Shown in pieces: positions 1-64,000 of a DNA stretch of 64,000 bases (position 1 is its first letter; the number at the start of each line of letters is the position of its first letter). Source of the stretch: an uncultured delta proteobacterium (lineage in GTDB: Bacteria > Desulfobacterota > Syntrophorhabdia > Syntrophorhabdales > WCHB1-27); NCBI GenBank assembly GCA_963750015.1, contig CAVVPU010000134.1, positions 7,137 through 71,136 on the forward strand. The letters are read 5' to 3'. The notes under the pieces are model-generated. The model did no database searches. It was given only the letters and a program-made list of their open reading frames with translations, and was not told the DNA's origin. The translations under genes were made by a program, and so were the position numbers.

Positions 1-85
1 CCACCGACTGACCCTTTTCCTTTTCCGGGCTCATCTGAAAGCCGTTCAAAAGAACCGGGGGATCGATTTTGCTTCCGAAGTCCAT
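1..85 (-). CDS. 5' end of the gene downstream of flgI, possibly rod-binding protein FlgJ (partial, leaves window)
   Basis: ATG at 85-83 with a GAGGTGG RBS a few nt upstream. Reads MDFGSKIDPPVLLNGFQMSPEKEKGQSV. Only synteny (slot after flgI) supports the FlgJ guess. Confidence 0.35.
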   Translation of the reverse strand, partial: MDFGSKIDPPVLLNGFQMSPEKEKGQSV

Positions 86-107
86 TGTCCACCTCTTGAT
101 GCCGCCT

Positions 108-1262
108 CTATATTACTTCCAATTCTGCCTGTAGGGCACCCGCAGCCTTTATGGTTCTCAGAATCGTGATCACGTCGCGCGCGCTCAAGCCGACTGCATT
201 GAGGGCATCAACCAGCTCCTTTATGCTTGCCCCTTTATCGAGGAGAAGGAAATGTCCCTTCTCTTCCTCCACCCTCAACTGCGTATCCGGACTCGCCACG
301 GTCGTTCCTTGTGAGAAAGGCAGAGGCTGGCTCACTTTCTGTTGCTCTTTTATCTGGACGCTTACATTTCCGTGAGATATGGCTATGGTTGCGATTCGCA
401 CATCTTCTCCGATCACGATGGTGCCCGTCTTCTCGTCCACAACGATTTTCGCATAATTGTCGGGATTGATATCGAGACCTTCGATGACGGAGACGAATTT
501 AACCTGGTTGTCCTTCATTTGTTCGGGGATATTGACGATAATCGTTCCGCCGTCTTCGGCCGAGGCTATACCGCGATAGACTCCGTTGATGCGTTCAACG
601 ACCCTGCGGGCATTGGTGAAATCGGGACGCTTCAGGGATATTTTGAGGGCATCGCCGAAGCTACCGTAGGCAATCTCCTGTTCCACGATTGCCCCGTTGG
701 GTATCCTGGCGACGGTGGGGTAATTTTTCTGAACCGACGCTGCCTGCCCTCCCACGGCGAAGCCTCCCACCAGGATCGGCCCCTGGGCTACCGCATAAGT
801 GCGGCCATCTCCTCCTCTGAGGGGCGTCATCAAGAGAACGCCTCCTTCGAGGCTCGTGGCATCCCCCAAGGACGATACGGTCACGTCGATCCTGTTGCCT
901 GTCTTGGAAAAAGGCGGCATCTCCGCCGTCACCATCACGCCTGCCACATTATTCACCTTGGTGACCGACGGGTCCACAATAACCCCCATCTTCTCCAGCA
1001 TATTCGAGAGGGTCTGATTGGTGAAGATCGTGCTATTCTTGTCGCCCGTCCTGTTGAGACCGACAACCAGGCCATAGCCGATGAGTATGTTCGGCCGGAC
1101 GCCGCTTATATTCGCAATATCCTTTATCCTTGCGGCCTCGCATTCACGAACGGGAAAGCCGCTGATGAAGACGAGAGCGGCAAGAAAGACCATAGGGAAC
1201 AGCAAGAGCGGTTGAGTCAACCGGTCTGGTCTTGGTCCGAGGGGCTGCACCAATCTGTCCAT
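108..1262 (-). CDS. flgI: flagellar P-ring protein FlgI
   Basis: 384-aa ORF. Signal peptide, then RIKDIANISGVRPNILIGYGLVVGLNRTGD and a C-terminal ALQAELEVI, both classic FlgI. True start may be M24 (1193). Confidence 0.95.
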   Translation of the reverse strand: MDRLVQPLGPRPDRLTQPLLLFPMVFLAALVFISGFPVRECEAARIKDIANISGVRPNILIGYGLVVGLNRTGDKNSTIFTNQTLSNMLEKMGVIVDPSVTKVNNVAGVMVTAEMPPFSKTGNRIDVTVSSLGDATSLEGGVLLMTPLRGGDGRTYAVAQGPILVGGFAVGGQAASVQKNYPTVARIPNGAIVEQEIAYGSFGDALKISLKRPDFTNARRVVERINGVYRGIASAEDGGTIIVNIPEQMKDNQVKFVSVIEGLDINPDNYAKIVVDEKTGTIVIGEDVRIATIAISHGNVSVQIKEQQKVSQPLPFSQGTTVASPDTQLRVEEEKGHFLLLDKGASIKELVDALNAVGLSARDVITILRTIKAAGALQAELEVI

Positions 1263-1281
1263 TCTAATTCATCCTACCCTT

Positions 1282-1980
1282 TTAGAAAGGCCATACGTAG
1301 TCGAAAAGCCTCTGCCCCCACCCGGGCCGCTGTTTCTCGGCCACGACTCCTATGCCTGTATAGATGACCTTCGCGTCGGCCACCTGGGTGGAGAGCACTG
1401 AGTTGTCGAACGCAATGTCTCTCGGCCTCACGATACCCTGAAGGAGTATCTCCTTTTTCTCGTTGTTCACATAGATCTCCCTCTTGCCCTCGACGGCGAG
1501 GTTGCCGCTGGGCAGCACCTCCATAACCCGCACGGTGATGGTTGCGCTCAGCGAGCCGGTTCGCGTCGTAGCTCCCGACCCCTGAAAGTTATTGTAGGGA
1601 GTGTTCGCGTTCACGAGATTCGCGGTATTCTTCCAGGGACCGATTCCATGGTTTTCGATACCGAAGAGATTGTTGACCTGGCCGACCGTCTGGGACTGCC
1701 TCGACGTGTCTGTAGTAGCGCTCTCAGAGGCCTGGGAGATTTCTGTTATCTTGACGGTCAATATGTCGCCCACATTTCTGGCCCTTTGGTCGCTGAAGAG
1801 CGAGGTGAGCTGGCCCTGCCAAATGCTCCCTCCCTTTGCCTCCGTTGGTTTCGGATCCTCCTGAGGCGCTCTGTAGGTGTTGGAAATGGTGAAAGGCTCA
1901 TTCTTTATCTTTGAAGGCTCGAGAGAAAAACAGCCTTGCAGAATAAAGGCGCACAAAACGAGGAACAAGGACTTTTTCAT
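1282..1980 (-). CDS. flgH: flagellar L-ring lipoprotein FlgH
   Basis: ORF 1282-2019. Lipobox MKKSLFLVLCAFILQGC, so start set at 1980. FlgH-like core (VGDILTVKI, LLQGIVRPRDI). Confidence 0.92.
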   Translation of the reverse strand: MKKSLFLVLCAFILQGCFSLEPSKIKNEPFTISNTYRAPQEDPKPTEAKGGSIWQGQLTSLFSDQRARNVGDILTVKITEISQASESATTDTSRQSQTVGQVNNLFGIENHGIGPWKNTANLVNANTPYNNFQGSGATTRTGSLSATITVRVMEVLPSGNLAVEGKREIYVNNEKKEILLQGIVRPRDIAFDNSVLSTQVADAKVIYTGIGVVAEKQRPGWGQRLFDYVWPF

Positions 1981-1987
1981 GGTGCCC

Positions 1988-2698
1988 TCAGAACTCCACA
2001 ATGACCGAATCATTCCCATTCACCTTACCGAGGACCTCTTTACCGGAGGCACTTCTTATCTTTACGAGGTCTCCCACATTGCCTTTTCCGAGGGCCACGC
2101 CTTTCGCCTGGACCAACAGTCTGCTGTTTTCTATGGTGATGCTGACAGTATCGCCCTTTTTCACTGCCGCCACATTGTTGAGAACCTGCCTTGTGATGAC
2201 GTCTCCGGCACGTATCTCTTTCTCTGCCACCTTGTTCAGCACATCCTCGATGTCTTCCGGATAGAGATTTGCCGAACCGCTCAGAAAGGTCTCCTTTACG
2301 GTGAGATCGACGAGATGAATCACGTCGCCTTTTGCAATGTCCCGCCTCACCACATAGAGCTTTCTCTTTACGAGCACTTTAAAGGGCACGTAGGCGCTCG
2401 ACTCGGCCCCATTCTTTCCCTCGAAGCCCACCAGACAGATGCCCTCGCCCGAGGCGTCAGGCACCTTCGTGAAACTGACCGTGGTCAGCTTCACCTTCTC
2501 TTTGAGATAGGGAGGCAACTGACTGAAAACGACCTGAATTTCAGTGTCGGCATACATCTGCTTGATGAAATTCCTGATCTCCGTCTCACCCGAGAAAGAC
2601 CATGCCTGCCGGGGCACGGCGAAGGCAAGGAAAAGAAAGGCTAAAATCAGCAGCCTGGGCTTATCTCTTAACATTATTCGCCATCTGCAGCATCTCAT
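1988..2698 (-). CDS. flgA: flagellar P-ring assembly chaperone FlgA
   Basis: 236-aa ORF with a signal peptide and a C-terminal SAF-like segment (KKGDTVSITIENSRLLVQAKGVALGKGNVGDLVKIRSASGKEVLGKV). Lies between flgG and flgH. Start uncertain (2698 or 2674). Confidence 0.8.
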   Translation of the reverse strand: MRCCRWRIMLRDKPRLLILAFLFLAFAVPRQAWSFSGETEIRNFIKQMYADTEIQVVFSQLPPYLKEKVKLTTVSFTKVPDASGEGICLVGFEGKNGAESSAYVPFKVLVKRKLYVVRRDIAKGDVIHLVDLTVKETFLSGSANLYPEDIEDVLNKVAEKEIRAGDVITRQVLNNVAAVKKGDTVSITIENSRLLVQAKGVALGKGNVGDLVKIRSASGKEVLGKVNGNDSVIVEF

Positions 2699-3449
2699 CC
2701 GCTGACTGAATCACCTTGGTATTGGCTTCGTAAGCTCTCTGCCCGATAATCAGGTTGACCATCTCCGTCATGATGTTCACATTCGACATCTCGAGGTAAC
2801 CCTGCTGGATGGTACCGAGCCCGTTGGTGCCGGGTGTGCCCGAAACCGGGTTACCGCTCGCTTCCGTCTCCTGGTAGAGGTTCTTTCCCATGGCGCTCAA
2901 GCCACCCAGGTTCGGGAATGTGTAGAGGAGGATATTCCCTATCTGCTGGGGCGCTATCTGGCCGCTTATCTGGGCCGAAACAGTGCCGTCGGACGCGACC
3001 GACACGGAGGTGGCATTCTGAGGTACGGTAATGTTCGGATCGAGCAGGTACCCGTCGGAAGTACATATCCTTCCCTGGGAATCGGTCTTGAAGGAACCAG
3101 CGCGTGTATATGCCTTATCGCCCGACGGGAGGTCGATCTCTATAAAACCGTTCCCTTCGATTGCCATATCGAGCTGATTTCCCGTCTGACTGAGATCGCC
3201 TTGGATGAACACCTTCTGCACGGCTGCAAGGGTGGCGCCAAGGCCGATCTGAATGCCGGTGGGCACCTGATTTCCTGCCTCGTTTTTCGAACCCTGAAGC
3301 CGCAGGGTCTGGTACATGAGGTCCTGAAAATCTGCCCTGCTCTGCTGATAACCGTTCGTATTCGCGTTCGCGATGTTGTTCGAAATGACGTCCAGGTTTG
3401 ACTGCTGCACGCTCATGCCTGTCGCCGCAGTCCACAATGCACGCATCAT
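2661..3449 (-). CDS. flgG: flagellar distal rod protein FlgG
   Basis: 262 aa. Rod-family N-terminus MMRALWTAATGMSVQQSNLDVISNNIANANTNGY and C-terminus GYLEMSNVN...QRAYEANTKVI. Confidence 0.93.
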   Translation of the reverse strand: MMRALWTAATGMSVQQSNLDVISNNIANANTNGYQQSRADFQDLMYQTLRLQGSKNEAGNQVPTGIQIGLGATLAAVQKVFIQGDLSQTGNQLDMAIEGNGFIEIDLPSGDKAYTRAGSFKTDSQGRICTSDGYLLDPNITVPQNATSVSVASDGTVSAQISGQIAPQQIGNILLYTFPNLGGLSAMGKNLYQETEASGNPVSGTPGTNGLGTIQQGYLEMSNVNIMTEMVNLIIGQRAYEANTKVIQSADEMLQMANNVKR

Positions 3450-3463
3450 AGTAAAAAGACCTC

Positions 3464-4186
3464 CTACATTTTTGCCGTATCGAGTAGTTTTCCGAGGCTG
3501 TCGTCGACCGCCTGGTCCGCCTTCGTATAGGCTTCATACGCCCGCATGGCGGTGATCATCTCGACCATCTCTTTCATGGTGTCCACGTTGGAGCCTTCGT
3601 AAGCGCCCCCTTTGATCGAAAAATTACTCGCGTCTTTCTCCGTGTTGTTCGTACCTGCGTTGACAAAGAGACTTTTTCCAAAACTCTTGAGATAAGTCGT
3701 GTCGGAGAAGTCGGAAACCTTGACCTTGTCGACGCGGGAGCCGTCCACATAGACCGAGCCGTCCGATTCGACCTTGACGTTACCGCTGACGGTGATCGGT
3801 CCCCCATTTTGTCCCTCTACCGGATACCCGTCTATGGTGGCGAGCTGTTTGCTCTGATTGATCTTGAATTGGCCGTCTCTCGTATACATCGTGCCATTCG
3901 GGGTGGAGACCACGAAAAAGCCGGGGCCTTCTATGGCGAGGTCCAGGGAGTTGCCTGTCGACATGAGGGGGCCGTCAGAGAAATGCACATAGGTCGAGGG
4001 AATATTGACATACGTCTGGGGGACTTGATTCGAGTCAATCGAGGCGTCGAGAACAGATCCATTATATACCGGCCTCGTTGCTTTGAACCCGGGCGTCAAC
4101 GCGTTAGCCATATTATTGGCCATGATGTCGAGCCTCCGCTCTGCCGCCACTTCTCCGCTGAAAGTGCTGAAGATGCTGTTGATCAT
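3464..4186 (-). CDS. flgF: flagellar proximal rod protein FlgF-like
   Basis: ORF runs to a GTG at 4270, but that codon lies inside a sigma-54 promoter match and the extension is Arg-rich junk. Start set at ATG 4186 (MINSIFSTFSGEV). Rod-family termini (ANNMANALTPGFK, MRAYEAYTKA). Confidence 0.85.
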   Translation of the reverse strand: MINSIFSTFSGEVAAERRLDIMANNMANALTPGFKATRPVYNGSVLDASIDSNQVPQTYVNIPSTYVHFSDGPLMSTGNSLDLAIEGPGFFVVSTPNGTMYTRDGQFKINQSKQLATIDGYPVEGQNGGPITVSGNVKVESDGSVYVDGSRVDKVKVSDFSDTTYLKSFGKSLFVNAGTNNTEKDASNFSIKGGAYEGSNVDTMKEMVEMITAMRAYEAYTKADQAVDDSLGKLLDTAKM

Positions 4187-4253
4187 GCCTCGGATAGTGC
4201 AAGTAGCATACCGTGGGTGAGTTAAAGGGAGATCAGATATTCTGAGTCGTAAT

Positions 4254-4269
4254 TGCGACAATGGGACCA
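4254..4269 (-). promoter_or_regulatory. sigma-54 type promoter candidate upstream of flgF
   Basis: Minus strand TGGTCCCATTGTCGCA has the GG-N10-GC spacing of TGGCAC-N5-TTGCW. It lies 68 nt upstream of the flgF ATG. Confidence 0.5.
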
Positions 4270-4380
4270 CAAAAGATGGGGAAAAAGGACTGAAGGGAAC
4301 TGAAAATTTATGAAACTGCGAGGCGGGTTCGTTATCCTGTTGACGCAGGTGGGACTATTTTTCCCTGGTAGGAAATCTTT

Positions 4381-4617
4381 TCACACTATAACTTCGAAGC
4401 CTTCCGGATGATCCCTCGTCAATCCGTCCGATGACCTGTCTTTGGCGAGTTGCTCCGGGTCGGAGTCTTCTGTCGAGCTATCCTCCCCATGGTATCCAGG
4501 ACGTTGCTTTTGTTTGCGCGCATAGGGAGAAACACGCTGGCCGAAACGACTCCACTGTTTACCTAAAGCATGAACGGTGACTATGGAATCTAAGGGAAAA
4601 GTGCCACCCAAGTCCAT
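4381..4617 (-). CDS. hypothetical small protein (78 aa)
   Basis: ATG preceded by a GGAGGGGG RBS 6 nt upstream. Acidic, Ser-rich C-terminal half. No family recognised. Lies between cheW and flgF. Confidence 0.4.
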   Translation of the reverse strand: MDLGGTFPLDSIVTVHALGKQWSRFGQRVSPYARKQKQRPGYHGEDSSTEDSDPEQLAKDRSSDGLTRDHPEGFEVIV

Positions 4618-4634
4618 TTTTCGCCCCCTCCATC

Positions 4635-4754
4635 AAAGCTTGCTCTCGCGGACGCAGTCCGCGATGGTTCTGGCTTCTTTGTTTGTCCTTTCCTTTCCAA
4701 AAAGCTTGCTCTCGCAGACCCTGTTCCGGTCTACGGTAGGCCCGGCTTCTTTGT
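4635..4754. repeat. two copies of an intergenic module with conserved flanks and a variable hairpin
   Basis: AAAGCTTGCTCTCGC-[hairpin]-GGCTTCTTTGT occurs at 4635-4682 and 4701-4754. The hairpins differ in sequence (GCGGAC/GTCCGC versus AGACC/GGTCT). Confidence 0.6.
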
Positions 4755-4778
4755 CTATCCCAGGCATTATCTGTGCCA

Positions 4779-5246
4779 TCAATTGTTCGCCACCTTTTCC
4801 AACTCCCGCCGGTCGGTAGAAGTGAACACCTTCTTCAGCTCCAGCAGTATGAGGAGACGGTCATCGAGTTTGCCCACCCCTTCGATATATTCCGATTCTA
4901 TGCCTGCGACAAGCGCGGGGGGCGGTTCGACTGTGCTCTCGGAAATCCTCAGCACTTCCGAAACAGAGTCAACGATGAAGCCAAGGATCATACCTTCGAG
5001 CTCGACTACTATTATTCTGGTCGACTTGTCGTAAGCTCTTCCATCGAACCCAAGCCTTTTACGCAGGTCGACTATGGGAATGATCTTGCCTCTCAGATTT
5101 ATGACGCCTTCCACAAAAGGAGGGGCGTTGGGTATTCGGGTGATATCGATCATCTTGTTTATTTCCTGAACCTTAAGGATATCGACCCCGAATTCTTCGC
5201 CTTCTAACCGGAATGTCACGAGCTGTAGGATTCTGTTTTCATTCAT
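4779..5246 (-). CDS. cheW: chemotaxis coupling protein CheW
   Basis: 155 aa CheW-like domain (EEFGVDILKVQEI, PPFVEGVINLRGKIIPIVDLRKRLG). Confidence 0.93.
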   Translation of the reverse strand: MNENRILQLVTFRLEGEEFGVDILKVQEINKMIDITRIPNAPPFVEGVINLRGKIIPIVDLRKRLGFDGRAYDKSTRIIVVELEGMILGFIVDSVSEVLRISESTVEPPPALVAGIESEYIEGVGKLDDRLLILLELKKVFTSTDRRELEKVANN

Positions 5247-5268
5247 ATTGAAGCCCTCCTTTCCAGTG

Positions 5269-5296
5269 TATTCGCATTAAGGCTCGTAAAACTTAA
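5269..5296 (-). promoter_or_regulatory. weak sigma-28 (FliA) type promoter candidate upstream of cheW
   Basis: Minus strand TTAAGTTT-N13-GCGAATA. It has the same -35 as the cheY promoter at 37056-37082 but a poor -10. Confidence 0.3.
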
Positions 5297-5384
5297 GTTC
5301 AGGTGATAAATGGGGGGGTATTGAGGGAGAAATACTACCGGCCCCCGGCCCGAGTCTGATTCAGGTCGGGGGCCGAAGGTTGTG

Positions 5385-7295
5385 CTAAGCAATCTTTCGG
5401 GCGGCCCCTTGAGCGGCCATGGAGACTGCCACAACATCGATTAAGGCAGACATGTCGAGGATAAGGATGGCCTTTCCATCTCCCCTGATGGTTGCCCCTC
5501 CTATGCCCTTTATATTCCCAAGGAATTCACCGAGAGGCTTTATGACCACTTCTTCCTGACCTTCCACGGCCCTTGCCTTTATGCCGATCGTCTTCTCCCC
5601 TATGTTGCATATGACGATATACTTGTCCTCGTCCCCCTGGTTCTTCGAAAATACCCGGGCAAGGTCCACGACCGGGATCACCTTGTCCCTCAGCACAAGG
5701 ACCTCCTTCTTGTCCACGGACCGTACCAAACCCTCTTCCCGTTTGACCAGTTCCGTCACCGTATTAAGAGGAATGGCGAACAGCTCGTCGAGTACCCTTA
5801 CAATGAGGGCCCTCATTATAGCCAGGGTGAGGGGCAGCCTCAGGGTGAGTTTAGTCCATTGGCCTTCCTCCGAATCGATGGAGACCTGTCCGTTCATCTT
5901 CTCTATGTTCGTCTTGACAACGTCCATACCAACGCCCCTGCCCGACACGCTGCTCAGTTTCTTTGCCGTGCTGAGGCCCGGAGCAAAAACGAGGTTCATT
6001 GCGTCCCTGGGAGAAAGTGAGTTCAATTCGTTCTCCCCGATTAAACCCTTTTCGCGGGCCTTTTCCTTTACGGCTTCTACATTGATGCCCTTCCCGTCAT
6101 CGAAGATCTCGATGATGACGTTGTTCCCTTCGTTATACGCCCTGAGAGATAGCGTCCCCTTTTCGGGCTTTCCCTTCTGGGCCCTCTCTTCCGGCGTTTC
6201 GACGCCGTGGTCGCAAGAATTTCGGATAATATGGATAAGCGGGTCATGGAGACTCTCTATGAGCGAACGGTCTAACTCGGTCTCCTGGCCCTCCATGGTC
6301 AGTTGAATCTCTTTCTTGAATTCTGCCGACAAATCACGCACGAGCCTGGGTACCTTGCTGAACAATTTGCTTATGGGAACGAGACGAGCCCGCATAACAC
6401 TCAGCTGAAGCTCGTTGGTCACCATTTCAATATAGTTGGTGACATCCGCGAGATTATCGAGTACTCCATTTTTGGTTTCTTCCTTCTTGACGAGGCTGCT
6501 GAGCAATATGAGCCTGTTCTTTCCGAGCACAAGCTCTCCTGCCAGGTTCATGAGCTCATCGAGCTTCTTGACCTCGATCCTGATAGTCTGCTCCTCTGCA
6601 TGTGCCTTTTGTTTGGTATCGGGCTGACTCTTCGTGGACGCCGTTTCCTCTGCGGCGGGTGCAACGGCGGCCTTCGGTGCGCTTGGTTCAACCGCGGCCT
6701 CCTCCGCAACCGGTTCGACAGCGGCCTCCTCGGACGGCTGCTCCTGTTTCTTTGCGCCTTTCCTCGGCTTGGCGACAACCTTGGCTTTTGTCTCCGCCGC
6801 CTTCTTTCCGCTCTTCTTCTTGACCGGCTTGGCAGGGGCAGACGGTTCGCTTTCCAGTTTGGCCGGTTCGCTTTCCAGTTTGGCCGGTTCGCTTTCCAGT
6901 TTGGCCAGGGCTTCCAGCCTGGTGACAACACCCGATATGTCCGCCACCTCTGAGCCGCTTTCTTTGATGTCGTCCAGAAGCGTCTTGATCAAGTCGAGTG
7001 ACTCGAGGAGAACGTCGGCCACGGCGTGGTCGGGCTTCAAATTGCCCTTTCTTACCATCCCGAGTATGTCTTCAGACCTGTGAGCCAGAGTCGAGAGAGT
7101 GCCGAAGCCCAAAAAGCTCGAAGTACCTTTGATCGTGTGAACGGCCCTGAAGATGCTGTTAATGGCCTCTTCATCAGGATTGTTTTCTATGGTTATAATA
7201 TCCTGCGTGGCCTTTTCCGCCAGATCATAGGCCTCGACGATAAACTCGTCGATGATTTCCTTCATCTCGTCTTTTTCTGAAACATCATCACTCAT
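5385..7295 (-). CDS. cheA: chemotaxis histidine kinase CheA
   Basis: 636 aa. Hpt H-box FRAVHTIKGTSSFLGF, dimerisation region, HATPase motifs (FDDGKGI, GRGVGMDVV) and a C-terminal CheW-like domain. Confidence 0.95.
   Translation of the reverse strand: MSDDVSEKDEMKEIIDEFIVEAYDLAEKATQDIITIENNPDEEAINSIFRAVHTIKGTSSFLGFGTLSTLAHRSEDILGMVRKGNLKPDHAVADVLLESLDLIKTLLDDIKESGSEVADISGVVTRLEALAKLESEPAKLESEPAKLESEPSAPAKPVKKKSGKKAAETKAKVVAKPRKGAKKQEQPSEEAAVEPVAEEAAVEPSAPKAAVAPAAEETASTKSQPDTKQKAHAEEQTIRIEVKKLDELMNLAGELVLGKNRLILLSSLVKKEETKNGVLDNLADVTNYIEMVTNELQLSVMRARLVPISKLFSKVPRLVRDLSAEFKKEIQLTMEGQETELDRSLIESLHDPLIHIIRNSCDHGVETPEERAQKGKPEKGTLSLRAYNEGNNVIIEIFDDGKGINVEAVKEKAREKGLIGENELNSLSPRDAMNLVFAPGLSTAKKLSSVSGRGVGMDVVKTNIEKMNGQVSIDSEEGQWTKLTLRLPLTLAIMRALIVRVLDELFAIPLNTVTELVKREEGLVRSVDKKEVLVLRDKVIPVVDLARVFSKNQGDEDKYIVICNIGEKTIGIKARAVEGQEEVVIKPLGEFLGNIKGIGGATIRGDGKAILILDMSALIDVVAVSMAAQGAARKIA
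6844..6906. repeat. perfect 21-bp tandem repeat x3 inside cheA
   Basis: GGTTCGCTTTCCAGTTTGGCC at 6844, 6865 and 6886. It encodes (ESEPAKL)x3 in the CheA linker. Confidence 0.95.
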
Positions 7296-7672
7296 TGGGC
7301 TCCTCCATCCAACAGACTCTCTATTTTATGAACAAGCACTTCAGGTTGAATGGGCTTGTTAAGAAACATGTTTACCCCGGCCTTCATGGCCTCTTCCTTC
7401 AACTCTTCATCGCTTGTCGTGGTGAGCATCACTACGGGTAAATCCAGGTTGTAATAACTATTCCTGAGATTCTTGACGAAAGATATGCCATCCATGTTCG
7501 GCATGTTCAGATCGACGATGATAAGGTCGGTCTCCAGACTACCCAGCTTCTCCATAGCATCCATGCCGTCTTCCGCTTCGTCGATGGCATACCCCTTTTT
7601 TCTGAGGACATACCCAATAAATTTCCTTATGGTCGGGGAGTCGTCCACAACGAGGATTCTTTTCATGGTCAT
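7292..7672 (-). CDS. cheY: CheY-like single-domain response regulator
   Basis: 126-aa REC domain (ILVVDDSPTIRK, DLIIVDLNMPNMDG, LNKP). Overlaps the cheA start by 4 nt. Confidence 0.85.
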   Translation of the reverse strand: MTMKRILVVDDSPTIRKFIGYVLRKKGYAIDEAEDGMDAMEKLGSLETDLIIVDLNMPNMDGISFVKNLRNSYYNLDLPVVMLTTTSDEELKEEAMKAGVNMFLNKPIQPEVLVHKIESLLDGGAQ

Positions 7673-8496
7673 CCCTTTTGGTAGGCTATCGTGCCCGGGA
7701 ATATCAAAGGCTTAAATCCCCTTGATATGTTATGGAGGCTCTCGGCATGTCCGATAGTCAAATAGCCTCCGGGTTTTAATGATTCGTAAAGATTGTCAAT
7801 AACCGCTTTCTTCCCCTTCTCGTCGAAATAGATCAGCACGTTTCTGCAAAAGATGATGTCCATTTGCCTATATTTTCGGTAAGAAGCGGAATCCATTAAA
7901 TTGAGGAAGTCTACAGTTACATATTTCTTCACCGTATCCTTGAGTGCGTAGGAACCCTTATCCTCGGTAAAATACTTGCTCAGGACGGCTTTATCGGTGT
8001 TTCTGATGGCGTAATTGTTGAACACCGCCCTTCTTGCCGATTCCAGGGCCTTCGTGCTTATATCCGTGCCATATATAGTGAAAGGCATGGATATGTTGGG
8101 TTGGCCAAGCATCTCCAGCATGAGAATCGCGAGCGTGTAAGGCTCTTCACCAGTCGAACATCCGGCGCTCCAAATCTTCAAGCCCCCTTGCGGCATTTTT
8201 CCGTTCAGGTAATTCTTCTGTACGATTATTTTGAAGGCATCGAGCTGTGGAGGATTCCTGAAGAAGCTCGTCTCATTAGTGGTGACGAGATCGTAAAGGT
8301 AAGTAATCTCCTGTTCCGTCTTCGAACCGCCGTATTTAAGGTGGTAATAGTATTCCTCGAAAGAAGAGAAGCCGAGTTCGTTAAGCCTATTCGCTAGTCT
8401 GCTCTCCAGTAGATAAACCTTGTTTTCGGCAAAATAGATGCCCGTTTTCTCATAGATGAAGTCCTTCAGGAGAGTAAACTCTTGATGGGTCAACAT
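7669..8496 (-). CDS. cheR: chemotaxis methyltransferase CheR
   Basis: 275 aa. TNETSFFRN, IWSAGCSTGEEPYTLA and IFCRNVLIYF motifs. Confidence 0.93.
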   Translation of the reverse strand: MLTHQEFTLLKDFIYEKTGIYFAENKVYLLESRLANRLNELGFSSFEEYYYHLKYGGSKTEQEITYLYDLVTTNETSFFRNPPQLDAFKIIVQKNYLNGKMPQGGLKIWSAGCSTGEEPYTLAILMLEMLGQPNISMPFTIYGTDISTKALESARRAVFNNYAIRNTDKAVLSKYFTEDKGSYALKDTVKKYVTVDFLNLMDSASYRKYRQMDIIFCRNVLIYFDEKGKKAVIDNLYESLKPGGYLTIGHAESLHNISRGFKPLIFPGTIAYQKG

Positions 8497-10331
8497 GCGT
8501 CTTCTACCCGTGAGATTCGTTCAAGCGCCACCTGGGCGGCCGTCTTCAAGTCTTGGTCGGCGCTTTTTGTGTATGGCCGTATCTGAGCGACTGCCCCCTT
8601 GTCCTTCAACTCGGAAAGTGCCTTCAAGGCAGCTATCTTTATCAGATTGTCTTTTTCCTTCAATGCGCCCAGAAAGACTGAGAGCAGGGAGTGGTCGGCA
8701 AAAGCGCCGAGGGCAACCAGGGCGTAATACTTTGTCCAGAGCAGCTGAAGGGGATCGAGGGCAATGTCGAGTAGAAGCTGTCTGAACGCAGTCAGCTTCC
8801 TCTCACCGATCACTTTAAGCACTTCGTTCGGGATCTGCACGCCCGTCAATACAACGCGGAATAGTTCGAGATACTTTTCGTTGTCGACGAGGTTACCTAC
8901 TACGCGGGTCGCCGACTGACGGATTCTCTCATCCGGGTCGCTTATCAGCATACGGAGAAAAGGGAAATTCGTCTCGGCGTCCAGGTGGGCCGTGACGGAA
9001 AGGTAAACCTTTTTGTCCTCCGAGCTGCCTTCCTTGATAAAGCCCTCTATGGCGGTCAAAGCCATGGGCAAATCGAGGCGCAACAGCGCGAGGAGGGCTT
9101 TGATCCTCACGTCGGTGAAACCATTTCTTGCCATGAGAAGGATATCAGGCGACAATTCGGTAAGGGCAAGGGTCCCCGCGACCGCAACTGCGTCTGCCTG
9201 GACGTGGCCGTCCTCGTCGTTCATCGCCACGCGGATCACCCGGTACCCATCCCCGGGCAAGACCCTGCTGAGTTGCTTCATTATCTCCCTCTTCGTATCG
9301 AGGGGTGACGAGCAGAAGGTTTTAAGAAGAAGTTCCTCTTCGATGGGGCGACCCACGGCCGCGCAGGCCCTCACGAGGGGTATCACATACTCCTCTATGG
9401 AAAGGTATTGTTCCAAGTCGGGGATCCATACCTCTTCCAGCTCTATAAGAAGCTCCAGGACCCTTCCATAACTGTCCCCTTCGGGGTCCATATCTTTTAG
9501 AATGTCGAGCATGGCCCGGGCAGAATCCCGGTGCTTAAAGAACACGAGGAATTCCGCGACCTGGACGGACTTCTTCTTGTCGACCTCCAGAAAGTTCAGA
9601 AGATGCTGCAGCACATCGTTCCCCATTTTCTTCACGAGTCGCCGGAAGACCTCCTTGTCCCCCTGCTCGATGAGCACCTTCACGAAGATATCTTTCTTCT
9701 CCTTTTTCAGGCGATCGATGAAATCGATTATCTCCTCTATGGTCCCGCTTTCACGAAATGATATGAGCACTTCACAGGCGGCAAGGGACAATTCCTCTTC
9801 CCGGTTCCGAAATACATCGAGAAGAGCAGAAATCGCCTTTTTGTTTCCTATTTTGGCGAGGCTGTAGATTGCAGAGAAGGCTACCCATTCCTCCTGCTCC
9901 AGAACTTCGAGCAGCACATTGACCGCCCTTTCGTCGTCGAATCCCCCGAGAGCCGCGACGGCGGCATTCTTCACGTTCTCGTTGTCGTCATAGATCCGTT
10001 CGATGAGATACGGCAGAGACTCGGGAGCCTTCAGGGAGCTGAGCACTTCGCATCCGTAGACCCTTATGTCTTCGTTCTCGTGATAGAGGAGCTGGATAAC
10101 CGCCTCGATGCAGCAATGACCTATTTTCCGCAGGATGTCGAGGACGTCCATGCGCAAGGACGTATTCTTTTCGTCCAGGAGCCCTACGACCTGCTCGACC
10201 ACGGTCTTACTGGGCGCTGATATTATCTGCTCGATTATCTTCGCCCGTGTAAAATCATCCGACTCGCGGAGTGCGGCGACCAGTTTATGTCGTGTCTTCC
10301 TCTTCGTTCTTGTATTCTCAGCTTCTTCCAT
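8490..10331 (-). CDS. HEAT-repeat protein encoded within the che operon
   Basis: 613-aa helical protein with recurrent HEAT-like units (DDNENVKNAAVAALG, DPDERIRQSATRVVG, KDNLIKIAALKALS). Overlaps the cheR start by 7 nt. Confidence 0.75.
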   Translation of the reverse strand: MEEAENTRTKRKTRHKLVAALRESDDFTRAKIIEQIISAPSKTVVEQVVGLLDEKNTSLRMDVLDILRKIGHCCIEAVIQLLYHENEDIRVYGCEVLSSLKAPESLPYLIERIYDDNENVKNAAVAALGGFDDERAVNVLLEVLEQEEWVAFSAIYSLAKIGNKKAISALLDVFRNREEELSLAACEVLISFRESGTIEEIIDFIDRLKKEKKDIFVKVLIEQGDKEVFRRLVKKMGNDVLQHLLNFLEVDKKKSVQVAEFLVFFKHRDSARAMLDILKDMDPEGDSYGRVLELLIELEEVWIPDLEQYLSIEEYVIPLVRACAAVGRPIEEELLLKTFCSSPLDTKREIMKQLSRVLPGDGYRVIRVAMNDEDGHVQADAVAVAGTLALTELSPDILLMARNGFTDVRIKALLALLRLDLPMALTAIEGFIKEGSSEDKKVYLSVTAHLDAETNFPFLRMLISDPDERIRQSATRVVGNLVDNEKYLELFRVVLTGVQIPNEVLKVIGERKLTAFRQLLLDIALDPLQLLWTKYYALVALGAFADHSLLSVFLGALKEKDNLIKIAALKALSELKDKGAVAQIRPYTKSADQDLKTAAQVALERISRVEDAC

Positions 10332-10343
10332 CTTTTTGAGCCC

Positions 10344-11366
10344 TTATAGTATCTTCACTATCTCTTCCGGTATGCGCTCAGCCGGAAGGACCGCGTCGGC
10401 GAGGTGCGCGTTTACCACTGCCTTCGGCATGCCATAGACCACACACGTTTCTTCGTTCTGGGCTATCACGTACCCACCCTTGGATTTCAACTCGGTCATA
10501 CCAATGAGCCCGTCATTCCCCATGCCGGTCAGTATGAGCCCCACAGACCTTGATTCAAAAGCGGAAGCCGTAGAACTCATGAGCAGATCCACCGAGGGTC
10601 GATAGATATACTTATCGTCCTTAATGAATTCGACCGTCATGTGCCCTCGACCTTTCCTTACGGCAAGATGAGTGTCACCCGGTGCTATAAGGACCACTCC
10701 TGCCTGTAAGGGTTCCTTGTCTTCCGCCTCCTTCACGGTCACTTTCGATATCTTATCGAGTCTCTCCGAAAAAGACTGTGTGAAGAGCCTCGGCATATGT
10801 TGAGCAACCACTATCGGCACAGGAAATTCTTTTGGCAGGTGAGAGAGGATGTACTGAAGAACGGGAGGTCCACCGGTCGAGGCACCGATTGAAACTATTT
10901 CCCGCTTCACGGTGGAACGAGGATGAATCGCGACAGGCCTCTCCTGTGGCTTCAAGCCCCTCAGGAGCAGCCTCACCTTGTTCTTTGCGACATCCTTTAT
11001 TTTAGTGATCAATTCCTGCTGTTTGTCGGCAAGCAAGGAATTTGAGAAGTCTTTTGTCACGAAATCGCAGGCCCCCAGCGCGAGGGCGTCCATCGTAATG
11101 TCCGCGTGGTCTCGCGTCAGGGTGCTCATCATTATCACGGGAATAGGGTTGTTCGCCATGATATGCTTCAGGGCTTCTATACCGTCCATAACAGGCATCT
11201 CGATGTCAAGGGTCATCACGTCCGGTTTCAGGCTTTCGGCTTGCTCGATCGCCTCTCGGCCGTTTGCCGCCGTACCGATAACCTGTATGGCCGGATCCGC
11301 CTCCAATATCCTTGAGACGATCTTCGTCAATACCCGGGAGTCGTCGACCACGAGAACCTTTATCAT
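10344..11366 (-). CDS. cheB: chemotaxis methylesterase/response regulator CheB
   Basis: 340 aa. REC (KVLVVDDS, MTLDIEMPVMDG) plus a methylesterase domain (GASTGGP, AQHMP, GMGNDG). Confidence 0.93.
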   Translation of the reverse strand: MIKVLVVDDSRVLTKIVSRILEADPAIQVIGTAANGREAIEQAESLKPDVMTLDIEMPVMDGIEALKHIMANNPIPVIMMSTLTRDHADITMDALALGACDFVTKDFSNSLLADKQQELITKIKDVAKNKVRLLLRGLKPQERPVAIHPRSTVKREIVSIGASTGGPPVLQYILSHLPKEFPVPIVVAQHMPRLFTQSFSERLDKISKVTVKEAEDKEPLQAGVVLIAPGDTHLAVRKGRGHMTVEFIKDDKYIYRPSVDLLMSSTASAFESRSVGLILTGMGNDGLIGMTELKSKGGYVIAQNEETCVVYGMPKAVVNAHLADAVLPAERIPEEIVKIL

Positions 11367-12229
11367 GCTTCTCCCTTTCCGGTCTCTGCAGGGGTACCGA
11401 TCCTTCTCAGCTGATCGTAGGCGTTCTCAAAAAGTTCCACATGGGCCTTCAGCAGGTATCTGGCGGGCATCTCCATTTGCAGCATATTCCGCTGCTTTTC
11501 GAAGAATGATTGAAAATCGACCAGGTCATTTTCGAAATCGATCTGTTTTGCGAGGCAGTTGGCGAGCCACGTAATGTAAGGGCTCTCCTTCTCCTCAATC
11601 TTTTCGGGGCTATGATGAAGTCTCACGCTCTCAACGATGTCTTGTGGTATGTCCCACCCCTCGAGTAGAAGGGCGCCTATGTGCGCATGGTCTACTGAGA
11701 AGACCTTTCTTTCCGCCTCGAGCCTCGACAGCCCGTCATTTTCCATAAGGGCGCCTATCTGCCCCGACTCCTCTTTGAAATACTGGTAGATGACGATAAA
11801 CCCGATATCGTGCAGCACACCGCTGACATAGACCGTATCCTGATTCCCCATATCGAATATGGAACTGACGGTCCTGGCAAGAATGCCGCAGGAGAGGGAA
11901 TGACGCATGAAACCTTTACGGTCGAACAGAGAGTCGCCTCCGATCATAGACAGGAAGGGCATCTGCAGGACGATCGAAGAGAGCCCGGTATACCCTATCG
12001 CCGCAACCGCCTGTTCGACGGTCCCTATGGCCCGGAAATTCCTTCTGCCGAAATAGGCGCTGTTCGCGACCTTCAGGACCTCACCCGTCAAGGACGGGTC
12101 CATGTGACGCACCAGGTCCGATGCCGAACTTTTCGGGTCGGACAGGATGCCCATGATCTCCCCTACCATAGCGGGAAAGGTTGGAAGGAATTCGATCAGT
12201 TTCAGTCTGTCTGTGATGTGAGCAATCAT
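11363..12229 (-). CDS. HDOD domain protein
   Basis: 288 aa. HDOD-type N-terminus (LPTFPAMVGEIMGILSDPKSSASDLVRHMDPSLTGEVLKVANSAYFG) and an HD-like VLHDIG. Overlaps the cheB start. Confidence 0.8.
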   Translation of the reverse strand: MIAHITDRLKLIEFLPTFPAMVGEIMGILSDPKSSASDLVRHMDPSLTGEVLKVANSAYFGRRNFRAIGTVEQAVAAIGYTGLSSIVLQMPFLSMIGGDSLFDRKGFMRHSLSCGILARTVSSIFDMGNQDTVYVSGVLHDIGFIVIYQYFKEESGQIGALMENDGLSRLEAERKVFSVDHAHIGALLLEGWDIPQDIVESVRLHHSPEKIEEKESPYITWLANCLAKQIDFENDLVDFQSFFEKQRNMLQMEMPARYLLKAHVELFENAYDQLRRIGTPAETGKGEA

Positions 12230-12243
12230 CCTTACCTTTCAGT

Positions 12244-12272
12244 GTTATCGGTCCTCAAAAACATAAACTTTA
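12244..12272 (-). promoter_or_regulatory. sigma-28 (FliA) type promoter upstream of the HDOD-cheB...cheA operon
   Basis: Minus strand TAAAGTTT-N12-ACCGATAA, close to TAAAGTTT-N11-GCCGATAA. The TAA of the -35 element is the fliA stop codon. Confidence 0.6.
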
Positions 12273-13010
12273 GGGTTTGAAGTGTCGCTGCATTGAGGGC
12301 CTCAAACTCACGATCGCCTGGGCATGAATCTGGCAGACACGCGCCTCCGTCACCCCTAGTGTTTTGGCTATTTCCTTCATATTCATGTCCTCGTGATAGT
12401 ATAGGCTCAGCACTATCCTCTGTTTCTCCGGCAGCTTTTCCATCTCTTCAGCGAGTATTCTCTCCAACTCGTAAAATTCCGCATATTTCTCCGGATTCTC
12501 ATCATCATCGAGCACGTAACCTATGATCTTGTCACGGCTCTCTCCGGAATTCTCGCTCATATCCTCTATGCTCACGACCGAAAGGTTCCCGCAACTTCTG
12601 AGCATCGAAAGATATTCGCCGAGGTCCATGTTGAGGGCTTCGGCTATCTCCTCTTCCTCGGGGTACCTGCCCAGCTCATGCTCGAGTTTCCTCATCACTT
12701 CCTGAATTCTCTTTGCCTTGGCCCTCGCACTCCTCGGGAACCAATCGCGACATCTCAATTCGTCGATCATGGCCCCTCGTATCCTGAGATAGGCAAAGGT
12801 ATTCAGCTTAGCTCCTCTGGTGGAGTCGTATTTCTCCATAACCTCCAGAAGTCCGATAATTCCCGCTGAAATCAGGTCGTCTATGAGATTCTCATTCTCA
12901 AAGCCCCGGGCAACCTTATAGGCCAGGTGCTTGATGACGGGCAGGAATTCTTCTACGGTCTTTTCCCTTGCTGATTTGTCGAGTTTTTTATAGGCGTTAT
13001 TCAGCATCAT
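12270..13010 (-). CDS. fliA: flagellar sigma factor FliA (sigma-28)
   Basis: 246-aa sigma-70 family protein. Region 2 (DLISAGIIGLLEVMEKYD) and a region 4 HTH (NMKEIAKTLGVTEARVCQIHAQA). Lies after flhG. Confidence 0.92.
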   Translation of the reverse strand: MMLNNAYKKLDKSAREKTVEEFLPVIKHLAYKVARGFENENLIDDLISAGIIGLLEVMEKYDSTRGAKLNTFAYLRIRGAMIDELRCRDWFPRSARAKAKRIQEVMRKLEHELGRYPEEEEIAEALNMDLGEYLSMLRSCGNLSVVSIEDMSENSGESRDKIIGYVLDDDENPEKYAEFYELERILAEEMEKLPEKQRIVLSLYYHEDMNMKEIAKTLGVTEARVCQIHAQAIVSLRPSMQRHFKP

Positions 13011-13777
13011 ATTACCAATCTATCGCATATTTTTGAGAGGGCTTTAGTCGCAGACGTATCGGGAAAGTGCTCGGCCCACAGCTTTTGTCTCTTCGTTGCA
13101 GCGCTTATATTACTGTCCGCCGGGATGTAACCGGCGAAGTTAAGATAGACGTCAAGAAAGCGATCGGTCACCATGACTATTTTCGAGAATATTTCGAGCC
13201 CTTCTTTTTCGTCCTTTACCACGTTCGCTATGACGTTGAAGTTCTTCTGACCCGTCTTCTTGCGCAGGGCCTTTATGACTGCGTAAGAGTCGGTCAGACT
13301 CGCGGGGTCCGGGGTGATGACGATAAACACGTCCTCACTGATCGCGTTGAAATAGACCACGTTGGAAGAAAGCCCCGCAGACGTATCGACGATGAGAAAA
13401 TCGTAATCGGGGAGTTCCCTGAAGGAGGAGAGAAGTATTTGACGCTCCTCGATGCTGAGGTTGGAGAATTCTGCGACTCCTGAAGTCGCGGGTATAATCT
13501 TTATTCCGAAGGGTCCTTCGATAACCACGTCCGTTATGCACTTCTTCCCTTCGATCAGATCCCGGACGTTGAATTTGGGCACCACTCCGAACATGATGTC
13601 GATATTGCCCAGGGAGAGGTCAGCGTCGAATATGTAGGTTTGCTCACCTCTACTGCTCAATATGTACGCCATGTTGGAGACAATGGAGGATTTGCCGACC
13701 CCTCCCTTGCCGCTGGTGACTGCTATGATCCTTCTCTTCCCCGCCATTGATTTCGCCTCAGACAGTGATTGATTCAC
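13007..13777 (-). CDS. flhG: MinD/ParA-type flagellar number regulator FlhG (FleN/YlxH)
   Basis: 256 aa with a deviant Walker A (TSGKGGVGKS). Lies between flhA and fliA and overlaps the fliA start. Confidence 0.88.
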   Translation of the reverse strand: MNQSLSEAKSMAGKRRIIAVTSGKGGVGKSSIVSNMAYILSSRGEQTYIFDADLSLGNIDIMFGVVPKFNVRDLIEGKKCITDVVIEGPFGIKIIPATSGVAEFSNLSIEERQILLSSFRELPDYDFLIVDTSAGLSSNVVYFNAISEDVFIVITPDPASLTDSYAVIKALRKKTGQKNFNVIANVVKDEKEGLEIFSKIVMVTDRFLDVYLNFAGYIPADSNISAATKRQKLWAEHFPDTSATKALSKICDRLVI

Positions 13778-13810
13778 CCTTGCACCTCAACCTTAAATTG
13801 ACCGACCGCT

Positions 13811-15868
13811 TTATTCGCCATCTATTTTCACCATACCCACTGACTGTATCTTTATTTGAGGAGGTATCTCGTTATGGGAGATAACCGTAAGACCCTGAAT
13901 ATATCTCTCGAGAAACTTCCTCAGCTTTCCTCTTATCACAGGGTGTACAAGCAACACCGGTTGAAGATTCCTGACCGTTACTCTTTTTGCCTCTTCCCCT
14001 ATCTTCTCTATCAACCGTTGACTCGTCGGGAGGTCCAGGGCAAGAAAACTGCCCTGTTCCGAGGTCTGGAGGCTTCCGATCACCTTCTCTTCAAGGGACT
14101 TCTCCAGAAGAAGTATGTTGAGTATGCCGTCGACCAGATAGGGTTTCAGGATACTCCGGGCCATCCTCTGCCTGACATATTCGGTTATCACGTCAGGGTC
14201 CTTGATGGAAGAAGAACAATCGGCGATGGCCTCGAGTATGGTGACGAGGTCCCTTATCGAAACCTGCTCTCTCAACAGGTTCTGAAGGACCTTTTGCACA
14301 GAGCCCATGTTGATCTGGTTCTGAGTAATCTCCTCGATGACCTTCTGGTGGACCGAAGCTATGGAATCGATAAGCTTTTGCGTTTCCCTTCTTGTGAGAA
14401 GCTCATGGGCATTGTTCCGCACGATTTCAGTCAAGTGAGTGGCAATGATCGTGGGGTGGTCGACGATTGTGATGCCCTGAGCCACATACTTTTCCCGGCT
14501 TGAGTCCTTAACCCAGTATGCTTCAAGATTGAAGACCGGTTCGCGCGTGGGTATGCTGTCGGCCGGCTTTTCGTTTCCATCGGGGCTCATGGCAAGAACG
14601 TGACCCAACATAAGCTCTCCCCTACCCACTTCTATACCTTTGAGTTGAATTACATACTCTCCTGCCTTCAATTGGAGGTTATCCTTGAGCTTCATGGGAG
14701 GCACGACTATCCCAAGGTCCCCGGCGACCTGTTTCCGTATGGCCCTTATTTTATCAAGCAGTTCTCCCCCTTGTTCGGCATCAACTATAGGAATAAGGGC
14801 ATAGCCGATCTCAAGCTCGAGGATCTCGAGGGGCTGGACCACTTCTTCTTTGCTCTTTTCCTGCTCGTGCGGCTTTTCTATAGGAAGCGCCTCTTCCTTC
14901 TTTGCCTTGTAGACAAGGTAGCTTGCGGCAAAGGTCATGGATGAGAGGACCATGAACGGCATGAGAGGCATGCCGGGCACGAGCCCTATGCCCATTATGA
15001 TAATGGAGGCGAGCATGACCGCTTTTGGCTGCGTAAGCACCTGGTTAACGACGTCCTTCCCCAGGTTCGAGGTGCTCGCGGCACGGGTGACTATGATACC
15101 TGCCGCCGTGGAGGTGATCAGCGCCGGTATCTGGCTGACGAGACCTTCACCGATGGTAAGAATGGTGTATACACCCAACGCCTCGCTGAGAGGCATGCCT
15201 TTTTGGAGTACGCCTATGGCGAGGCCACCCAGAATGTTCACGAAGACGATGATAATGCCTGCTATGGCGTCCCCTCTTACAAACTTGCTGGCGCCGTCCA
15301 TCGACCCATAGAAGTCTGCTTCTATCTCTATGGACTCTCTGCGCTTTCGCGCGGTCGCGTCGTCGATCAAACCAGCATTGAGGTCTGCGTCGATGCTCAT
15401 CTGTTTGCCGGGCATGGCGTCGAGGGTAAACCTGGCAGCTACTTCAGCGACCCTGCCTGCGCCTTTGGTGATGACCACAAAGTTGATGATGATGAGGATG
15501 AGAAACACGACAACGCCGACAACATAGTTCCCGCCGACGATGAAAGTGCCGAAGGCCTTGATCAACCTGCCTGCCGCCTGGGATCCCTCATCTCCGTGAA
15601 GCAGGATGAGACGGGTGGAAGCTATGTTAAGAGAAAGCCTGAAAAGGGTCGTAATGAGAAGCACTGAAGGAAACACGGAAAAATCCAGGGGCCTCTGTAT
15701 GTACATGCCTATGAAAAGAATCAAGAGGGAGATGGAGATGCTCACCGTAAGAAACAGGTCGGCAAGGATCGGGCTCAAGGGCATGATCATGATCAGTATG
15801 ACAAAGACGACGCTGAGGGCTACGACTACATCGCCCTTCTCGCGAAGCTCTGCGAGAACCCTTTCCAT
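13811..15868 (-). CDS. flhA: flagellar export gate protein FlhA
   Basis: 685-aa FHIPEP family protein. Polytopic N-terminus, FTLDAMPGKQMSIDADL motif and a large cytoplasmic C-domain. Confidence 0.96.
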   Translation of the reverse strand: MERVLAELREKGDVVVALSVVFVILIMIMPLSPILADLFLTVSISISLLILFIGMYIQRPLDFSVFPSVLLITTLFRLSLNIASTRLILLHGDEGSQAAGRLIKAFGTFIVGGNYVVGVVVFLILIIINFVVITKGAGRVAEVAARFTLDAMPGKQMSIDADLNAGLIDDATARKRRESIEIEADFYGSMDGASKFVRGDAIAGIIIVFVNILGGLAIGVLQKGMPLSEALGVYTILTIGEGLVSQIPALITSTAAGIIVTRAASTSNLGKDVVNQVLTQPKAVMLASIIIMGIGLVPGMPLMPFMVLSSMTFAASYLVYKAKKEEALPIEKPHEQEKSKEEVVQPLEILELEIGYALIPIVDAEQGGELLDKIRAIRKQVAGDLGIVVPPMKLKDNLQLKAGEYVIQLKGIEVGRGELMLGHVLAMSPDGNEKPADSIPTREPVFNLEAYWVKDSSREKYVAQGITIVDHPTIIATHLTEIVRNNAHELLTRRETQKLIDSIASVHQKVIEEITQNQINMGSVQKVLQNLLREQVSIRDLVTILEAIADCSSSIKDPDVITEYVRQRMARSILKPYLVDGILNILLLEKSLEEKVIGSLQTSEQGSFLALDLPTSQRLIEKIGEEAKRVTVRNLQPVLLVHPVIRGKLRKFLERYIQGLTVISHNEIPPQIKIQSVGMVKIDGE

Positions 15869-16932
15869 TACAGTTTCACCCTGCTCCTTCTCTTGTAAAC
15901 CTGAGCCAACAGCTCAGCGACGATCACGTAGAAGTTTTCCGGTATATACTCACCCACCTTTACCGCATCGAAGAGGGCCCTGGCTACCGGTTTGTTCTCT
16001 ACTATTGAGACCCCGTGCAACCTGGCCATCTCCTTTATCTTTTCTGCTATGAAGCCCGCTCCTTTGGCCACTATCTTGGGGGCAGGCATATTCCCCGCCA
16101 CATACTTGATGGCCACGGCATACGTGGTGGGGTTCGTGACAACCACATCTGCCTTCTTCACATCCTCCATCATCCTTCGCCGCGCCATGCCCCTCTGGAG
16201 GCTCCTTATCCTTGACTTGATAAGAGGATTACCGTCCCGCTCCTTAGCCTCTTCCTTCACCTCCTGCTGCGTCATCATGAGGTCTTTCTTCTGTTGCCAT
16301 CGTTGCCTCAGGTAATCGAGACCGGCAATGAAGAGAAACATCGTCCCGACCTTGACGGCGAGGCTGAAGCATTCTCGTGCAATGAAAAGAACCACGGAGG
16401 CGGCGTCCTGGTCGGCGAGGGCAAGTATGACGGGCAGTTCTTTCATGATGAGTGAATAAAGAATGTAGCCAAGAACGGTTATCTTGACGAGGGCCTTGAT
16501 GAGCTCGAAAAGGGATTTCTTCGAAAGCATCCTCTTAATCCCGTTCGCCGGATTGAGGGCGTCCAGTTTCGGGGCCATCGCCTCGAAGCTCCACATGAAG
16601 CCCGTCTGCACAAAAGACGAGAAGACTCCGAGAACGATGAGCAAACCAAAGATAGGCGCTACCATGACGAGAAACTCGCGTACCCCGACGGCAAGAATCG
16701 GCTGCACGCTCGAGGAGGTCAGCTCGAGGTTGAGGTTCAGGATATAGTTCGTGTAAACGCCGAACATCGCGCTGAAGCCCTTGGATATGGAATAGTAGAG
16801 AAATATGGACAGAAAAAGGATGATGAAACAGGAGGCAAGCTCAGGAGACTGGGCTACCTGGCCCTTCTTCCGGGCATCTTCGAGCCGCTTATCGGTGGGC
16901 TGTTCGGTTTTTTCCTGAAAACTGTCAGCCAT
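15868..16932 (-). CDS. flhB: flagellar export switch protein FlhB
   Basis: 354 aa. N-terminal EKTEQPTDKRLEDARKKGQV, four TM segments, autocleavage region VVVTNPTTYAVAIKY. Confidence 0.95.
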   Translation of the reverse strand: MADSFQEKTEQPTDKRLEDARKKGQVAQSPELASCFIILFLSIFLYYSISKGFSAMFGVYTNYILNLNLELTSSSVQPILAVGVREFLVMVAPIFGLLIVLGVFSSFVQTGFMWSFEAMAPKLDALNPANGIKRMLSKKSLFELIKALVKITVLGYILYSLIMKELPVILALADQDAASVVLFIARECFSLAVKVGTMFLFIAGLDYLRQRWQQKKDLMMTQQEVKEEAKERDGNPLIKSRIRSLQRGMARRRMMEDVKKADVVVTNPTTYAVAIKYVAGNMPAPKIVAKGAGFIAEKIKEMARLHGVSIVENKPVARALFDAVKVGEYIPENFYVIVAELLAQVYKRRSRVKL

Positions 16933-16935
16933 CCC

Positions 16936-17700
16936 TCACCCCATGAACCGAATGATTCTCAAAATGTCCGTATCCATGCCCCTGAAGACCCCGGCAATTA
17001 CGGGGACTATCAGATTCAGCGAGATCGCAAGCATGGAAACAGTGACGAGGATCTTTATGGAAGCTCCTTCGACGAGCACGTTTACCTGGGGAATCATCCG
17101 GGCGAGCATTCCCAGCCCGAGATCGACGAGAAACAGAGTTACCACTACCGGCGCGAGGATCTTCAGGCTCGCGGCAAAGAGTTGCCCCGTTGCCCCGACA
17201 AGGAATTGGACGAGCTCCGGCTTGATCGCTACGGCTCCCGGCGGTACTTCTTTCAAGGTGACGGCAAGGGCTTTGAGAACCGCGTGGTGACCGTCGATCC
17301 CTAAAAAGATCATGGTGGTAAGCATACCTTGGAATTGTTCGAGAACAGTCCCGGCGGTCCCCAAGGCGGGATCCATGGTACGCGCAAAGGAGAGTCCCGA
17401 CTGCATGGAGACCAGTTGGGCCCCGGCATTCACGATGGCAAAGAGCAGCATGACGAAGAACCCTATGGCGAGCCCTATGAGGACCTCTTTCCCGATAAAA
17501 AGAAGAAGAAGATAAGGGTCCCCGTGAAGATCCGGCGCCGAGACGGACTGATAGAGCAGAAAGGCAATGACGAGGGACAGGGCGGCCTTGTAGCCCGCCG
17601 CAATGGTTCTCGACTGAAAGATAGGAAGAAGCCAGAGCATGGAAAGGGTCCTGAAGAAGACAAAAAGCAGCTTCTCAACCTCGAGATTGATGTTTATCAA
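16936..17700 (-). CDS. fliR: flagellar export apparatus protein FliR
   Basis: 254-aa polytopic membrane protein in the fliQ-fliR-flhB slot. Confidence 0.9.
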   Translation of the reverse strand: MININLEVEKLLFVFFRTLSMLWLLPIFQSRTIAAGYKAALSLVIAFLLYQSVSAPDLHGDPYLLLLFIGKEVLIGLAIGFFVMLLFAIVNAGAQLVSMQSGLSFARTMDPALGTAGTVLEQFQGMLTTMIFLGIDGHHAVLKALAVTLKEVPPGAVAIKPELVQFLVGATGQLFAASLKILAPVVVTLFLVDLGLGMLARMIPQVNVLVEGASIKILVTVSMLAISLNLIVPVIAGVFRGMDTDILRIIRFMG

Positions 17701-17704
17701 ATCC

Positions 17705-17974
17705 TCACCTCACATAGACCGGAATATTGGAGATGATGGATATGGTGAAGGTCATAAGCACATTGATTATCCAGGGAGAAAGAACCATGAGACAAGCAAC
17801 GATGACCAACATCTTGGGGACGAAGGTGAGGCTCATCTCGTGAATCTGGGTAGCGGCCTGGAAAATGCTTACGAGCAGGCCCACGACGATTGCGCAAATG
17901 AGCATGGGGGCAGACACCAGAAGTGCCGTTTTCAAACAGTCCCTGAATATTTGAAGCACGAGGTCTTGGCTCAT
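17705..17974 (-). CDS. fliQ: flagellar export apparatus protein FliQ
   Basis: 89-aa protein with two TM segments, between fliP and fliR. Confidence 0.9.
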   Translation of the reverse strand: MSQDLVLQIFRDCLKTALLVSAPMLICAIVVGLLVSIFQAATQIHEMSLTFVPKMLVIVACLMVLSPWIINVLMTFTISIISNIPVYVR

Positions 17975-17982
17975 CTTCTCCC

Positions 17983-18756
17983 CTAGTAGAATCCTTTGAT
18001 GAGTGAACCCATGAGGAGGTTCCAGCCATCCACGAGAACGAACAACATCAGTTTAAAGGGCAGGGAGATGAACACAGGCGGAAGCATCATCATGCCTGCC
18101 GAGAGGAGGACGCTTGCGATGACCATATCGATTACGAGGAAAGGAATATAGAGAAGGAAACCGATTTGAAATGCCCTCTTCAGCTCGCTTATGGCAAAGG
18201 CAGGGACGATGACCCTGAAGGGTACCTGCGTCTCGTTTGCCGGTCTCGAAAGGCCCGCCATGTTCATGAAAAGCGCCAAATCCTTCTCCTTGGTGAACTT
18301 CAGCATGAAAGTGCTCAGATCTTGTGAGGACCTATCAAAGAACTCCTCATATCCGATCCGGCCGCTCATGAGGGGCGTAAGGGCATCGGTGTTTATCTTC
18401 TGGTAGGTCGGGGCCATGATAAAGAAGGTGAGAAACAATGAGAGGCCCACGATTATCTGGTTCGGTGGAAGCTGGGGCACGCCGATGGCCTGTCGCACGA
18501 AAGACAGGACGATAACGATCCTCGTAAAGGAGCTCATGAGAAGAAGAATGGCCGGCGCAAAGGCCAGTATGGTGAGAATAAGGGCTATGCTGATGAGGTT
18601 TTTGTTCCCCTGCCCCCCTATGAGGGAGCTTATGAGGTCGGGATTTCCTGACGGTGCCGATTTTGCCGCGACATTGACCGGGTGGGCTTTCGCCAGGCAC
18701 GGAGAAGCAGCTCCGATCAATAAGATCACGAGAAGCGCGGCAAGTACAATCCTCAC
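17983..18756 (-). CDS. fliP: flagellar export apparatus protein FliP
   Basis: 257 aa. Signal peptide plus FliP motifs (LLLMSSFTRIVIVLSFVRQAIG, PFKLMLFVLVDGW). Confidence 0.95.
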   Translation of the reverse strand: MRIVLAALLVILLIGAASPCLAKAHPVNVAAKSAPSGNPDLISSLIGGQGNKNLISIALILTILAFAPAILLLMSSFTRIVIVLSFVRQAIGVPQLPPNQIIVGLSLFLTFFIMAPTYQKINTDALTPLMSGRIGYEEFFDRSSQDLSTFMLKFTKEKDLALFMNMAGLSRPANETQVPFRVIVPAFAISELKRAFQIGFLLYIPFLVIDMVIASVLLSAGMMMLPPVFISLPFKLMLFVLVDGWNLLMGSLIKGFY

Positions 18757-19022
18757 GAGGTTTCCTCCTCCTTCTTCCAGGAAGCAAGAAGAGTCATCTC
18801 TTTTTCTCCGACCCCCACAACGATCACTCGGTCCTTCACCTCGATGACCGATACGAACTTCTTGTATCCAAGATGTATGGTTTCGCCTCTTTGCAGCCCC
18901 ACGGTCTTTCCCGGCAGCTTCAACCTCAGTTTTCCGGAATAACGGTAGAGGAGCACGATGCCCGCCACGATAGCCGCGAGGACGAGAAGCATTCTTAAGC
19001 TGCTAAAATAGATGTTTTCCAT
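18753..19022 (-). CDS. fliO: flagellar export protein FliO
   Basis: 89-aa single-TM protein overlapping the fliP start, in the slot between fliN and fliP. Confidence 0.7.
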   Translation of the reverse strand: MENIYFSSLRMLLVLAAIVAGIVLLYRYSGKLRLKLPGKTVGLQRGETIHLGYKKFVSVIEVKDRVIVVGVGEKEMTLLASWKKEEETS

Positions 19023-19333
19023 TAGCCTAGCTTCTGTACCCTTTCTTTGGGGGTCACTATTTCTAACACCCTTACTCCGAGTCTCTCGTTAGCCACGACG
19101 ATCTCGCCCTTTCCCACGAGCTTGTCGTTGACGTAGATGTCGGCAGATTCTCCGGCAAGCCTGTTCAGCTCAATAACCGATCCTCTTGACAAAGAAAGGA
19201 GCTCGCCGATGGCCATCCTCGTTCTTCCTATCTCCACGGATATCTCCACGGGAATGTCGAGGAGACTTTCCATACTCATCTCGTGACCCTGTCCGGTGCT
19301 TACTTCCTGTTCGGCCGATGCGAACTCCTCCAT
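19022..19333 (-). CDS. fliN: flagellar motor switch protein FliN
   Basis: 103-aa SpoA/FliN domain (LLDIPVEISVEIGRTRMAIGELLSLSRGSVIELNRLAGE). Confidence 0.92.
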   Translation of the reverse strand: MEEFASAEQEVSTGQGHEMSMESLLDIPVEISVEIGRTRMAIGELLSLSRGSVIELNRLAGESADIYVNDKLVGKGEIVVANERLGVRVLEIVTPKERVQKLG

Positions 19334-19345
19334 CGTGTCCCCCTG

Positions 19346-20341
19346 CTAAAGTATTTGTTCTATTCTTACTGCTTTGTTTCCCTTGTATATGCCCATTTTT
19401 CCTTTAAGCTTGGGCCTGTCCATTATCATCACGTCGATCGGCTCGTCAACCGCCGTATCGGTCAGAATGAGGCTATCCTCCCTTATCTTCAAGAACTCTT
19501 GAACGGTTATCTTCTTCTTTCCGAGGACGGCCTTCATCTCCAAAGGCACTTCGCTCATGCTCGTCTGCAGCTTCTGAAACCACTTGGCCCTCATTTCCAT
19601 GTCTTCTCTGGAAGGAGTGGAAACGAGGTAACCTTTGATGGTTTCCAGTATTCCGTAAGGCATGCATATCTTCATCCAACTCACTACGTCGGCGATCTCG
19701 ATGGAGAACTCGAGGAGGACGACCGTTTCTTCGAGGGAGACCATGGTAATATAGTTAGGATTGATCTCCGACCTGGAATACTTGCACCTTATCTCATATA
19801 CCGGCTCCCAGGCTTTCTCCATTTCGAGGGAGACCAGATCGACGAGCTTCTTGATCACATTGAATTCAATCTTCGTGAATTCTCTCCCTTCTATCTTGGG
19901 CACGGTAATGGTGTTGCTCCCGAAGACCGTCTCGAGAACGCAGAAAATGAGTTTTGCATCAAAAATAACTATGAAGAATCCCTTGAGATTATCGGTGATG
20001 ACGATGTTCATGTTCGTGGGAAGAGGGAGCGTCTTGATGAACTCACCGTATTCGATGTATTGGGTCGGGGTTATGTTTATGTCAACTTCCCGTTCAAGAA
20101 AAAGGGTCAATGCGGATCTGAGGGACTTCGAGAGCCTATCCGAGATGAATTCCAGGGCAGATAGCCTTTCTTTTCTGCCCTTCGTATACTTCGCGAAATC
20201 GAAGACCTGGGCAGAGACCTGCTCGACTGTTACCGACGCCGCTGCCGCCTCAGGCTCGGGTTCCTTGGCCGTCTCGACGTCACCGTCGGATATGCCTTTG
20301 AGTAGCGCATCTATTTCATCTTGAGATAGTAGCTGTTCCAC
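19346..20341 (-). CDS. fliM: flagellar motor switch protein FliM
   Basis: 331 aa. N-terminal CheY-P binding peptide LSQDEIDALL and a FliM middle domain. Confidence 0.93.
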   Translation of the reverse strand: MEQLLSQDEIDALLKGISDGDVETAKEPEPEAAAASVTVEQVSAQVFDFAKYTKGRKERLSALEFISDRLSKSLRSALTLFLEREVDINITPTQYIEYGEFIKTLPLPTNMNIVITDNLKGFFIVIFDAKLIFCVLETVFGSNTITVPKIEGREFTKIEFNVIKKLVDLVSLEMEKAWEPVYEIRCKYSRSEINPNYITMVSLEETVVLLEFSIEIADVVSWMKICMPYGILETIKGYLVSTPSREDMEMRAKWFQKLQTSMSEVPLEMKAVLGKKKITVQEFLKIREDSLILTDTAVDEPIDVMIMDRPKLKGKMGIYKGNKAVRIEQIL

Positions 20342-20352
20342 GCGCCTCGCTC

Positions 20353-20919
20353 CTACTGCATGATTATGTCGGTAATGTAGACCGCTTGGAGATCGCCCCT
20401 CTTGAAAAAGTGATCCGCGCTGTCAAAGAGTTCCTTCTTCATCTGGTCCCGGCCGGCCACATCCATGAAGGTCTCAGGGGCCTTCGAACCGAGCACGCCG
20501 ATCATTGCATCTCTGATGGCAGGGGTCATCTTTTTCACGTCCTCAGTCGCCTTAGCGTCCCGCACCTGAAGGGCAATCGCCATCTTGACGAACCTGGAGG
20601 GACTCCCGGAAACGTTCATGACAAAGGGATCCAAGGAGACAATAGGTCCGGCATCGGCCCTTACGTCATCTCTTCTGTCATCTCTTCTGTCATCTCTTCT
20701 GTCGTCCTTCCTGTCGTCTCTTCTGTCATCTCTCGCTTCATCCCTGGAAGGCTTGCTCTGCGGATGGGCAGCCGTAATATTCTTGCCGTAGAAATAGTAG
20801 CCGGCTCCTCCGGCAAGAGCGGCGGCAACGATGACGATGAGAATCATCTTGAAGGAGCCCTTCTTCTTTGGAGGTGTTTTGGAACCCGCATTGCTTTCTT
20901 GGATTTCTTCTTCGGCCAT
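20353..20919 (-). CDS. fliL: flagellar basal body-associated protein FliL
   Basis: 188 aa. Single TM, then a FliL domain (IVSLDPFVMNV..., LQAVYITDIIMQ). Lies upstream of fliM. Confidence 0.85.
   Translation of the reverse strand: MAEEEIQESNAGSKTPPKKKGSFKMILIVIVAAALAGGAGYYFYGKNITAAHPQSKPSRDEARDDRRDDRKDDRRDDRRDDRRDDVRADAGPIVSLDPFVMNVSGSPSRFVKMAIALQVRDAKATEDVKKMTPAIRDAMIGVLGSKAPETFMDVAGRDQMKKELFDSADHFFKRGDLQAVYITDIIMQ
20665..20736. repeat. 12-bp tandem repeat x6 inside fliL
   Basis: GTCATCTCTTCT-like units at 20665-20736 encode (DDRR/DDRK)n just after the FliL TM helix. Confidence 0.9.
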
Positions 20920-20946
20920 ATTCTGCTCCTTTCAGTGGAGTGAGAA

Positions 20947-20962
20947 AGCAATATGTATGCCA
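20947..20962 (-). promoter_or_regulatory. sigma-54 promoter upstream of fliL
   Basis: Minus strand TGGCATACATATTGCT is a near-perfect TGGCAC-N5-TTGCW. Its 3' end lies 28 nt upstream of the fliL ATG, with an AAAGGAG RBS in between. Confidence 0.7.
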
Positions 20963-21139
20963 GGGGGGAAAGTGACGGGAAGAACGGCTGAGAGCGGGGA
21001 AAAATGAGTTTATTGCCCTTAAAAGGGTGTGCCTGGAAGCACCCTAAAGCGCGGCCGAGGACAACGATGCGTCAGCCGATTGACGGAAGTCGGGCGATCC
21101 GGACAGTTGGGAGAAGGGGCGGTCCTCGTAGGCTGCAGT

Positions 21140-21186
21140 CATGGATGAAACACGAGAGCGGGAGTGCGCGCCGCGCACTCCCGCTC
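21140..21186 (-). terminator. intrinsic terminator after flgE
   Basis: Perfect 14-bp stem GAGCGGGAGTGCGC/GCGCACTCCCGCTC (21156-21186), 14 nt after the flgE stop. Followed on the minus strand by TCGTGTTTCATCC. Confidence 0.6.
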
Positions 21187-21199
21187 ATGAATCGCTTTG

Positions 21200-22768
21200 T
21201 TACGTGGTCTTCATATTGATCAGGGACTGGAGGATCTCGTCGGTCGTGGTGATGACCTTGGAGTTGGCCTCATAGCCGCTCTGGGCGACTATCATTTCCG
21301 AGAACTGAGTGGCCAGGTCCACGTTCGATTCTTCAAGGGAGTTCGAATTGATCTGTCCCATGCCCCCCGATCCAGGTGCCGACGTATAGGCGACCCCCGA
21401 CACGAGCGTTTCAGAGTAAAGGTTGCCGCCGTCCCTCTCCAACCCCTGGGGGTCGCTGAAGTTGGCGATGTCGAGCTGGTAGAGCTTCAGGATCTGTCCG
21501 TTATCGTACGTTCCCGAGATCACCCCGTTCTGGCTCACGCTGATGCTTTGAAGCACACCTGGCGGGTAGCCGTCCTGGCTCTGGTAGACCGTGTTCGAGG
21601 CTGAGGAATACTGTGTCGTTGCACCCTCTCCCGATGTTGATCCCATGACAAGGTCTATTGTCTGCCCTGCCTGGGCGCCTGCGAAGTTGAAGGTCGTGGC
21701 CTGGGCGTTGCCGCCGGAAGTGAGGACGCCGTTGGAATTGAACGTGAGTATGCCGGACCCTCCCGCGGTGACGGTATCGGCGCTGTTTTGGGGTATGAGG
21801 CTCCACGACCACGTGGAGGTCTGAGAGGTGGGATCGTAGGCGTCCTTATGGAAATAGGTGGTCACCACATGGCCGGTGCCCAACGAATCATAGACGGTTA
21901 TGGAAGACTGGTAGTTGGATGATGTCGAGGGTGACCCCGGGTTGAAGCCCGTCATGGTGAAATTTGTTGCAGTGCCTGTGGTGATTGTGGTGCCCAGGGT
22001 GAGGTTGAGGCCCGTGTCGACCGTATCGCCGCTGACTGAGTCTTTGCCCGTGACGTCCGCGACATCCCCGCCCCCGACAGGCACGGTAAGGTTAAGGACT
22101 TCGCCGGTGGGGAGGGTCAGGGTCGCGGCATAGGTGCTGGCCGTCACCGTGGCCCCCACGGTAAGGGTATAGACGCCGGCCGTAGGGTAGTCGCCGGTAG
22201 CGGCACCCGCGTTGGTCACTCCGCTGTTGCTCGATGTATAGGAGCCGACCCATGCGGAGCTGGCATCGAGGTTGACGACCATGTCGATCGACCCCGACGG
22301 CTTGGGATTGCTCGGCTGCTGGGAAATGACGATATTCCCGTCGACGCCGAAAGCGGTGCCCGTTGTCTGGTCTATGCCTTTCCCCTGAACGTAGTCGCCT
22401 GCGCTGTCGATCATGTTGCCGTTCTTATCGAGGGAAAAGCTGCCGACCCTCGTGTAGTAGGGGGTCTGGTCGGTCGCTTTCTTCACGATGAAGAACCCCT
22501 GCCCGCCTATGGCGAGGTCGGTCGAGGAGTTGGTCGTCTCGAAGGAGCCCTGAGAGAAATCGGTGGTCACCGACTCGAGGCCAGAGCCCCTGCCCACCTG
22601 GGATGTACCGCTTGCCCCGGTGATCGTCTGGTAAAGCACGTCCTCGAACTCGGCGGTCTGCGATTTGTAGCCGACCGTATTCACGTTCGATATGTTGTTG
22701 CTTATTACGTCGAGGGCGTCCGAGTTCGACAAAAGCCCGCTTATGCCTGAGTAGAGTGAACTGAGCAT
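21200..22768 (-). CDS. flgE: flagellar hook protein FlgE
   Basis: 522 aa. N-terminus MLSSLYSGISGLLSNSDALDVISNNISNVNTVGYK and C-terminus MIVAQSGYEANSKVITTTDEIL. Confidence 0.93.
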   Translation of the reverse strand: MLSSLYSGISGLLSNSDALDVISNNISNVNTVGYKSQTAEFEDVLYQTITGASGTSQVGRGSGLESVTTDFSQGSFETTNSSTDLAIGGQGFFIVKKATDQTPYYTRVGSFSLDKNGNMIDSAGDYVQGKGIDQTTGTAFGVDGNIVISQQPSNPKPSGSIDMVVNLDASSAWVGSYTSSNSGVTNAGAATGDYPTAGVYTLTVGATVTASTYAATLTLPTGEVLNLTVPVGGGDVADVTGKDSVSGDTVDTGLNLTLGTTITTGTATNFTMTGFNPGSPSTSSNYQSSITVYDSLGTGHVVTTYFHKDAYDPTSQTSTWSWSLIPQNSADTVTAGGSGILTFNSNGVLTSGGNAQATTFNFAGAQAGQTIDLVMGSTSGEGATTQYSSASNTVYQSQDGYPPGVLQSISVSQNGVISGTYDNGQILKLYQLDIANFSDPQGLERDGGNLYSETLVSGVAYTSAPGSGGMGQINSNSLEESNVDLATQFSEMIVAQSGYEANSKVITTTDEILQSLINMKTT

Positions 22769-22785
22769 GGTACCCTTTCGCCTCC

Positions 22786-23623
22786 TTATTTAATGATCTG
22801 CGTTACGTTGCCTGCTGAAATCGTCGAGCCGTCCGATGCCACGAGGGAAGGTCCGGACGCGCCATTTTGGACGCCAGATATGAGCCGGTAAACATTGTAA
22901 GGACACGTCGTCGATACACCGTTCTTGGTAGCCGTGGCGCCCACAACCGTGTAGCTCCCGGTCGTGTCGCTATACACAGGCGATTGACTCGAGGTAAAGG
23001 TCTGCGTCGTCTGGTTGCCTGACGAATCTTTGAGCGTCAGGGTGAGAGAATCATAGGTCCCGGTCGGGGACAAAGCGACCTCGTCGCCTTCTGATATGGT
23101 CTGGTTGACCGTGTAAGGACAGGTCGTCGACACACCGTTCTTCGTCTGCGTGGCGCCCACGATCGTGTAGCTCCCAGTCGATATCGTTATAGACGGGAGT
23201 TTGACTCGAGCTGAAGGTCTTGGCGCTCGTGGTTCCTGAGGAATCCTTGAGGGTCAGGGTGAGAGAATCATAGCTCCCGGTCGGGGACAGGGTAACGGAC
23301 TCTCCCTGCGAGACGGATGTGGTGCTCACCTGCATGTAATCCCCTATGGACGATGTCCATTGCCCGACGGCCCCTGCCTGCATGGTAGCCGTGAGATTGC
23401 CGATGTCGGTGGCCATGCCTGTGATCGCCTGGACCGAAGTGAGCTCCGACATCTCGGTCACCATCTGGTTTGTGTCCGTGGGGTCAAGGGGGTTCTGGTT
23501 CTTGAGCTGGGTCATGAGAAGCTGCAGGAAGTTATTCTGACTGAGCGTGTTCGTGCCGGAAGTACCTGAAGCGGAAGTGCTATTGGTCGCGGTGTTCGTC
23601 GAGCCTACTGCCTGCGTTGACAT
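22786..23623 (-). pseudogene. flgD: hook assembly/capping protein FlgD, reading frame interrupted by an apparent 1-nt insertion
   Basis: ORF 23051-23623 has the FlgD N-domain (NNFLQLLMTQLKNQNPLDP). ORF 22786-23160, in the +1 frame, continues the same Ig-like repeat. Comparing the two repeat copies places one extra base at about 23181-23186. Confidence 0.8.
22882..23314. repeat. tandem duplication of a 216-bp (72-aa) unit inside flgD
   Basis: Unit 1 is ...SVTLSPTGSYDSLTLTLKDSSGTTSAKTFSSSQTPVYNDI.TGSYTIVGATQTKNGVSTTCPYTVNQT. Unit 2 is ISEGDEVALSPTGTYDSLTLTLKDSSGNQTTQTFTSSQSPVYSDTTGSYTVVGATATKNGVSTTCPYNVYRL. Confidence 0.85.
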
Positions 23624-23634
23624 ATACGCCTCCT

Positions 23635-25458
23635 CTATACGAGCATCTCGAGAACCTCGCCGAATCCCTCGTCCTCTTTGTGGGCGAAGGCGAAGGCCCT
23701 CTGGCGCTCGGTATCTCGTCTATCTTTTCCTTCATAGGTGTTGGAGGAGTTCGGATCGATCGTGACATTCGCGTGAATATCCTTCCCCTCCAGATTCTTT
23801 ATGATCATATCCTTTTGCGACTGGAGCAGACTCGTTATCGCGTCGTGAGAGGCCCTTACCTCCACACTCACCGTTTGCCCAAGGTCTTTCATGCCGAGGA
23901 TGAGGCTCCCTTCACTCCCTATGTCCAATTTTACTGTGAGGTCGTGAGAAACCGACTTCGTGCTGAACCGGTCAAGGACCTCTTGAAAGCGTTCGACTGC
24001 CGCACTTGTCACGTGCAGATCGGACAGCTTGCTGTCCTGCCCCTCTCGGCCGGAGGCAGCGGCATTAGGATCACTGCCCGCGAGGAGTCCGAGGTCTTCC
24101 CGCCCGGACGACTGCCCCTTCTCTCCCGTATCGCTCCGTGATCCTTCTTTATCCTGGTCCTTTAGGAGCGGAGAAAGATCGTGTATTATTGTCGTCATTC
24201 CGGAGGCATTCTTCTTATCATCCACCTGACCCGGCGCCTCCGGGTTGTCCTGCAGGCCCGTTGTCACCGTGCCATCCGGTCCGCCTTGCGCTGCCCTGGC
24301 CGAAGGTTGTCCTATCGTCAAAATGAGCCCGGTGACCCTCTGCTGTTCCTCACCCGCGGGGGTCAGGCCGATTGACGGTCCGGACGATGCGGTACGCGCG
24401 GCGGTCTCGGATGCGGCCTTCCCCTCCCGGTCTGCGCGGTCGCCGACTTGGGACGACTCTTCCTTAAGGACCGTCTCTTTTGTCTGCCCCGTGCCAAGGA
24501 CCCGGTGCAAGAGATCCTTACCTACGTGAGAAGTAAAACCATCATCACTGCCGGAATTGGTATTGCTTTGCGCCCCCCGGTCTGCTGCGGCGCCGCTCAA
24601 CCGCCCATCTTCTCCGATTTGCGAGGAATCGACCATTTGCAGGTATTCGGCCCCATAGGAAGGATTGGCAGAGGCTGCCCCCGCGCCGGCCCCGGTCGAG
24701 GCTCCCCGGTTTCCCGAAGAGGCACCCTCTCCGGTTCCGTCGGTGATCGCCTTCCCGTGAGTCGAAAAGGATAGACCTGTCCCTTCTCCCGTGGAGGTTT
24801 CGACCTGATTCTGGTCCTGGAGTGCAGCTTGAAGGCTGTGAAAGACAAGAAGGGCCAGCATCTCCAGGGTTCCTGTTCCAGAGGAATCGTCGGCCGCCTC
24901 CTTGTGGGAAGTTCCTTCTGAAGACGAGCCGCTGCCGCCGGAGGAAGCTGCCTTCCCGGAAGCGGCGTTCCCGGCGTCTCCTCCTGCATCGTTCAAGGCG
25001 TCGCTTGCCTGCGCCGGCGCGAAACCTTTTGTGCCTTCCTCCCTGTTCACGAGGGACGCAAAAAGCCGGAGCAAAAGGTCTTTTACTTGCTGCTCTGAGG
25101 TCGTATCCCTTTCCCCGTTGACGCCATTTTTATTTCCGAGACCATTTCCGGACAGATTTTCAGCCTCTGTGGCGCCTCCCTTTTCACCAGCCATCGCTTC
25201 TACTGTCCGCAAAATAGCGCTCAGATCCGATACGTCAAGGGCAGGAAAAAGAGTGCCTGCAATTCCGGCAGGCCCATCCACCCCGCTCTGTTGCCCCCCG
25301 CTGTCTTCGGCTTCACTGGCGTTGCTCTTTGAGACGAGATGCAGCACCGCGAGGAAGGAGGCTCCCCCCCCGGCGGCTGAAGCCGACGCCTTTCCTGAAC
25401 CGGAAGCAGCTAAATCGACATTCGAAATCTGGATTAGGTTAGTCAACATGCTCTGCAT
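23635..25458 (-). CDS. fliK: flagellar hook-length control protein FliK
   Basis: 607-aa S/G/A-rich protein with a C-terminal Flg_hook-like segment (LTVKLDIGSEGSLILGMKDLGQTVSVEVRASHDAITSLLQSQKDMIIKNL). Lies between fliJ and flgD. Confidence 0.85.
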   Translation of the reverse strand: MQSMLTNLIQISNVDLAASGSGKASASAAGGGASFLAVLHLVSKSNASEAEDSGGQQSGVDGPAGIAGTLFPALDVSDLSAILRTVEAMAGEKGGATEAENLSGNGLGNKNGVNGERDTTSEQQVKDLLLRLFASLVNREEGTKGFAPAQASDALNDAGGDAGNAASGKAASSGGSGSSSEGTSHKEAADDSSGTGTLEMLALLVFHSLQAALQDQNQVETSTGEGTGLSFSTHGKAITDGTGEGASSGNRGASTGAGAGAASANPSYGAEYLQMVDSSQIGEDGRLSGAAADRGAQSNTNSGSDDGFTSHVGKDLLHRVLGTGQTKETVLKEESSQVGDRADREGKAASETAARTASSGPSIGLTPAGEEQQRVTGLILTIGQPSARAAQGGPDGTVTTGLQDNPEAPGQVDDKKNASGMTTIIHDLSPLLKDQDKEGSRSDTGEKGQSSGREDLGLLAGSDPNAAASGREGQDSKLSDLHVTSAAVERFQEVLDRFSTKSVSHDLTVKLDIGSEGSLILGMKDLGQTVSVEVRASHDAITSLLQSQKDMIIKNLEGKDIHANVTIDPNSSNTYEGKDRRDTERQRAFAFAHKEDEGFGEVLEMLV

Positions 25459-25470
25459 GCAGCAGCTAAT

Positions 25471-25486
25471 AACAAGAAGCGTGCCA
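25471..25486 (-). promoter_or_regulatory. weak sigma-54-like motif upstream of fliK
   Basis: Minus strand TGGCACGCTTCTTGTT has a good -24, but the -12 is TTGT rather than TTGC, and it lies only 13 nt from the annotated ATG. Confidence 0.3.
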
Positions 25487-25596
25487 CAAGCAAAAACTGC
25501 CTAATAACGCCATAAAATAGAAATTTTGGTGGTTAGGGAGGGGGTGAAGGGGGAAAATAATTCCCTGCGGGGAACAATTTTCCCCGGTCTTTTTTG

Positions 25597-26019
25597 TTAC
25601 CTTTCCTGTGGACGCAGAGCGAGTTCGTCGAGCAACTTCTGTTCCTTTCTGTTTCGGACTTTTTCCATTGCCTTGCGAGCCCGGAATCGCAATTTCTCAA
25701 AAACCTTCAGCTCCATCTCGAGAGAAAGCAGGACTTTCCGCAGAAGGGCCGCCTTCCGTTCCCACTCTTCTTTCTCCTTGTGAAGCCGGTCTTTCTTCCA
25801 ATCCAGATAGGCAAGGTGATCGGTCAGCATGGACAATTCTTTTCCCGTGAGGAGGCGGTTTGCCATTTCACCATAGACGCCGGCCGACTCCGCATCCACC
25901 CGGCCTATCTCTTCCACCACTGCCGCCTGCGACGCGAGAACCAACTCCAGGTCTCTCTCTTTTTGCTCCAGCAGTTTTTCCTTGATCTCGATGAGTCTAT
26001 TGAAGCGAAAATCAGACAT
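25597..26019 (-). CDS. fliJ: flagellar export chaperone FliJ
   Basis: 140-aa coiled-coil protein overlapping the fliI stop, in the fliI-fliJ-fliK slot. Confidence 0.75.
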   Translation of the reverse strand: MSDFRFNRLIEIKEKLLEQKERDLELVLASQAAVVEEIGRVDAESAGVYGEMANRLLTGKELSMLTDHLAYLDWKKDRLHKEKEEWERKAALLRKVLLSLEMELKVFEKLRFRARKAMEKVRNRKEQKLLDELALRPQER

Positions 26020-27346
26020 AGAAGAGAATCTTCATGGCGTCCATGGCTTCTTCCAGAGTCGACCTGTCGTCGCTCTTCTGTCTGAGAAAAAGCTTGATCT
26101 TGTCTACCATGGAGACGGCATAATCTATCTTCTTGTTGCTGCCCGACACGTAGGCTCCGATATTGATCAGGTCCTCTGCCCTTTCGTATTCGGAAAGGAC
26201 CTCGATTATCTTGCTCGAATACTCGATTTGCTCTGTTGAAACGATGTCCTTCATGATCCTGCTTATGCTCTTGAGAATATCCACTGCCGGATAGTGGTTT
26301 TCGTTCGCGAGCTTCCGTGACAGGACGATGTGTCCGTCGAGAATAGACCTCGTCGCGTCTGCGATCGGGTCGTCCAGGTCATCCCCTTCGACGAGGACTG
26401 TATAGATGGCAGTCATGGTGCCGTCGCCCTCACCGTTTCCTGTTCTTTCAAGCAACTTGGCAAGGGAGAAGAATACGCTCGGCGTGTAGCCCTTCGTGGT
26501 AGGCGGTTCGCCTATGGAAAGGCCAATCTCCCTCTGGGCCATGGAAAACCTTGTCAACGAGTCCATCAGTAACAGCACATCGTTGCCCCGATCCCTGAAA
26601 TATTCTGCTATCGCTATCGTAAGAAAGGCAGCCCGAACGCGGATAAGAGGAGGCTGATCGGAGGTGGCCACGACGACGATCGAGTGGTTGATGCCTTCCC
26701 GAAGGTCCTTTTCTATGAACTCCCTGACCTCCCTTCCCCTCTCGCCGATAAGGCCTACTACATTCACCTTTGCTTCGGTGTGCCTGGCTATCATGCCGAG
26801 AAGGACGCTCTTCCCTACGCCCGACCCTGCAAAGATACCCATCCTTTGCCCTTTCCCGCACGTGAGAAGACTGTTTATGCTCCGAACCCCCAGGTCGAGA
26901 GGCTCCTGGATACGCCGCTTCTTCATGGGGTTAATCGTATCCCTGTAAATGGGTATCGTTTCCTTACAGTCGAAGAAAGGCCCCTTGTCGTCCATGGGCG
27001 CGCCCAGACCGTCTATGACGCGTCCGAGAAGCGCATCACCGACGGGCATGCAAGCCGTGCGCCTTTTCGAGAGAATCCGTGAGCCTATCCCTATGCCTCT
27101 CAAGTCTCCGAGGGGCATGAGCAGAGTGCGCCCATTGCGGAAACCGACAACTTCACCCGGAATAGGAGAAGGATCGCTGAGCGGGTATATGAGGGCGGCA
27201 TCGCCTACGGAGGCGGGAGGTCCTTTCCCTTCGATCACGTAGCCCACGACCTGGTTCACCCTTCCATATGTTCTGTATGGATAGATTCCCTTGAGATATT
27301 CCCTGGTGCCTTGGACCCTTTCCTCAAGTTCCATGGTACCCGGCAA
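26012..27346 (-). CDS. fliI: flagellum-specific ATPase FliI
   Basis: 444 aa. Walker A GSGVGKS, Walker B LLLMDSLTR, F1/T3SS ATPase family. Confidence 0.96.
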   Translation of the reverse strand: MPGTMELEERVQGTREYLKGIYPYRTYGRVNQVVGYVIEGKGPPASVGDAALIYPLSDPSPIPGEVVGFRNGRTLLMPLGDLRGIGIGSRILSKRRTACMPVGDALLGRVIDGLGAPMDDKGPFFDCKETIPIYRDTINPMKKRRIQEPLDLGVRSINSLLTCGKGQRMGIFAGSGVGKSVLLGMIARHTEAKVNVVGLIGERGREVREFIEKDLREGINHSIVVVATSDQPPLIRVRAAFLTIAIAEYFRDRGNDVLLLMDSLTRFSMAQREIGLSIGEPPTTKGYTPSVFFSLAKLLERTGNGEGDGTMTAIYTVLVEGDDLDDPIADATRSILDGHIVLSRKLANENHYPAVDILKSISRIMKDIVSTEQIEYSSKIIEVLSEYERAEDLINIGAYVSGSNKKIDYAVSMVDKIKLFLRQKSDDRSTLEEAMDAMKILFYV

Positions 27347-28007
27347 GTGCGTTTTTCAGCTCCTCGATCTGGACACTGATTCTCCCGTCTATGTCGCCCA
27401 TGCTCGTCTCGATGATGAAGCCCGGTTCCCTGAGCGTGTCGTCGGCAACGATCTTGATGCGATCGGAGGCAACTCCTTCCACGTACTTCATATCTTCGCT
27501 CCTCGTTCTGATGAGCAACTCGTTCTTCTCCTCGCAGGCGTCGAGAGCCTTTCTGATCATGCCCGCCACAAGCTCTCTCTTCTCGGAACATTCCCTGAGC
27601 ACAAGGGCTTCGGCGAAGACCAGGGCAAGGTCCGTGGCGAGACGCTCAAATCTCCGACTCAGCTCCCGCCTGAAAGAGGCCACCTCATCTATCTGCTTTT
27701 CGAGCCTCTTGGCTATCGATTCGACGCGGCGCAAGCCCATTTCGTATCCTGCTTTCTCTCCTTGGGCATACGCATCCTCGAAAGCTTTTCTAGTTTGGTC
27801 CTCCAGGGAGGGTGTCGTCACCGGGGGCTCTATCGTCGTCTCCGGCTCCTGCGCCTCGGACTCCGGCTCCGGCTCCCGCTCCGGTGCGGCTTCTTCTAAG
27901 GCCTCAGGCTCTGTCTTTGAAAAAAGATCGACAAACTGCGCTCCCTCGCTCCATTCGCCGTCCGCCTCGAGGTCCTCAAGGGTGAAGGGCACGGAGGAGT
28001 TATACAA
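27324..28007 (-). CDS. fliH: flagellar export protein FliH
   Basis: 227 aa with an acidic N-terminus and a FliH-like C-terminal half. Lies between fliG and fliI, overlapping both. Confidence 0.8.
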   Translation of the reverse strand: MYNSSVPFTLEDLEADGEWSEGAQFVDLFSKTEPEALEEAAPEREPEPESEAQEPETTIEPPVTTPSLEDQTRKAFEDAYAQGEKAGYEMGLRRVESIAKRLEKQIDEVASFRRELSRRFERLATDLALVFAEALVLRECSEKRELVAGMIRKALDACEEKNELLIRTRSEDMKYVEGVASDRIKIVADDTLREPGFIIETSMGDIDGRISVQIEELKNALAGYHGT

Positions 28008-29001
28008 ATCGTTCGCCTCCCTTTGAAAGTATGATCTTCCCCTCTGCCTCGAGCTTCTTGGCGATCATCGCTATCTTCACTTGGGCGCGTTCGACGTCCG
28101 CTACCCTGACCGGCCCCATGGCTTCAAGGTCTTCTTTCAACATGGCGCCGGCCCGCTCGGACATATTGTTGAAAATTTTCTCTTTGATGGTGTCGGAAGC
28201 CCCTTTCAAAGCAACGGCGACATCCTCCGAAGTGATCTCCTTCAAAAGAACCTGCATGCCTCTGTCGTCGACCTTCAGAAGGTCTTCGAAGGTAAACATG
28301 AGCTGTCTTATCCGCTCTGCAAGGGCCGGGTCTGCTTCCTCGATCTTATCGAGCAGCTCGCCCTCGAGCTTTCTGTCCATCTGGTTGAGGATGCTCGCCA
28401 CCAGCTCCACACCGCCTATCTGCTTGCCTTCAGCCCCTCCGAACGACTCCAGTTGCTCCCTCAGGACGGTCTCCACTTCTTCGATGATCTTCTTATCGAC
28501 CTTTTCCAGGTTTGCCATGCGCATGATGATTTCACGATGTATCTTCTCAGGCAGATAGGTCACGAGATCGCAGGCCTTTTTGACACTCAGTATGGAAAGG
28601 ACGAGGGCGATGGTCTGAGGATGCTCTCCACGGAGCACGTTTGCGAGGATGCGCGGGTCCGATGTCCTGAGAAACTCACCGGGCATGCCCTTTCTCGATT
28701 CCATGTTACCGAGGAATAGCTCGGCTTTTTCGCTGCCCAAACTCTTTTCGATGAGCATCTTGAACCTGCCCTCGCCGCCGACGACGTTCTGTTTCCTTCC
28801 GTCGACTTTCTTGATGAACTCATCGTGCACCTTGGCGACGACGTCATGCGGAATAAGACGCAACTTGGCTATTTCCTGGCCCACCGCCTCTATGTCTTCC
28901 TCTTCGAGATCCTTGATGATCTCTTTCGAAAGCTCTTCGTCCATGGTCAGCAGTAGAATGGCTGCCTTTCTTATTCCCGGGATTTCAGCGTTGCTATCCA
29001 C
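28000..29001 (-). CDS. fliG: flagellar motor switch protein FliG
   Basis: 333 aa. IRKAAILLLTMDEELS N-terminus, EHPQTIALVLS motif and a C-terminal torque helix region. Confidence 0.95.
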   Translation of the reverse strand: MDSNAEIPGIRKAAILLLTMDEELSKEIIKDLEEEDIEAVGQEIAKLRLIPHDVVAKVHDEFIKKVDGRKQNVVGGEGRFKMLIEKSLGSEKAELFLGNMESRKGMPGEFLRTSDPRILANVLRGEHPQTIALVLSILSVKKACDLVTYLPEKIHREIIMRMANLEKVDKKIIEEVETVLREQLESFGGAEGKQIGGVELVASILNQMDRKLEGELLDKIEEADPALAERIRQLMFTFEDLLKVDDRGMQVLLKEITSEDVAVALKGASDTIKEKIFNNMSERAGAMLKEDLEAMGPVRVADVERAQVKIAMIAKKLEAEGKIILSKGGERFV

Positions 29002-30606
29002 TTAGGGAGTCTCCTTTACCCATTCACGAATGATCGATCCCACGAGACTCTTGTCCTTCAGGGCATCGGCCATTGCAGTCGGAGGTTGGGCCTTATCTAT
29101 GCCCGCAAGGGCGGGCTTCGCTGCCGATTCGCCTGCCTTGAGGTATACGTCCTGTACCTGTTGGAGAGGCACTGGTTCGTCCTTCTTCTGGAACATTCTG
29201 AAAAGGGGTCTCAGGAAGAAGAGGAAGACGCACAACAACATGATGGAATAGAAGACGTACTTGCCGAGATTCACCACCAGGTCCTTGTTTTCCGGACTTC
29301 CAAAAAGGCTCTTTTCTTCGGGAAACGTCTCCACCTCGAAGGGCATGTTAAGAACCTCTATCTTGTCACCTCTTTGCTCGTCGAACCCTGCGGCCCTCAC
29401 AACGAGATTCTTAATGTTGTCAAGCTCCGGCTGAGACCTCGGGATATATTTCAGCTCTTCGCCTTTCTTTCCCTTGACCTTCTCGTATTTGCCATCGACA
29501 AGCACAGCCAGGGATATTCGCTTTATATCCCCGAAAGGCTCGACGATCTTTTCTACCGATTTGCTCACTTCATAGGTCACGTTCGAGTCTTGTTTTTCAC
29601 TGGTATTAACGTTCTGCTCTTCGGTTTTTACGTCCTGACCCGCCCCCTTGCTGGTCACTTTTGCGAGGTTGGCAGGAACGCCGGGGACACCGCCGGGCCT
29701 GGGCCGGCTGCTGGTCATCTTTTCGGAGCTTTTTCTCTCCGCTGATACGGCTGTCTTGTCCGGCAAGAAATTCTCCTCCGTCTTCTCGACCTTCCTGAGA
29801 TTTAGATCGACACTTGCCCGGACGATCGATTTGCTGTTCTGAAGGAAGGTATCCAACATTGATTGAACGGAATTCTCTATCGTCTTCTCCACGTTACGCT
29901 GCAGCTCATACTGTTGACCGGAAAGCATCACGTCGGAACTGGAATCGCCGGTCCGGTGAAGCATCCTGCCCGTTGAGTCTACGACGACCACGTTCTCGGG
30001 CTTAAGGCCCTCCACACTTCCTGCTATGAGATTAACTATGCCGAGGACCTGTTCCTTCGACAACTGTTTGCCTTGCCTCAGCTTCAGGAACACGGAAGCC
30101 GTCGTCTCTTGCTCCTTGTCGGTAAAAAGGGTCTTTTCCGGTATTGCGATGTGTATACGAGAGGCGGCGACCTCGGGCATCTGGTTGATCGTCCTTGTCA
30201 GCTCACCCTGAATCGCCCTCTTATAATTGACGTTTTGCATAAACTCGGTCATTCCGTAGTTCGTCTTATCGAAAAGTTCAAGCCCGACGCTCCCGCCACC
30301 GGGCAGCGCATTGGCCGAGGCGAGGGCGAGCCTGACGTCGGCAATTCGCTCCTTGGGCACTGATATGGTAGTACCGTTCGCCTCCAGCCTGTAAGGGATT
30401 TTTTGCTCCTTCAGTTTAGTTACGATCATGGAAGCATCTTCGGTCGACAGCCCGGCGAAGAGTGACTGATACTCCTCCTTCTGAAGAAAGGAAAGGCAGA
30501 TCGCAGAACCACCGATCACCGCCACGAGAATGCCTATATAGATATAGAGCCTGTTTTTCGGGATGTTCTTCAGGTAGTTCTTGACAGTGACGAGGTACGC
30601 CTCCAT
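29002..30606 (-). CDS. fliF: flagellar MS-ring protein FliF
   Basis: 534 aa. N-terminal TM, YscJ/FliF ring-building motifs and a second TM near the C-terminus. Confidence 0.95.
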   Translation of the reverse strand: MEAYLVTVKNYLKNIPKNRLYIYIGILVAVIGGSAICLSFLQKEEYQSLFAGLSTEDASMIVTKLKEQKIPYRLEANGTTISVPKERIADVRLALASANALPGGGSVGLELFDKTNYGMTEFMQNVNYKRAIQGELTRTINQMPEVAASRIHIAIPEKTLFTDKEQETTASVFLKLRQGKQLSKEQVLGIVNLIAGSVEGLKPENVVVVDSTGRMLHRTGDSSSDVMLSGQQYELQRNVEKTIENSVQSMLDTFLQNSKSIVRASVDLNLRKVEKTEENFLPDKTAVSAERKSSEKMTSSRPRPGGVPGVPANLAKVTSKGAGQDVKTEEQNVNTSEKQDSNVTYEVSKSVEKIVEPFGDIKRISLAVLVDGKYEKVKGKKGEELKYIPRSQPELDNIKNLVVRAAGFDEQRGDKIEVLNMPFEVETFPEEKSLFGSPENKDLVVNLGKYVFYSIMLLCVFLFFLRPLFRMFQKKDEPVPLQQVQDVYLKAGESAAKPALAGIDKAQPPTAMADALKDKSLVGSIIREWVKETP

Positions 30607-30609
30607 CTA

Positions 30610-30897
30610 CTATACCTGTATCCTCATGATCTCTTCGTAGGCGCTTATGATCTTGTTTCTTATCTGCATCATGAGCTGAAAGCTCAGATCGGCCTTCTCC
30701 ACTGCGATCATGGTGTTGTGGATGTCCTGACCGTCCATTTTGACGAGGTTCTCCGTCTGCTGGCTCGCTTCCTTTTCCAGTTCTCCGACCTTGTTGATCG
30801 AATCCTTCAGGACTTGAGAAAAAGAACCGTTGCTTTTTTCCGCCTTCTGCGAGCCAGTCTGGGCGAAGTTGTCAAGTACGACCTTTTCTACCTTCAT
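30610..30897 (-). CDS. fliE: flagellar hook-basal body protein FliE
   Basis: 95 aa. C-terminal LSFQLMMQIRNKIISAYEEIMRIQV is typical of FliE. Confidence 0.88.
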   Translation of the reverse strand: MKVEKVVLDNFAQTGSQKAEKSNGSFSQVLKDSINKVGELEKEASQQTENLVKMDGQDIHNTMIAVEKADLSFQLMMQIRNKIISAYEEIMRIQV

Positions 30898-30905
30898 GGC
30901 TTCTC

Positions 30906-31337
30906 CTATTTGCCGATATCGAGAGCCTTCGTAAACATCTCCTTGGCGCTGTTGACGACATTTATGTTCGCCTCGTAGGCTCTAGTGGCGGCGATCATAT
31001 CACTCATCTCTTCCATGACATTCACATTGGGATAAGTGACATACCCGTCGGCATCCGCATCAGGATGGTAGGGATCGTAGGTCCGCTCGAAGGGCTTTGG
31101 GCTCTCCACGACTTCATCTACCTGAACTCCTTCTACTTTCTCCTGGAGCGTGGTCTGGAATCCCTTATCATTCGAGACGTCCGCCGGCACAAAAACCACC
31201 TCCTTCTTTCTATACGGCCCCCCCTCGTCGGTCCTCGTCGTCTGGGCATTAGCCATGTTCGTGGAAATGGCTTCCATTCTCGTTCTTTGTGCCTGCAAGC
31301 CGGACGCGCTAATTGTCATTACATCAAGTATTCCCAT
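30906..31337 (-). CDS. flgC: flagellar proximal rod protein FlgC
   Basis: 143 aa. ISASGLQAQRTRMEAISTNMANAQTT and a C-terminal ATRAYEANINV. Confidence 0.93.
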   Translation of the reverse strand: MGILDVMTISASGLQAQRTRMEAISTNMANAQTTRTDEGGPYRKKEVVFVPADVSNDKGFQTTLQEKVEGVQVDEVVESPKPFERTYDPYHPDADADGYVTYPNVNVMEEMSDMIAATRAYEANINVVNSAKEMFTKALDIGK

Positions 31338-31681
31338 TAGGACTGCCCCCCTCCGTTGATTACGTACTTCATCATAGAAAACTTCTTGCTGATGAGCTGC
31401 ACCAGAGCGTTGTACATGAGGCTATTCTCCGTCATCTTGACGACCTGCTCCTCCACGTTCACCGTATTCCCGTCCAACGAACCGGCCCCGTCAGGAGGAT
31501 CGTTCTCCGTGACGCGCACGCTCGATGGATCGCCGTTTCCGGAACGATCGATTTCGGCCTGAAAATCTATCTTCTTCTCGCTGTAGCCCGGCGTTTCGAC
31601 GTTGGCGATGTTCGATGCCAGCACTCTTTGATAGAAGGCCCTTATGTTAAGCGCCTTTTCGAGGAGTCCTAAGGTGCTCAT
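31337..31681 (-). CDS. flgB: flagellar proximal rod protein FlgB
   Basis: 114 aa with RVLASNIANVETPGY. Overlaps the flgC start. Confidence 0.9.
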   Translation of the reverse strand: MSTLGLLEKALNIRAFYQRVLASNIANVETPGYSEKKIDFQAEIDRSGNGDPSSVRVTENDPPDGAGSLDGNTVNVEEQVVKMTENSLMYNALVQLISKKFSMMKYVINGGGQS

Positions 31682-31692
31682 CTTCGCTCCTT

Positions 31693-32991
31693 TTAGGGAA
31701 CCGCCAGCCCCAAGTCCCTATACTCTTTTATCTTGTTTCTGAGCGTTCTCGCCGTTATCCCGAGTCTCGTAGCCGCCCGGGTCCTGTTGCCGTTCATCGA
31801 TTTGAGGGCGTCGAGGATCAGCTTCATCTCCATGTCCTTCACCGAACCGACTGCATCCACCGGAAAGGACGGGGAAACGTCATTTCTCACCTCACACGGG
31901 TCCTGGAGATGAGAAAGCTTGATTACCTTATAATCGGAAAGAATGCAGGCCCTCGCGATCGTATTCTCCAGTTCCCTTACATTGCCCTTCCAGTTCCGCT
32001 GGATGAGATAATTCATGCTCTCCTGTTCCAGGCGCATATCCATGCCCCGGCTATACTTTTTCAACAGGTCTGCCACGAGCTGCGGGATATCCTCCCTGCG
32101 CTCCCTCAAGGGAGGCACGATGATAGGGAAAACGTTGAGCCGGTAATAGAGGTCTTCCCGGAATTTCCCCTCCTCAATGAGGCGCGTGATGTTCCTGTTG
32201 GTCGTAGCGATCACCTTCACGTCGACTTTCCGAGGGAATTTGGAGCCGATCACCTCGACCTCCCTCTCCTGCAGGACGCGTAGGAGCTTGGCTTGCAACC
32301 TCATGTCCATCTCCGTGACTTCGTCGAGAAGAATAGTCCCTTTGTCTGCGAGTTCGAATTTCCCGGGTTTCCTCGTGGCCGCTCCCGTGAAAGCTCCCTT
32401 CTCGAAGCCAAAGAGCTCGCTTTCCAGCAGGTTCTCCGGAAGGGCCGCGCAATTGACGGCAACGAAGGGCATTTCCTTACGGTCTCCGTTTTCATGTACG
32501 TATCGGGAGATCAATTCCTTTCCCACCCCACTCTCGCCCATGACCAGGACGGTGGCGTCCGATTTTGCCACCTGGAGGGCCTTTGCGAGCACCTCTTGCA
32601 TGCTTCTCGACGAACAAACAATCTTTCCGCCGTTAACGCCGAGGGCACGCTCGACGACACCATAGAGGGTTTCCGTGTTAAAGGGCTTCTGGATGTAATC
32701 GAAGGCTCCCTCTTTCATGGCATTCACCGCATGCTCCACCGTTCCGTAGGCAGTAATAACGATGACGGGCAAGGTGCATTGCTCTTTCTTGATGTGACCG
32801 AGAAGATCGATGCCGTTCATATGGGGCATCTTCACGTCGGTAATCACGAGGTCGTAAGCTGACTTCTTGATTGATTCAAGGGCAACTTTTCCGTCCTCGG
32901 CAGAACCTACGCCATAGCCTGCCTCTGTGAGCGCTTCGGCGAGGGCAGTACGCATGTGGTAGTCGTCGTCTATTACCAGAATGTTTCTCAT
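31693..32991 (-). CDS. sigma-54-dependent response regulator (FlrC/FleR/FlgR-like)
   Basis: 432 aa. REC (NILVIDDD, LVITDVKMPHMNG), an AAA+ sigma-54 interaction domain (GESGVGKE, ESELFGFEKGAFTGA) and a C-terminal Fis-type HTH. Lies 11 nt upstream of flgB. Confidence 0.9.
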   Translation of the reverse strand: MRNILVIDDDYHMRTALAEALTEAGYGVGSAEDGKVALESIKKSAYDLVITDVKMPHMNGIDLLGHIKKEQCTLPVIVITAYGTVEHAVNAMKEGAFDYIQKPFNTETLYGVVERALGVNGGKIVCSSRSMQEVLAKALQVAKSDATVLVMGESGVGKELISRYVHENGDRKEMPFVAVNCAALPENLLESELFGFEKGAFTGAATRKPGKFELADKGTILLDEVTEMDMRLQAKLLRVLQEREVEVIGSKFPRKVDVKVIATTNRNITRLIEEGKFREDLYYRLNVFPIIVPPLRERREDIPQLVADLLKKYSRGMDMRLEQESMNYLIQRNWKGNVRELENTIARACILSDYKVIKLSHLQDPCEVRNDVSPSFPVDAVGSVKDMEMKLILDALKSMNGNRTRAATRLGITARTLRNKIKEYRDLGLAVP

Positions 32992-34103
32992 GATCGCCCT
33001 TTCGGCAGGTATACGGTAAAGGACGAGCCTTTACCCTCTTCTGATTCTACTTCCACGTAACCGTTGTGGGCCTTGATGATATTATGGGCGATAAAGAGTC
33101 CCAGACCGACACCCTTGTCTTTCGTCGTAAAAAAAGGGTTAAAAATATTCCGGCGCGTCTCTTCGCTCATGCCCACACCCTCATCCGCAAAAGTGACCAG
33201 GACATGCCTGCCTTCGTCCCTAACGTTGACTCTAATGGTGCCTCTATCAATAATCGCCTCCATGGCGTTGCTGGTGAAATTCATCAGGGGAAGCTTTATC
33301 AAATCGGGATCAAACAAGGAAACGCCATCATAGGAACTTTCGAATTCTACGTCGATTGCCTTGCTTCGGATGGAAACGCTCATGAAATCGATTGTCTCCT
33401 TGACCGCGGCGGAAAGCACGCCCTCCCTCAAAACCACGGTCTTCGGTCTCGTGTACGAGAGCAGGTTGTTGATGATCCGGTCGATCGTGTTGACTCCGAA
33501 GATAACAGAGTCGGTGAAGCCTTTCTCCTTATCCCCCACTTTGCCTCTGGCGATCATGGACAGGTAGAGCTGCATGCTGCCTAAAGGATTCTTGATCTCG
33601 TGGGCAATCCTCGCGGCCATCTCTCCCATGGCCCTCAGCCTCTCGTCCCTCTCGGAGCGCTCCTTCATCTTCTGCACTTCAGTCACATCCTCAAAAACGA
33701 TGACATCCTCGCCCTTTGCGCCTGTTGTCAGGCTGCTCTTTCTCCATCTGAAATAGCCCCTCTCGCTCCTTACCTCCCCCATTCCCTCGAGGTCATTCTG
33801 GAGTTTGACCGCAAGGTCGGTCAGACCCTGTTTCTGGGCCTCTTTATTTGTAAATATGGTTGACTCCTGGTCCCGCACGACCACCCCTAAAGGAAGCGAA
33901 TTAAGGATGTTGTAGAAAGATTCCTTTGCCTTTTCCAGCTCTTTGTTCTTTTCATTTATCTCTCTGTTGAGCTGGCTTATGCGGTTCTCCAGATTGAGGT
34001 AATAATTGGTGAGAGAATCTGAAGCCTTGACGAATTCCTGAAAAGCGTTCTTGAGCAATTGAGATTCTGCCGGTTGCATGAAGGGCAGCGAAGCAAAATG
34101 CAT
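32988..34103 (-). CDS. sensor histidine kinase (FlrB/FleS/FlgS-like)
   Basis: 371-aa soluble kinase. H-box AARIAHEIKNPLGSM and HATPase motifs (DEGVGM, GVGLGL). Overlaps the regulator start. Its own start is uncertain (see finding). Confidence 0.88.
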   Translation of the reverse strand: MHFASLPFMQPAESQLLKNAFQEFVKASDSLTNYYLNLENRISQLNREINEKNKELEKAKESFYNILNSLPLGVVVRDQESTIFTNKEAQKQGLTDLAVKLQNDLEGMGEVRSERGYFRWRKSSLTTGAKGEDVIVFEDVTEVQKMKERSERDERLRAMGEMAARIAHEIKNPLGSMQLYLSMIARGKVGDKEKGFTDSVIFGVNTIDRIINNLLSYTRPKTVVLREGVLSAAVKETIDFMSVSIRSKAIDVEFESSYDGVSLFDPDLIKLPLMNFTSNAMEAIIDRGTIRVNVRDEGRHVLVTFADEGVGMSEETRRNIFNPFFTTKDKGVGLGLFIAHNIIKAHNGYVEVESEEGKGSSFTVYLPKGRS

Positions 34104-34333
34104 ACCAAAGCAGCACTGTTAAGGATTATCGACAACATAGGGCATGGGACAAGACCCAAGCCGCCCCTCTTTCGACACCCTGTCCGTCACCCTTTTGACA
34201 CCAAAAGAACAGCAGGGGTCAGAAGCCAAAGGATACCTGTCGGCGGGAGCACTATATTCCGGGGGTAGCCGTGATTTAAAAGAACGAATGCGAGAACGCT
34301 CGCCCGGCGGGGTTGACAGGAATGATAAGGTAT

Positions 34334-35791
34334 CTATTCGGTGGCTATTCCGAGGCGTTTCATCTTTTCGATGAGGGTGGTCCTATTCATGCTCAGAACC
34401 TGGGCCGCTCTGCTCTTGACGCCATTGGTTTCATTGAGCGCCTTGAGGATCAGGTTCTGCTCGAACTCCGAAACAAGCGTATCGTAACCTTTGCGCAGGT
34501 CGAACTGCTGCTCCTCTCTCTTCTGAAGGCCATAAAACTTCTCCGGAAGATCTTCGATATTGATGAGGCCGCCCTTCTTCAGGACCACGAGCCTTTCAAC
34601 CAAATTCTGGAGTTCCCTTACGTTCCCCGGGTAGTCATACTCCATCAAGACTTCCATCGCCTCCTCGGCGAATCCTTCGACACTTGCATTGTTGATGGTG
34701 TTCGATCGTTCGAGGAAGTGGGCGTAAAGCAACGGAATGTCTTGCCTTCTTTCCTTCAAGGGAGGAATGTTGATGGGGACCACGTTTAATCTGTAATAGA
34801 GATCCTCCCTGAACTTGCCTTCCTTCACGAGCTCCTCCAGATGCCGATTGGTGGCTGCAATAATTCTCACGTCTACGTCGATGGTCTTGGAGCCGCCTAT
34901 TCGCTCGAATGTCCTTTCCTGAAGGGCCCTCAAAAGCTTCACCTGAAGGTTGAAGCTCATGTCCCCTATTTCATCGAGAAAAATGGAGCCGCCGTCGGCG
35001 AGCTCGAACCTGCCCAGCCTTGTGGTGGTCGCGCCCGTGAAGGCCCCCTTTTCGTAGCCGAAAAGTTCACTTTCCAGAAGGGCCTCCGGTATTGCGCCGC
35101 AATTAACGACCACCAGTGATTTGTCTCTTCTAGAGGAATTGAAGTGGATAGCCCTCGCCACCAGTTCTTTGCCCACCCCGCTTTCACCGGTAATAAGGAC
35201 CGTGGCACTCGTGTCAGCCACTTTCTCTATCAGCTCGAAAACCTTCTGCATGGCGAAGCTGACGCCGATCATGTTCTCAAACTTGTATTTGTCCCTGAGG
35301 TAGCTCCTGAGCAGGGTGTTTTCGCGGACCGCCCGGTTCTCGGAGAACCTCCTGAGCAAGTTGGCCTTGGCCATCAGCTTCCGTGGGATATTGTCCCCTG
35401 AGAGCAGTTGGTGATAGTTCATCGCCGATTCGACGCTTGCAAGCACGTCTTCGAATTTAAATGGTTTAAGGAGATAGTCGAAGGCGCCGCAACGCATGGC
35501 GCTTATGGCGGTCTCCAAGCTGCCGTAGCCTGTTATCACGATTCCGAGAGTATTGAGGTACTCCTTTTGAATGAAATTTATGAGCTGCAGACCGTCAACC
35601 TTGGGCATGAGGAGGTCAGTGATCAACAGGTGATACCCGTTGTTCTTGAGGGCCGACAAGGCGCTCCTCCCATCGGTAAAAGGGTCCACGGAATAGCCGG
35701 CGTTCGTCAGCAACTCGTTAAGCATACCGAGGATGTGCTGCTCGTCTTCAACGATGATTATCCGGCCCTTTTCCATCCGGTCTTCTTCCAT
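34334..35791 (-). CDS. second sigma-54-dependent response regulator (NtrC family, possible flagellar master regulator)
   Basis: REC (IIIVEDE, LLITDLLMPKVDG), AAA+ (GESGVGKE, ESELFGYEKGAFTGA) and an HTH. ORF starts at GTG 35824, but ATG 35791 has a GAGAGG RBS. Confidence 0.9.
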   Translation of the reverse strand: MEEDRMEKGRIIIVEDEQHILGMLNELLTNAGYSVDPFTDGRSALSALKNNGYHLLITDLLMPKVDGLQLINFIQKEYLNTLGIVITGYGSLETAISAMRCGAFDYLLKPFKFEDVLASVESAMNYHQLLSGDNIPRKLMAKANLLRRFSENRAVRENTLLRSYLRDKYKFENMIGVSFAMQKVFELIEKVADTSATVLITGESGVGKELVARAIHFNSSRRDKSLVVVNCGAIPEALLESELFGYEKGAFTGATTTRLGRFELADGGSIFLDEIGDMSFNLQVKLLRALQERTFERIGGSKTIDVDVRIIAATNRHLEELVKEGKFREDLYYRLNVVPINIPPLKERRQDIPLLYAHFLERSNTINNASVEGFAEEAMEVLMEYDYPGNVRELQNLVERLVVLKKGGLINIEDLPEKFYGLQKREEQQFDLRKGYDTLVSEFEQNLILKALNETNGVKSRAAQVLSMNRTTLIEKMKRLGIATE

Positions 35792-36135
35792 CCCGACCTC
35801 TCGTTTCAAAATGGTTCCACTCACCCGCCCTCTCTCAGGCCGGTAAAAACAGGCGTCGCTCGCAGGCGGCTGATCCTGCTTTCACTAACGATTCCCGCAG
35901 AGTGCACATATTACTTTTCCACAATAAAACGAAGAAAGCAACAACTATGCTCAGGGGGTGGCCGATTACCGCAGATATAGTAGGAATGGAGTTTCTCGTC
36001 ATGTCGTTGACGAGCCTTGGTAAGGGCGTGACGAGCCCTCATATGGAGGCCAGGAAAAGTCGCGGTTGCGGGAACGCGGAGTTCTAAGGACCGCGTCCCA
36101 TCAGGGCAAGGGGCATTATAAGCCCCACCCTGATC

Positions 36136-36609
36136 CTATTCAAAAGAGAAGTCGAGGTACATTACTTCCGGTTCGCCGTTGTTTATCGAGAAATTGAAGG
36201 GCAGAGATACGACGGGGAGCTTCGTGATAAAGTTCGTCTCCACACCTTTGCCCACGACAACCATAGGAATCGATGCTTTGAGATTTACCCCGCTGTTTTC
36301 GAACTCCTTTCGGGCCTGACCGGAAACGATATTGGTCAGCTCCCCTATGGCATCAACGACCTCGGGTCCTACACCGGACGCTTCGTCACCCATGAGGCTG
36401 TTGAAGACAAAGAGAGCTCCTTTTTCTCTGAAGCTTATGGCAATGGTCCCCTTCTTGTCCCCTACCATAGACATTATGCCTGTGACGTCTGCCGAGGTGG
36501 TCCTCGCCTCCTTGAGAACGGGCTTGCCAAGACTCAAATCAATGTTGAGCATTGTCTTGAACACCGTCTGGGCGGCTACGACAAAAGGGTTAATGAACTT
36601 TACTTCCAT
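36136..36609 (-). CDS. cheX: CheX/CheC-family CheY-P phosphatase
   Basis: 157 aa. INPFVVAAQTVFKTML N-terminus and DAIGELTNIVSGQA (the E-x2-N motif of the CheC/CheX family). Lies downstream of cheY. Confidence 0.8.
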   Translation of the reverse strand: MEVKFINPFVVAAQTVFKTMLNIDLSLGKPVLKEARTTSADVTGIMSMVGDKKGTIAISFREKGALFVFNSLMGDEASGVGPEVVDAIGELTNIVSGQARKEFENSGVNLKASIPMVVVGKGVETNFITKLPVVSLPFNFSINNGEPEVMYLDFSFE

Positions 36610-36630
36610 CTCCTCCTCCAGGTGACAGGA

Positions 36631-37005
36631 TTATTTTCCGAACTTGGCCATCGTTTTGCCGATGACTTCCTTGAGTTTTTCCGGCGTAAAGGGCTTAACT
36701 ATGTAGTTGTCCACACCCGCCTTGATGGCTTCCAGAACGCTGTCCTTCTGGGCCTCGGCCGTAACCATAACGAACGGTATGTTCTTGATGGTTTCGTCCT
36801 CTTTGCAGGCCTTAAGGAACTCTATCCCCGTCATCTCGGGCATTATCCAATCGCTGATGATGAACTCGATGTTATCACTTTTCAGTACCGATAACGCATG
36901 TTTACCATTCTCCGCTTCCACGACATTGTCGATACTGATCTGCTTCAAGACGTTCTTTATTATTTTCCTCATCGTCGCAAAGTCATCGACAACCAATACC
37001 CTCAT
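36631..37005 (-). CDS. cheY: chemotaxis response regulator CheY
   Basis: 124-aa single REC (MRVLVVDDFATMRK, FIISDWIMPEMTG, IVKPF). Confidence 0.92.
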   Translation of the reverse strand: MRVLVVDDFATMRKIIKNVLKQISIDNVVEAENGKHALSVLKSDNIEFIISDWIMPEMTGIEFLKACKEDETIKNIPFVMVTAEAQKDSVLEAIKAGVDNYIVKPFTPEKLKEVIGKTMAKFGK

Positions 37006-37055
37006 CTCTCGATCCTCCCTGATCTAGGATTGCAAATCCCTCTGCACTTAAGTAA

Positions 37056-37082
37056 TTATCGTGTGCCCATGACAAAACTTAA
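37056..37082 (-). promoter_or_regulatory. sigma-28 (FliA) type promoter upstream of cheY-cheX
   Basis: Minus strand TTAAGTTT-N11-CACGATAA, compared with TAAAGTTT-N11-GCCGATAA. It lies about 50 nt upstream of the cheY ATG, with a GGGAGGA RBS. Confidence 0.6.
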
Positions 37083-37145
37083 GATTCCTCTCATCCGGAT
37101 CGCCGAAATACCGTCAGATTGCAGGGTTCTCGGGATATTCCTGTA

Positions 37146-37175
37146 TTGACTTTAATTCCGCACCTAGTGTAACAT
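37146..37175 (+). promoter_or_regulatory. sigma-70 type promoter candidate for tRNA-Val
   Basis: TTGACT-N18-TAACAT ending 9 nt before the mature tRNA 5' end. Confidence 0.45.
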
Positions 37176-37184
37176 TAATCTTAC

Positions 37185-37261
37185 GGGCGGTTAGCTCAGA
37201 TGGTTAGAGCGCTGGTCTCACATACCAGAGGTCGTAGGTTCGAATCCTATACTGCCCACCA
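37185..37261 (+). tRNA. tRNA-Val (anticodon CAC), CCA encoded
   Basis: Cloverleaf read by hand. Acceptor GGGCGGT/ACTGCCC, D arm GCTCAGATGGTTAGAGC, anticodon stem CTGGT/ACCAG with loop CTCACAT, T arm GTAGGTTCGAATCCTAT, then ACCA. Confidence 0.9.
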
Positions 37262-37284
37262 CTTCCCCAATAATCGAGGAGCAT

Positions 37285-38037
37285 ATGTCCGGACATAGCA
37301 AATGGAGTACGATTAAGCACAAAAAAGGTGCTGCCGATGCGCGGCGCGGGAAGATTTTCACGAAATTGATTAAGGAAATCACGACCGCTGCGCGGGCGGG
37401 CGGAGGCGACGCCGAGGCCAATCCAAGGCTGCGTGTTGCCGTGCTCAAGGCTAAGGCCGAAAACATGACCAAGGATAACATCGAAAAGGCCATAAAGCGG
37501 GGGACAAGCGCTGCCGAGGGAGGGGAGGCATACGAGGAATATACCTACGAGGGGTACGGGCCCGGTGGCACCGCAATACTCGTCGAAGCGCTCACCGACA
37601 ACAAAAACAGGACGACTGCCGAGATACGCCATATCTTTTCACGATATAACGGCAACCTCGGTGAATCGGGAAGCGTCTCCTGGATCTTCAGCAAGAAAGG
37701 CTATCTTTCTTTTGAAAGGCAGGGCATAGATGAGGATAAAGTAATGGAATTGGCGCTCGAAGCGGGCGCCGAAGACGTGAGAGACGATGAAGAGACCATC
37801 GAAGTCATTACCGGTTTCTCTGACTTCGAGTCTGTAAAGAAGGTCTTCGATGACCACAACATGAAGTACCAGGTCGGTCAGATAGATATGATCCCTCAGA
37901 CCTCTATTAAACTCGAAGGCAAAAGCGCGGAAACCATGCTCAAACTCATGGAAGCCCTTGAAGACTCTGACGACGTCCAGGAGGTTCACGCCAATTTCGA
38001 CATTTCGAACAGTGAAATGGAGAGACTGAGCCAATAA
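37285..38037 (+). CDS. yebC: YebC/PmpR family DNA-binding regulator
   Basis: 250 aa with the hallmark N-terminus [37 protein letters not shown]. Confidence 0.93.
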
Positions 38038-38054
38038 AAAGGGCTCTTTAGCGG

Positions 38055-39113
38055 CTAATCCTTGCCCTCGAAGAGTTCTGCATTCCTTGAGTCCCGCTTT
38101 GAGTGATATGCAATCCCCAGATGTTTGAAAGCTTTCTCGGACGCCTTCCTGCCCTGAGAAGTCCGGATAAGAAAACCGCATTTGAGCAGGTATGGCTCGA
38201 CGACCTCGATGAGGACATCCGATTCGAGTTGAAGGGTGGCAGCCAGGGCTTCGATTCCCGCCGGACCTCCTTTATAGTTGAGGATAATCACCTTGAGCAG
38301 CTTCCTATCGAGCTCGCTCAAGCCCTGCTCGTCGATGCCTTCCAGGGCGAGGGCATCCATGGCAACACGGAGGGTGATGATACCCTTTGCCCTCACCTGG
38401 GCAAAGTCCCGGACCCTTTTCAGCAGCCTGTTCGCAACCCTCGGCGTACCCCTCGATCTTCTCGCAATTTCATAGGCGCCCTCTTCGTCTACTGCGATCT
38501 TTAATATGAGGGCTGATCGTTTGACGATCCGTATCAAGTCTTTGTCCTCGTAAAAGTCGAGATCCCTCACTATGCCGAACCTGTCCCTCAGCGGAGAAGA
38601 CAGAAGGCCCGATCTCGTCGTCGCCCCTATCAGGGTGAACTGCTCCAAACGGTACCGGTGCGTGCGGGCATGAACACCACGATCGAAGATAAAGTCAACG
38701 GCAAAATCTTCCATGGCAGGATAAAGGAACTCCTCCACGATCTTTGGTATCCGGTGTATCTCGTCGATGAAGAAGATGTCTCCCCGCTCCATATTGGTAA
38801 GGAGGCCCATCAGATCCCCTCCTTTCTCCAATGCGGGACCGGAGGACGCGATGATCTTCGTGTTCATCTCGTTTGCAATGATATGGGCAAGAGTCGTTTT
38901 ACCGATGCCCGGCGGACCGTTGAGCAGGATATGTTCCAGGGATTCTTCCCTTTTCAGGGCCGCCTGAATAGCTATACGTAGGGTTTCAACGACCTTGTCC
39001 TGGCCTACGTACTCAGAGAGCGCATTGGGTCGCAGGTTGAGGAACTCTTCCTCTTCGGCAACCGTTTCCCCGCCCTTCCCTTCCGTCAACCCGTCCGATT
39101 CGTCGTATATCAA
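38055..39113 (-). CDS. ruvB: Holliday junction helicase RuvB
   Basis: 352-aa AAA+ protein. [12 protein letters not shown], Walker [19 protein letters not shown]. Confidence 0.96.
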
Positions 39114-39724
39114 TTCTTCTGACCTCTATATACTTCCTCAAAAAGTTCCTCTGAAGAGACGATGGAAGGACGCCTCTTCATGGCTTCTTGAATCAGCTTC
39201 CTGGCCTCGGTCGGTCTGTGTCCGAGTTGGCTTACGAGGACAGCCTCCACCTCTGTCTTGAAATCTTCCGGTACCTCGGCAGGAAGCTCCAATTCGGGCA
39301 TAAGCGCATATTTAGCCGCTTTCCCCTTCAGAGCGGCCACTATTTTCTCGGCCTTCCTTTCTCCGATTCCCTTGAGCTGTTTGAGGTCCTTAACGGACTT
39401 ATCCTCGATGAAGCGGGCTATCTCCCGCACCGGTTTCGTGAGGGCCCGGATCGCAAGGTTTGGTCCGATATCCTCGACCGTGATGAACAGCTCGAAGAAC
39501 TCTTTATCCAGCTCCGAGCGGAACCCCACGAGCACGGGTTTAGGCTGCCTTTCGGTCTGATTATACGAAATGTATAACTTAAGCCCATCCTCCACCTTGG
39601 TGGTCCGCCGGATTTCATTCATGACATAGGCCGGGATCAGAATCTCGTAACCCACGCCTCCGACGCCAAGGGTGACCTTGTCAATGTACACCTTTTTTAG
39701 AGAGCCTTCCAGGTATGATATCAC
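39110..39724 (-). CDS. ruvA: Holliday junction DNA-binding protein RuvA
   Basis: 204 aa. [10 protein letters not shown]-terminus and an HhH region ([16 protein letters not shown]). Overlaps the ruvB start. Confidence 0.92.
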
Positions 39725-40202
39725 TCTTCCCCCGATAGCCCCTGTAAAAAACCGTCAAGGCAACGGCCAGGGCATCCGCGATATGAAACGATTTCAACTC
39801 ATTGGCGCCAAGCGTCTTTCTCACCACTTCCCTGATTTGAATCTTTGTTGCACCCCCGTAGGACACCAGAGCGTTTTTCACCTCTCTGGGAGTGACCTCA
39901 ACGACAGTGACGTCGTGACGAAAGGCCGAAAGGTATATAATGGCCATCACGCCGCCCAGCAATATGCCGGCCTTAGGATACCTTACCATGGAAAATATAT
40001 TCTCCACAGCCAGGACTTCGGGCTTCAACGTCTCGAGGAGATAGTTCAGATCCTCGTGGATCTGGAAAAGGCGCCTCGATACGTGATCTTTGGGAGAGGT
40101 CTTGATGGAACCGCATCTTTGCAAGGAAACAACAGTCGCTCCACAGGTGATGGTGCCGAACCCTGTGCTCGCAAGCCCCGGATCTATGCCAAGAATAACC
40201 AT
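39681..40202 (-). CDS. ruvC: Holliday junction resolvase RuvC
   Basis: 173 aa. MVILGIDPGLASTGFG catalytic N-terminus. Its 3' end overlaps ruvA by 44 nt. Confidence 0.92.
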   Translation of the reverse strand: MVILGIDPGLASTGFGTITCGATVVSLQRCGSIKTSPKDHVSRRLFQIHEDLNYLLETLKPEVLAVENIFSMVRYPKAGILLGGVMAIIYLSAFRHDVTVVEVTPREVKNALVSYGGATKIQIREVVRKTLGANELKSFHIADALAVALTVFYRGYRGKSDIIPGRLSKKGVH

Positions 40203-40327
40203 CGAACAGCCCGTAATGTTTTTCCCATAATCCGGGGCTTACCGCAAGAGAAAACTATAGGGATAACGTAAAGTCATGTTGTTTGAGGCTGTGAAGAAAA
40301 GCGGGCGGACTCGAAAAATGAGACGAG

Positions 40328-41188
40328 TCAAGAGAGGTTGATGTGCTTCACCTCGCCTGCCTGGCCCGAAAATCCCAGGTCCTTCCCATTATAGATGAGC
40401 TTGACGCCTGCCGCATTGCCGATGAGAAGGTCGAAACAATCCTTCGCGTTGAGTATCACCACCTCTTCGGGGTTCAACATGAACTCTTTCGTTTGCGTCC
40501 CGTCGATGATGATCCTCAGCCAGGTCCTTTCCTGGCACGTGATGGTCAGTTTCTTCTTTTCAAGGACAAGGCTGTCTTCCTGCTTATCGCTTGACGTCGC
40601 CGGTTGGTTCTGATTCACGTCGGCCGATTCGACCGAGCTCGTCTGAAGGGCTTGATATGCTTTTGTTCCGTCCGTCTGCGTCGTCACGGCCGAAGCTTCC
40701 TGAGGATTCGCCGCAGCCGGAGTGGCAGTCACGGCGGCAGTCTGGTATGTGTTCTCTGCACTTTGGGCGGGGCGGGTGACATAAGAGGGCCGAGGTAGGT
40801 TCTGAAATACGAAGAACCCAATGACAGCAGCTCCCAAAACTGCTGCACCTATTATCTTCTTCCGGTCCCATGGCTTGGAACGTGCCCTCTCTTTCTGCGG
40901 CTTTGCCGGCGTTGGCGCCATTTCGTCGGACGGTGCCGTTATGGGCTCCGGAGCGGCCGGGAGCATAGTAGCCTCTACCGCGTCCTGCACCTTAAGAAAG
41001 GCAGTGTACTGAGTCACGTATCCCCTTACATAAACGGGATGAGGCAGGTTTTCCCAGTTTCCGGCCTCGATAGCCTCTATCACGCGTTTTCTTATAAAAA
41101 GCGCAGTCGAGACCTGATCGTAAGTCAGCCCTCTCTCTTCCCGCGCTGTCTTGAGCAATTCTCCTATTTTGCAAAGGTCAAAAGGCAT
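40328..41188 (-). CDS. RodZ-like HTH membrane protein
   Basis: XRE-type HTH (ELLKTAREERGLTYDQVSTALFIRKRVIEAIEAGNWENLP), a central TM and a C-terminal DUF4115-like beta domain (WLRIIIDG...). Start set at ATG 41188 behind a GGGGAGGGGGG RBS. Confidence 0.7.
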   Translation of the reverse strand: MPFDLCKIGELLKTAREERGLTYDQVSTALFIRKRVIEAIEAGNWENLPHPVYVRGYVTQYTAFLKVQDAVEATMLPAAPEPITAPSDEMAPTPAKPQKERARSKPWDRKKIIGAAVLGAAVIGFFVFQNLPRPSYVTRPAQSAENTYQTAAVTATPAAANPQEASAVTTQTDGTKAYQALQTSSVESADVNQNQPATSSDKQEDSLVLEKKKLTITCQERTWLRIIIDGTQTKEFMLNPEEVVILNAKDCFDLLIGNAAGVKLIYNGKDLGFSGQAGEVKHINLS

Positions 41189-41605
41189 TTCCCCCCTCCC
41201 CCTAAACCGCATGGCTTGTTTTGCACATTCTATAAAATATGCTTTTCCATGTCACCAAAAAACTTCATGCAACCATATAATAATACTCTTGATCCAGCCA
41301 TTTGCAATACCCCGGTCCGCGTCGACCTCGGACCGCACAAGATCATCAACGTCACAACTTGCAATCCTTATACCACAAACTCCAGCCTCCTGCCCCGTGT
41401 CAATTCTCCGCTATTCCCACGAATCCATCGCAAATTGAAGCGAAATGGGCGAAAGATGGGGCTCATAGCTTCTACAGTACTCCTAGTGAACATATCCACA
41501 GGCAGTCAGGAACACTCCTATCAGGAGTTCAGGAGAAAACTCACTTCGTCATTCCCTGTCAAAATTCCGTCTCAGTACGAGGAAGCCACAGCCACAGACG
41601 AACGG

Positions 41606-42784
41606 TCACCCTCGACTCTTTCGTTGATACTCTATGGTCTCAGTCGGGGTCACGATGGAAAGGGAGGACCCTGCCTCCTGGAATTCAGTCCGGCCGATCA
41701 CACGCGCGCTCACGCCGAACTTCTCCGATATATCGATAATTCCCGCACTCGCCACAGGATCGCAACAAATCTCCATTCGGTGACCCATGTTAAAAACCCT
41801 AAACATCTCCCTTTTGGGGAGGTCAGTGCACTTTTCGAGAAAATCGAAAATCGGCGGCGCGGGAAAAAGGTTGTCTTTCACATAGCGGATCTTCTCACCG
41901 AAGTTAAGGCATTTCGTCTGTCCGCCGCCCGTATTGTGAAAAATGGCCGAGATATGGCCCCTGTACCCTTCCAGTATATCCTTGATAATCGGAGCATACG
42001 TGCGCGTCGGGGACAAGAGCGCCTCGCCGATAGTCACAGGCGTCCCGGGCAGGCTATCGTCGATGTCGAATTTGCCGCTATAGGCTATGCCCCCTATATC
42101 GGGAGCAAAGGTTTCCGGGAACTCTTCACGGTAACGGCCGGTAAGCAATTCATGGCGCAACGAGGTAAAGCCATTGCTCCCCACCCCTGAATTGTATGAT
42201 GATTCATATTTTGCCTGGCCAAAGGATGCGAGCCCCACGATCGCCTGACCATGGCGTACCTTGCTGCAGTCGATAAAATCCTTCCTTGCCATACGGGTGG
42301 CAAGGACTGAATCGACGACAATGGTCCTGACGAGATCGCCTATATCCGCGGTTTCACCGCCGCACGAATGAATCAGTATGCCCAGGGAACCGAGTCTTTC
42401 GGCGAGCTCCTCGTAGCCCGTTATCACCGCTCGGAGCACTTCGCCCGGAACCAGCTTAGCATTTCTTCCGATCGTGTTGGAAAGCACAAAAGGACCCATG
42501 GCGCCCACACATGTAAGGTCGTCCAGATTCATGACGAGGGAATCCTGCGCAATGCCGCGAAATATGGAAGCATTTCCGTGTCGGCGAAAATGTATGTAGG
42601 CAACGGCCGATTTAGTACCGGCCCCGTCAGCGTGCAAAAGAAAACAGTGTTCCGGCGAATTCCCGTACACATCAGGGAGCACCTTGCAAAATGCCCCGGG
42701 AAAAAGACCCGATTCGAGCCCCTCGATGGCTGCTTTGACCTCCGATTTGTCAGCGGATACTCCACGATCCTCGTACGTTGGCAT
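41606..42784 (-). CDS. AIR synthase-related protein (PurM-like)
   Basis: About 392 aa. PurM-superfamily features (HADGAGTKS, GGETA, HNTGGGQTK). Start set at MPTYEDRGVS. The exact enzyme is not certain. Confidence 0.65.
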   Translation of the reverse strand: MPTYEDRGVSADKSEVKAAIEGLESGLFPGAFCKVLPDVYGNSPEHCFLLHADGAGTKSAVAYIHFRRHGNASIFRGIAQDSLVMNLDDLTCVGAMGPFVLSNTIGRNAKLVPGEVLRAVITGYEELAERLGSLGILIHSCGGETADIGDLVRTIVVDSVLATRMARKDFIDCSKVRHGQAIVGLASFGQAKYESSYNSGVGSNGFTSLRHELLTGRYREEFPETFAPDIGGIAYSGKFDIDDSLPGTPVTIGEALLSPTRTYAPIIKDILEGYRGHISAIFHNTGGGQTKCLNFGEKIRYVKDNLFPAPPIFDFLEKCTDLPKREMFRVFNMGHRMEICCDPVASAGIIDISEKFGVSARVIGRTEFQEAGSSLSIVTPTETIEYQRKSRG

Positions 42785-43043
42785 ACTCTTTCCTCTATCC
42801 CTTCCCGGCATCGCGTTCGCCGGCGCAGCCTACAGCCCGCCGCCTCCCCTCTCCCCATAGCGCCCCAGGGTCTCGTGAAGGACAGCAGACATGCGACGAG
42901 TCAAGTCTCTCTCTGACGCTACATATTGTAACAGAATATCGGGCTTATCGGAAAGTCCTTCATGCGCGAAATTGTCAGGTGAGAAATTGCTCCTGGAGTG
43001 AAAATATAGGATTATGGAAAATTATGGATTCAAACGGAGAATT

Positions 43044-43091
43044 TGGTGCGCCCAGCAGGAATCGAACCTGCAACCTTTGGATTCGTAGAGC
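43044..43091 (-). pseudogene. 3' fragment of a tRNA-Arg(ACG) gene (anticodon loop to CCA end only)
   Basis: Minus strand GCTCTACGAATCCAAAGGTTGCAGGTTCGATTCCTGCTGGGCGCACCA. This gives loop CTACGAA, a T arm, a 3' acceptor strand and CCA. The 5' acceptor strand, D arm and a matching 5' anticodon-stem strand are absent. Confidence 0.75.
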
Positions 43092-43448
43092 AAAAAAGCT
43101 GAATCAAGGAGTCCTTGATTTCGGTCTGATTCCCCGTAAGTCCTTGAAACAGTGGTCCTTTGGATTTTCCACATAGTTCGGTTTGTTCTATCTATTTCCG
43201 TCTCTTTCAGTCTCTTTTATCACAATTCTATCACACGAAAAATCTCTGGGAAGCCCGTCGTGTCCCGTTCACGCCGCGTCCCTTGATTGCGAGCACACTT
43301 GCTGTGGCTTCAGGAAGGAGTTCTCTCGGGCGCGAAATGTTGATACTCGTCTAAGTATTTCGCTCTCCTCGGCTGCACCTGCAAATCGAATGCAGAGCAG
43401 TTCGCTGAAGCTTATCGATTTCATTAAAAGCCGCCATATAGCTTACGT

Positions 43449-44390
43449 TCATTCCAGTCGGAAAGCGATCGGTATGATGACCTCCGCCTTCGATGGAGGC
43501 TTGGGGTAAGGCTGCAATGTCTGGACTGTTTTGATCACGGTCTGGTCGAGGAGATCGTGACCGGAGCTCTTGATCACCCTGGCGGCTTCCACGGTACCGT
43601 TTTCCAGTATCACGAAGGCGACGGTCAACGAACCCTTCCAGCCCATCCGCCGGGCGGTATAGGGGTATTTAAGGTTGTTGACGATCAGATCGCGGATATA
43701 GCCGAAATTGTGGGCCATATATTCTTTCGTTTCCCCATCTCGGCTACCGCCCATGCCGTGGCCGGTTGAGGAACCCGGATTGCTTGCGCCTGATCCCACC
43801 TCTGCCGCGCCCGCTCTCGTTCCGCCTTGCGGGCCTTGTCCTTCGGCTGCGCCTCCAAAAGTCGCCGTTCGGGGGGCCGTCGCGGAGGATACGGATAACG
43901 TAGAACTCACAGTCGCCGAAGCCATGTCCGTCGGTGTCTCGTTTTTCGCCTCCGGTACGAAAGGTTTCGAGGCCGCGGGAATGGCCGATTCGGGGCGTCT
44001 ATCGTGACTGCCCCTCGTTATGTCCGGGGAGACCACTTTCCTTGTGACCGGAGCCCGGCCTCGTTCCACGAGACCTCTTTCTTCCGTCGGCTCGGAGTCC
44101 GCGAGAAAAACGGTAATGGTCTCCTGATGCTTCTTCACGTAATCCGTGGAGCAGACGATCGCGATGGCGATAACGGCCGCGTGGAGCATGATGGAGACGA
44201 TGAGCCCCCTGCCGATATCCTTTTCTCCTGCCCACCGAATATTCATCCTTCTGCTTCTTGAAGGAACCGGTTGCCCGGCCGTGGCAATCGCGCGCGCCTC
44301 GCCATCGCCGAAAGGAATGCCCGTCCAAGGCACCGTACCGGAAATCTCCTTGCTGCAGAGCAATGAGCCGTCAATAATCTCGTGGTGCAT
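43449..44390 (-). CDS. tonB: TonB family energy transducer
   Basis: TM helix (LIVSIMLHAAVIAIAIV), a low-complexity spacer and a TonB C-domain (YPYTARRMGWKGSLTVAFVILENGTVEAARVIKSSGHDLLDQTVIKTV). Alternative start at 44246. Confidence 0.8.
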   Translation of the reverse strand: MHHEIIDGSLLCSKEISGTVPWTGIPFGDGEARAIATAGQPVPSRSRRMNIRWAGEKDIGRGLIVSIMLHAAVIAIAIVCSTDYVKKHQETITVFLADSEPTEERGLVERGRAPVTRKVVSPDITRGSHDRRPESAIPAASKPFVPEAKNETPTDMASATVSSTLSVSSATAPRTATFGGAAEGQGPQGGTRAGAAEVGSGASNPGSSTGHGMGGSRDGETKEYMAHNFGYIRDLIVNNLKYPYTARRMGWKGSLTVAFVILENGTVEAARVIKSSGHDLLDQTVIKTVQTLQPYPKPPSKAEVIIPIAFRLE

Positions 44391-44481
44391 GTTCCTTCAC
44401 TCCTGCCCGCCCGTCTCTTCCGGCCATTTGTCTTGAAAGCCGAGGGCGACCGCTTGTTCGACAAGGTTCAAAAGGTCGCGG

Positions 44482-45564
44482 TCAGAGGACATGCGAGCGG
44501 CCAATGCGGCACGATAGAGAGGAAGCCGTTCGTAGATGCCGGAGACCGCGGCGGATATCTGAGCACCGTAAGTGGCTCCGTAGTTCCGGCATGCAACTTT
44601 CGGGAAGAATGCCCCACGCCACTCTATCACTGACATGGACGAGTGCGGCAACGGCCGCCACCACGAGAGGGTCCCGATCGACGGCAGCGAAGTTTGCCGC
44701 AAACAGGTTCCCTTTGTCCTTGGTCAAGCCTGCGGCAATGGACGCTTTGAGGTCGTCGCGACTCACGCCGAAGCGCCCGAGAAGGCGCGCCAGGGACCGC
44801 CGGCTCTCTGGGGTGAGGGAATCCTGCAAGGCCAGAGTCGCCTTGATCGCACTACACACGGTCTTTCCTATAAGCTCCCCCAGGATGGTATGCTTTCCCG
44901 CACTCGTGAGGGGTATACCCGCCTCCAGCCGAGCGGCTACGCCTATCTGGTCTGTGCCCGTTCCGGTAGCCAATCCGTTCGAGTAGCGAGAACCGACATC
45001 GAGTTCCTGGAGCGCTGCGGTTTTTGCCTCCGTCGCCGTCATGACGGCATTAACCATGGCCCCCGGCGTCAGTTCCCGGCCGATGAAAAGCATCGTATTG
45101 ATGGTGCCGTGGAACACGGGGTCCTCATGGGAGACCTTCTCGAATCTCCCGTCGCGCTCGAAGACCGTTGCCGGGTCTCCTGCACGTCCGCCATTCGCCT
45201 CCACGCCCCCCGTGCAGACCGCGACGACGACGAGATTACGAAAAGATGCTTCCTTCGTGATCGCATAGCGCATGTTTGCGGCGGTGCCGAGGGTTGCGCA
45301 AAGGTCTTCGGGCAACCCGTATTGTCGGCACACCACGGACCTGTAGCCTTTCGGGTCGGACGCTGTCAGGCGAAGCGCCGCAGGGTCATGGCCGACAGAC
45401 TCGCACGATTGGTGATTATACAAGTATTCGAGATCCTCGCGCACTCCCCCTGCGGCCGGGCAGGTGGAGATCACCCGGTGAGGCACGAGGAAGCGGCCGT
45501 AGACAATCTTCTCTTCACGATGTATCTCAACGCCTTCATAGTAAGTGCCAAGAAGCATCCCCAT
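44482..45564 (-). CDS. cbiZ: adenosylcobinamide amidohydrolase CbiZ-like protein (3' end probably frameshifted)
   Basis: CbiZ-like motifs (VISTCPAAGG, TAANMRYA, GTINTMLFIG, MTATEAKTAALQEL, ATGTGTDQIGV). The last 40 aa look like out-of-frame junk. A protein-like continuation exists in ORF 44397-44702. Confidence 0.75.
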   Translation of the reverse strand: MGMLLGTYYEGVEIHREEKIVYGRFLVPHRVISTCPAAGGVREDLEYLYNHQSCESVGHDPAALRLTASDPKGYRSVVCRQYGLPEDLCATLGTAANMRYAITKEASFRNLVVVAVCTGGVEANGGRAGDPATVFERDGRFEKVSHEDPVFHGTINTMLFIGRELTPGAMVNAVMTATEAKTAALQELDVGSRYSNGLATGTGTDQIGVAARLEAGIPLTSAGKHTILGELIGKTVCSAIKATLALQDSLTPESRRSLARLLGRFGVSRDDLKASIAAGLTKDKGNLFAANFAAVDRDPLVVAAVAALVHVSDRVAWGILPESCMPELRSHLRCSDIRRGLRHLRTASSLSCRIGRSHVL

Positions 45565-45648
45565 CTCCTGTATGTTTCATCTTTGCACCGGTCGGCCGTC
45601 GAGGGCCCGTTGTCCCGGTTTCCACCCTATCGCTGTCGGGCGAGGCTC

Positions 45649-46449
45649 TTATCCCTTCGCAACGGTATTCTCCTCCGGTATGAGAAATACCCCCGGTCTT
45701 CCGGAGACCGGGTTTTTCGTCACGATGACCGCCGTGTGGTATACCTCTTCAATGGTCCGGTAAGTCAGCACCTCTTCGGGGGTGCCGTCTTTCCAGAGCA
45801 TTCCGTCATTGAGCAGGAACAACCTGTCGCAGTATTGGCTCGCGAGGTTGAGATCATGGAGCACGACCATGACCGTGAGGCCTTTATCCCTGTTCAGCGT
45901 TCTTATCAGGTCGAGGACCCTTGCCTGATGGCCGATGTCGAGGTGGCTCGTGGGCTCGTCGAGAAGGAGCAGCACCGGCTCCTGCGCAAGGGCTCGGGCA
46001 ATGAAGGCAAGCTGCCTCTCCCCGCTGCTCAGGCTATCCACGAAACGGCTCCTCAGGTGCCGGATGCCGGTAAGGTCCATGACCGATCCGGCTATGTCGA
46101 GGTCCGACCTTTTCTCCATGAGCTGCAAACCTTTTCTGTGGGGTATCCTGCCGAGAAGCACGAGGTCTTCGACCCTCATCTGCACGTCGAGATCGTGCAA
46201 CCTTCCCACGACGGCCACCTGTTGGGCCAGCTCGTGCAAGCTCAGAGTGGAAAGCGGTTTCCCTTTGAACAGCACTTCTCCCTGGGCAAGTCTTATCGCC
46301 CTGGTGACCGCCCTTATGAGGGTCGTTTTTCCAGACCCGTTCGGGCCTATCACGCCGACGAGGCCTCCGTCTTCTACGCGGACATTGATATCCTTGAGGA
46401 CGAAACGTTCGTCGTAGCGGCAGCTCACATGACGGAGCTCCAGCATCAT
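45649..46449 (-). CDS. btuD: iron-siderophore/cobalamin type ABC transporter ATPase
   Basis: 266 aa. Walker A GPNGSGKTT, signature LSSGERQ, Walker B LLLLDEP. Confidence 0.9.
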   Translation of the reverse strand: MMLELRHVSCRYDERFVLKDINVRVEDGGLVGVIGPNGSGKTTLIRAVTRAIRLAQGEVLFKGKPLSTLSLHELAQQVAVVGRLHDLDVQMRVEDLVLLGRIPHRKGLQLMEKRSDLDIAGSVMDLTGIRHLRSRFVDSLSSGERQLAFIARALAQEPVLLLLDEPTSHLDIGHQARVLDLIRTLNRDKGLTVMVVLHDLNLASQYCDRLFLLNDGMLWKDGTPEEVLTYRTIEEVYHTAVIVTKNPVSGRPGVFLIPEENTVAKG

Positions 46450-47462
46450 CTGCCCCTCATGCCCTTCGTTCGTCTCATCATCGCGTAAATAAAGAGGACG
46501 CCGCCGAATAGGCCGGTGACCACCCCTACGGGCAGCTCAAGGGGCTGTGCCACGTTCTTGGCCACGGCGTCGCAGAAAATGAGGAAGATCGCCCCCGAGA
46601 TAAAGGAGGAGACAAGAAGAATACGGTGGTCGGTCCCGGCGAACATACGGACGAAGTGCGGTACGACCAAACCCACGAAACCTATGGCCCCCACGAGAGA
46701 AACGGACAGGCCCGTCAGAAGGGACGCGAGAAGGAGAAGGAGCCGTTTGGTTCTTTCTACGTTCACCCCGAGGTGGAGGGCGTCCTCTTCCCCCACAGAC
46801 AGGGCGTTAAGATCGAAGCAGAAGAGATAGGCGACGACAAGACCTGAGATGGCGGCGACGAGCGCTACTTTCACGGGGAGCCAGTCGGTGTCACCTAACG
46901 AGCCTATGATCCAGAACAGGATATTGTGGAGATCCTCGATACGCGAGATGGACATGATCAAAAGCACTGCGGAAGATGATATGAAGCTGATCATGACGCC
47001 GGTGAGAAGGAGGCCCTGAAGGTTGAGGACCGATCTGTTGATGCCGAGGGAGAGAAACACGATGACGCAGGCGGCCCCTAAAAAACCGAAAGCGGGCAGC
47101 GAGTAGACGCCGAGCAGGCCGGTCAGGCCGAGTACCGTGCCCAGGGCGACACCGAGAGCCGCGCCTCCTGAGATGCCGAGTGTATAGGGCTCGACCAGAG
47201 GGTTCCTGAACATGGCCTGGAGCATCACCCCGGAAAGGCTCAAGCTGCCGCCGATGGCGAAGCCCAGAAGGATCCGGGGCAGGCGTATGTCGAAAAGGAT
47301 GGTGTACTCGGTCGCGCTCCCCTTCCCCCCGAACATGAGGCGCGCTATCCTGCCCGGATGCATGCCCGCGGGTCCGAGGATAAGCGAGAGGGCCGATACC
47401 GCCAGAAGGATGACGATCAGGCCAATCAGAATAGCGCACCATTTGAAGAGTCTCTTCTCCAA
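46446..47462 (-). CDS. btuC: FecCD/BtuC family ABC permease
   Basis: 338-aa polytopic protein with FecCD-family features (RLPRILLGFAIGGSLSLSGVMLQ, GAIGFVGLVVPH). Confidence 0.9.
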   Translation of the reverse strand: MEKRLFKWCAILIGLIVILLAVSALSLILGPAGMHPGRIARLMFGGKGSATEYTILFDIRLPRILLGFAIGGSLSLSGVMLQAMFRNPLVEPYTLGISGGAALGVALGTVLGLTGLLGVYSLPAFGFLGAACVIVFLSLGINRSVLNLQGLLLTGVMISFISSSAVLLIMSISRIEDLHNILFWIIGSLGDTDWLPVKVALVAAISGLVVAYLFCFDLNALSVGEEDALHLGVNVERTKRLLLLLASLLTGLSVSLVGAIGFVGLVVPHFVRMFAGTDHRILLVSSFISGAIFLIFCDAVAKNVAQPLELPVGVVTGLFGGVLFIYAMMRRTKGMRGR

Positions 47463-47475
47463 CCTGTTCTCGCTT

Positions 47476-48351
47476 TTAAGCGCCGGGATGGAGCGCTTTT
47501 ACCATTTCATCGAGGGCATCGACGAACGTCCGTGGGGTCGGGCTGCATACGCGGTACGAGTCCATGATGAAAATCCTGTCGTTCTTTACCGCCTTAAGGG
47601 CGCGGAACTTCTGCCATACCTTCTTTTCGTTCGCGGTTTGGGCATCCATGCCGACCAGTATGATGATATCCGGGTCCTGTTTGAGCACCTCTTCCCGGCT
47701 GTAGAAACCGGACTTTGCTTCCCGGGCGATATTGGTTCCTCCCGCGAATTCGATGAAATCATTCACGAAAGAATCCTTTGTCGCTGCAAAGAGGGGCTTC
47801 GTGCCGAGCTGGACGAAAACGGTCGGCCGAGGGAGACCTTTTATGCGCCTCCTTATGGCATCGACCCGCCGGCCCGTAGCCGTTACGATCCGGCGTGCCT
47901 CCCGCTCTCTCCCAACTATCCTGCCAAGCTCCAGAAACTGCTCATTGGTCTCTGCGTATGACCTCGGCTCATCGAACACGATTACGCCGATGCCCAGGCG
48001 CTTCAAACTTTCGACCGCTCTGTGGTCGGTGAGGGATGTGGCCAGCACAAGATCGGGCTTGAGATCGACAATCTTTTCTATGTTCACTTGGGTCACGTTC
48101 CCGATCTTTTCCTTCGCACAGGCTTCCGGAGGGCGCACACAGTAGGTGGTGACGCCTACGAGGTAGTCCTCCACGCCGAGCAGGTAGAGTTTTTCCGTGA
48201 TGGTCGGCCCAAGGGAGACGATCCTGTGAGGGGTTGGGCCGGCGGCGGTGACGGGCGGGCCTGCGAAAAGGGCCGGCCCGCCTACGATGAGGACGGACGC
48301 CGGCAGCATTATCATGGTGCACGATAAGGCAAAAAACAGTCGACGTTTCAT
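47476..48351 (-). CDS. btuF: periplasmic cobalamin/iron-siderophore binding protein (BtuF-like)
   Basis: 291 aa with a signal peptide and a class III SBP pattern (RIVSLGPTITE, KPDLVLA). Confidence 0.85.
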   Translation of the reverse strand: MKRRLFFALSCTMIMLPASVLIVGGPALFAGPPVTAAGPTPHRIVSLGPTITEKLYLLGVEDYLVGVTTYCVRPPEACAKEKIGNVTQVNIEKIVDLKPDLVLATSLTDHRAVESLKRLGIGVIVFDEPRSYAETNEQFLELGRIVGREREARRIVTATGRRVDAIRRRIKGLPRPTVFVQLGTKPLFAATKDSFVNDFIEFAGGTNIAREAKSGFYSREEVLKQDPDIIILVGMDAQTANEKKVWQKFRALKAVKNDRIFIMDSYRVCSPTPRTFVDALDEMVKALHPGA

Positions 48352-48488
48352 GAAATTACCCCGAAAAGGCCCTTTCCCTCTTTTTTCGCTATCCGGTAGT
48401 ATACTACGTCGTGGCGCCTGGCGTGGATAGGGACTTTGCGGGAAAGAAGGCCCCGTCCACCCCGTTGCTCTATACGATCCTTCCCTGC

Positions 48489-50567
48489 TTATTTCCCGAA
48501 GGCATATTTCAGGGTAAGGAAAAATTCGCGTCCCGGTGACGGGTACAAGCCTATATCGTTGACATAGGGGCTGTAGACCCCCATCTCGCTGTATCTCTTA
48601 TTCGTAAGATTCTTGACCGACAGCAGCGCGCTCAGCTGGTTCCACCGGTAGCCGGCGCTCGCGTCGAAAATCGTGTAGCCGGGCAGTTGCTGTTGCGCGT
48701 TCGCCTGGTCGCTTATGGCGTAGCGCTCGCCCGTGTACACGGAGGCGAGACTGAAATCCCAGTTGGAGACGGCGTAGGAAAACTTTACCGATGCCTTGTT
48801 TTCGGGCACGAGGGGTATGCGGTTGCCCCCGAACTCCCCTCCGTCGAAAAGGGCCTCCGTGTACGAGTAGGTCAGGTTAAGCGTCAGACCGGTGGTGAGA
48901 TTGAAGAAAAGGCTCGTTTCCACGCCTTGCCGGTTCGTCTTGTCGTAGTTCTCGTTTGCCTGGTCAAGGGGGTTGAAGTAAATCTCGTCCCTGTTCCGGC
49001 TCTGAAAGTAGGTAAGACTACCCGCAACCCCGTGCCACGGGTCCGAGCGGATGCCGAAGTCGAACTCTCGGGTGGTCTGGGGTTTGAGCGCGGTGTTGAG
49101 CGTGGTCGGCACGTATATGCCGGGCGCCGGAGAGTACCCGTAGACGACGAATTCATCGGTCGCCGGGAATCGGAAACCCTCGCTGTAGGAGGCAAAGACG
49201 TTCGCCTTTTTCAGTATGGCATAGTTGGCGGACAGGCGGTAGGCGTCCCTTACGTAATTGGATGTGCCGGTGTCGCTGACGGCCGGGTTCACGAAGTCCT
49301 TGTAGTCGACGTCGAAGCTCGACTTCTGTCGCCTGTAGCCTGCTTCCAGAGCGAGGTCCTGAAAGGGGAATATCTTCTCATCCGCATAGCCCGCGAAGTC
49401 CCTCTTGTTGATGTCGCTCGTAGTCTGGGTCGGACCCGGAAGCAGCCCCGAGGAGCTCACCGTCGTAGGGTATCTGTCGTAGTCCGTGCCGATGACGAAA
49501 ACGTTCTTGAGGCCTGCGATCGGGGTTGAGACCTCCATTTTCGGGGTGAAGGCATAGGTCTGGAGCTCGCTCTTGGAGTCATAATAGCTGCCGAAGCCGT
49601 AGTCGTAAAAGGAACCGGTATGGCGGTCCCTGTATGACGCCCCGAGGGAGAGGACGACGTCTTCACGGAGCGCGATTTCGGGCACGAGGTCGAAAAAGTT
49701 GTCGTTCGTCGAGGCGGTGTCGTTGGGATGAGTGGAATCCTTCGGATCGACCATCCCGGCGCGCAGATCGCCCCAGTAGAGTGAGCCCGGCTGGCCGTAG
49801 GTATCGTCATGCAGGCCCGTGCTCAGCTTCACTTTAAGATGGTCACCCAGGTCGAAGCCGAAATTGCCCAGCAAGTCCTTCGAGTGGAGCGCGTTATTGT
49901 GCCTGTAACCGTCGGTATCGAGGTCCGAGCCGAAGACCATGTAGGAGAACCTGCCCTGACTGCCGGAAACGAGCGCCTCAGGTTTGAAGAAGTTGTAGCC
50001 GCCGGTCGTCATGGTCACTGATCCCTTGGGCGCGCCTTCTCCGGCCTTGAGAATTATGTTTACTGCGCCCGCAGCCGCGTTGTCACCGTAAAGGACGCTC
50101 GCCGGGCCCCGGTACACTTCGACTCGCTCGATCGCATCCACGGGTATCTGCGCAAGATCGGCTCCCGAGAGGTCGATGGAGTTGATGCGCCTGCCGTTGA
50201 CAAGGAAGAGGACGTTTTGAGGGGCAGCCTCTCCGTAGCCCCGAATGTCGATATTTGCGGTTTTGGAGTTGCCGAGCAGGTTCTGGGTAAAGACGCCCGG
50301 CTCCCGGTCGAACACGTCGACGAGGGTCTGGGCGCCCATGTCCTTGATCTCTTCGGCCGTAATAACGGTTACATTAGTGGGCGCTTCAGCGAGCGGGCTT
50401 TCGATCCGCGACGCGGTCACGACAACTTCCTGGAGGGAGTAAGGCTCGTCGGCCAGAGCCGGCCCCGCTGAGCAGCAGGCGAGCACGAGCATTGTTGCTA
50501 TTGCGGCAGGCCGTATTCCCGACCATAAACGATCTCTATTTATTAAGCTATTGAAATGATTCCACAT
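48489..50567 (-). CDS. btuB: TonB-dependent outer-membrane receptor (BtuB-like, riboswitch controlled)
   Basis: 692 aa. Signal peptide, TonB box/plug (EVVVTASRIESP, VEVYRGPASVLYG) and a barrel-sized C-terminal region. Lies directly downstream of a cobalamin riboswitch. Confidence 0.88.
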   Translation of the reverse strand: MWNHFNSLINRDRLWSGIRPAAIATMLVLACCSAGPALADEPYSLQEVVVTASRIESPLAEAPTNVTVITAEEIKDMGAQTLVDVFDREPGVFTQNLLGNSKTANIDIRGYGEAAPQNVLFLVNGRRINSIDLSGADLAQIPVDAIERVEVYRGPASVLYGDNAAAGAVNIILKAGEGAPKGSVTMTTGGYNFFKPEALVSGSQGRFSYMVFGSDLDTDGYRHNNALHSKDLLGNFGFDLGDHLKVKLSTGLHDDTYGQPGSLYWGDLRAGMVDPKDSTHPNDTASTNDNFFDLVPEIALREDVVLSLGASYRDRHTGSFYDYGFGSYYDSKSELQTYAFTPKMEVSTPIAGLKNVFVIGTDYDRYPTTVSSSGLLPGPTQTTSDINKRDFAGYADEKIFPFQDLALEAGYRRQKSSFDVDYKDFVNPAVSDTGTSNYVRDAYRLSANYAILKKANVFASYSEGFRFPATDEFVVYGYSPAPGIYVPTTLNTALKPQTTREFDFGIRSDPWHGVAGSLTYFQSRNRDEIYFNPLDQANENYDKTNRQGVETSLFFNLTTGLTLNLTYSYTEALFDGGEFGGNRIPLVPENKASVKFSYAVSNWDFSLASVYTGERYAISDQANAQQQLPGYTIFDASAGYRWNQLSALLSVKNLTNKRYSEMGVYSPYVNDIGLYPSPGREFFLTLKYAFGK

Positions 50568-50699
50568 GAGTTGGTTCCTTTCCGCTAATCAACAAATTGC
50601 GGGCCTCGTCCCGCCACAAGAATCGCCTTCAGTGGCACGAGACCGATTGCTTGTTCCAGTGATGAAAGAAGATTGGTTCAGGAAGAATTGGATTTCATA

Positions 50700-50900
50700 C
50701 GCACCCCCTTATGCCGCGTAAGGTAGCGTCGTCATGATTTAACCCAAGGTTTCCTGGCTCAGGGTACTACCGGTACGCCTTCCCGTCCGTTGCAGGACAG
50801 TGACTGGTCACATGGACCCGTACCGGCCTTTCCACCCATCACAGTTGCGGGTCAGCGGCAGATTTTCACTGCGCTTCCCTTGCAGGTTAAAACTGTAGGC
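50700..50900 (-). promoter_or_regulatory. cobalamin (B12) riboswitch
   Basis: Minus strand AAGGGAAGCGCAGTGAAAATCTGCCGCTGACCCGCAACTGTGA, then GTCACTG...CGGGAAGGCG, then the B12-box GAGCCAGGAAACCTTGGG. Order and spacing match the consensus. Confidence 0.85.
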
Positions 50901-51244
50901 CGCATCTTTTTTGTACCATGTCAGACCGGTAATTGCAAAAGTTTTCTGCACGCTTGTCGCCCACATAGAAAAGTCCCGGCGTCGCGTATGAGTAGCCGCC
51001 GAACCGGCGAATTTGTGACGCCGGGACTTTCGCGGAGCCTTTCTCGTGACGCTTCGCCTGGTTGTGTATTGCCTGATCCGCCAGCAATAGGACAGCCATG
51101 TCCGCTATACCAGCCCCTTATCTACCTTCCACAGATACCCTTGCATTATCTGGAGGGAAAGAACTCTGCCTTTCCGCAGGCGGCGAAGATGCCGCCCCTG
51201 TGCGCTTCCAAGAAATCACGTTCCCGCGGAATTTTCTTTTCCAC

Positions 51245-51273
51245 TTGACTCTATGGTGCTCAGGTGTGATATA
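51245..51273 (+). promoter_or_regulatory. sigma-70 type promoter candidate
   Basis: TTGACT-N17-GATATA, about 340 nt upstream of the receptor start codon. Confidence 0.45.
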
Positions 51274-51344
51274 AGAACATAGCAACAGTCTTCCAAAGTA
51301 TGGGAGGCAGGCCCCGCAGGGGTCGCCGTAGTCGATACACTTTT

Positions 51345-51407
51345 GAACCGGCCACGAAGGCTTTTCCGCCATCCAGGAGATGGTCTTCGTGGCCGGTTCT
51401 TGTTTTT
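51345..51407 (+). terminator. intrinsic terminator/attenuator inside the receptor leader
   Basis: 15-bp stem GAACCGGCCACGAAG/CTTCGTGGCCGGTTC with an inner hairpin CCATC/GATGG, followed by TTGTTTTT. Confidence 0.65.
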
Positions 51408-51611
51408 GATAAAGAAGACACCATTCATGACTGAATCACGGAAGTAGAATCGGTAGAGAGACGATGGAGAGAAGGAGGTGAGAGCAGGCCCGCGAGAGCA
51501 GGCGAGACCTTGGCGGGGACGCCTTGCCACTCGGACGTGAAAATCGGACGAACCCCCACCTCCTAGTAGATTTTACCATGAAAGGGGGTGAGAACGGAAA
51601 GAGAGGACGGT

Positions 51612-53882
51612 ATGGTAGGGAAAGTGGCGTTGCTCATTGTTCTATTGCTTTTTTCAGGGACGGCTCGGGCCCAGGAGAAAACACCGGCGGACGCGGCGTC
51701 GCAGTCGGCGCAGCAGCAGATCGCTGCCCCCGGCGAAGCCGCAGAGCCCTCATCGCCGGCCACGACCGAAACAAAAGGGGGTATTCAGAAGTTGCCCGAA
51801 GTTGTAGTGGAAGAACGCAGCGACAGTATGATCGGGATAGCCGATACTTCGACACAAGGGGCCATAGGGGCCCTGGAGCTTTCAGAACGCCCGATCAGCC
51901 GTCCCGGCGAGGTGCTCGAAGCGATGCCCGGAACGATTGTCACCCAGCACAGCGGCGATGGCAAGGCAAACCAGTATTTTCTTAGAGGGTTTAACCTCGA
52001 TCACGGTACGGACATGGCCGGCTTCTTTAACGGCATTCCCCTCAACCTGCCTTCGAACGCTCACGGCGAGGGCTACACAGATCTCAATTTTCTCATTCCC
52101 GAACTGATTCAGAAGATAGACTATGGAAAGGGGCCATATTACGCCGACGTCGGCGACTTTGGATCGGCGGGCTGGGAAAATATCCAATATTTTCATATTC
52201 TTCCCGAAAATATTGCGAAGGTCGAGTTCGGTAGCTGGAACTATGAGCGCACCCTGTTTGCCGGCTCGACCAAGGTCGGACAGGACAATCTCCTGGGCGC
52301 CATGGAACTGGTGCACACCGACGGTCCCTGGGACGTGGCCGAAAATTTGGTAAAATTCAACGGATATGGCAGCTACAGTCATGGAGACGCAAGTCAGGGC
52401 TGGAGCGCGTCCGCATTGGGGTATCACGGGACGTGGAAGGCAACCAACCAGATCCCTGATCTGGCCGTCCAGGAGGGGCTCATCAACCGATTCGGCAGCC
52501 TGAGCCCGACTGACGGGGGATTAACGGATCGCTACCTTCTGTCGGGCGAGTTTCATCAGGCCGATGACCATTCGTCTACCAAGGTCATGGCGTACGCTTA
52601 TTACTACAAAATGGGACTCTGGAATAACTTTGATTTCTACCTTGACGAACTGCCCAACATACCCGGCACCAATGAAAGCTATTCCGCACAATATGGAGAC
52701 CAGTTCGAGCAAAGGGACACGAGGTGGGTGCAGGGGCTGAGGGCAACTCAGACGTACTTTGGTCAATTCCGCGGCATGCAAACGGAAACCACCTTCGGAC
52801 TCGACTTTCGAAACGACATAATCCACGATATCCTGGATCGAACGTACGACCGCCATGTCTTTCTCGTAGTCCGCGACGATAATATCGTAGAAACGGACCT
52901 GGCTCCCTATATTGAAAATAAGATGCAATGGCTGCCGTGGTTTCGCACCGTCGGGGGCTTTCGGTTCGATCTCATGAATATGAACAACACGAACAATTAC
53001 ACCTATGCCACGGGCGGCCCCCAACGTGCCGACACCGGAAACCTGTTCAGGGCCATTCCTGAGCCCAAGTTCTCTTTGATCTTCGGCCCGTGGGCCAAAA
53101 CCGAATTTTATCTGAATGGAGGCATGGGCTACCACACCGACGACGCGCGGGGCGCCACTACTCATTTAGATCCGTTAACCGGCACCACGACCAATTATTT
53201 TGGTAACCCGGTTTCACCGGTGTTGGCAATAGCGCACTCGTACGGCGCGGAGGTTGGCGTCCGCAGTTCAGCCATCCCGAATGTGCAAAGCTCGCTGACG
53301 TTCTGGGCGCTGAGACTGCAATCGGAAGAGGTCTTCGACGGGGATCAGGGTACGGACGTTCCCAGTCCTTACCCCGATATCCGGGCGGGAGTCGAATTTG
53401 CAAACTACTGGACGCCGACCAAATGGCTGACGATTGACGCAGATTTTGCCGATTCGGAGGCGCATTTTGTCAACCAGCCTCGTTACGCCGCCCTTGTTTT
53501 GCAGCAAAGCGGCTCCACAGGAGCATACGTCCCCGAAGCAGCCGGACTGATCGTCTCATCAGGCATATGGGTCCACGATCTGTACAACTGGAGCACCGGC
53601 CTGCGATGGAGATATTTCGGGCCGCGCTATCTGACTCAGGACGGCTCCGTGAAATCCCCCACCACCAGCCTGCTCTATTACAACCTCGGCTATAAATTCA
53701 ACGAACACTGGTCGGTCGAGGGAGATATCTTTAACCTCCTCAATGCAAGAGCCGATGATATAACCTATAATTATATGTTTCAGCTCACACCCACACCGGC
53801 GGGGGGTTCGCCTGTAACCGGTAATGTGTTCCACCCGGCTGAACCGCGTACTTTTCGAATTGCGGTGACCTATAAATTTTAG
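51612..53882 (+). CDS. TonB-dependent outer-membrane receptor
   Basis: ORF from GTG 51588. ATG 51612 gives MVGKVALLIVLLLFSGTARAQE. Plug motifs (QYFLRGFNLDHGTD), a large barrel and a terminal ...RIAVTYKF. Confidence 0.88.
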   Translation: MVGKVALLIVLLLFSGTARAQEKTPADAASQSAQQQIAAPGEAAEPSSPATTETKGGIQKLPEVVVEERSDSMIGIADTSTQGAIGALELSERPISRPGEVLEAMPGTIVTQHSGDGKANQYFLRGFNLDHGTDMAGFFNGIPLNLPSNAHGEGYTDLNFLIPELIQKIDYGKGPYYADVGDFGSAGWENIQYFHILPENIAKVEFGSWNYERTLFAGSTKVGQDNLLGAMELVHTDGPWDVAENLVKFNGYGSYSHGDASQGWSASALGYHGTWKATNQIPDLAVQEGLINRFGSLSPTDGGLTDRYLLSGEFHQADDHSSTKVMAYAYYYKMGLWNNFDFYLDELPNIPGTNESYSAQYGDQFEQRDTRWVQGLRATQTYFGQFRGMQTETTFGLDFRNDIIHDILDRTYDRHVFLVVRDDNIVETDLAPYIENKMQWLPWFRTVGGFRFDLMNMNNTNNYTYATGGPQRADTGNLFRAIPEPKFSLIFGPWAKTEFYLNGGMGYHTDDARGATTHLDPLTGTTTNYFGNPVSPVLAIAHSYGAEVGVRSSAIPNVQSSLTFWALRLQSEEVFDGDQGTDVPSPYPDIRAGVEFANYWTPTKWLTIDADFADSEAHFVNQPRYAALVLQQSGSTGAYVPEAAGLIVSSGIWVHDLYNWSTGLRWRYFGPRYLTQDGSVKSPTTSLLYYNLGYKFNEHWSVEGDIFNLLNARADDITYNYMFQLTPTPAGGSPVTGNVFHPAEPRTFRIAVTYKF

Positions 53883-53991
53883 GGGGATGTGATGCGGGCC
53901 TCACCAGGATATTCTGCCGGGAGAACTCTTTCACGGGAGGGGAAACCGTTCCCCTCCACAACAATCTATTCACGATAGAGAGGATTTTACA

Positions 53992-54645
53992 ATGCAACAG
54001 ATACACATGGCTTTGGAGGCGCTCAGATTCGGCGGCGCCATGGTCTATCCGCTCCTGCTTCTTGCGGTCCTGGCAGTCGTGGTCATACTCGATAAGGCGT
54101 TCGTCTATTGGCAGTTCGTGCGTCTGCCGCAGCCGTTGCTCGAGCTCGTCGAAACCTACGATTTTTCATGGTCGGAGTTGGACCGCCAATTGTCGGGCCT
54201 CGACCCCCGTAACTATTTCCAGCGCTTCTTCCGGGTAACTATGAACAACCGCACGAAACCGGTCTGGTGGTTGGAGTCGCGCGCGAGTGATGAAGCCCAG
54301 TTGATCGAGGATGCGCTGAGCCGGGGGTTGTGGGTGCTTGAAACCGTCGTCACGGCTGCCCCCCTTTTAGGGCTGCTCGGCACGATCGCCGGGATGATGA
54401 GTGCCTTCAACCTCATCGGCACGAGCGGCCTGGTGGACCCCACGGGGGTGACCGGAGGAGTGGCTCAGGCGCTGATCGCAACCGCCTTGGGCCTCCTCAT
54501 CGCCATTGTCGCCCTGTTCGCGTTCAATTTCTTTTCACGCCGGCAGTCGCAGACCCTCGATAAAATGGAGCGACTGGGGACGCGGCTCGTGGACCACATC
54601 CGCATGGCCGAAGATGGACAGGAGCGCTCCCATGAAACTGCGTAA
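53992..54645 (+). CDS. exbB: MotA/TolQ/ExbB proton channel protein
   Basis: 217 aa, three TM segments, with APLLGLLGTIAGMMSAF and GVAQALIATALGL motifs. Confidence 0.9.
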   Translation: MQQIHMALEALRFGGAMVYPLLLLAVLAVVVILDKAFVYWQFVRLPQPLLELVETYDFSWSELDRQLSGLDPRNYFQRFFRVTMNNRTKPVWWLESRASDEAQLIEDALSRGLWVLETVVTAAPLLGLLGTIAGMMSAFNLIGTSGLVDPTGVTGGVAQALIATALGLLIAIVALFAFNFFSRRQSQTLDKMERLGTRLVDHIRMAEDGQERSHETA

Positions 54646-55036
54646 ATCCCGCCGGCACCGCCGCGGCCGAATCGAAATCATCCCTATGATCGACGTGATG
54701 TTCTTTCTCCTCGCCACGTTTATGCTCGCATCGCTGTCCATGCAGCACCTGCATTCTTTGGCGGTCAATCTCCCTCAGGGGAGCGCCGCATCCATGCAGC
54801 CCAAGGCCCCGGTGACCCTCACCGTTACCAGGGACAGCCGCATCCTCCTGGACAGCACCCCGGTAACCCTGGAAACGCTGAGGGCGACCTTGAAGTCGAT
54901 GCTCAAAGGGCCGGACTCTAGTGTCATTGTGGCATCGGACAGCGCGGCATCCTACGGCGTCACCGTCCAGGCGATGATGGAGGCCCGTAATGCGGGCGCG
55001 CAGCATTTTCTGATAGCCGTCAAGCATGTTAAGTGA
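54632..55036 (+). CDS. exbD: ExbD/TolR biopolymer transport protein
   Basis: Start set at ATG 54632 (MKLRKSRRHRRGRIEIIPMIDVMFFLLATFML). Overlaps the exbB end by 14 nt. Confidence 0.9.
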   Translation: MKLRKSRRHRRGRIEIIPMIDVMFFLLATFMLASLSMQHLHSLAVNLPQGSAASMQPKAPVTLTVTRDSRILLDSTPVTLETLRATLKSMLKGPDSSVIVASDSAASYGVTVQAMMEARNAGAQHFLIAVKHVK

Positions 55037-55802
55037 GACTGCCTCGATGAAGACACTCTCCGATGTGGAAAGCCCCTGGCAGCGCCTTCCGTGGACGCTG
55101 CCGACTGCCTTGCTGATTCTGGCGGTGGCTGTATGGGGGCTCGCCTCTTTCATGGAAAGGCCCGGCCACAGGCAGCAGGGTGCGCCTCCCATCGACGCGC
55201 AGTTTGTCGAGCTGCCGGCCCCGACCGCTTCACATACCATCCAGCCGGAGCGGCCCGTCGCAGTGCCTAAGCCCAAACCCCTTACACGGATGAGGCAAGA
55301 ACAGGCCCCCGAGCCTGTCAAAGCGGCTGAGCAGCCCGCGGCGCCGGCGCCTGCCCGCGAAATCTCCCTCCCGGAAGCCTCCCCCGCATCCGGCGCCGGG
55401 ACGGGACCCTCTCTTCCGGCCGCCAACCCTTCCGTTCCAGGCGGCACAGGAAGCCCCTTCGGACCCCGGGCAGTCTCCCGCGCCCCTTCCGCTGCCGGAA
55501 GCCCAGCTGGTGTACAGACGACTCCGCCCGGCTTCGGCGCGGCCTACCTGAACAACCCCAAACCAGCCTATCCCGCCCTGGCAAGAAAAATGGGGATCGA
55601 GGGCAGGGTGACGCTGAAGGTCTTCGTCAGCAAAGAGGGAAAACCCCTTCACCTGGAAGTAGCCGAGTCCTCCGGTCACGATCTCCTCGACAAGGCAGCC
55701 TTCGACGCCGTCAAGGACTGGCGCTTCGTCCCCGCCCGAAAGGGGGACGCATCCTACGACGAGTGGGTGCAGGTGCCCATAGTGTTCAAGCTCAATAAAT
55801 AG
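55026..55802 (+). CDS. tonB: TonB family energy transducer
   Basis: 258 aa. TM, a Pro-rich spacer and a TonB C-domain (YPALARKMGIEGRVTLKVFVSKEGKPLHLEVAESSGHDLLDKAAFDAVKDWRFVPA). Confidence 0.88.
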   Translation: MLSETASMKTLSDVESPWQRLPWTLPTALLILAVAVWGLASFMERPGHRQQGAPPIDAQFVELPAPTASHTIQPERPVAVPKPKPLTRMRQEQAPEPVKAAEQPAAPAPAREISLPEASPASGAGTGPSLPAANPSVPGGTGSPFGPRAVSRAPSAAGSPAGVQTTPPGFGAAYLNNPKPAYPALARKMGIEGRVTLKVFVSKEGKPLHLEVAESSGHDLLDKAAFDAVKDWRFVPARKGDASYDEWVQVPIVFKLNK

Positions 55803-55981
55803 CGTGGAGGCTGCGCGAGCGTGGCTTGCGAAAGTTATTGGCTGAATAGCCTGACGTCGGAGGGGGCCGTTGTCATTTTTTGCCTGGCGAACCCCCGCGG
55901 TTGCAAGCATTGCCAATTGTAACGTTCGCTTTGAGCGTGGTCGAGCAAAATCTAGGCTTTCAGGAAGCTAGGGGGTGAGGT

Positions 55982-57256
55982 CTACTTGACGCAAATCATC
56001 AAACCGTAACCGCCACGGCTATCTGTTACCGTTACGACGAGCATCGTTTTGTCGGTAGACAAGACACCGTGAAAGCTGACATTGTCGCTTGTAGTGACCG
56101 TTCCGTCGCTGGCAATGCTCGCAGTGCCTAAAGACGCGTGCGCAAACGATGGCACGGTCCCATCACTCAGGAGCCCGGACCCTACGGTTATGTTGCCGCT
56201 GCTGTCCATGACCAGGATTGCACGCTCCCAGCCCTGGTATGAGCAGGTGCCGGTGATGTTAAGCCCGAACATCCTCCAGTCTCCGGCAAGATCGGCAAGC
56301 GTATAGTTGCTTCCCCTCTTTACTCCGATTCTGATACCGTGTCCTGATACTCCGCTGCCCGAGATATCCATCGTGCCGATCAAGGCGTTCTTGCTGCCAT
56401 TCAAAGCTCCCATGTATGTTGATGTTCTGCTTGAGACAAAATACCCGTTGGAAACGCTGTACGTCTCTGTCGACGGAACGGTAGTGCCGCCCGTGCTCGA
56501 TAGCAAGGCCGTATAGGTTGCAACGCCGTTATTGAATGTGAGATCCGAATGAATCCATCCGCCGGAGCTGCCTGCGGCAAATACATGGTTGCTCCATGAG
56601 CCCGTCAGGTCGGAAGCCGAAAAGCTCGTTTGTTTGACGTAGAGGCCCAGGGCGGGGCCCGACACCCCGCCTGTCGTCGTCGGACCCGAGTCGGGGGCAA
56701 AGGTTACCGTGAAGGGCCAGACGTCTTTTACCCGGTTGAACGCTCCGACGGTGGAGCCGTCCCCCACGGTCCCGCTCGGGTCCACAAAATAGGTGGGACG
56801 GCCCGCAGCCGGGCTATACGTCTTGGGTGTGCTGTCCGTTGCCTGTCCGCCGGAGAAAGCGCCGTTTGAGTCAAACGACATGAGCCCATACTCCCACCCC
56901 TGCACGTCGCCCGTAAACTGGTTCACCGCGACGCCGAAAAAATACCATGCCCCCGTCAGGTTTGCCTGTATGCTTGCGGAGCTTGAGAGCGACGCCGGAT
57001 AGGAGTGGATGATGTCCCCACCCGTCGCTCCAAGGTTCAGCGGATTGTTCGCCGGAATCGCGACCCCCGACAACGTATCGACGAAGCCCAGGTTTATGGT
57101 CGTGTCCGACCCTAAAGTGAACCTGTTGGTTGTCATTGAGCTGGAGTCGAAGAGGGGAGAGATCCTCTGGTCCGCGGTCTCTTCGTTTTCGATGAGATAT
57201 AGCTGGTAAGTACCGGCGGGAAAGCTGAGGGTGAACGTCTTGGGGCTTCCCGAAGC
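55982..57256 (-). pseudogene. 5'-truncated gene for a G/S/T-rich beta-type (surface or secreted?) protein
   Basis: ORF track gives 55982-57136. The frame stays open and protein-like upstream (ASGSPKTFTLSFPAGTYQLYLIENEETADQRISPLFDSSS) until a TAG at 57257-57259 inside the first REP copy. There is no start codon, RBS or signal peptide. Confidence 0.6.
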
Positions 57257-57345
57257 CTACGGGGTCAGGTCTTTCATTGCCGAAGCCTACGGGGTCAGGT
57301 CTTTCATTGCGAAGCCTACGGGGTCAGGTCTTTCATTGTAGCATT
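57251..57345. repeat. three head-to-tail REP-like repeats (30-bp period)
   Basis: CGAAGCCTACGGGGTCAGGTCTTTCATTGC at 57251 and 57281. The third copy (57311-57345) extends to ...CATTGTAGCATT. Confidence 0.95.
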
Positions 57346-58187
57346 CTCCGTTCTTCATCCCTAACGATCCGGCTAATCGTCGTATAGTGCAGGCCAAGGT
57401 TTGTACCGATCTGCTGAAGCGTGTAATGGTAAGTGACGTGGGCGGTGTAAATGGCCTTGTTCCGCGCCTCTTTTGAGGACGCAGCCGCAAAGAGGTGAGA
57501 AAGGTCGGGCTTGGCAGCCTCCCGTTGGCGTCGCGGAATTTCGCGATTGTCGTTGCGGAGCAGCCGCTTCATCTCTTCCACGAAGTACTCGTCGCCGAGG
57601 TAGATCTGCCCCTTCAGCTCAGCCCACAGAGAGGTTCCCGAAATGCCTTCTGCGACAAACTTCCGGTAGAGTTCGCATGCCCTCTTTCGTATCGTGCTGA
57701 ACTGGGCAAGAATCGAACCTGTCGTGAGAAAGGAAGGGACATCGTCGATTCCCGCCGTTGCCCGATAGCTGCTCCACTTCCAGTCTTCTACGTTCTCGGT
57801 TGCATGTGCTCTCACGGGATTAAGGGCGACGTAGCGGCAGAGTTCGAGAAAATAGGAGTCACCATCGACGATGATTGCCTTATACCTTCCTTGGAAGACA
57901 TGACCTGTCATATGGTGCTTCCAGTTGTATTTCTGGGTATATATGCCGTTGAGCTGCCTCATTCCCTTTGCAAGGTTTGCTTCCCTCGTTTCGATGACGA
58001 GATGATAATGATTATCCATAAGGCAGTAGGCGTAGCAAATCCATTGAAACCGGTTCACGATGCTGGCGAGAAGCTCGGTGAAATATCTGCGGTCTTTGTC
58101 GTTTCTGAAGATCTTCTGACGGGCGTTGCCCCGGGAGGTGAGGTGATACAGGGCGCCGGGGTATTCGATGCGGAGGGGACGTGCCAT
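57333..58187 (-). CDS. Y1 HUH transposase, REP-associated (RayT/IS200-like) with C-terminal HTH
   Basis: 284 aa. YHLTSRGN, HUH motif NHYHLVIE, Tyr region VFQGRYKA and a C-terminal HTH (YTLQQIGTNLGLHYTTISRIV). Confidence 0.85.
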   Translation of the reverse strand: MARPLRIEYPGALYHLTSRGNARQKIFRNDKDRRYFTELLASIVNRFQWICYAYCLMDNHYHLVIETREANLAKGMRQLNGIYTQKYNWKHHMTGHVFQGRYKAIIVDGDSYFLELCRYVALNPVRAHATENVEDWKWSSYRATAGIDDVPSFLTTGSILAQFSTIRKRACELYRKFVAEGISGTSLWAELKGQIYLGDEYFVEEMKRLLRNDNREIPRRQREAAKPDLSHLFAAASSKEARNKAIYTAHVTYHYTLQQIGTNLGLHYTTISRIVRDEERRMLQ

Positions 58188-58216
58188 AAAGGGAAATATA
58201 TCACCTATGAAGAGGA

Positions 58217-58242
58217 AATGCTACAATGAAAGACCTGACCCC
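58217..58242. repeat. REP-like 26-bp core copy
   Basis: AATGCTACAATGAAAGACCTGACCCC, 30 nt upstream of the transposase start. Confidence 0.9.
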
Positions 58243-58375
58243 ATGGCATTCCTAAATGATTAGTAACAGTTTAGTCCTTCCCGACATATTTTTTATCTAA
58301 AATACGTAAGAAATCGATAAAAGTGTTGCCTTATCGGGCTATTTTTGTGGTAATATATAAGAGTATAAATACTCT

Positions 58376-58666
58376 TTGGAGGTTACCATGCAACGAGTCG
58401 ACATCCTTAAGAAGCAGCGGGAGAGGCTCAAGGAAGATATCGGGGCGTACCTCGATTCCTTCCTTATCGGGACGGTCGCCAAGTCCCCTTCCATGACCGG
58501 CCATGGTCTTACCACGAAGGTGAAGGGGAAGACAGTATCCCTGTATGTGAGAAAAGGGATCGTGAGGGAGGTAGAGGAGATGACCACGCGGTACAAGCGA
58601 ATGTGGCTTCTTCTGCAGAAGCTCTCGAAGATCAACTGGGAGATTCTCAAAGCGGAGAGCGACTAG
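58376..58666 (+). CDS. small IS-associated protein (96 aa)
   Basis: Basic coiled-coil ORF whose TAG stop directly abuts the GTG start of the transposase. No function recognised. Confidence 0.6.
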   Translation: MEVTMQRVDILKKQRERLKEDIGAYLDSFLIGTVAKSPSMTGHGLTTKVKGKTVSLYVRKGIVREVEEMTTRYKRMWLLLQKLSKINWEILKAESD

Positions 58667-60190
58667 GTGACTCGTGGCGCGTATCCGCCCTATGGCTTCA
58701 CCTGTCCTTACACGGATCACTGCCCTCATCTGGACGGGCTGTCCACGACATGGGTGTTCGAAGAGTACCAACGGGGCGAGGAGGTGTATCAGGAGCATCT
58801 TCGCATCATCGATGTGCTGAACGACAGGTTGAACGAAGCTCTGAAACAGGTCCGGATACTGGAGAAGGAGAATGGGGAATTGAAAGCGAAGAATACCGCG
58901 TTGCATCGCCGACAATTCAAAGCGAACAAAGCGATGCATTCAGAAAGCGGCAGCCCTGCCGGTACAAGGAAGAAACGAGGCGCTCCGGTGGGTCACCCGG
59001 GGTGGTCGAGGGCTACGCCGCACCGTGCGGATAGGACCGTGCACGTTCCCGCCCCTTCGATATGCCCCCATTGCGGATCCGACAATCTTATACCCTCACA
59101 GGAGGTCAGCGAGCACCTCCAGGAAGACATCGTCCTTCGTCCGCGCACGGTTGTTACCAGGTATGTGCACGGGGAGGCGTACTGCGGCCACTGTCGCCGG
59201 TCTGTGGTACAAAGGGGAGAGGATGAGCTTCTTAACGCTTCTATCGGGCCGATTGCCAAATCAACCGCTATTTACTTACGGTATCGGATAGGCATGCCCT
59301 ATCGCAAGGTGCAGGAGGTATTCAAAGACCTCTTCGGTCTGCACTTCGTTGCCGCCTCCGCGGTGGGGTTCGACCGGCAGGCGGCAACGAAGGGGACGGC
59401 GATTTACGAAGACCTGAGGGAGAAGATCAAGGCATCGGCCGTCATCCATGCCGATGAAACCTCCTGGCGGAATGACGGCCTCGGCCATTATGCGTGGTAT
59501 GCGGGGAATCCCGATCTGGCGTTTTTCCATCTCGACCGGCACCGCTCCACCGACGTGGCTCGATCCATCCTGGGGTCGAGATTCGAGGGCATCCTGGTCA
59601 CGGATCGCTATGCCGCGTATAACGGCGCGAATGCACAGGCACGGCAGGTCTGCCTGGCGCACCTTATCAGACAGGCACAAGAAACCACCAGGGAACTCGT
59701 CCTGATCGAAGACCGTGACAAAAAGGCGGAAGCCTTTTGCGCGGACATCGCCTCGTTCTTCTCAAAAGCCTGCAGAATAGGTCAGGAGTTCCGTGCCGGT
59801 GACCTCTCCTGGAATCAGGCGTCCCACGTGGAAAAAGGACTCGAAAGAGAACTGAGAAAGCTTTGCGCCCCCGCGCTCACCTATAAGCCCGCAGAAGCCC
59901 TCCGGGCCTCCCTCATGGGGAAAGACCACACGCACCTGTTCACCTTCCTCCGCTATCCCGGCGTGCAGCCGACCAACAATCAGGCGGAGCAGTCCCTTCG
60001 CTTTCTAGTGATCTTCCGCAAGATAATGTTCGGTACTCGATCCATAAGCGGATTAAGAACACATAGCGTCCTGCCCAGCCTCATCCTCACCGCATGCCGG
60101 CAGGGACAAAACCCCCGTGCGTTCCTCCACACCCTTCTCACTGCCGATACTGCGACGGCCCAAGCAGCTCTGTATCACAACTCAAGCTGA
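58667..60190 (+). CDS. IS66 family transposase
   Basis: 507 aa. Leucine-zipper region (LKQVRILEKENGELKAKN), zinc finger CPHCGS...CGHC, DDE region IHADETSWR, VTDRYAAYN and CLAHLIR. Confidence 0.92.
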   Translation: MTRGAYPPYGFTCPYTDHCPHLDGLSTTWVFEEYQRGEEVYQEHLRIIDVLNDRLNEALKQVRILEKENGELKAKNTALHRRQFKANKAMHSESGSPAGTRKKRGAPVGHPGWSRATPHRADRTVHVPAPSICPHCGSDNLIPSQEVSEHLQEDIVLRPRTVVTRYVHGEAYCGHCRRSVVQRGEDELLNASIGPIAKSTAIYLRYRIGMPYRKVQEVFKDLFGLHFVAASAVGFDRQAATKGTAIYEDLREKIKASAVIHADETSWRNDGLGHYAWYAGNPDLAFFHLDRHRSTDVARSILGSRFEGILVTDRYAAYNGANAQARQVCLAHLIRQAQETTRELVLIEDRDKKAEAFCADIASFFSKACRIGQEFRAGDLSWNQASHVEKGLERELRKLCAPALTYKPAEALRASLMGKDHTHLFTFLRYPGVQPTNNQAEQSLRFLVIFRKIMFGTRSISGLRTHSVLPSLILTACRQGQNPRAFLHTLLTADTATAQAALYHNSS

Positions 60191-60540
60191 GGGGTCGGGC
60201 GAGCACAGGGACTAAACTGTTACGAACAGATCGGGAGGATTTCGCATCAGAACAGGTGGCCCATGAGGACTCGAGACGCGTGCGCAATGAGGGAGATACT
60301 TTTGTCTCTATGCCGAACAGATTCATCTGGGAGGTGTTTTCTTATGCATGTACCATTATGCAATTGTACTTAATTCTCGAATTGTACGTGCTTACCCGAG
60401 GAGAGTGAAATCTTCAACGATTATCAACATTTCACACCCGCGAACTGCTTCCTGAAAGGTAGTTTTTCAAGATTTCTCTTGCAGTCCAAAAATACGAATG
60501 ATATTCCTTGAACAGGTCAAATCAGATACCGACGGGGAAT

Positions 60541-60566
60541 AATGCTACAATGAAAGACCTGACCCC
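60541..60566. repeat. REP-like 26-bp core copy
   Basis: AATGCTACAATGAAAGACCTGACCCC, in direct orientation relative to the 58217 copy. Confidence 0.9.
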
Positions 60567-60586
60567 ACAAGCTTTTCCTAACAGCC

Positions 60587-60660
60587 CGCGGCTCCGGCCT
60601 TCATAGGATGCACACACCAGCACCAATTGAATAAGAGCGGCGTCCCTGGAGGCCGCCAAA
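60587..60660. repeat. left arm of a 74-bp imperfect inverted repeat
   Basis: The reverse complement aligns with 63653-63725 (5 substitutions and 1 indel). Confidence 0.9.
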
Positions 60661-60901
60661 GGCAACGTGGGCTATTTCCCTCATTTGGAGGGGAGAGGGC
60701 AGGGTGAGGGTGGCCATTCGGCCTTTTGTCTTTAACTTTCGCGATTCGAGTTTCGCGTTATTATCTTTCCCCTTTCCCCTTCCAAATGCGTTCGCCGTGT
60801 CTCTCACCCTCTCAGAGGACGGGTGCCTTAACCCAAGGGCTAAAAATCTGCGCCCCTCGACTCCGCGGGCCACGCGGGTAATCCGCCCGGCTGGGGGGAA
60901 C

Positions 60902-60930
60902 TTGACAACACGTCCCTTTAATAGTACTGT
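60902..60930 (+). promoter_or_regulatory. sigma-70 type promoter candidate for the TA operon
   Basis: TTGACA-N17-TACTGT, 27 nt upstream of the antitoxin ATG. It overlaps the imperfect palindrome TACTGTTACAAGTA. Confidence 0.4.
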
Positions 60931-60956
60931 TACAAGTAGCATGGGAGGTACAATTA

Positions 60957-61238
60957 ATGCCGAAGACTCCGAAGATTATGCCTATTTCCGATCTCAGACA
61001 AAACGCGAGCGATGTTGTCAAAAAGGTATCGTTATCCGGAGAGCCTGTCTTTATTACCCAGCGCGGACGGGCGGCTGCAGTCATGGTCAGCATGCAGGTT
61101 TATGAAGAGTCCCAGCACGAGCTCGAAATCTTACGGCTGCTCGCGCGCGGTGAGAAAGAAATAGAGGCAGGTGTCGGCTATGAACTTGATGAAGTCCTGA
61201 AAGAGGCAGACCGCTTTCTTGAGGTTTCAAAAGCTTGA
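60957..61238 (+). CDS. Phd/YefM family antitoxin
   Basis: 93 aa. MPISDLRQNASDVVKKVSLSGEPVFITQRGRAAAVMVSMQVYE is typical Phd/YefM. GGGAGG RBS. Confidence 0.88.
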   Translation: MPKTPKIMPISDLRQNASDVVKKVSLSGEPVFITQRGRAAAVMVSMQVYEESQHELEILRLLARGEKEIEAGVGYELDEVLKEADRFLEVSKA

Positions 61239-61525
61239 GAGTCCTCTTTACCCCTACAGGCCGCCGGCAGTTTCTGGAAGGACTGGCTTATATTCACCGA
61301 GATAATCCCACTGCCGCAAAAGGATTTCGCGGGAAGGCCGAAAAAGCACTTTTACGCTTGAAAGAGTTCCCGGAATCCGGGAGACTGGTTCCCGAGTTCT
61401 CTGACCTGCCCTTTCGCGAGGTGATCGTCAGACCATATCGGTTCTTCTACAGAGTCAAGGATCAAACTGTGTGGATTGTTGCGGTCTGGCATAGCGCCCA
61501 ACTACCTCAAGAGCCCGATCAGTAA
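61235..61525 (+). CDS. ParE/RelE family toxin
   Basis: 96 aa, overlapping the antitoxin stop by 4 nt. ParE-like (FTPTGRRQFLEGLAYI, REVIVRPYRFFYRVKDQTVWIVAVWHSAQ). Confidence 0.88.
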   Translation: MRVLFTPTGRRQFLEGLAYIHRDNPTAAKGFRGKAEKALLRLKEFPESGRLVPEFSDLPFREVIVRPYRFFYRVKDQTVWIVAVWHSAQLPQEPDQ

Positions 61526-61756
61526 TCGATGAAACGCGTCAGGGTGCAGGTTCCGGGGTCTCCTTCCTGAACTCGATAACCATTGAGTTTCTCTTGCATT
61601 CTTCGAATACGAGTGGTAAGTGGTAAATGGTTAGGCAGGGAGTCAACAGCTCAGCAAGTGAGTCCAGTGATGTCCCTATGGCCCATACAATTATCGACAA
61701 AGACCCGTTCTGCCGATAGGTGGCTGCGAAGACGAGCGCACGGAGGACTGAGACCC

Positions 61757-62206
61757 ATGGCCGACATAAATCTCACGCAAGCTGAAGCCAACGCCCTCAT
61801 CGCGATGGAGAAGCATCGGATCAATGATGACGGTTGGGACTATCCTGTTGCGGGCGAATCAATCAGTGTTCCTCTTATTTCTGCGGATAAACGAGAGAAC
61901 TTCGTTCTCGACGTATACAGGGGAAGGATCGACCTGCTGAAGGGTACGTACCAGCACCGCTCCCGGCAAGTTGTCATCTTGGTACGGCTTGACTTCGGTG
62001 GGCAGCCCCACAGGAACCCGGATGATAGTCACGTCCCGTCGCCCCACCTACATGTTTATCGAGAAGGCTTCGGCGATAGGTGGGCCGTTCCGATCCCCGA
62101 GGACAAGTTTCCAAATGCTGGGGATTTATGGGCTACGCTGGAACATTTCATGTTATTCTGTAACATCACTCGGCCACCACTCATTCAGAGAGGATTGTTC
62201 GCATGA
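61757..62206 (+). CDS. hypothetical protein A (149 aa), first gene of a coupled pair
   Basis: Start set at ATG 61757 behind a GGAGGA RBS (the ORF track start at 61583 is unlikely). Contains [34 protein letters not shown]. No family recognised. Confidence 0.6.
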
Positions 62207-62967
62207 TCGAAGAAATCCAGAAGCTCCTTGACACCTATCTGGCTTGGCTAAGAGACAAGACTAAGCTCAGACAGGTTGGCGATTGGGCCGAGATCACAAC
62301 CCCTTATCTTGATCGGCACAACGACTATCTCCAAATTTATGCCGGCCGGAAGAACGGCGGGTTTGTCCTCACGGATGACGGATACGTCATTGGAGACCTG
62401 AAACGGTCAGGCTGCGAACTGGAAAGCAAGAAGCGCAGAGACCTTCTGATCCAGACGTTGAACGGCTTCGGCGTTAAGCTGGAAAACGATTCCTTACAGG
62501 TTCAGGCTTCGCCCGACAATTTCGCTCTCAGAAAACACAACCTTGTACAGGCCATGCTGGCGATAAATGATCTGTTCTACCTTGCCACTCCGATTGTTGC
62601 CAGCCTCTTTCTTGAAGATGTCACGCTGTGGCTCGACGCAAATGATGTCCGGTACACCCCCAAGGTGAAGTTCGCGGGCAAGAGTGGATATGACCATCTC
62701 TTCGATTTCGTGATTCCAGCCTCCAAACAAGAACCGGAGCGCATACTGCAAACCATGAATAGGCCGAACCGCGATACTGCTCAGGCCATCGCTTTTTCGT
62801 GGATAGATACGAAGGATGTCAGGCCGCAGAATTCGAGAGCATACGCCTTTTTGAACGACATGGACCACACCCCTTCCGCTTCTGTGATAGATGCCCTAAA
62901 GAACTACGACGTGCACCCCGTTCTGTGGAGCGAGAGACAACGGGTTCGTGAAGAACTGGCCGCATGA
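62203..62967 (+). CDS. DUF1828/DUF1829-like protein B (254 aa)
   Basis: ATGA overlap with gene A. The N-half ([36 protein letters not shown]) and C-half ([26 protein letters not shown]) resemble the DUF1828 plus DUF1829 architecture. This is from memory and needs HMM confirmation. Confidence 0.6.
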
Positions 62968-63191
62968 CCGCATTTACCAAAGTATATGGGCCATGCAATC
63001 AGGGGAATAGGGGGCCAGGGAGATGGCAGCGAGAGGCTGGTCCGATAAGTGGTTGAACACGTACAGAATGGAACAACGTGTCTGCCAGCTTCGTTGTGAG
63101 GCGGAGAAAACGAAAATGTAAAGGGCGCCCAGCCTTCCGCCCTTCGCGAATAGGCAAAATAGGCAAGAAATGGTTAGGTGAGTAATCTGGA

Positions 63192-63590
63192 ATGAAACCT
63201 GTCCTTGATTTGATAATGAGTCATTGGCTTGTGATAGCTGTCGGTATGAGTCTCTTTTGGGGAATCAGAGGAGCGTATCTTGAGTATGTCGACAGAACGG
63301 ACGATTTCATTTTAAGAGTGGACAAGCCCCATAGGCTGCATAGCCTATTGAATTTCGCAACATTCCAATTCATCTTCAGTTTTGTTGGCTCTTTTGCGGG
63401 ATGGTGCTGTCTATATATTCTGATTTTGAGGGTGCAGCCAAATCTATTAAGGAACTTGGATTCGAGTGACTTCGTGCTTTTTCTACTCTCATTTCTCGGA
63501 ATAGCAGGTATTTTATCTCAGGCTATTTACGGATTGATAAAGTCTTTAGGAAAGATTGCCGCGATCGGAATAGATAAACTTGTGAAGTAA
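63192..63590 (+). CDS. small hydrophobic membrane protein (132 aa)
   Basis: 3-4 predicted TM segments (HWLVIAVGMSLFWGI, FQFIFSFVGSFAGWCCLYILIL, FVLFLLSFLGIAGILSQAIYGLI). AGGTGAG RBS. GC visibly lower than its surroundings. Confidence 0.55.
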   Translation: MKPVLDLIMSHWLVIAVGMSLFWGIRGAYLEYVDRTDDFILRVDKPHRLHSLLNFATFQFIFSFVGSFAGWCCLYILILRVQPNLLRNLDSSDFVLFLLSFLGIAGILSQAIYGLIKSLGKIAAIGIDKLVK

Positions 63591-63652
63591 GGAAGTTCTC
63601 GTAAAGAACCCCTCCAGGGCGAGGGAAAAAGAGCAACACACATTCGGTCGGT

Positions 63653-63725
63653 TTTGGCGGCCTCTCGGGCCGCCGCTCTTGTTCAATTGTGCTGGTGTGT
63701 GAATCCTATGAAGGCCGGAGCCGCG
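63653..63725. repeat. right arm of the 74-bp imperfect inverted repeat
   Basis: TTTGGCGGCCTCTCGGGCCGCCGCTCTTGTTCAATTGTGCTGGTGTGTGAATCCTATGAAGGCCGGAGCCGCG. It contains the GC hairpin GCGGCC-TCTC-GGGCCGC followed by CTCTTGTTC. Confidence 0.9.
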
Positions 63726-63799
63726 CTCTCTTTAATGATACGGCTCCGCGTGTTACCGACCGGCCACACCTCGTGCCCTCTCTCGCCTTTGTGCTTCTC

Positions 63800-64000
63800 C
63801 TACACCTTCACTAAGGTATATGCCCTCTCACCCATCCCCATCTTCTGGGCATGCTCGAGCTGAATCGTCCAATCTATTCTCGGAAATACCGCCCGGAACT
63901 TGTCCTCGCCTGCCTTGAGGCGCTCTTTGATCACGCACCCGGGCATGGACTCCTCGCCATTTACCAGGTCGCATGACGCTGCGTCTATGGCCACGGGGTC
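63800..64000 (-). CDS. 3' end of a gene entering from beyond the window (C-terminus resembles DUF362-type proteins)
   Basis: The frame is open to the window edge. ...VAIDAASCDLVNGEESMPGC...ERAYTLVKV. The family call is tentative. Confidence 0.45.
   Translation of the reverse strand, partial: DPVAIDAASCDLVNGEESMPGCVIKERLKAGEDKFRAVFPRIDWTIQLEHAQKMGMGERAYTLVKV

Follow-up and report, generated by a model that had tools for sequence, protein, structure and literature searches.

Gene content between and beside the arms

At the right-hand end of the 64-kb window (the whole stretch of DNA that was analysed), accessory genes lie between two inverted repeat arms, with two transposase genes to their left. 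The features are listed by position, where U denotes the repeat unit to which the arms were assigned and X its hairpin module.

57333..58187, minus strand: RayT-like Y1 transposase (Pfam), with REP-like units of ~29 nt on both sides
58260..60226, plus strand: IS66-family element with 18-nt terminal inverted repeats (TTAGTAACAGTTTAGTCC) and a DDE transposase at 58667-60190
60541..60574, plus strand: REP-like copy of the RayT repeat set, in a 27-nt exact repeat with 58217-58243; others at 57251-57345, opposite strand
60586..60660, plus strand: left arm, 75-nt core of U (CGCGGCTCCGGCCTTCATAGGAT...GGCGTCC-CTGGA-GGCCGCC-AAA), by repeat search, blastn, alignment, and nhmmer
60661..60765, plus strand: inner modules of the left U, a 14-nt spacer and the full X, homologous to L008 2063-2254 and L100 469-659
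60957-61238, plus strand: Phd/YefM antitoxin (PhdYeFM; Pfam E 5e-16)
61235-61525, plus strand: ParE toxin (Pfam E 1e-16)
61563..61661, plus strand: promoter-like 99-nt element, by sequence comparison
61757-62206, plus strand: DUF6978, protein A of the PADLOC candidate system PDC-M24 (Pfam; PADLOC E 6e-56)
62203-62967, plus strand: DUF1828+DUF1829, protein B of the PADLOC candidate system PDC-M24 (Pfam; PADLOC E 9e-107)
63192-63590, plus strand: orphan hydrophobic ORF of 132 aa, candidate membrane protein, 40.6% GC vs 54% in the window
63609..63652, minus strand: inner part of the right U, the start of X, cut short (CCCCTCCAGGGCGAGGGAAA hairpin), and the spacer, by sequence reading and alignment
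63653..63726, minus strand: right arm, 74-nt core of U, by repeat search, blastn, alignment, and nhmmer
63727..63797, minus strand: outer part of the right U, a variable 11-nt loop and the outer extension (GATACGGCTCCGCGTGTTACCGACCGGCC...), common to copies in L003, L005-L008, and L100

The initial annotation had described a cassette holding a Phd/ParE pair, a two-gene (A-B) operon, and a low-GC membrane protein, with no recombinase inside and with IS66 and RayT transposases to its left. Pfam matches and GC content confirm these contents, and both transposase genes were found at the positions listed. For the 132-aa ORF, neither Pfam nor PADLOC gave a family match, and its protein cluster has a single member. 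Identical Phd and ParE proteins are recorded from the source contig only, and no exact matches beyond that contig are on record for the RayT, the IS66 transposase, and the 384-aa neighbour proteins. Relatives with at least 90% identity were listed for Phd (P0152, 39 kb), the DUF1829 protein (P0139, 874 kb), RayT (P0156, 30 kb), and the IS66 transposase (P0158, 18 kb). The Logan contig L001 is 100% identical to the window over 61561-63681 only; it starts at 61561 and has the same orientation. The contigs L001, L002, and L100 stem from the samples ERR11523660 and JGI 3300041809.

The genes between the arms are a mosaic of Phd/ParE, PDC-M24, and the orphan low-GC ORF. The DUF1829 protein, which has been horizontally transferred, supplied the sole organism label ("Syntrophorhabdales"). 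The PDC-M24 operon shares 81% nucleotide identity with that of L090-L099, from start codon to stop codon only, and resides there in a tRNA-integrating island without arms, while in L103 it is found inside a type I R-M/TIR locus. The 99-nt element precedes the DUF6978 operon in the window, whereas in L090-L099 it follows that operon at a distance of 5 nt.

The terminal repeats of the IS66 element (58260-58277/60209-60226) are unrelated to the arms. REP sequences of RayT systems are imperfect palindromes of 20-40 nt with a conserved 5' GTAG, placed in inverted orientation around the RayT gene and numerous in the extragenic parts of the genome. The window resembles such a "REPtron" in its RayT-like Y1 transposase, which is found 2.4 kb leftward with inverted short repeats around it, and in a further repeat of this type that abuts the left arm. 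It differs in that the RayT gene is flanked not by the arms but by units of ~29 nt, of which 57243-57345 contains three in tandem and 58217-58243 a single one. These units (GTAGGCTTCGG...GACCTGACCCC) are absent from the arms and from the other arm-bearing contigs. With IS66 ends unrelated to the arms and a RayT that has its own units, the earlier proposal that either neighbour mobilised the cassette is for the most part not borne out.

Extent and modules of the repeat

The left arm (60586-60660) and the right arm (63653-63726) show 92% complementarity, with E 4e-25. Comparison of the arm with the whole 64-kb window by blastn gave one reverse-strand match of 74 nt with 91.9% identity, 5 mismatches, and 1 gap, which agrees with the 74-bp imperfect inverted repeats described initially, except that sequence reading places the beginning of the shared block 1 base farther out (CGCGGCTCC). 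The repeat search split the inverted repeat into two abutting pieces, 60580-60623/63689-63732 (44 nt, 91%) and 60624-60660/63653-63689 (37 nt, 89%), and the longest exact stretch common to both arms is 22 nt. No third copy of the arm was detected in the window by blastn, and an nhmmer profile built from 10 copies found just the two arms. The weaker similarity reported inward of the arms was recovered as TTTCCCTC..GGAGGGG at ~60675-60693 and its complement at 63609-63629, and a GGCGGCC..GGCCGCC hairpin is present in both arms, as had been noted. At the outer ends of the arms, sequence reading found no direct repeat (TAACAGCC vs CTCTCTTT), so that the missing target-site duplication stands as first observed; directly outside the right arm, the flank still consists of repeat sequence.

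Alignment identifies the arm as the core, 75 nt in length, of a modular, hairpin-rich extragenic repeat of up to ~300 nt, the unit U. In a complete U, an outer extension (~50-70 nt) is followed by a variable loop (~10 nt), the arm of 75 nt with its GC hairpin, a spacer (14-45 nt), and X, a G-rich module with hairpins. The X of the left U contains the TTTCCCTC..GGAGGGG hairpin, a GGGTGAGGGTGGCC tract, and a CGCGATTCGAGTTTCGCG hairpin followed by a T-rich tail. Repeat homology runs 40-75 nt past the right arm (63727-63800) in L003, L007, L008, and L100. Because the repeat continues ~70 nt past the right arm, the arm edges are not the ends of an element. The outer part of the right U reaches up to the stop codon of the DUF362-fragment gene, which is convergent. 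On the left side, the repeat runs 7 nt past the arm and is then cut by the REP-like copy at 60541..60574, which occupies the place of the expected outer extension. The left U is without an outer extension, and the right U is without most of X.

Copies of U on other contigs

An exact search for a 22-nt pattern of the arm in 241 million metagenome records yielded 6 contigs with otherwise unrelated flanks, and a seventh contig, L100, was found separately. On these seven contigs, 8 full or near-full copies of U and one 20-nt fragment were identified, which stand alone, form partial direct tandems, or, in one case, pair up in inverted orientation. L007 holds the extension and the arm and nothing more, as does L006, where the contig ends inside the arm. 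Half an arm is present in L003 and L004, and X followed by an arm in direct orientation is present in L004 and L100. In L008, an inverted pair of arms with extensions lies 127 nt apart, and the contig ends inside the right extension. The spacer and the start of X occur on only one arm of L008 and on both arms of the window. The ends of U are ragged, and the inner truncation points vary between the aligned copies. The copies are located in non-coding DNA, mostly directly 3' of genes or between convergent genes. In L006, the copy lies immediately upstream of an IS110-family transposase gene, while 10 of the 11 copies and fragments have no IS110 gene nearby.

Pairwise identity reached 92% for the left and right arms, 95% for the left arm and L008a, and 85% for L008a and L008b; by this measure, the paired arms of the window are not each other's closest relatives. 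On contigs of 1.4-2.4 kb, a length at which partners more than ~0.3-1.5 kb away would escape view, inverted pairs are no commoner than direct tandems and solo half-units. The initial annotation had named a dispersed repeat without consistent pairing around cargo as evidence against the cassette, and had suggested looking for empty sites or other cargo between arm pairs. The solo and tandem copies largely agree with the former, with the exception of the inverted pair of L008 and within the reach of such short contigs. For the latter, the search returned the L008 pair, with its 127 nt between the arms, and a right-hand U without cargo in L100, beyond which synteny is lost.

No match was found in viral contigs or in plasmid and phage collections. 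A scan of genome contigs with the pattern GCCTTCATAGGATNCACACACC gave 0 matches, and the gapped pattern GCCGTAKCN{6,14}GCGGCTCCGGCC gave at least 81 loci there, which are chance GC-rich matches and of which none is arm-like by blastn and nhmmer. A protein-database search with the ORF that reads through the arm, aimed at spurious ORF calls over other copies, returned nothing. An undescribed modular repeat family in a poorly sampled, probably peat-dwelling bacterium represents a modest gain, together with one further genomic context for the candidate defence pair PDC-M24.

L100 carries a DUF362-fragment gene with 92% nucleotide identity to that of the window, followed by the extension, the arm, the spacer, the full X, the 20-nt arm fragment, an unrelated stretch of 530 nt, and an sCache gene. 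Neither cargo nor an inverted partner occurs in the 1.15 kb available, and synteny with the window breaks inside the X module of the right U. Comparison of the two loci shows the right U to belong to the intergenic region after the DUF362-fragment gene, where it is present in a cargo-less relative. X is more complete in L100 than in the right U of the window, which makes an L100-like state a possible precursor of the window state and excludes the opposite derivation. Downstream of more distant relatives of the DUF362-fragment gene (L101 and L102), the U repeat is absent, and U was thus gained in this lineage.

Origin of the bracketed arrangement

With a probability of roughly 0.6, the arms are two opposite-orientation copies of a modular extragenic repeat and not the working ends of one transposon. 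The stretch from 57.2 to 63.8 kb would then form a small, variable islet bordering on core genes, an islet that may have accreted separate modules, namely RayT with its REPs, IS66, Phd/ParE, PDC-M24, and the low-GC membrane ORF. The resident right U would have been abutted, and truncated inside X, by the islet, while a second U would have come to lie at the other side of the cargo, its outer side truncated by the REP-like copy. The U repeats themselves could provide homology for recombination. The initial annotation had also considered REP-like or terminator-like intergenic modules as an identity for the arms, and a dispersed, modular, hairpin-bearing extragenic repeat fits this possibility. 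Against this reading stands the fact that the arms are the sole U copies in 64 kb yet bracket most of the accessory genes of the window, with RayT and IS66 just outside the left arm; bracketing by only two copies is a striking coincidence if unrelated to the cargo.

Modular extragenic repeats include the pneumococcal BOX (boxA-boxB-boxC), the E. coli BIMEs built from REP units, and ERIC, and IS110-family elements often insert into extragenic repeats. U is similar to these in being non-coding, extragenic, and often located after the 3' ends of genes, in its hairpin sub-modules of variable number, order, orientation, and truncation, and in its occasional IS110-family insertions. It has no sequence relationship to them, and its copy number is apparently low, with 2 copies in 64 kb and 6 contigs in 241 million metagenome records by an exact 22-mer. 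Unlike the 20-40-nt palindromes of REP and BIME, the arm comprises 75 mostly unstructured nucleotides, among which a single short hairpin is found, and no 5' motif of the GTAG type is present.

A non-autonomous transposon (a MIC, or a cargo-capturing MITE), in which the arms and extensions form long terminal inverted repeats and a transposase acts in trans, is an unlikely alternative that nevertheless accounts for several observations. The arms are inverted, and between them lie accessory genes only, with no recombinase; a toxin-antitoxin pair and a candidate defence system are typical passengers, and the orphan ORF is low in GC. The L008 arms with their extensions form a compact, MITE-like palindromic unit, which would correspond to an empty element, with the window as its loaded counterpart, and the gain of U relative to L101 and L102 would be in line with transposition. 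A later rearrangement associated with REP or IS66 would have truncated the left end and erased the target duplication. In MICs such as MIC231 of Bacillus cereus and the TnXax1-derived ones of Xanthomonas (PMC4337579), the repeats correspond to the termini of a cognate IS or transposon, and target duplications delimit the element. The window is comparable in having passengers between inverted repeats of <100 bp, no internal transposase, and transposase genes nearby, but it differs in that there is no duplication, the IS66 ends are unlike the arms, the repeat passes the arm, and one arm is found at the same locus in a cargo-less relative. MITEs, of which the Correia elements of Neisseria are an example, are many-copy units with sharp ends and a target duplication. 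Like them, the L008 copy is a short palindrome without coding sequence whose inverted ends are long; however, the ends of U are not sharp, and with the L008 contig ending inside the right extension, no duplication is readable.

Further points weigh against such a transposon. The window is not simply L008 plus an insert, given the differing distribution of spacer and X start, and at the same locus L100 has a right U with a fuller X. Copies differ in their inner truncation points, direct tandems occur in L004 and L100, and no element with matching ends was found among the metagenome matches, viral contigs, plasmids, and phages. The occurrence of PDC-M24 elsewhere without arms, together with L100 without cargo, argues against a single mobile cassette. 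The non-autonomous cassette mobilised in trans that was first proposed is therefore mostly unsupported. More generally, a long inverted repeat around accessory genes does not suffice to infer a mobile cassette, since dispersed intergenic repeats gather at variable regions and can resemble the ends of transposons.

A more speculative and quite improbable version assumes an undescribed non-autonomous element of the foldback type, with the arm and extension as its long terminal repeat, that could acquire and shuttle toxin-antitoxin and phage-defence modules, again with L008 as its empty form. An IS110-type RNA-guided recombinase, like that of L006, could be its mobiliser. If true, this minority reading would provide a new vehicle for moving defence genes.

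It is also improbable that the DNA between the inverted U copies was inverted or replaced by way of their homology. The inverted repeats (74 nt, 92% identity) lie 3 kb apart, the left U is without its extension and the right U without most of X, and such an event would explain the loss of L100 synteny exactly inside the right U. However, a longest exact shared stretch of 22 nt is poor for RecA-dependent recombination, an invertase gene is absent, and no inverted variant was seen, L001 having the orientation of the window.

For the extragenic repeat favoured here, the hairpins with T-rich tails would most likely act as bidirectional transcription terminators or insulators. Hairpins of MITEs such as the Correia elements of Neisseria can act as terminators as well. 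Consensus matches gave terminator-like sites at 63655-63675 (plus strand, the right-arm hairpin), 63626-63609 (minus strand), and 60740-60757 (plus strand), with 7 sites found in the region vs 6.3 expected in shuffled sequence. Among the aligned copies, no compensatory changes supporting selection on the hairpins were detected. A structured RNA, be it a 3'-UTR element, a small RNA, or an IS110-type guide ("bridge") RNA region, is highly improbable: folding of the right U surpasses that of shuffled sequence (minus strand, z = -4.2; plus strand, z = -2.5) and the L006 copy precedes an RNA-guided transposase gene, but the left arm alone folds no better (z = -1.1 and 0.0), the closing stem of the right U is not conserved in other copies, hairpin variants are uncompensated, nearly all copies are without an IS110 gene, and Rfam gave no match in 56-64 kb at E up to 1, with no tRNA near the arms.

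The promoter-like 99-nt element and the gene modules were also considered as an integron cassette array or CALIN, with the element as attC site, on account of a GTTAGGC core, a stem (TAACCATT/AATGGTTA), and one compensatory change in L090. This reading, with attC judged by eye only, was rejected, as neither an integrase nor repeated sites were found: the element does not recur in L090 and is absent from L103, and no tyrosine recombinase was present among the ORFs scanned (40-57.2 kb, the cassette, and its neighbours). Separately, 60473-60503 and 61588-61618 share a similarity barely above that of shuffled sequence, with a score of 27 vs a maximum of 25.

Inverted repeat arms and their surroundings

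The inverted repeat pair described in the initial annotation was confirmed in full. Sequence reading and a repeat search placed the arms at 60586-60660 and 63653-63726, and blastn over the whole window aligned them with 91.9% identity over 74 nt (5 mismatches, 1 gap, E 4e-25). Fainter similarity continued inward (TTTCCCTC..GGAGGGG), each arm had its GC hairpin, no direct repeat flanked the arms, in line with the noted absence of a target-site duplication, and the gene content between the arms was reproduced by Pfam together with the IS66 and RayT-like transposases to their left. With the left arm as blastn query, no third copy above chance was found in the 64-kb window, and a profile built from ten repeat copies matched only the two arms over the same length.

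Features of the accessory islet, which starts only at ~57.2 kb
57243-57345, one strand: three RayT-flanking units of ~29 nt in tandem
58217-58243, opposite strand to the tandem units: RayT-flanking unit
58260-58277 and 60209-60226: 18-nt terminal repeats of the IS66-family element
60541-60567: identical 27-mer of the RayT units, adjoining the left arm
Left of the arms: IS66-family transposase and Y1/RayT-like transposase (Pfam)
Between the arms: Phd/YefM and ParE (Pfam)
Between the arms: DUF6978 gene, then DUF1828/DUF1829 gene (Pfam)
Between the arms: 132-aa hydrophobic ORF, 40.6% GC, without a family match

The DUF6978 and DUF1828/DUF1829 pair matched proteins A and B of the PADLOC candidate defence system PDC-M24 (E 6e-56 and 9e-107, respectively). 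Positions 1-37000 are mostly occupied by a flagellar and chemotaxis gene cluster (FlgI and FlgH by Pfam, the remainder by ORF N-terminal sequences), followed by RuvAB, recognised from ORF N-termini alone, and further along by RodZ and TonB/FecCD-type uptake genes (Pfam).

The terminal repeats of the IS66 element are unrelated to the arms, and RayT-type units were absent from all other arm-bearing contigs; the arms hold no evident substrate for either enzyme. The RayT REP-like units contain GTAGGCTTCGG. The IS66 element and 305 nt of extra DNA are bracketed by the identical 27-mer, which is longer than an IS66 target duplication would be.

A modular repeat unit

The proposed database search for arm copies gave matches in metagenomes and none in genomes: a 22-nt arm pattern matched six JGI metagenome contigs (L003-L008) and had zero matches in 185,579 species-representative genomes, and the matches listed from one further genome scan were all chance ones. 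Outside the repeat, L003-L008 showed no similarity to the window or to one another. A side-by-side alignment of the copies showed the 75-nt arm to be the core of a larger unit, U, whose parts are present in different subsets among the copies.

Parts of U besides the arm
Outer extension: ...GGCACGAGGTGTGGCCGGTCG[GTAACACGCGGAG]CCGTATC
Loop: ~10 nt, different in each copy
Spacer: 14-45 nt, between arm and X
X, a G-rich module: TTTCCCTC..GGAGGGG hairpin, GGGTGAGGGTGGCC tract, CTTTCGCG..CGCGAAAG hairpin, then T-rich sequence

Copies of U and their sites
Window, left: X in full, extension absent
Window, right: extension in full, first 20 nt of X only; between convergent genes
L003: half arm and extension; downstream of a convergent gene
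L004: X, then arm in direct orientation
L005: extension, arm, spacer and the first 13 nt of X; 3' of a small membrane ORF, ahead of a tRNA-like sequence (by eye)
L006: arm and extension, the contig stopping within the arm; adjoins an IS110-family RNA-guided transposase gene, which parts U from an IS4-like transposase fragment
L007: arm and extension; 3' of an AraC-family regulator gene
L008: two facing units, arms just 127 nt apart

Beyond the right arm, homology to other copies runs for another 40-75 nt, up to the convergent gene's stop codon at 63800, so that the repeated unit does not end where the arm does. Beyond the left arm, 7 nt (AACAGCC) are homologous to L008, after which the RayT-associated REP-like copy stands instead. 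The outer extension holds a nested 138-nt palindrome in L008 (1802-1939) and L003 (11-155), GGCCGGTCGCATGAAGGG...CCCTTCATGCGACCGGCC, and in contig L100 (335-423) an 89-nt insert with duplicated GGG(C/T)ACGAGGTGTGGCCGGT. In L006, the IS110-family gene (1094-2200, minus strand) lies between the IS4-like fragment and the U copy (2283-2390), with 118 nt of unique DNA preceding the extension; this arrangement may represent an IS110 insertion aimed at the repeat.

Copies with readable neighbours were located in non-coding DNA beside gene ends. A consensus scan found terminator-like hairpins on either strand of the units, at 63655-63675 (+), 63626-63609 (-) and 60740-60757 (+), with no excess of such sites in the region over shuffled sequence. 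Compared with shuffled sequence, folding was better for the right unit (z = -4.2 and -2.5) but not for the left arm on its own. No compensatory changes were seen among the hairpin variants of the copies, and no Rfam match was obtained. An 8-nt inverted repeat at 63645-63652/63755-63762 (CGGTCGGT/ACCGACCG) joins the entire right unit into a single predicted structure; it was not seen in other copies.

A 62-nt intergenic stretch after a TonB-like gene (55906-55967) is 82% identical, inverted, to 3128-3189 of contig L090, which is non-coding and lies upstream of an alcohol dehydrogenase gene in L090-L097. Possibly, this is a small dispersed repeat as well.

The locus with and without cargo

The right unit of the window is followed on its right by a gene for a short DUF362-type fragment, whose closest relative (P0121, 97% amino-acid identity) lies on L100; across this gene, window and L100 are 92% identical. 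The JGI sample of L100 also contains L002, which matches part of the cassette at 100% identity.

Order downstream of the DUF362-type gene in L100
Extension, broken by the 89-nt insert
Loop, arm and spacer
X, in full
20-nt piece of another arm, in direct orientation
530 nt of unrelated DNA
sCache-domain gene

Neither cargo nor an inverted arm occurred within the 1.15 kb readable here, so that the proposed search for empty sites yielded the right unit at the same locus without cargo over that length. The right arm is thus resident in the intergenic region independently of the cassette. After more distant DUF362-type relatives (79 and 71% amino-acid identity), the repeat was absent. Since L100 has more of X than the window, the window can be derived from an L100-like state and not the reverse; replacement of the DNA past the start of X would produce it. 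The right-hand breakpoint is thus within a repeat unit and does not coincide with the end of a transposon.

In L008, spacer and X belong to one arm only, X adjoining the other arm, whereas in the window both arms come with a spacer and an X start of their own; the window therefore has two separate inverted units and not a palindrome with an insert. Arm core identity was 95% between the left arm and L008a (one of the L008 arms), 92% between left and right, and 85% between the two arms of L008.

On the best reading, with a probability of roughly 60%, both arms are copies of a modular extragenic repeat and flank a small variable islet of independent modules, the units probably acting in transcription termination or insulation and as substrates for recombination; the main weakness of this conclusion is sampling, the contigs being short and none from a complete genome. 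The repeat falls in the known class of dispersed intergenic repeats and is new as a member of it. The cassette mobilised in trans of the initial annotation, whether a mobile insertion cassette or a cargo-carrying MITE, has the inverted pair in its favour and is unlikely: examined by the features described for mobile insertion cassettes (PMC4337579), the locus has no target duplication, no matching IS ends and no sharp boundaries, and the same-locus comparison also went against it.

History of the cargo

Conservation of the DUF1828/DUF1829 protein is unusually high, with >7,800 relatives, compared with 1-3 cluster mates for the window's core proteins. The top 120 (P0001-P0120), at 76-92% identity, have labels that span very different phyla (Syntrophorhabdales, Nitrospiraceae, Planctomycetota, Smithellaceae, Syntrophomonadaceae), which suggests that the PDC-M24 pair has recently spread very widely by horizontal transfer. 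The closest relative (92% amino-acid identity) is found in contigs L090-L099, in an arm-free island that has an integrase fragment and, at its borders, 75-nt repeats of a tRNA 3' end. In L090, these direct repeats (5178-5252 and 12285-12359) enclose 7.1 kb, in which the PDC-M24 operon and the integrase fragment are accompanied by an HTH_17 protein and a Rep protein; other large direct repeats hint at related islands in tandem. In contig L103, the operon stands between type I restriction-modification and TIR-domain genes.

Contig L001 (Logan) is 100% identical to the window over 61561-63681, beginning at the left edge of a 99-nt piece (61563-61661) and ending 29 nt into the right arm, and the source contig was the sole record of the exact Phd, ParE, RayT, IS66 and neighbour proteins. 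These assembly breaks, which are not proof, suggest separate histories for the Phd/ParE module and the block of PDC-M24 and membrane ORF.

DNA homology between window and L090-L099 coincides exactly with the two coding sequences (61757-62968, 81%), to which the 99-nt piece (85%) is added. The latter is absent from L103; it precedes the operon in the window but follows it by 5 nt in L090-L099 (L090 8778-8876), being circularly permuted relative to the operon. It has a promoter-like sequence (TTGCAT, 17 nt, TAAGTG), a motif, GTTAGGC/GTTAGAC, resembling an integron core site, and a stem (TAACCATT/AATGGTTA) in which L090 shows one compensatory change.
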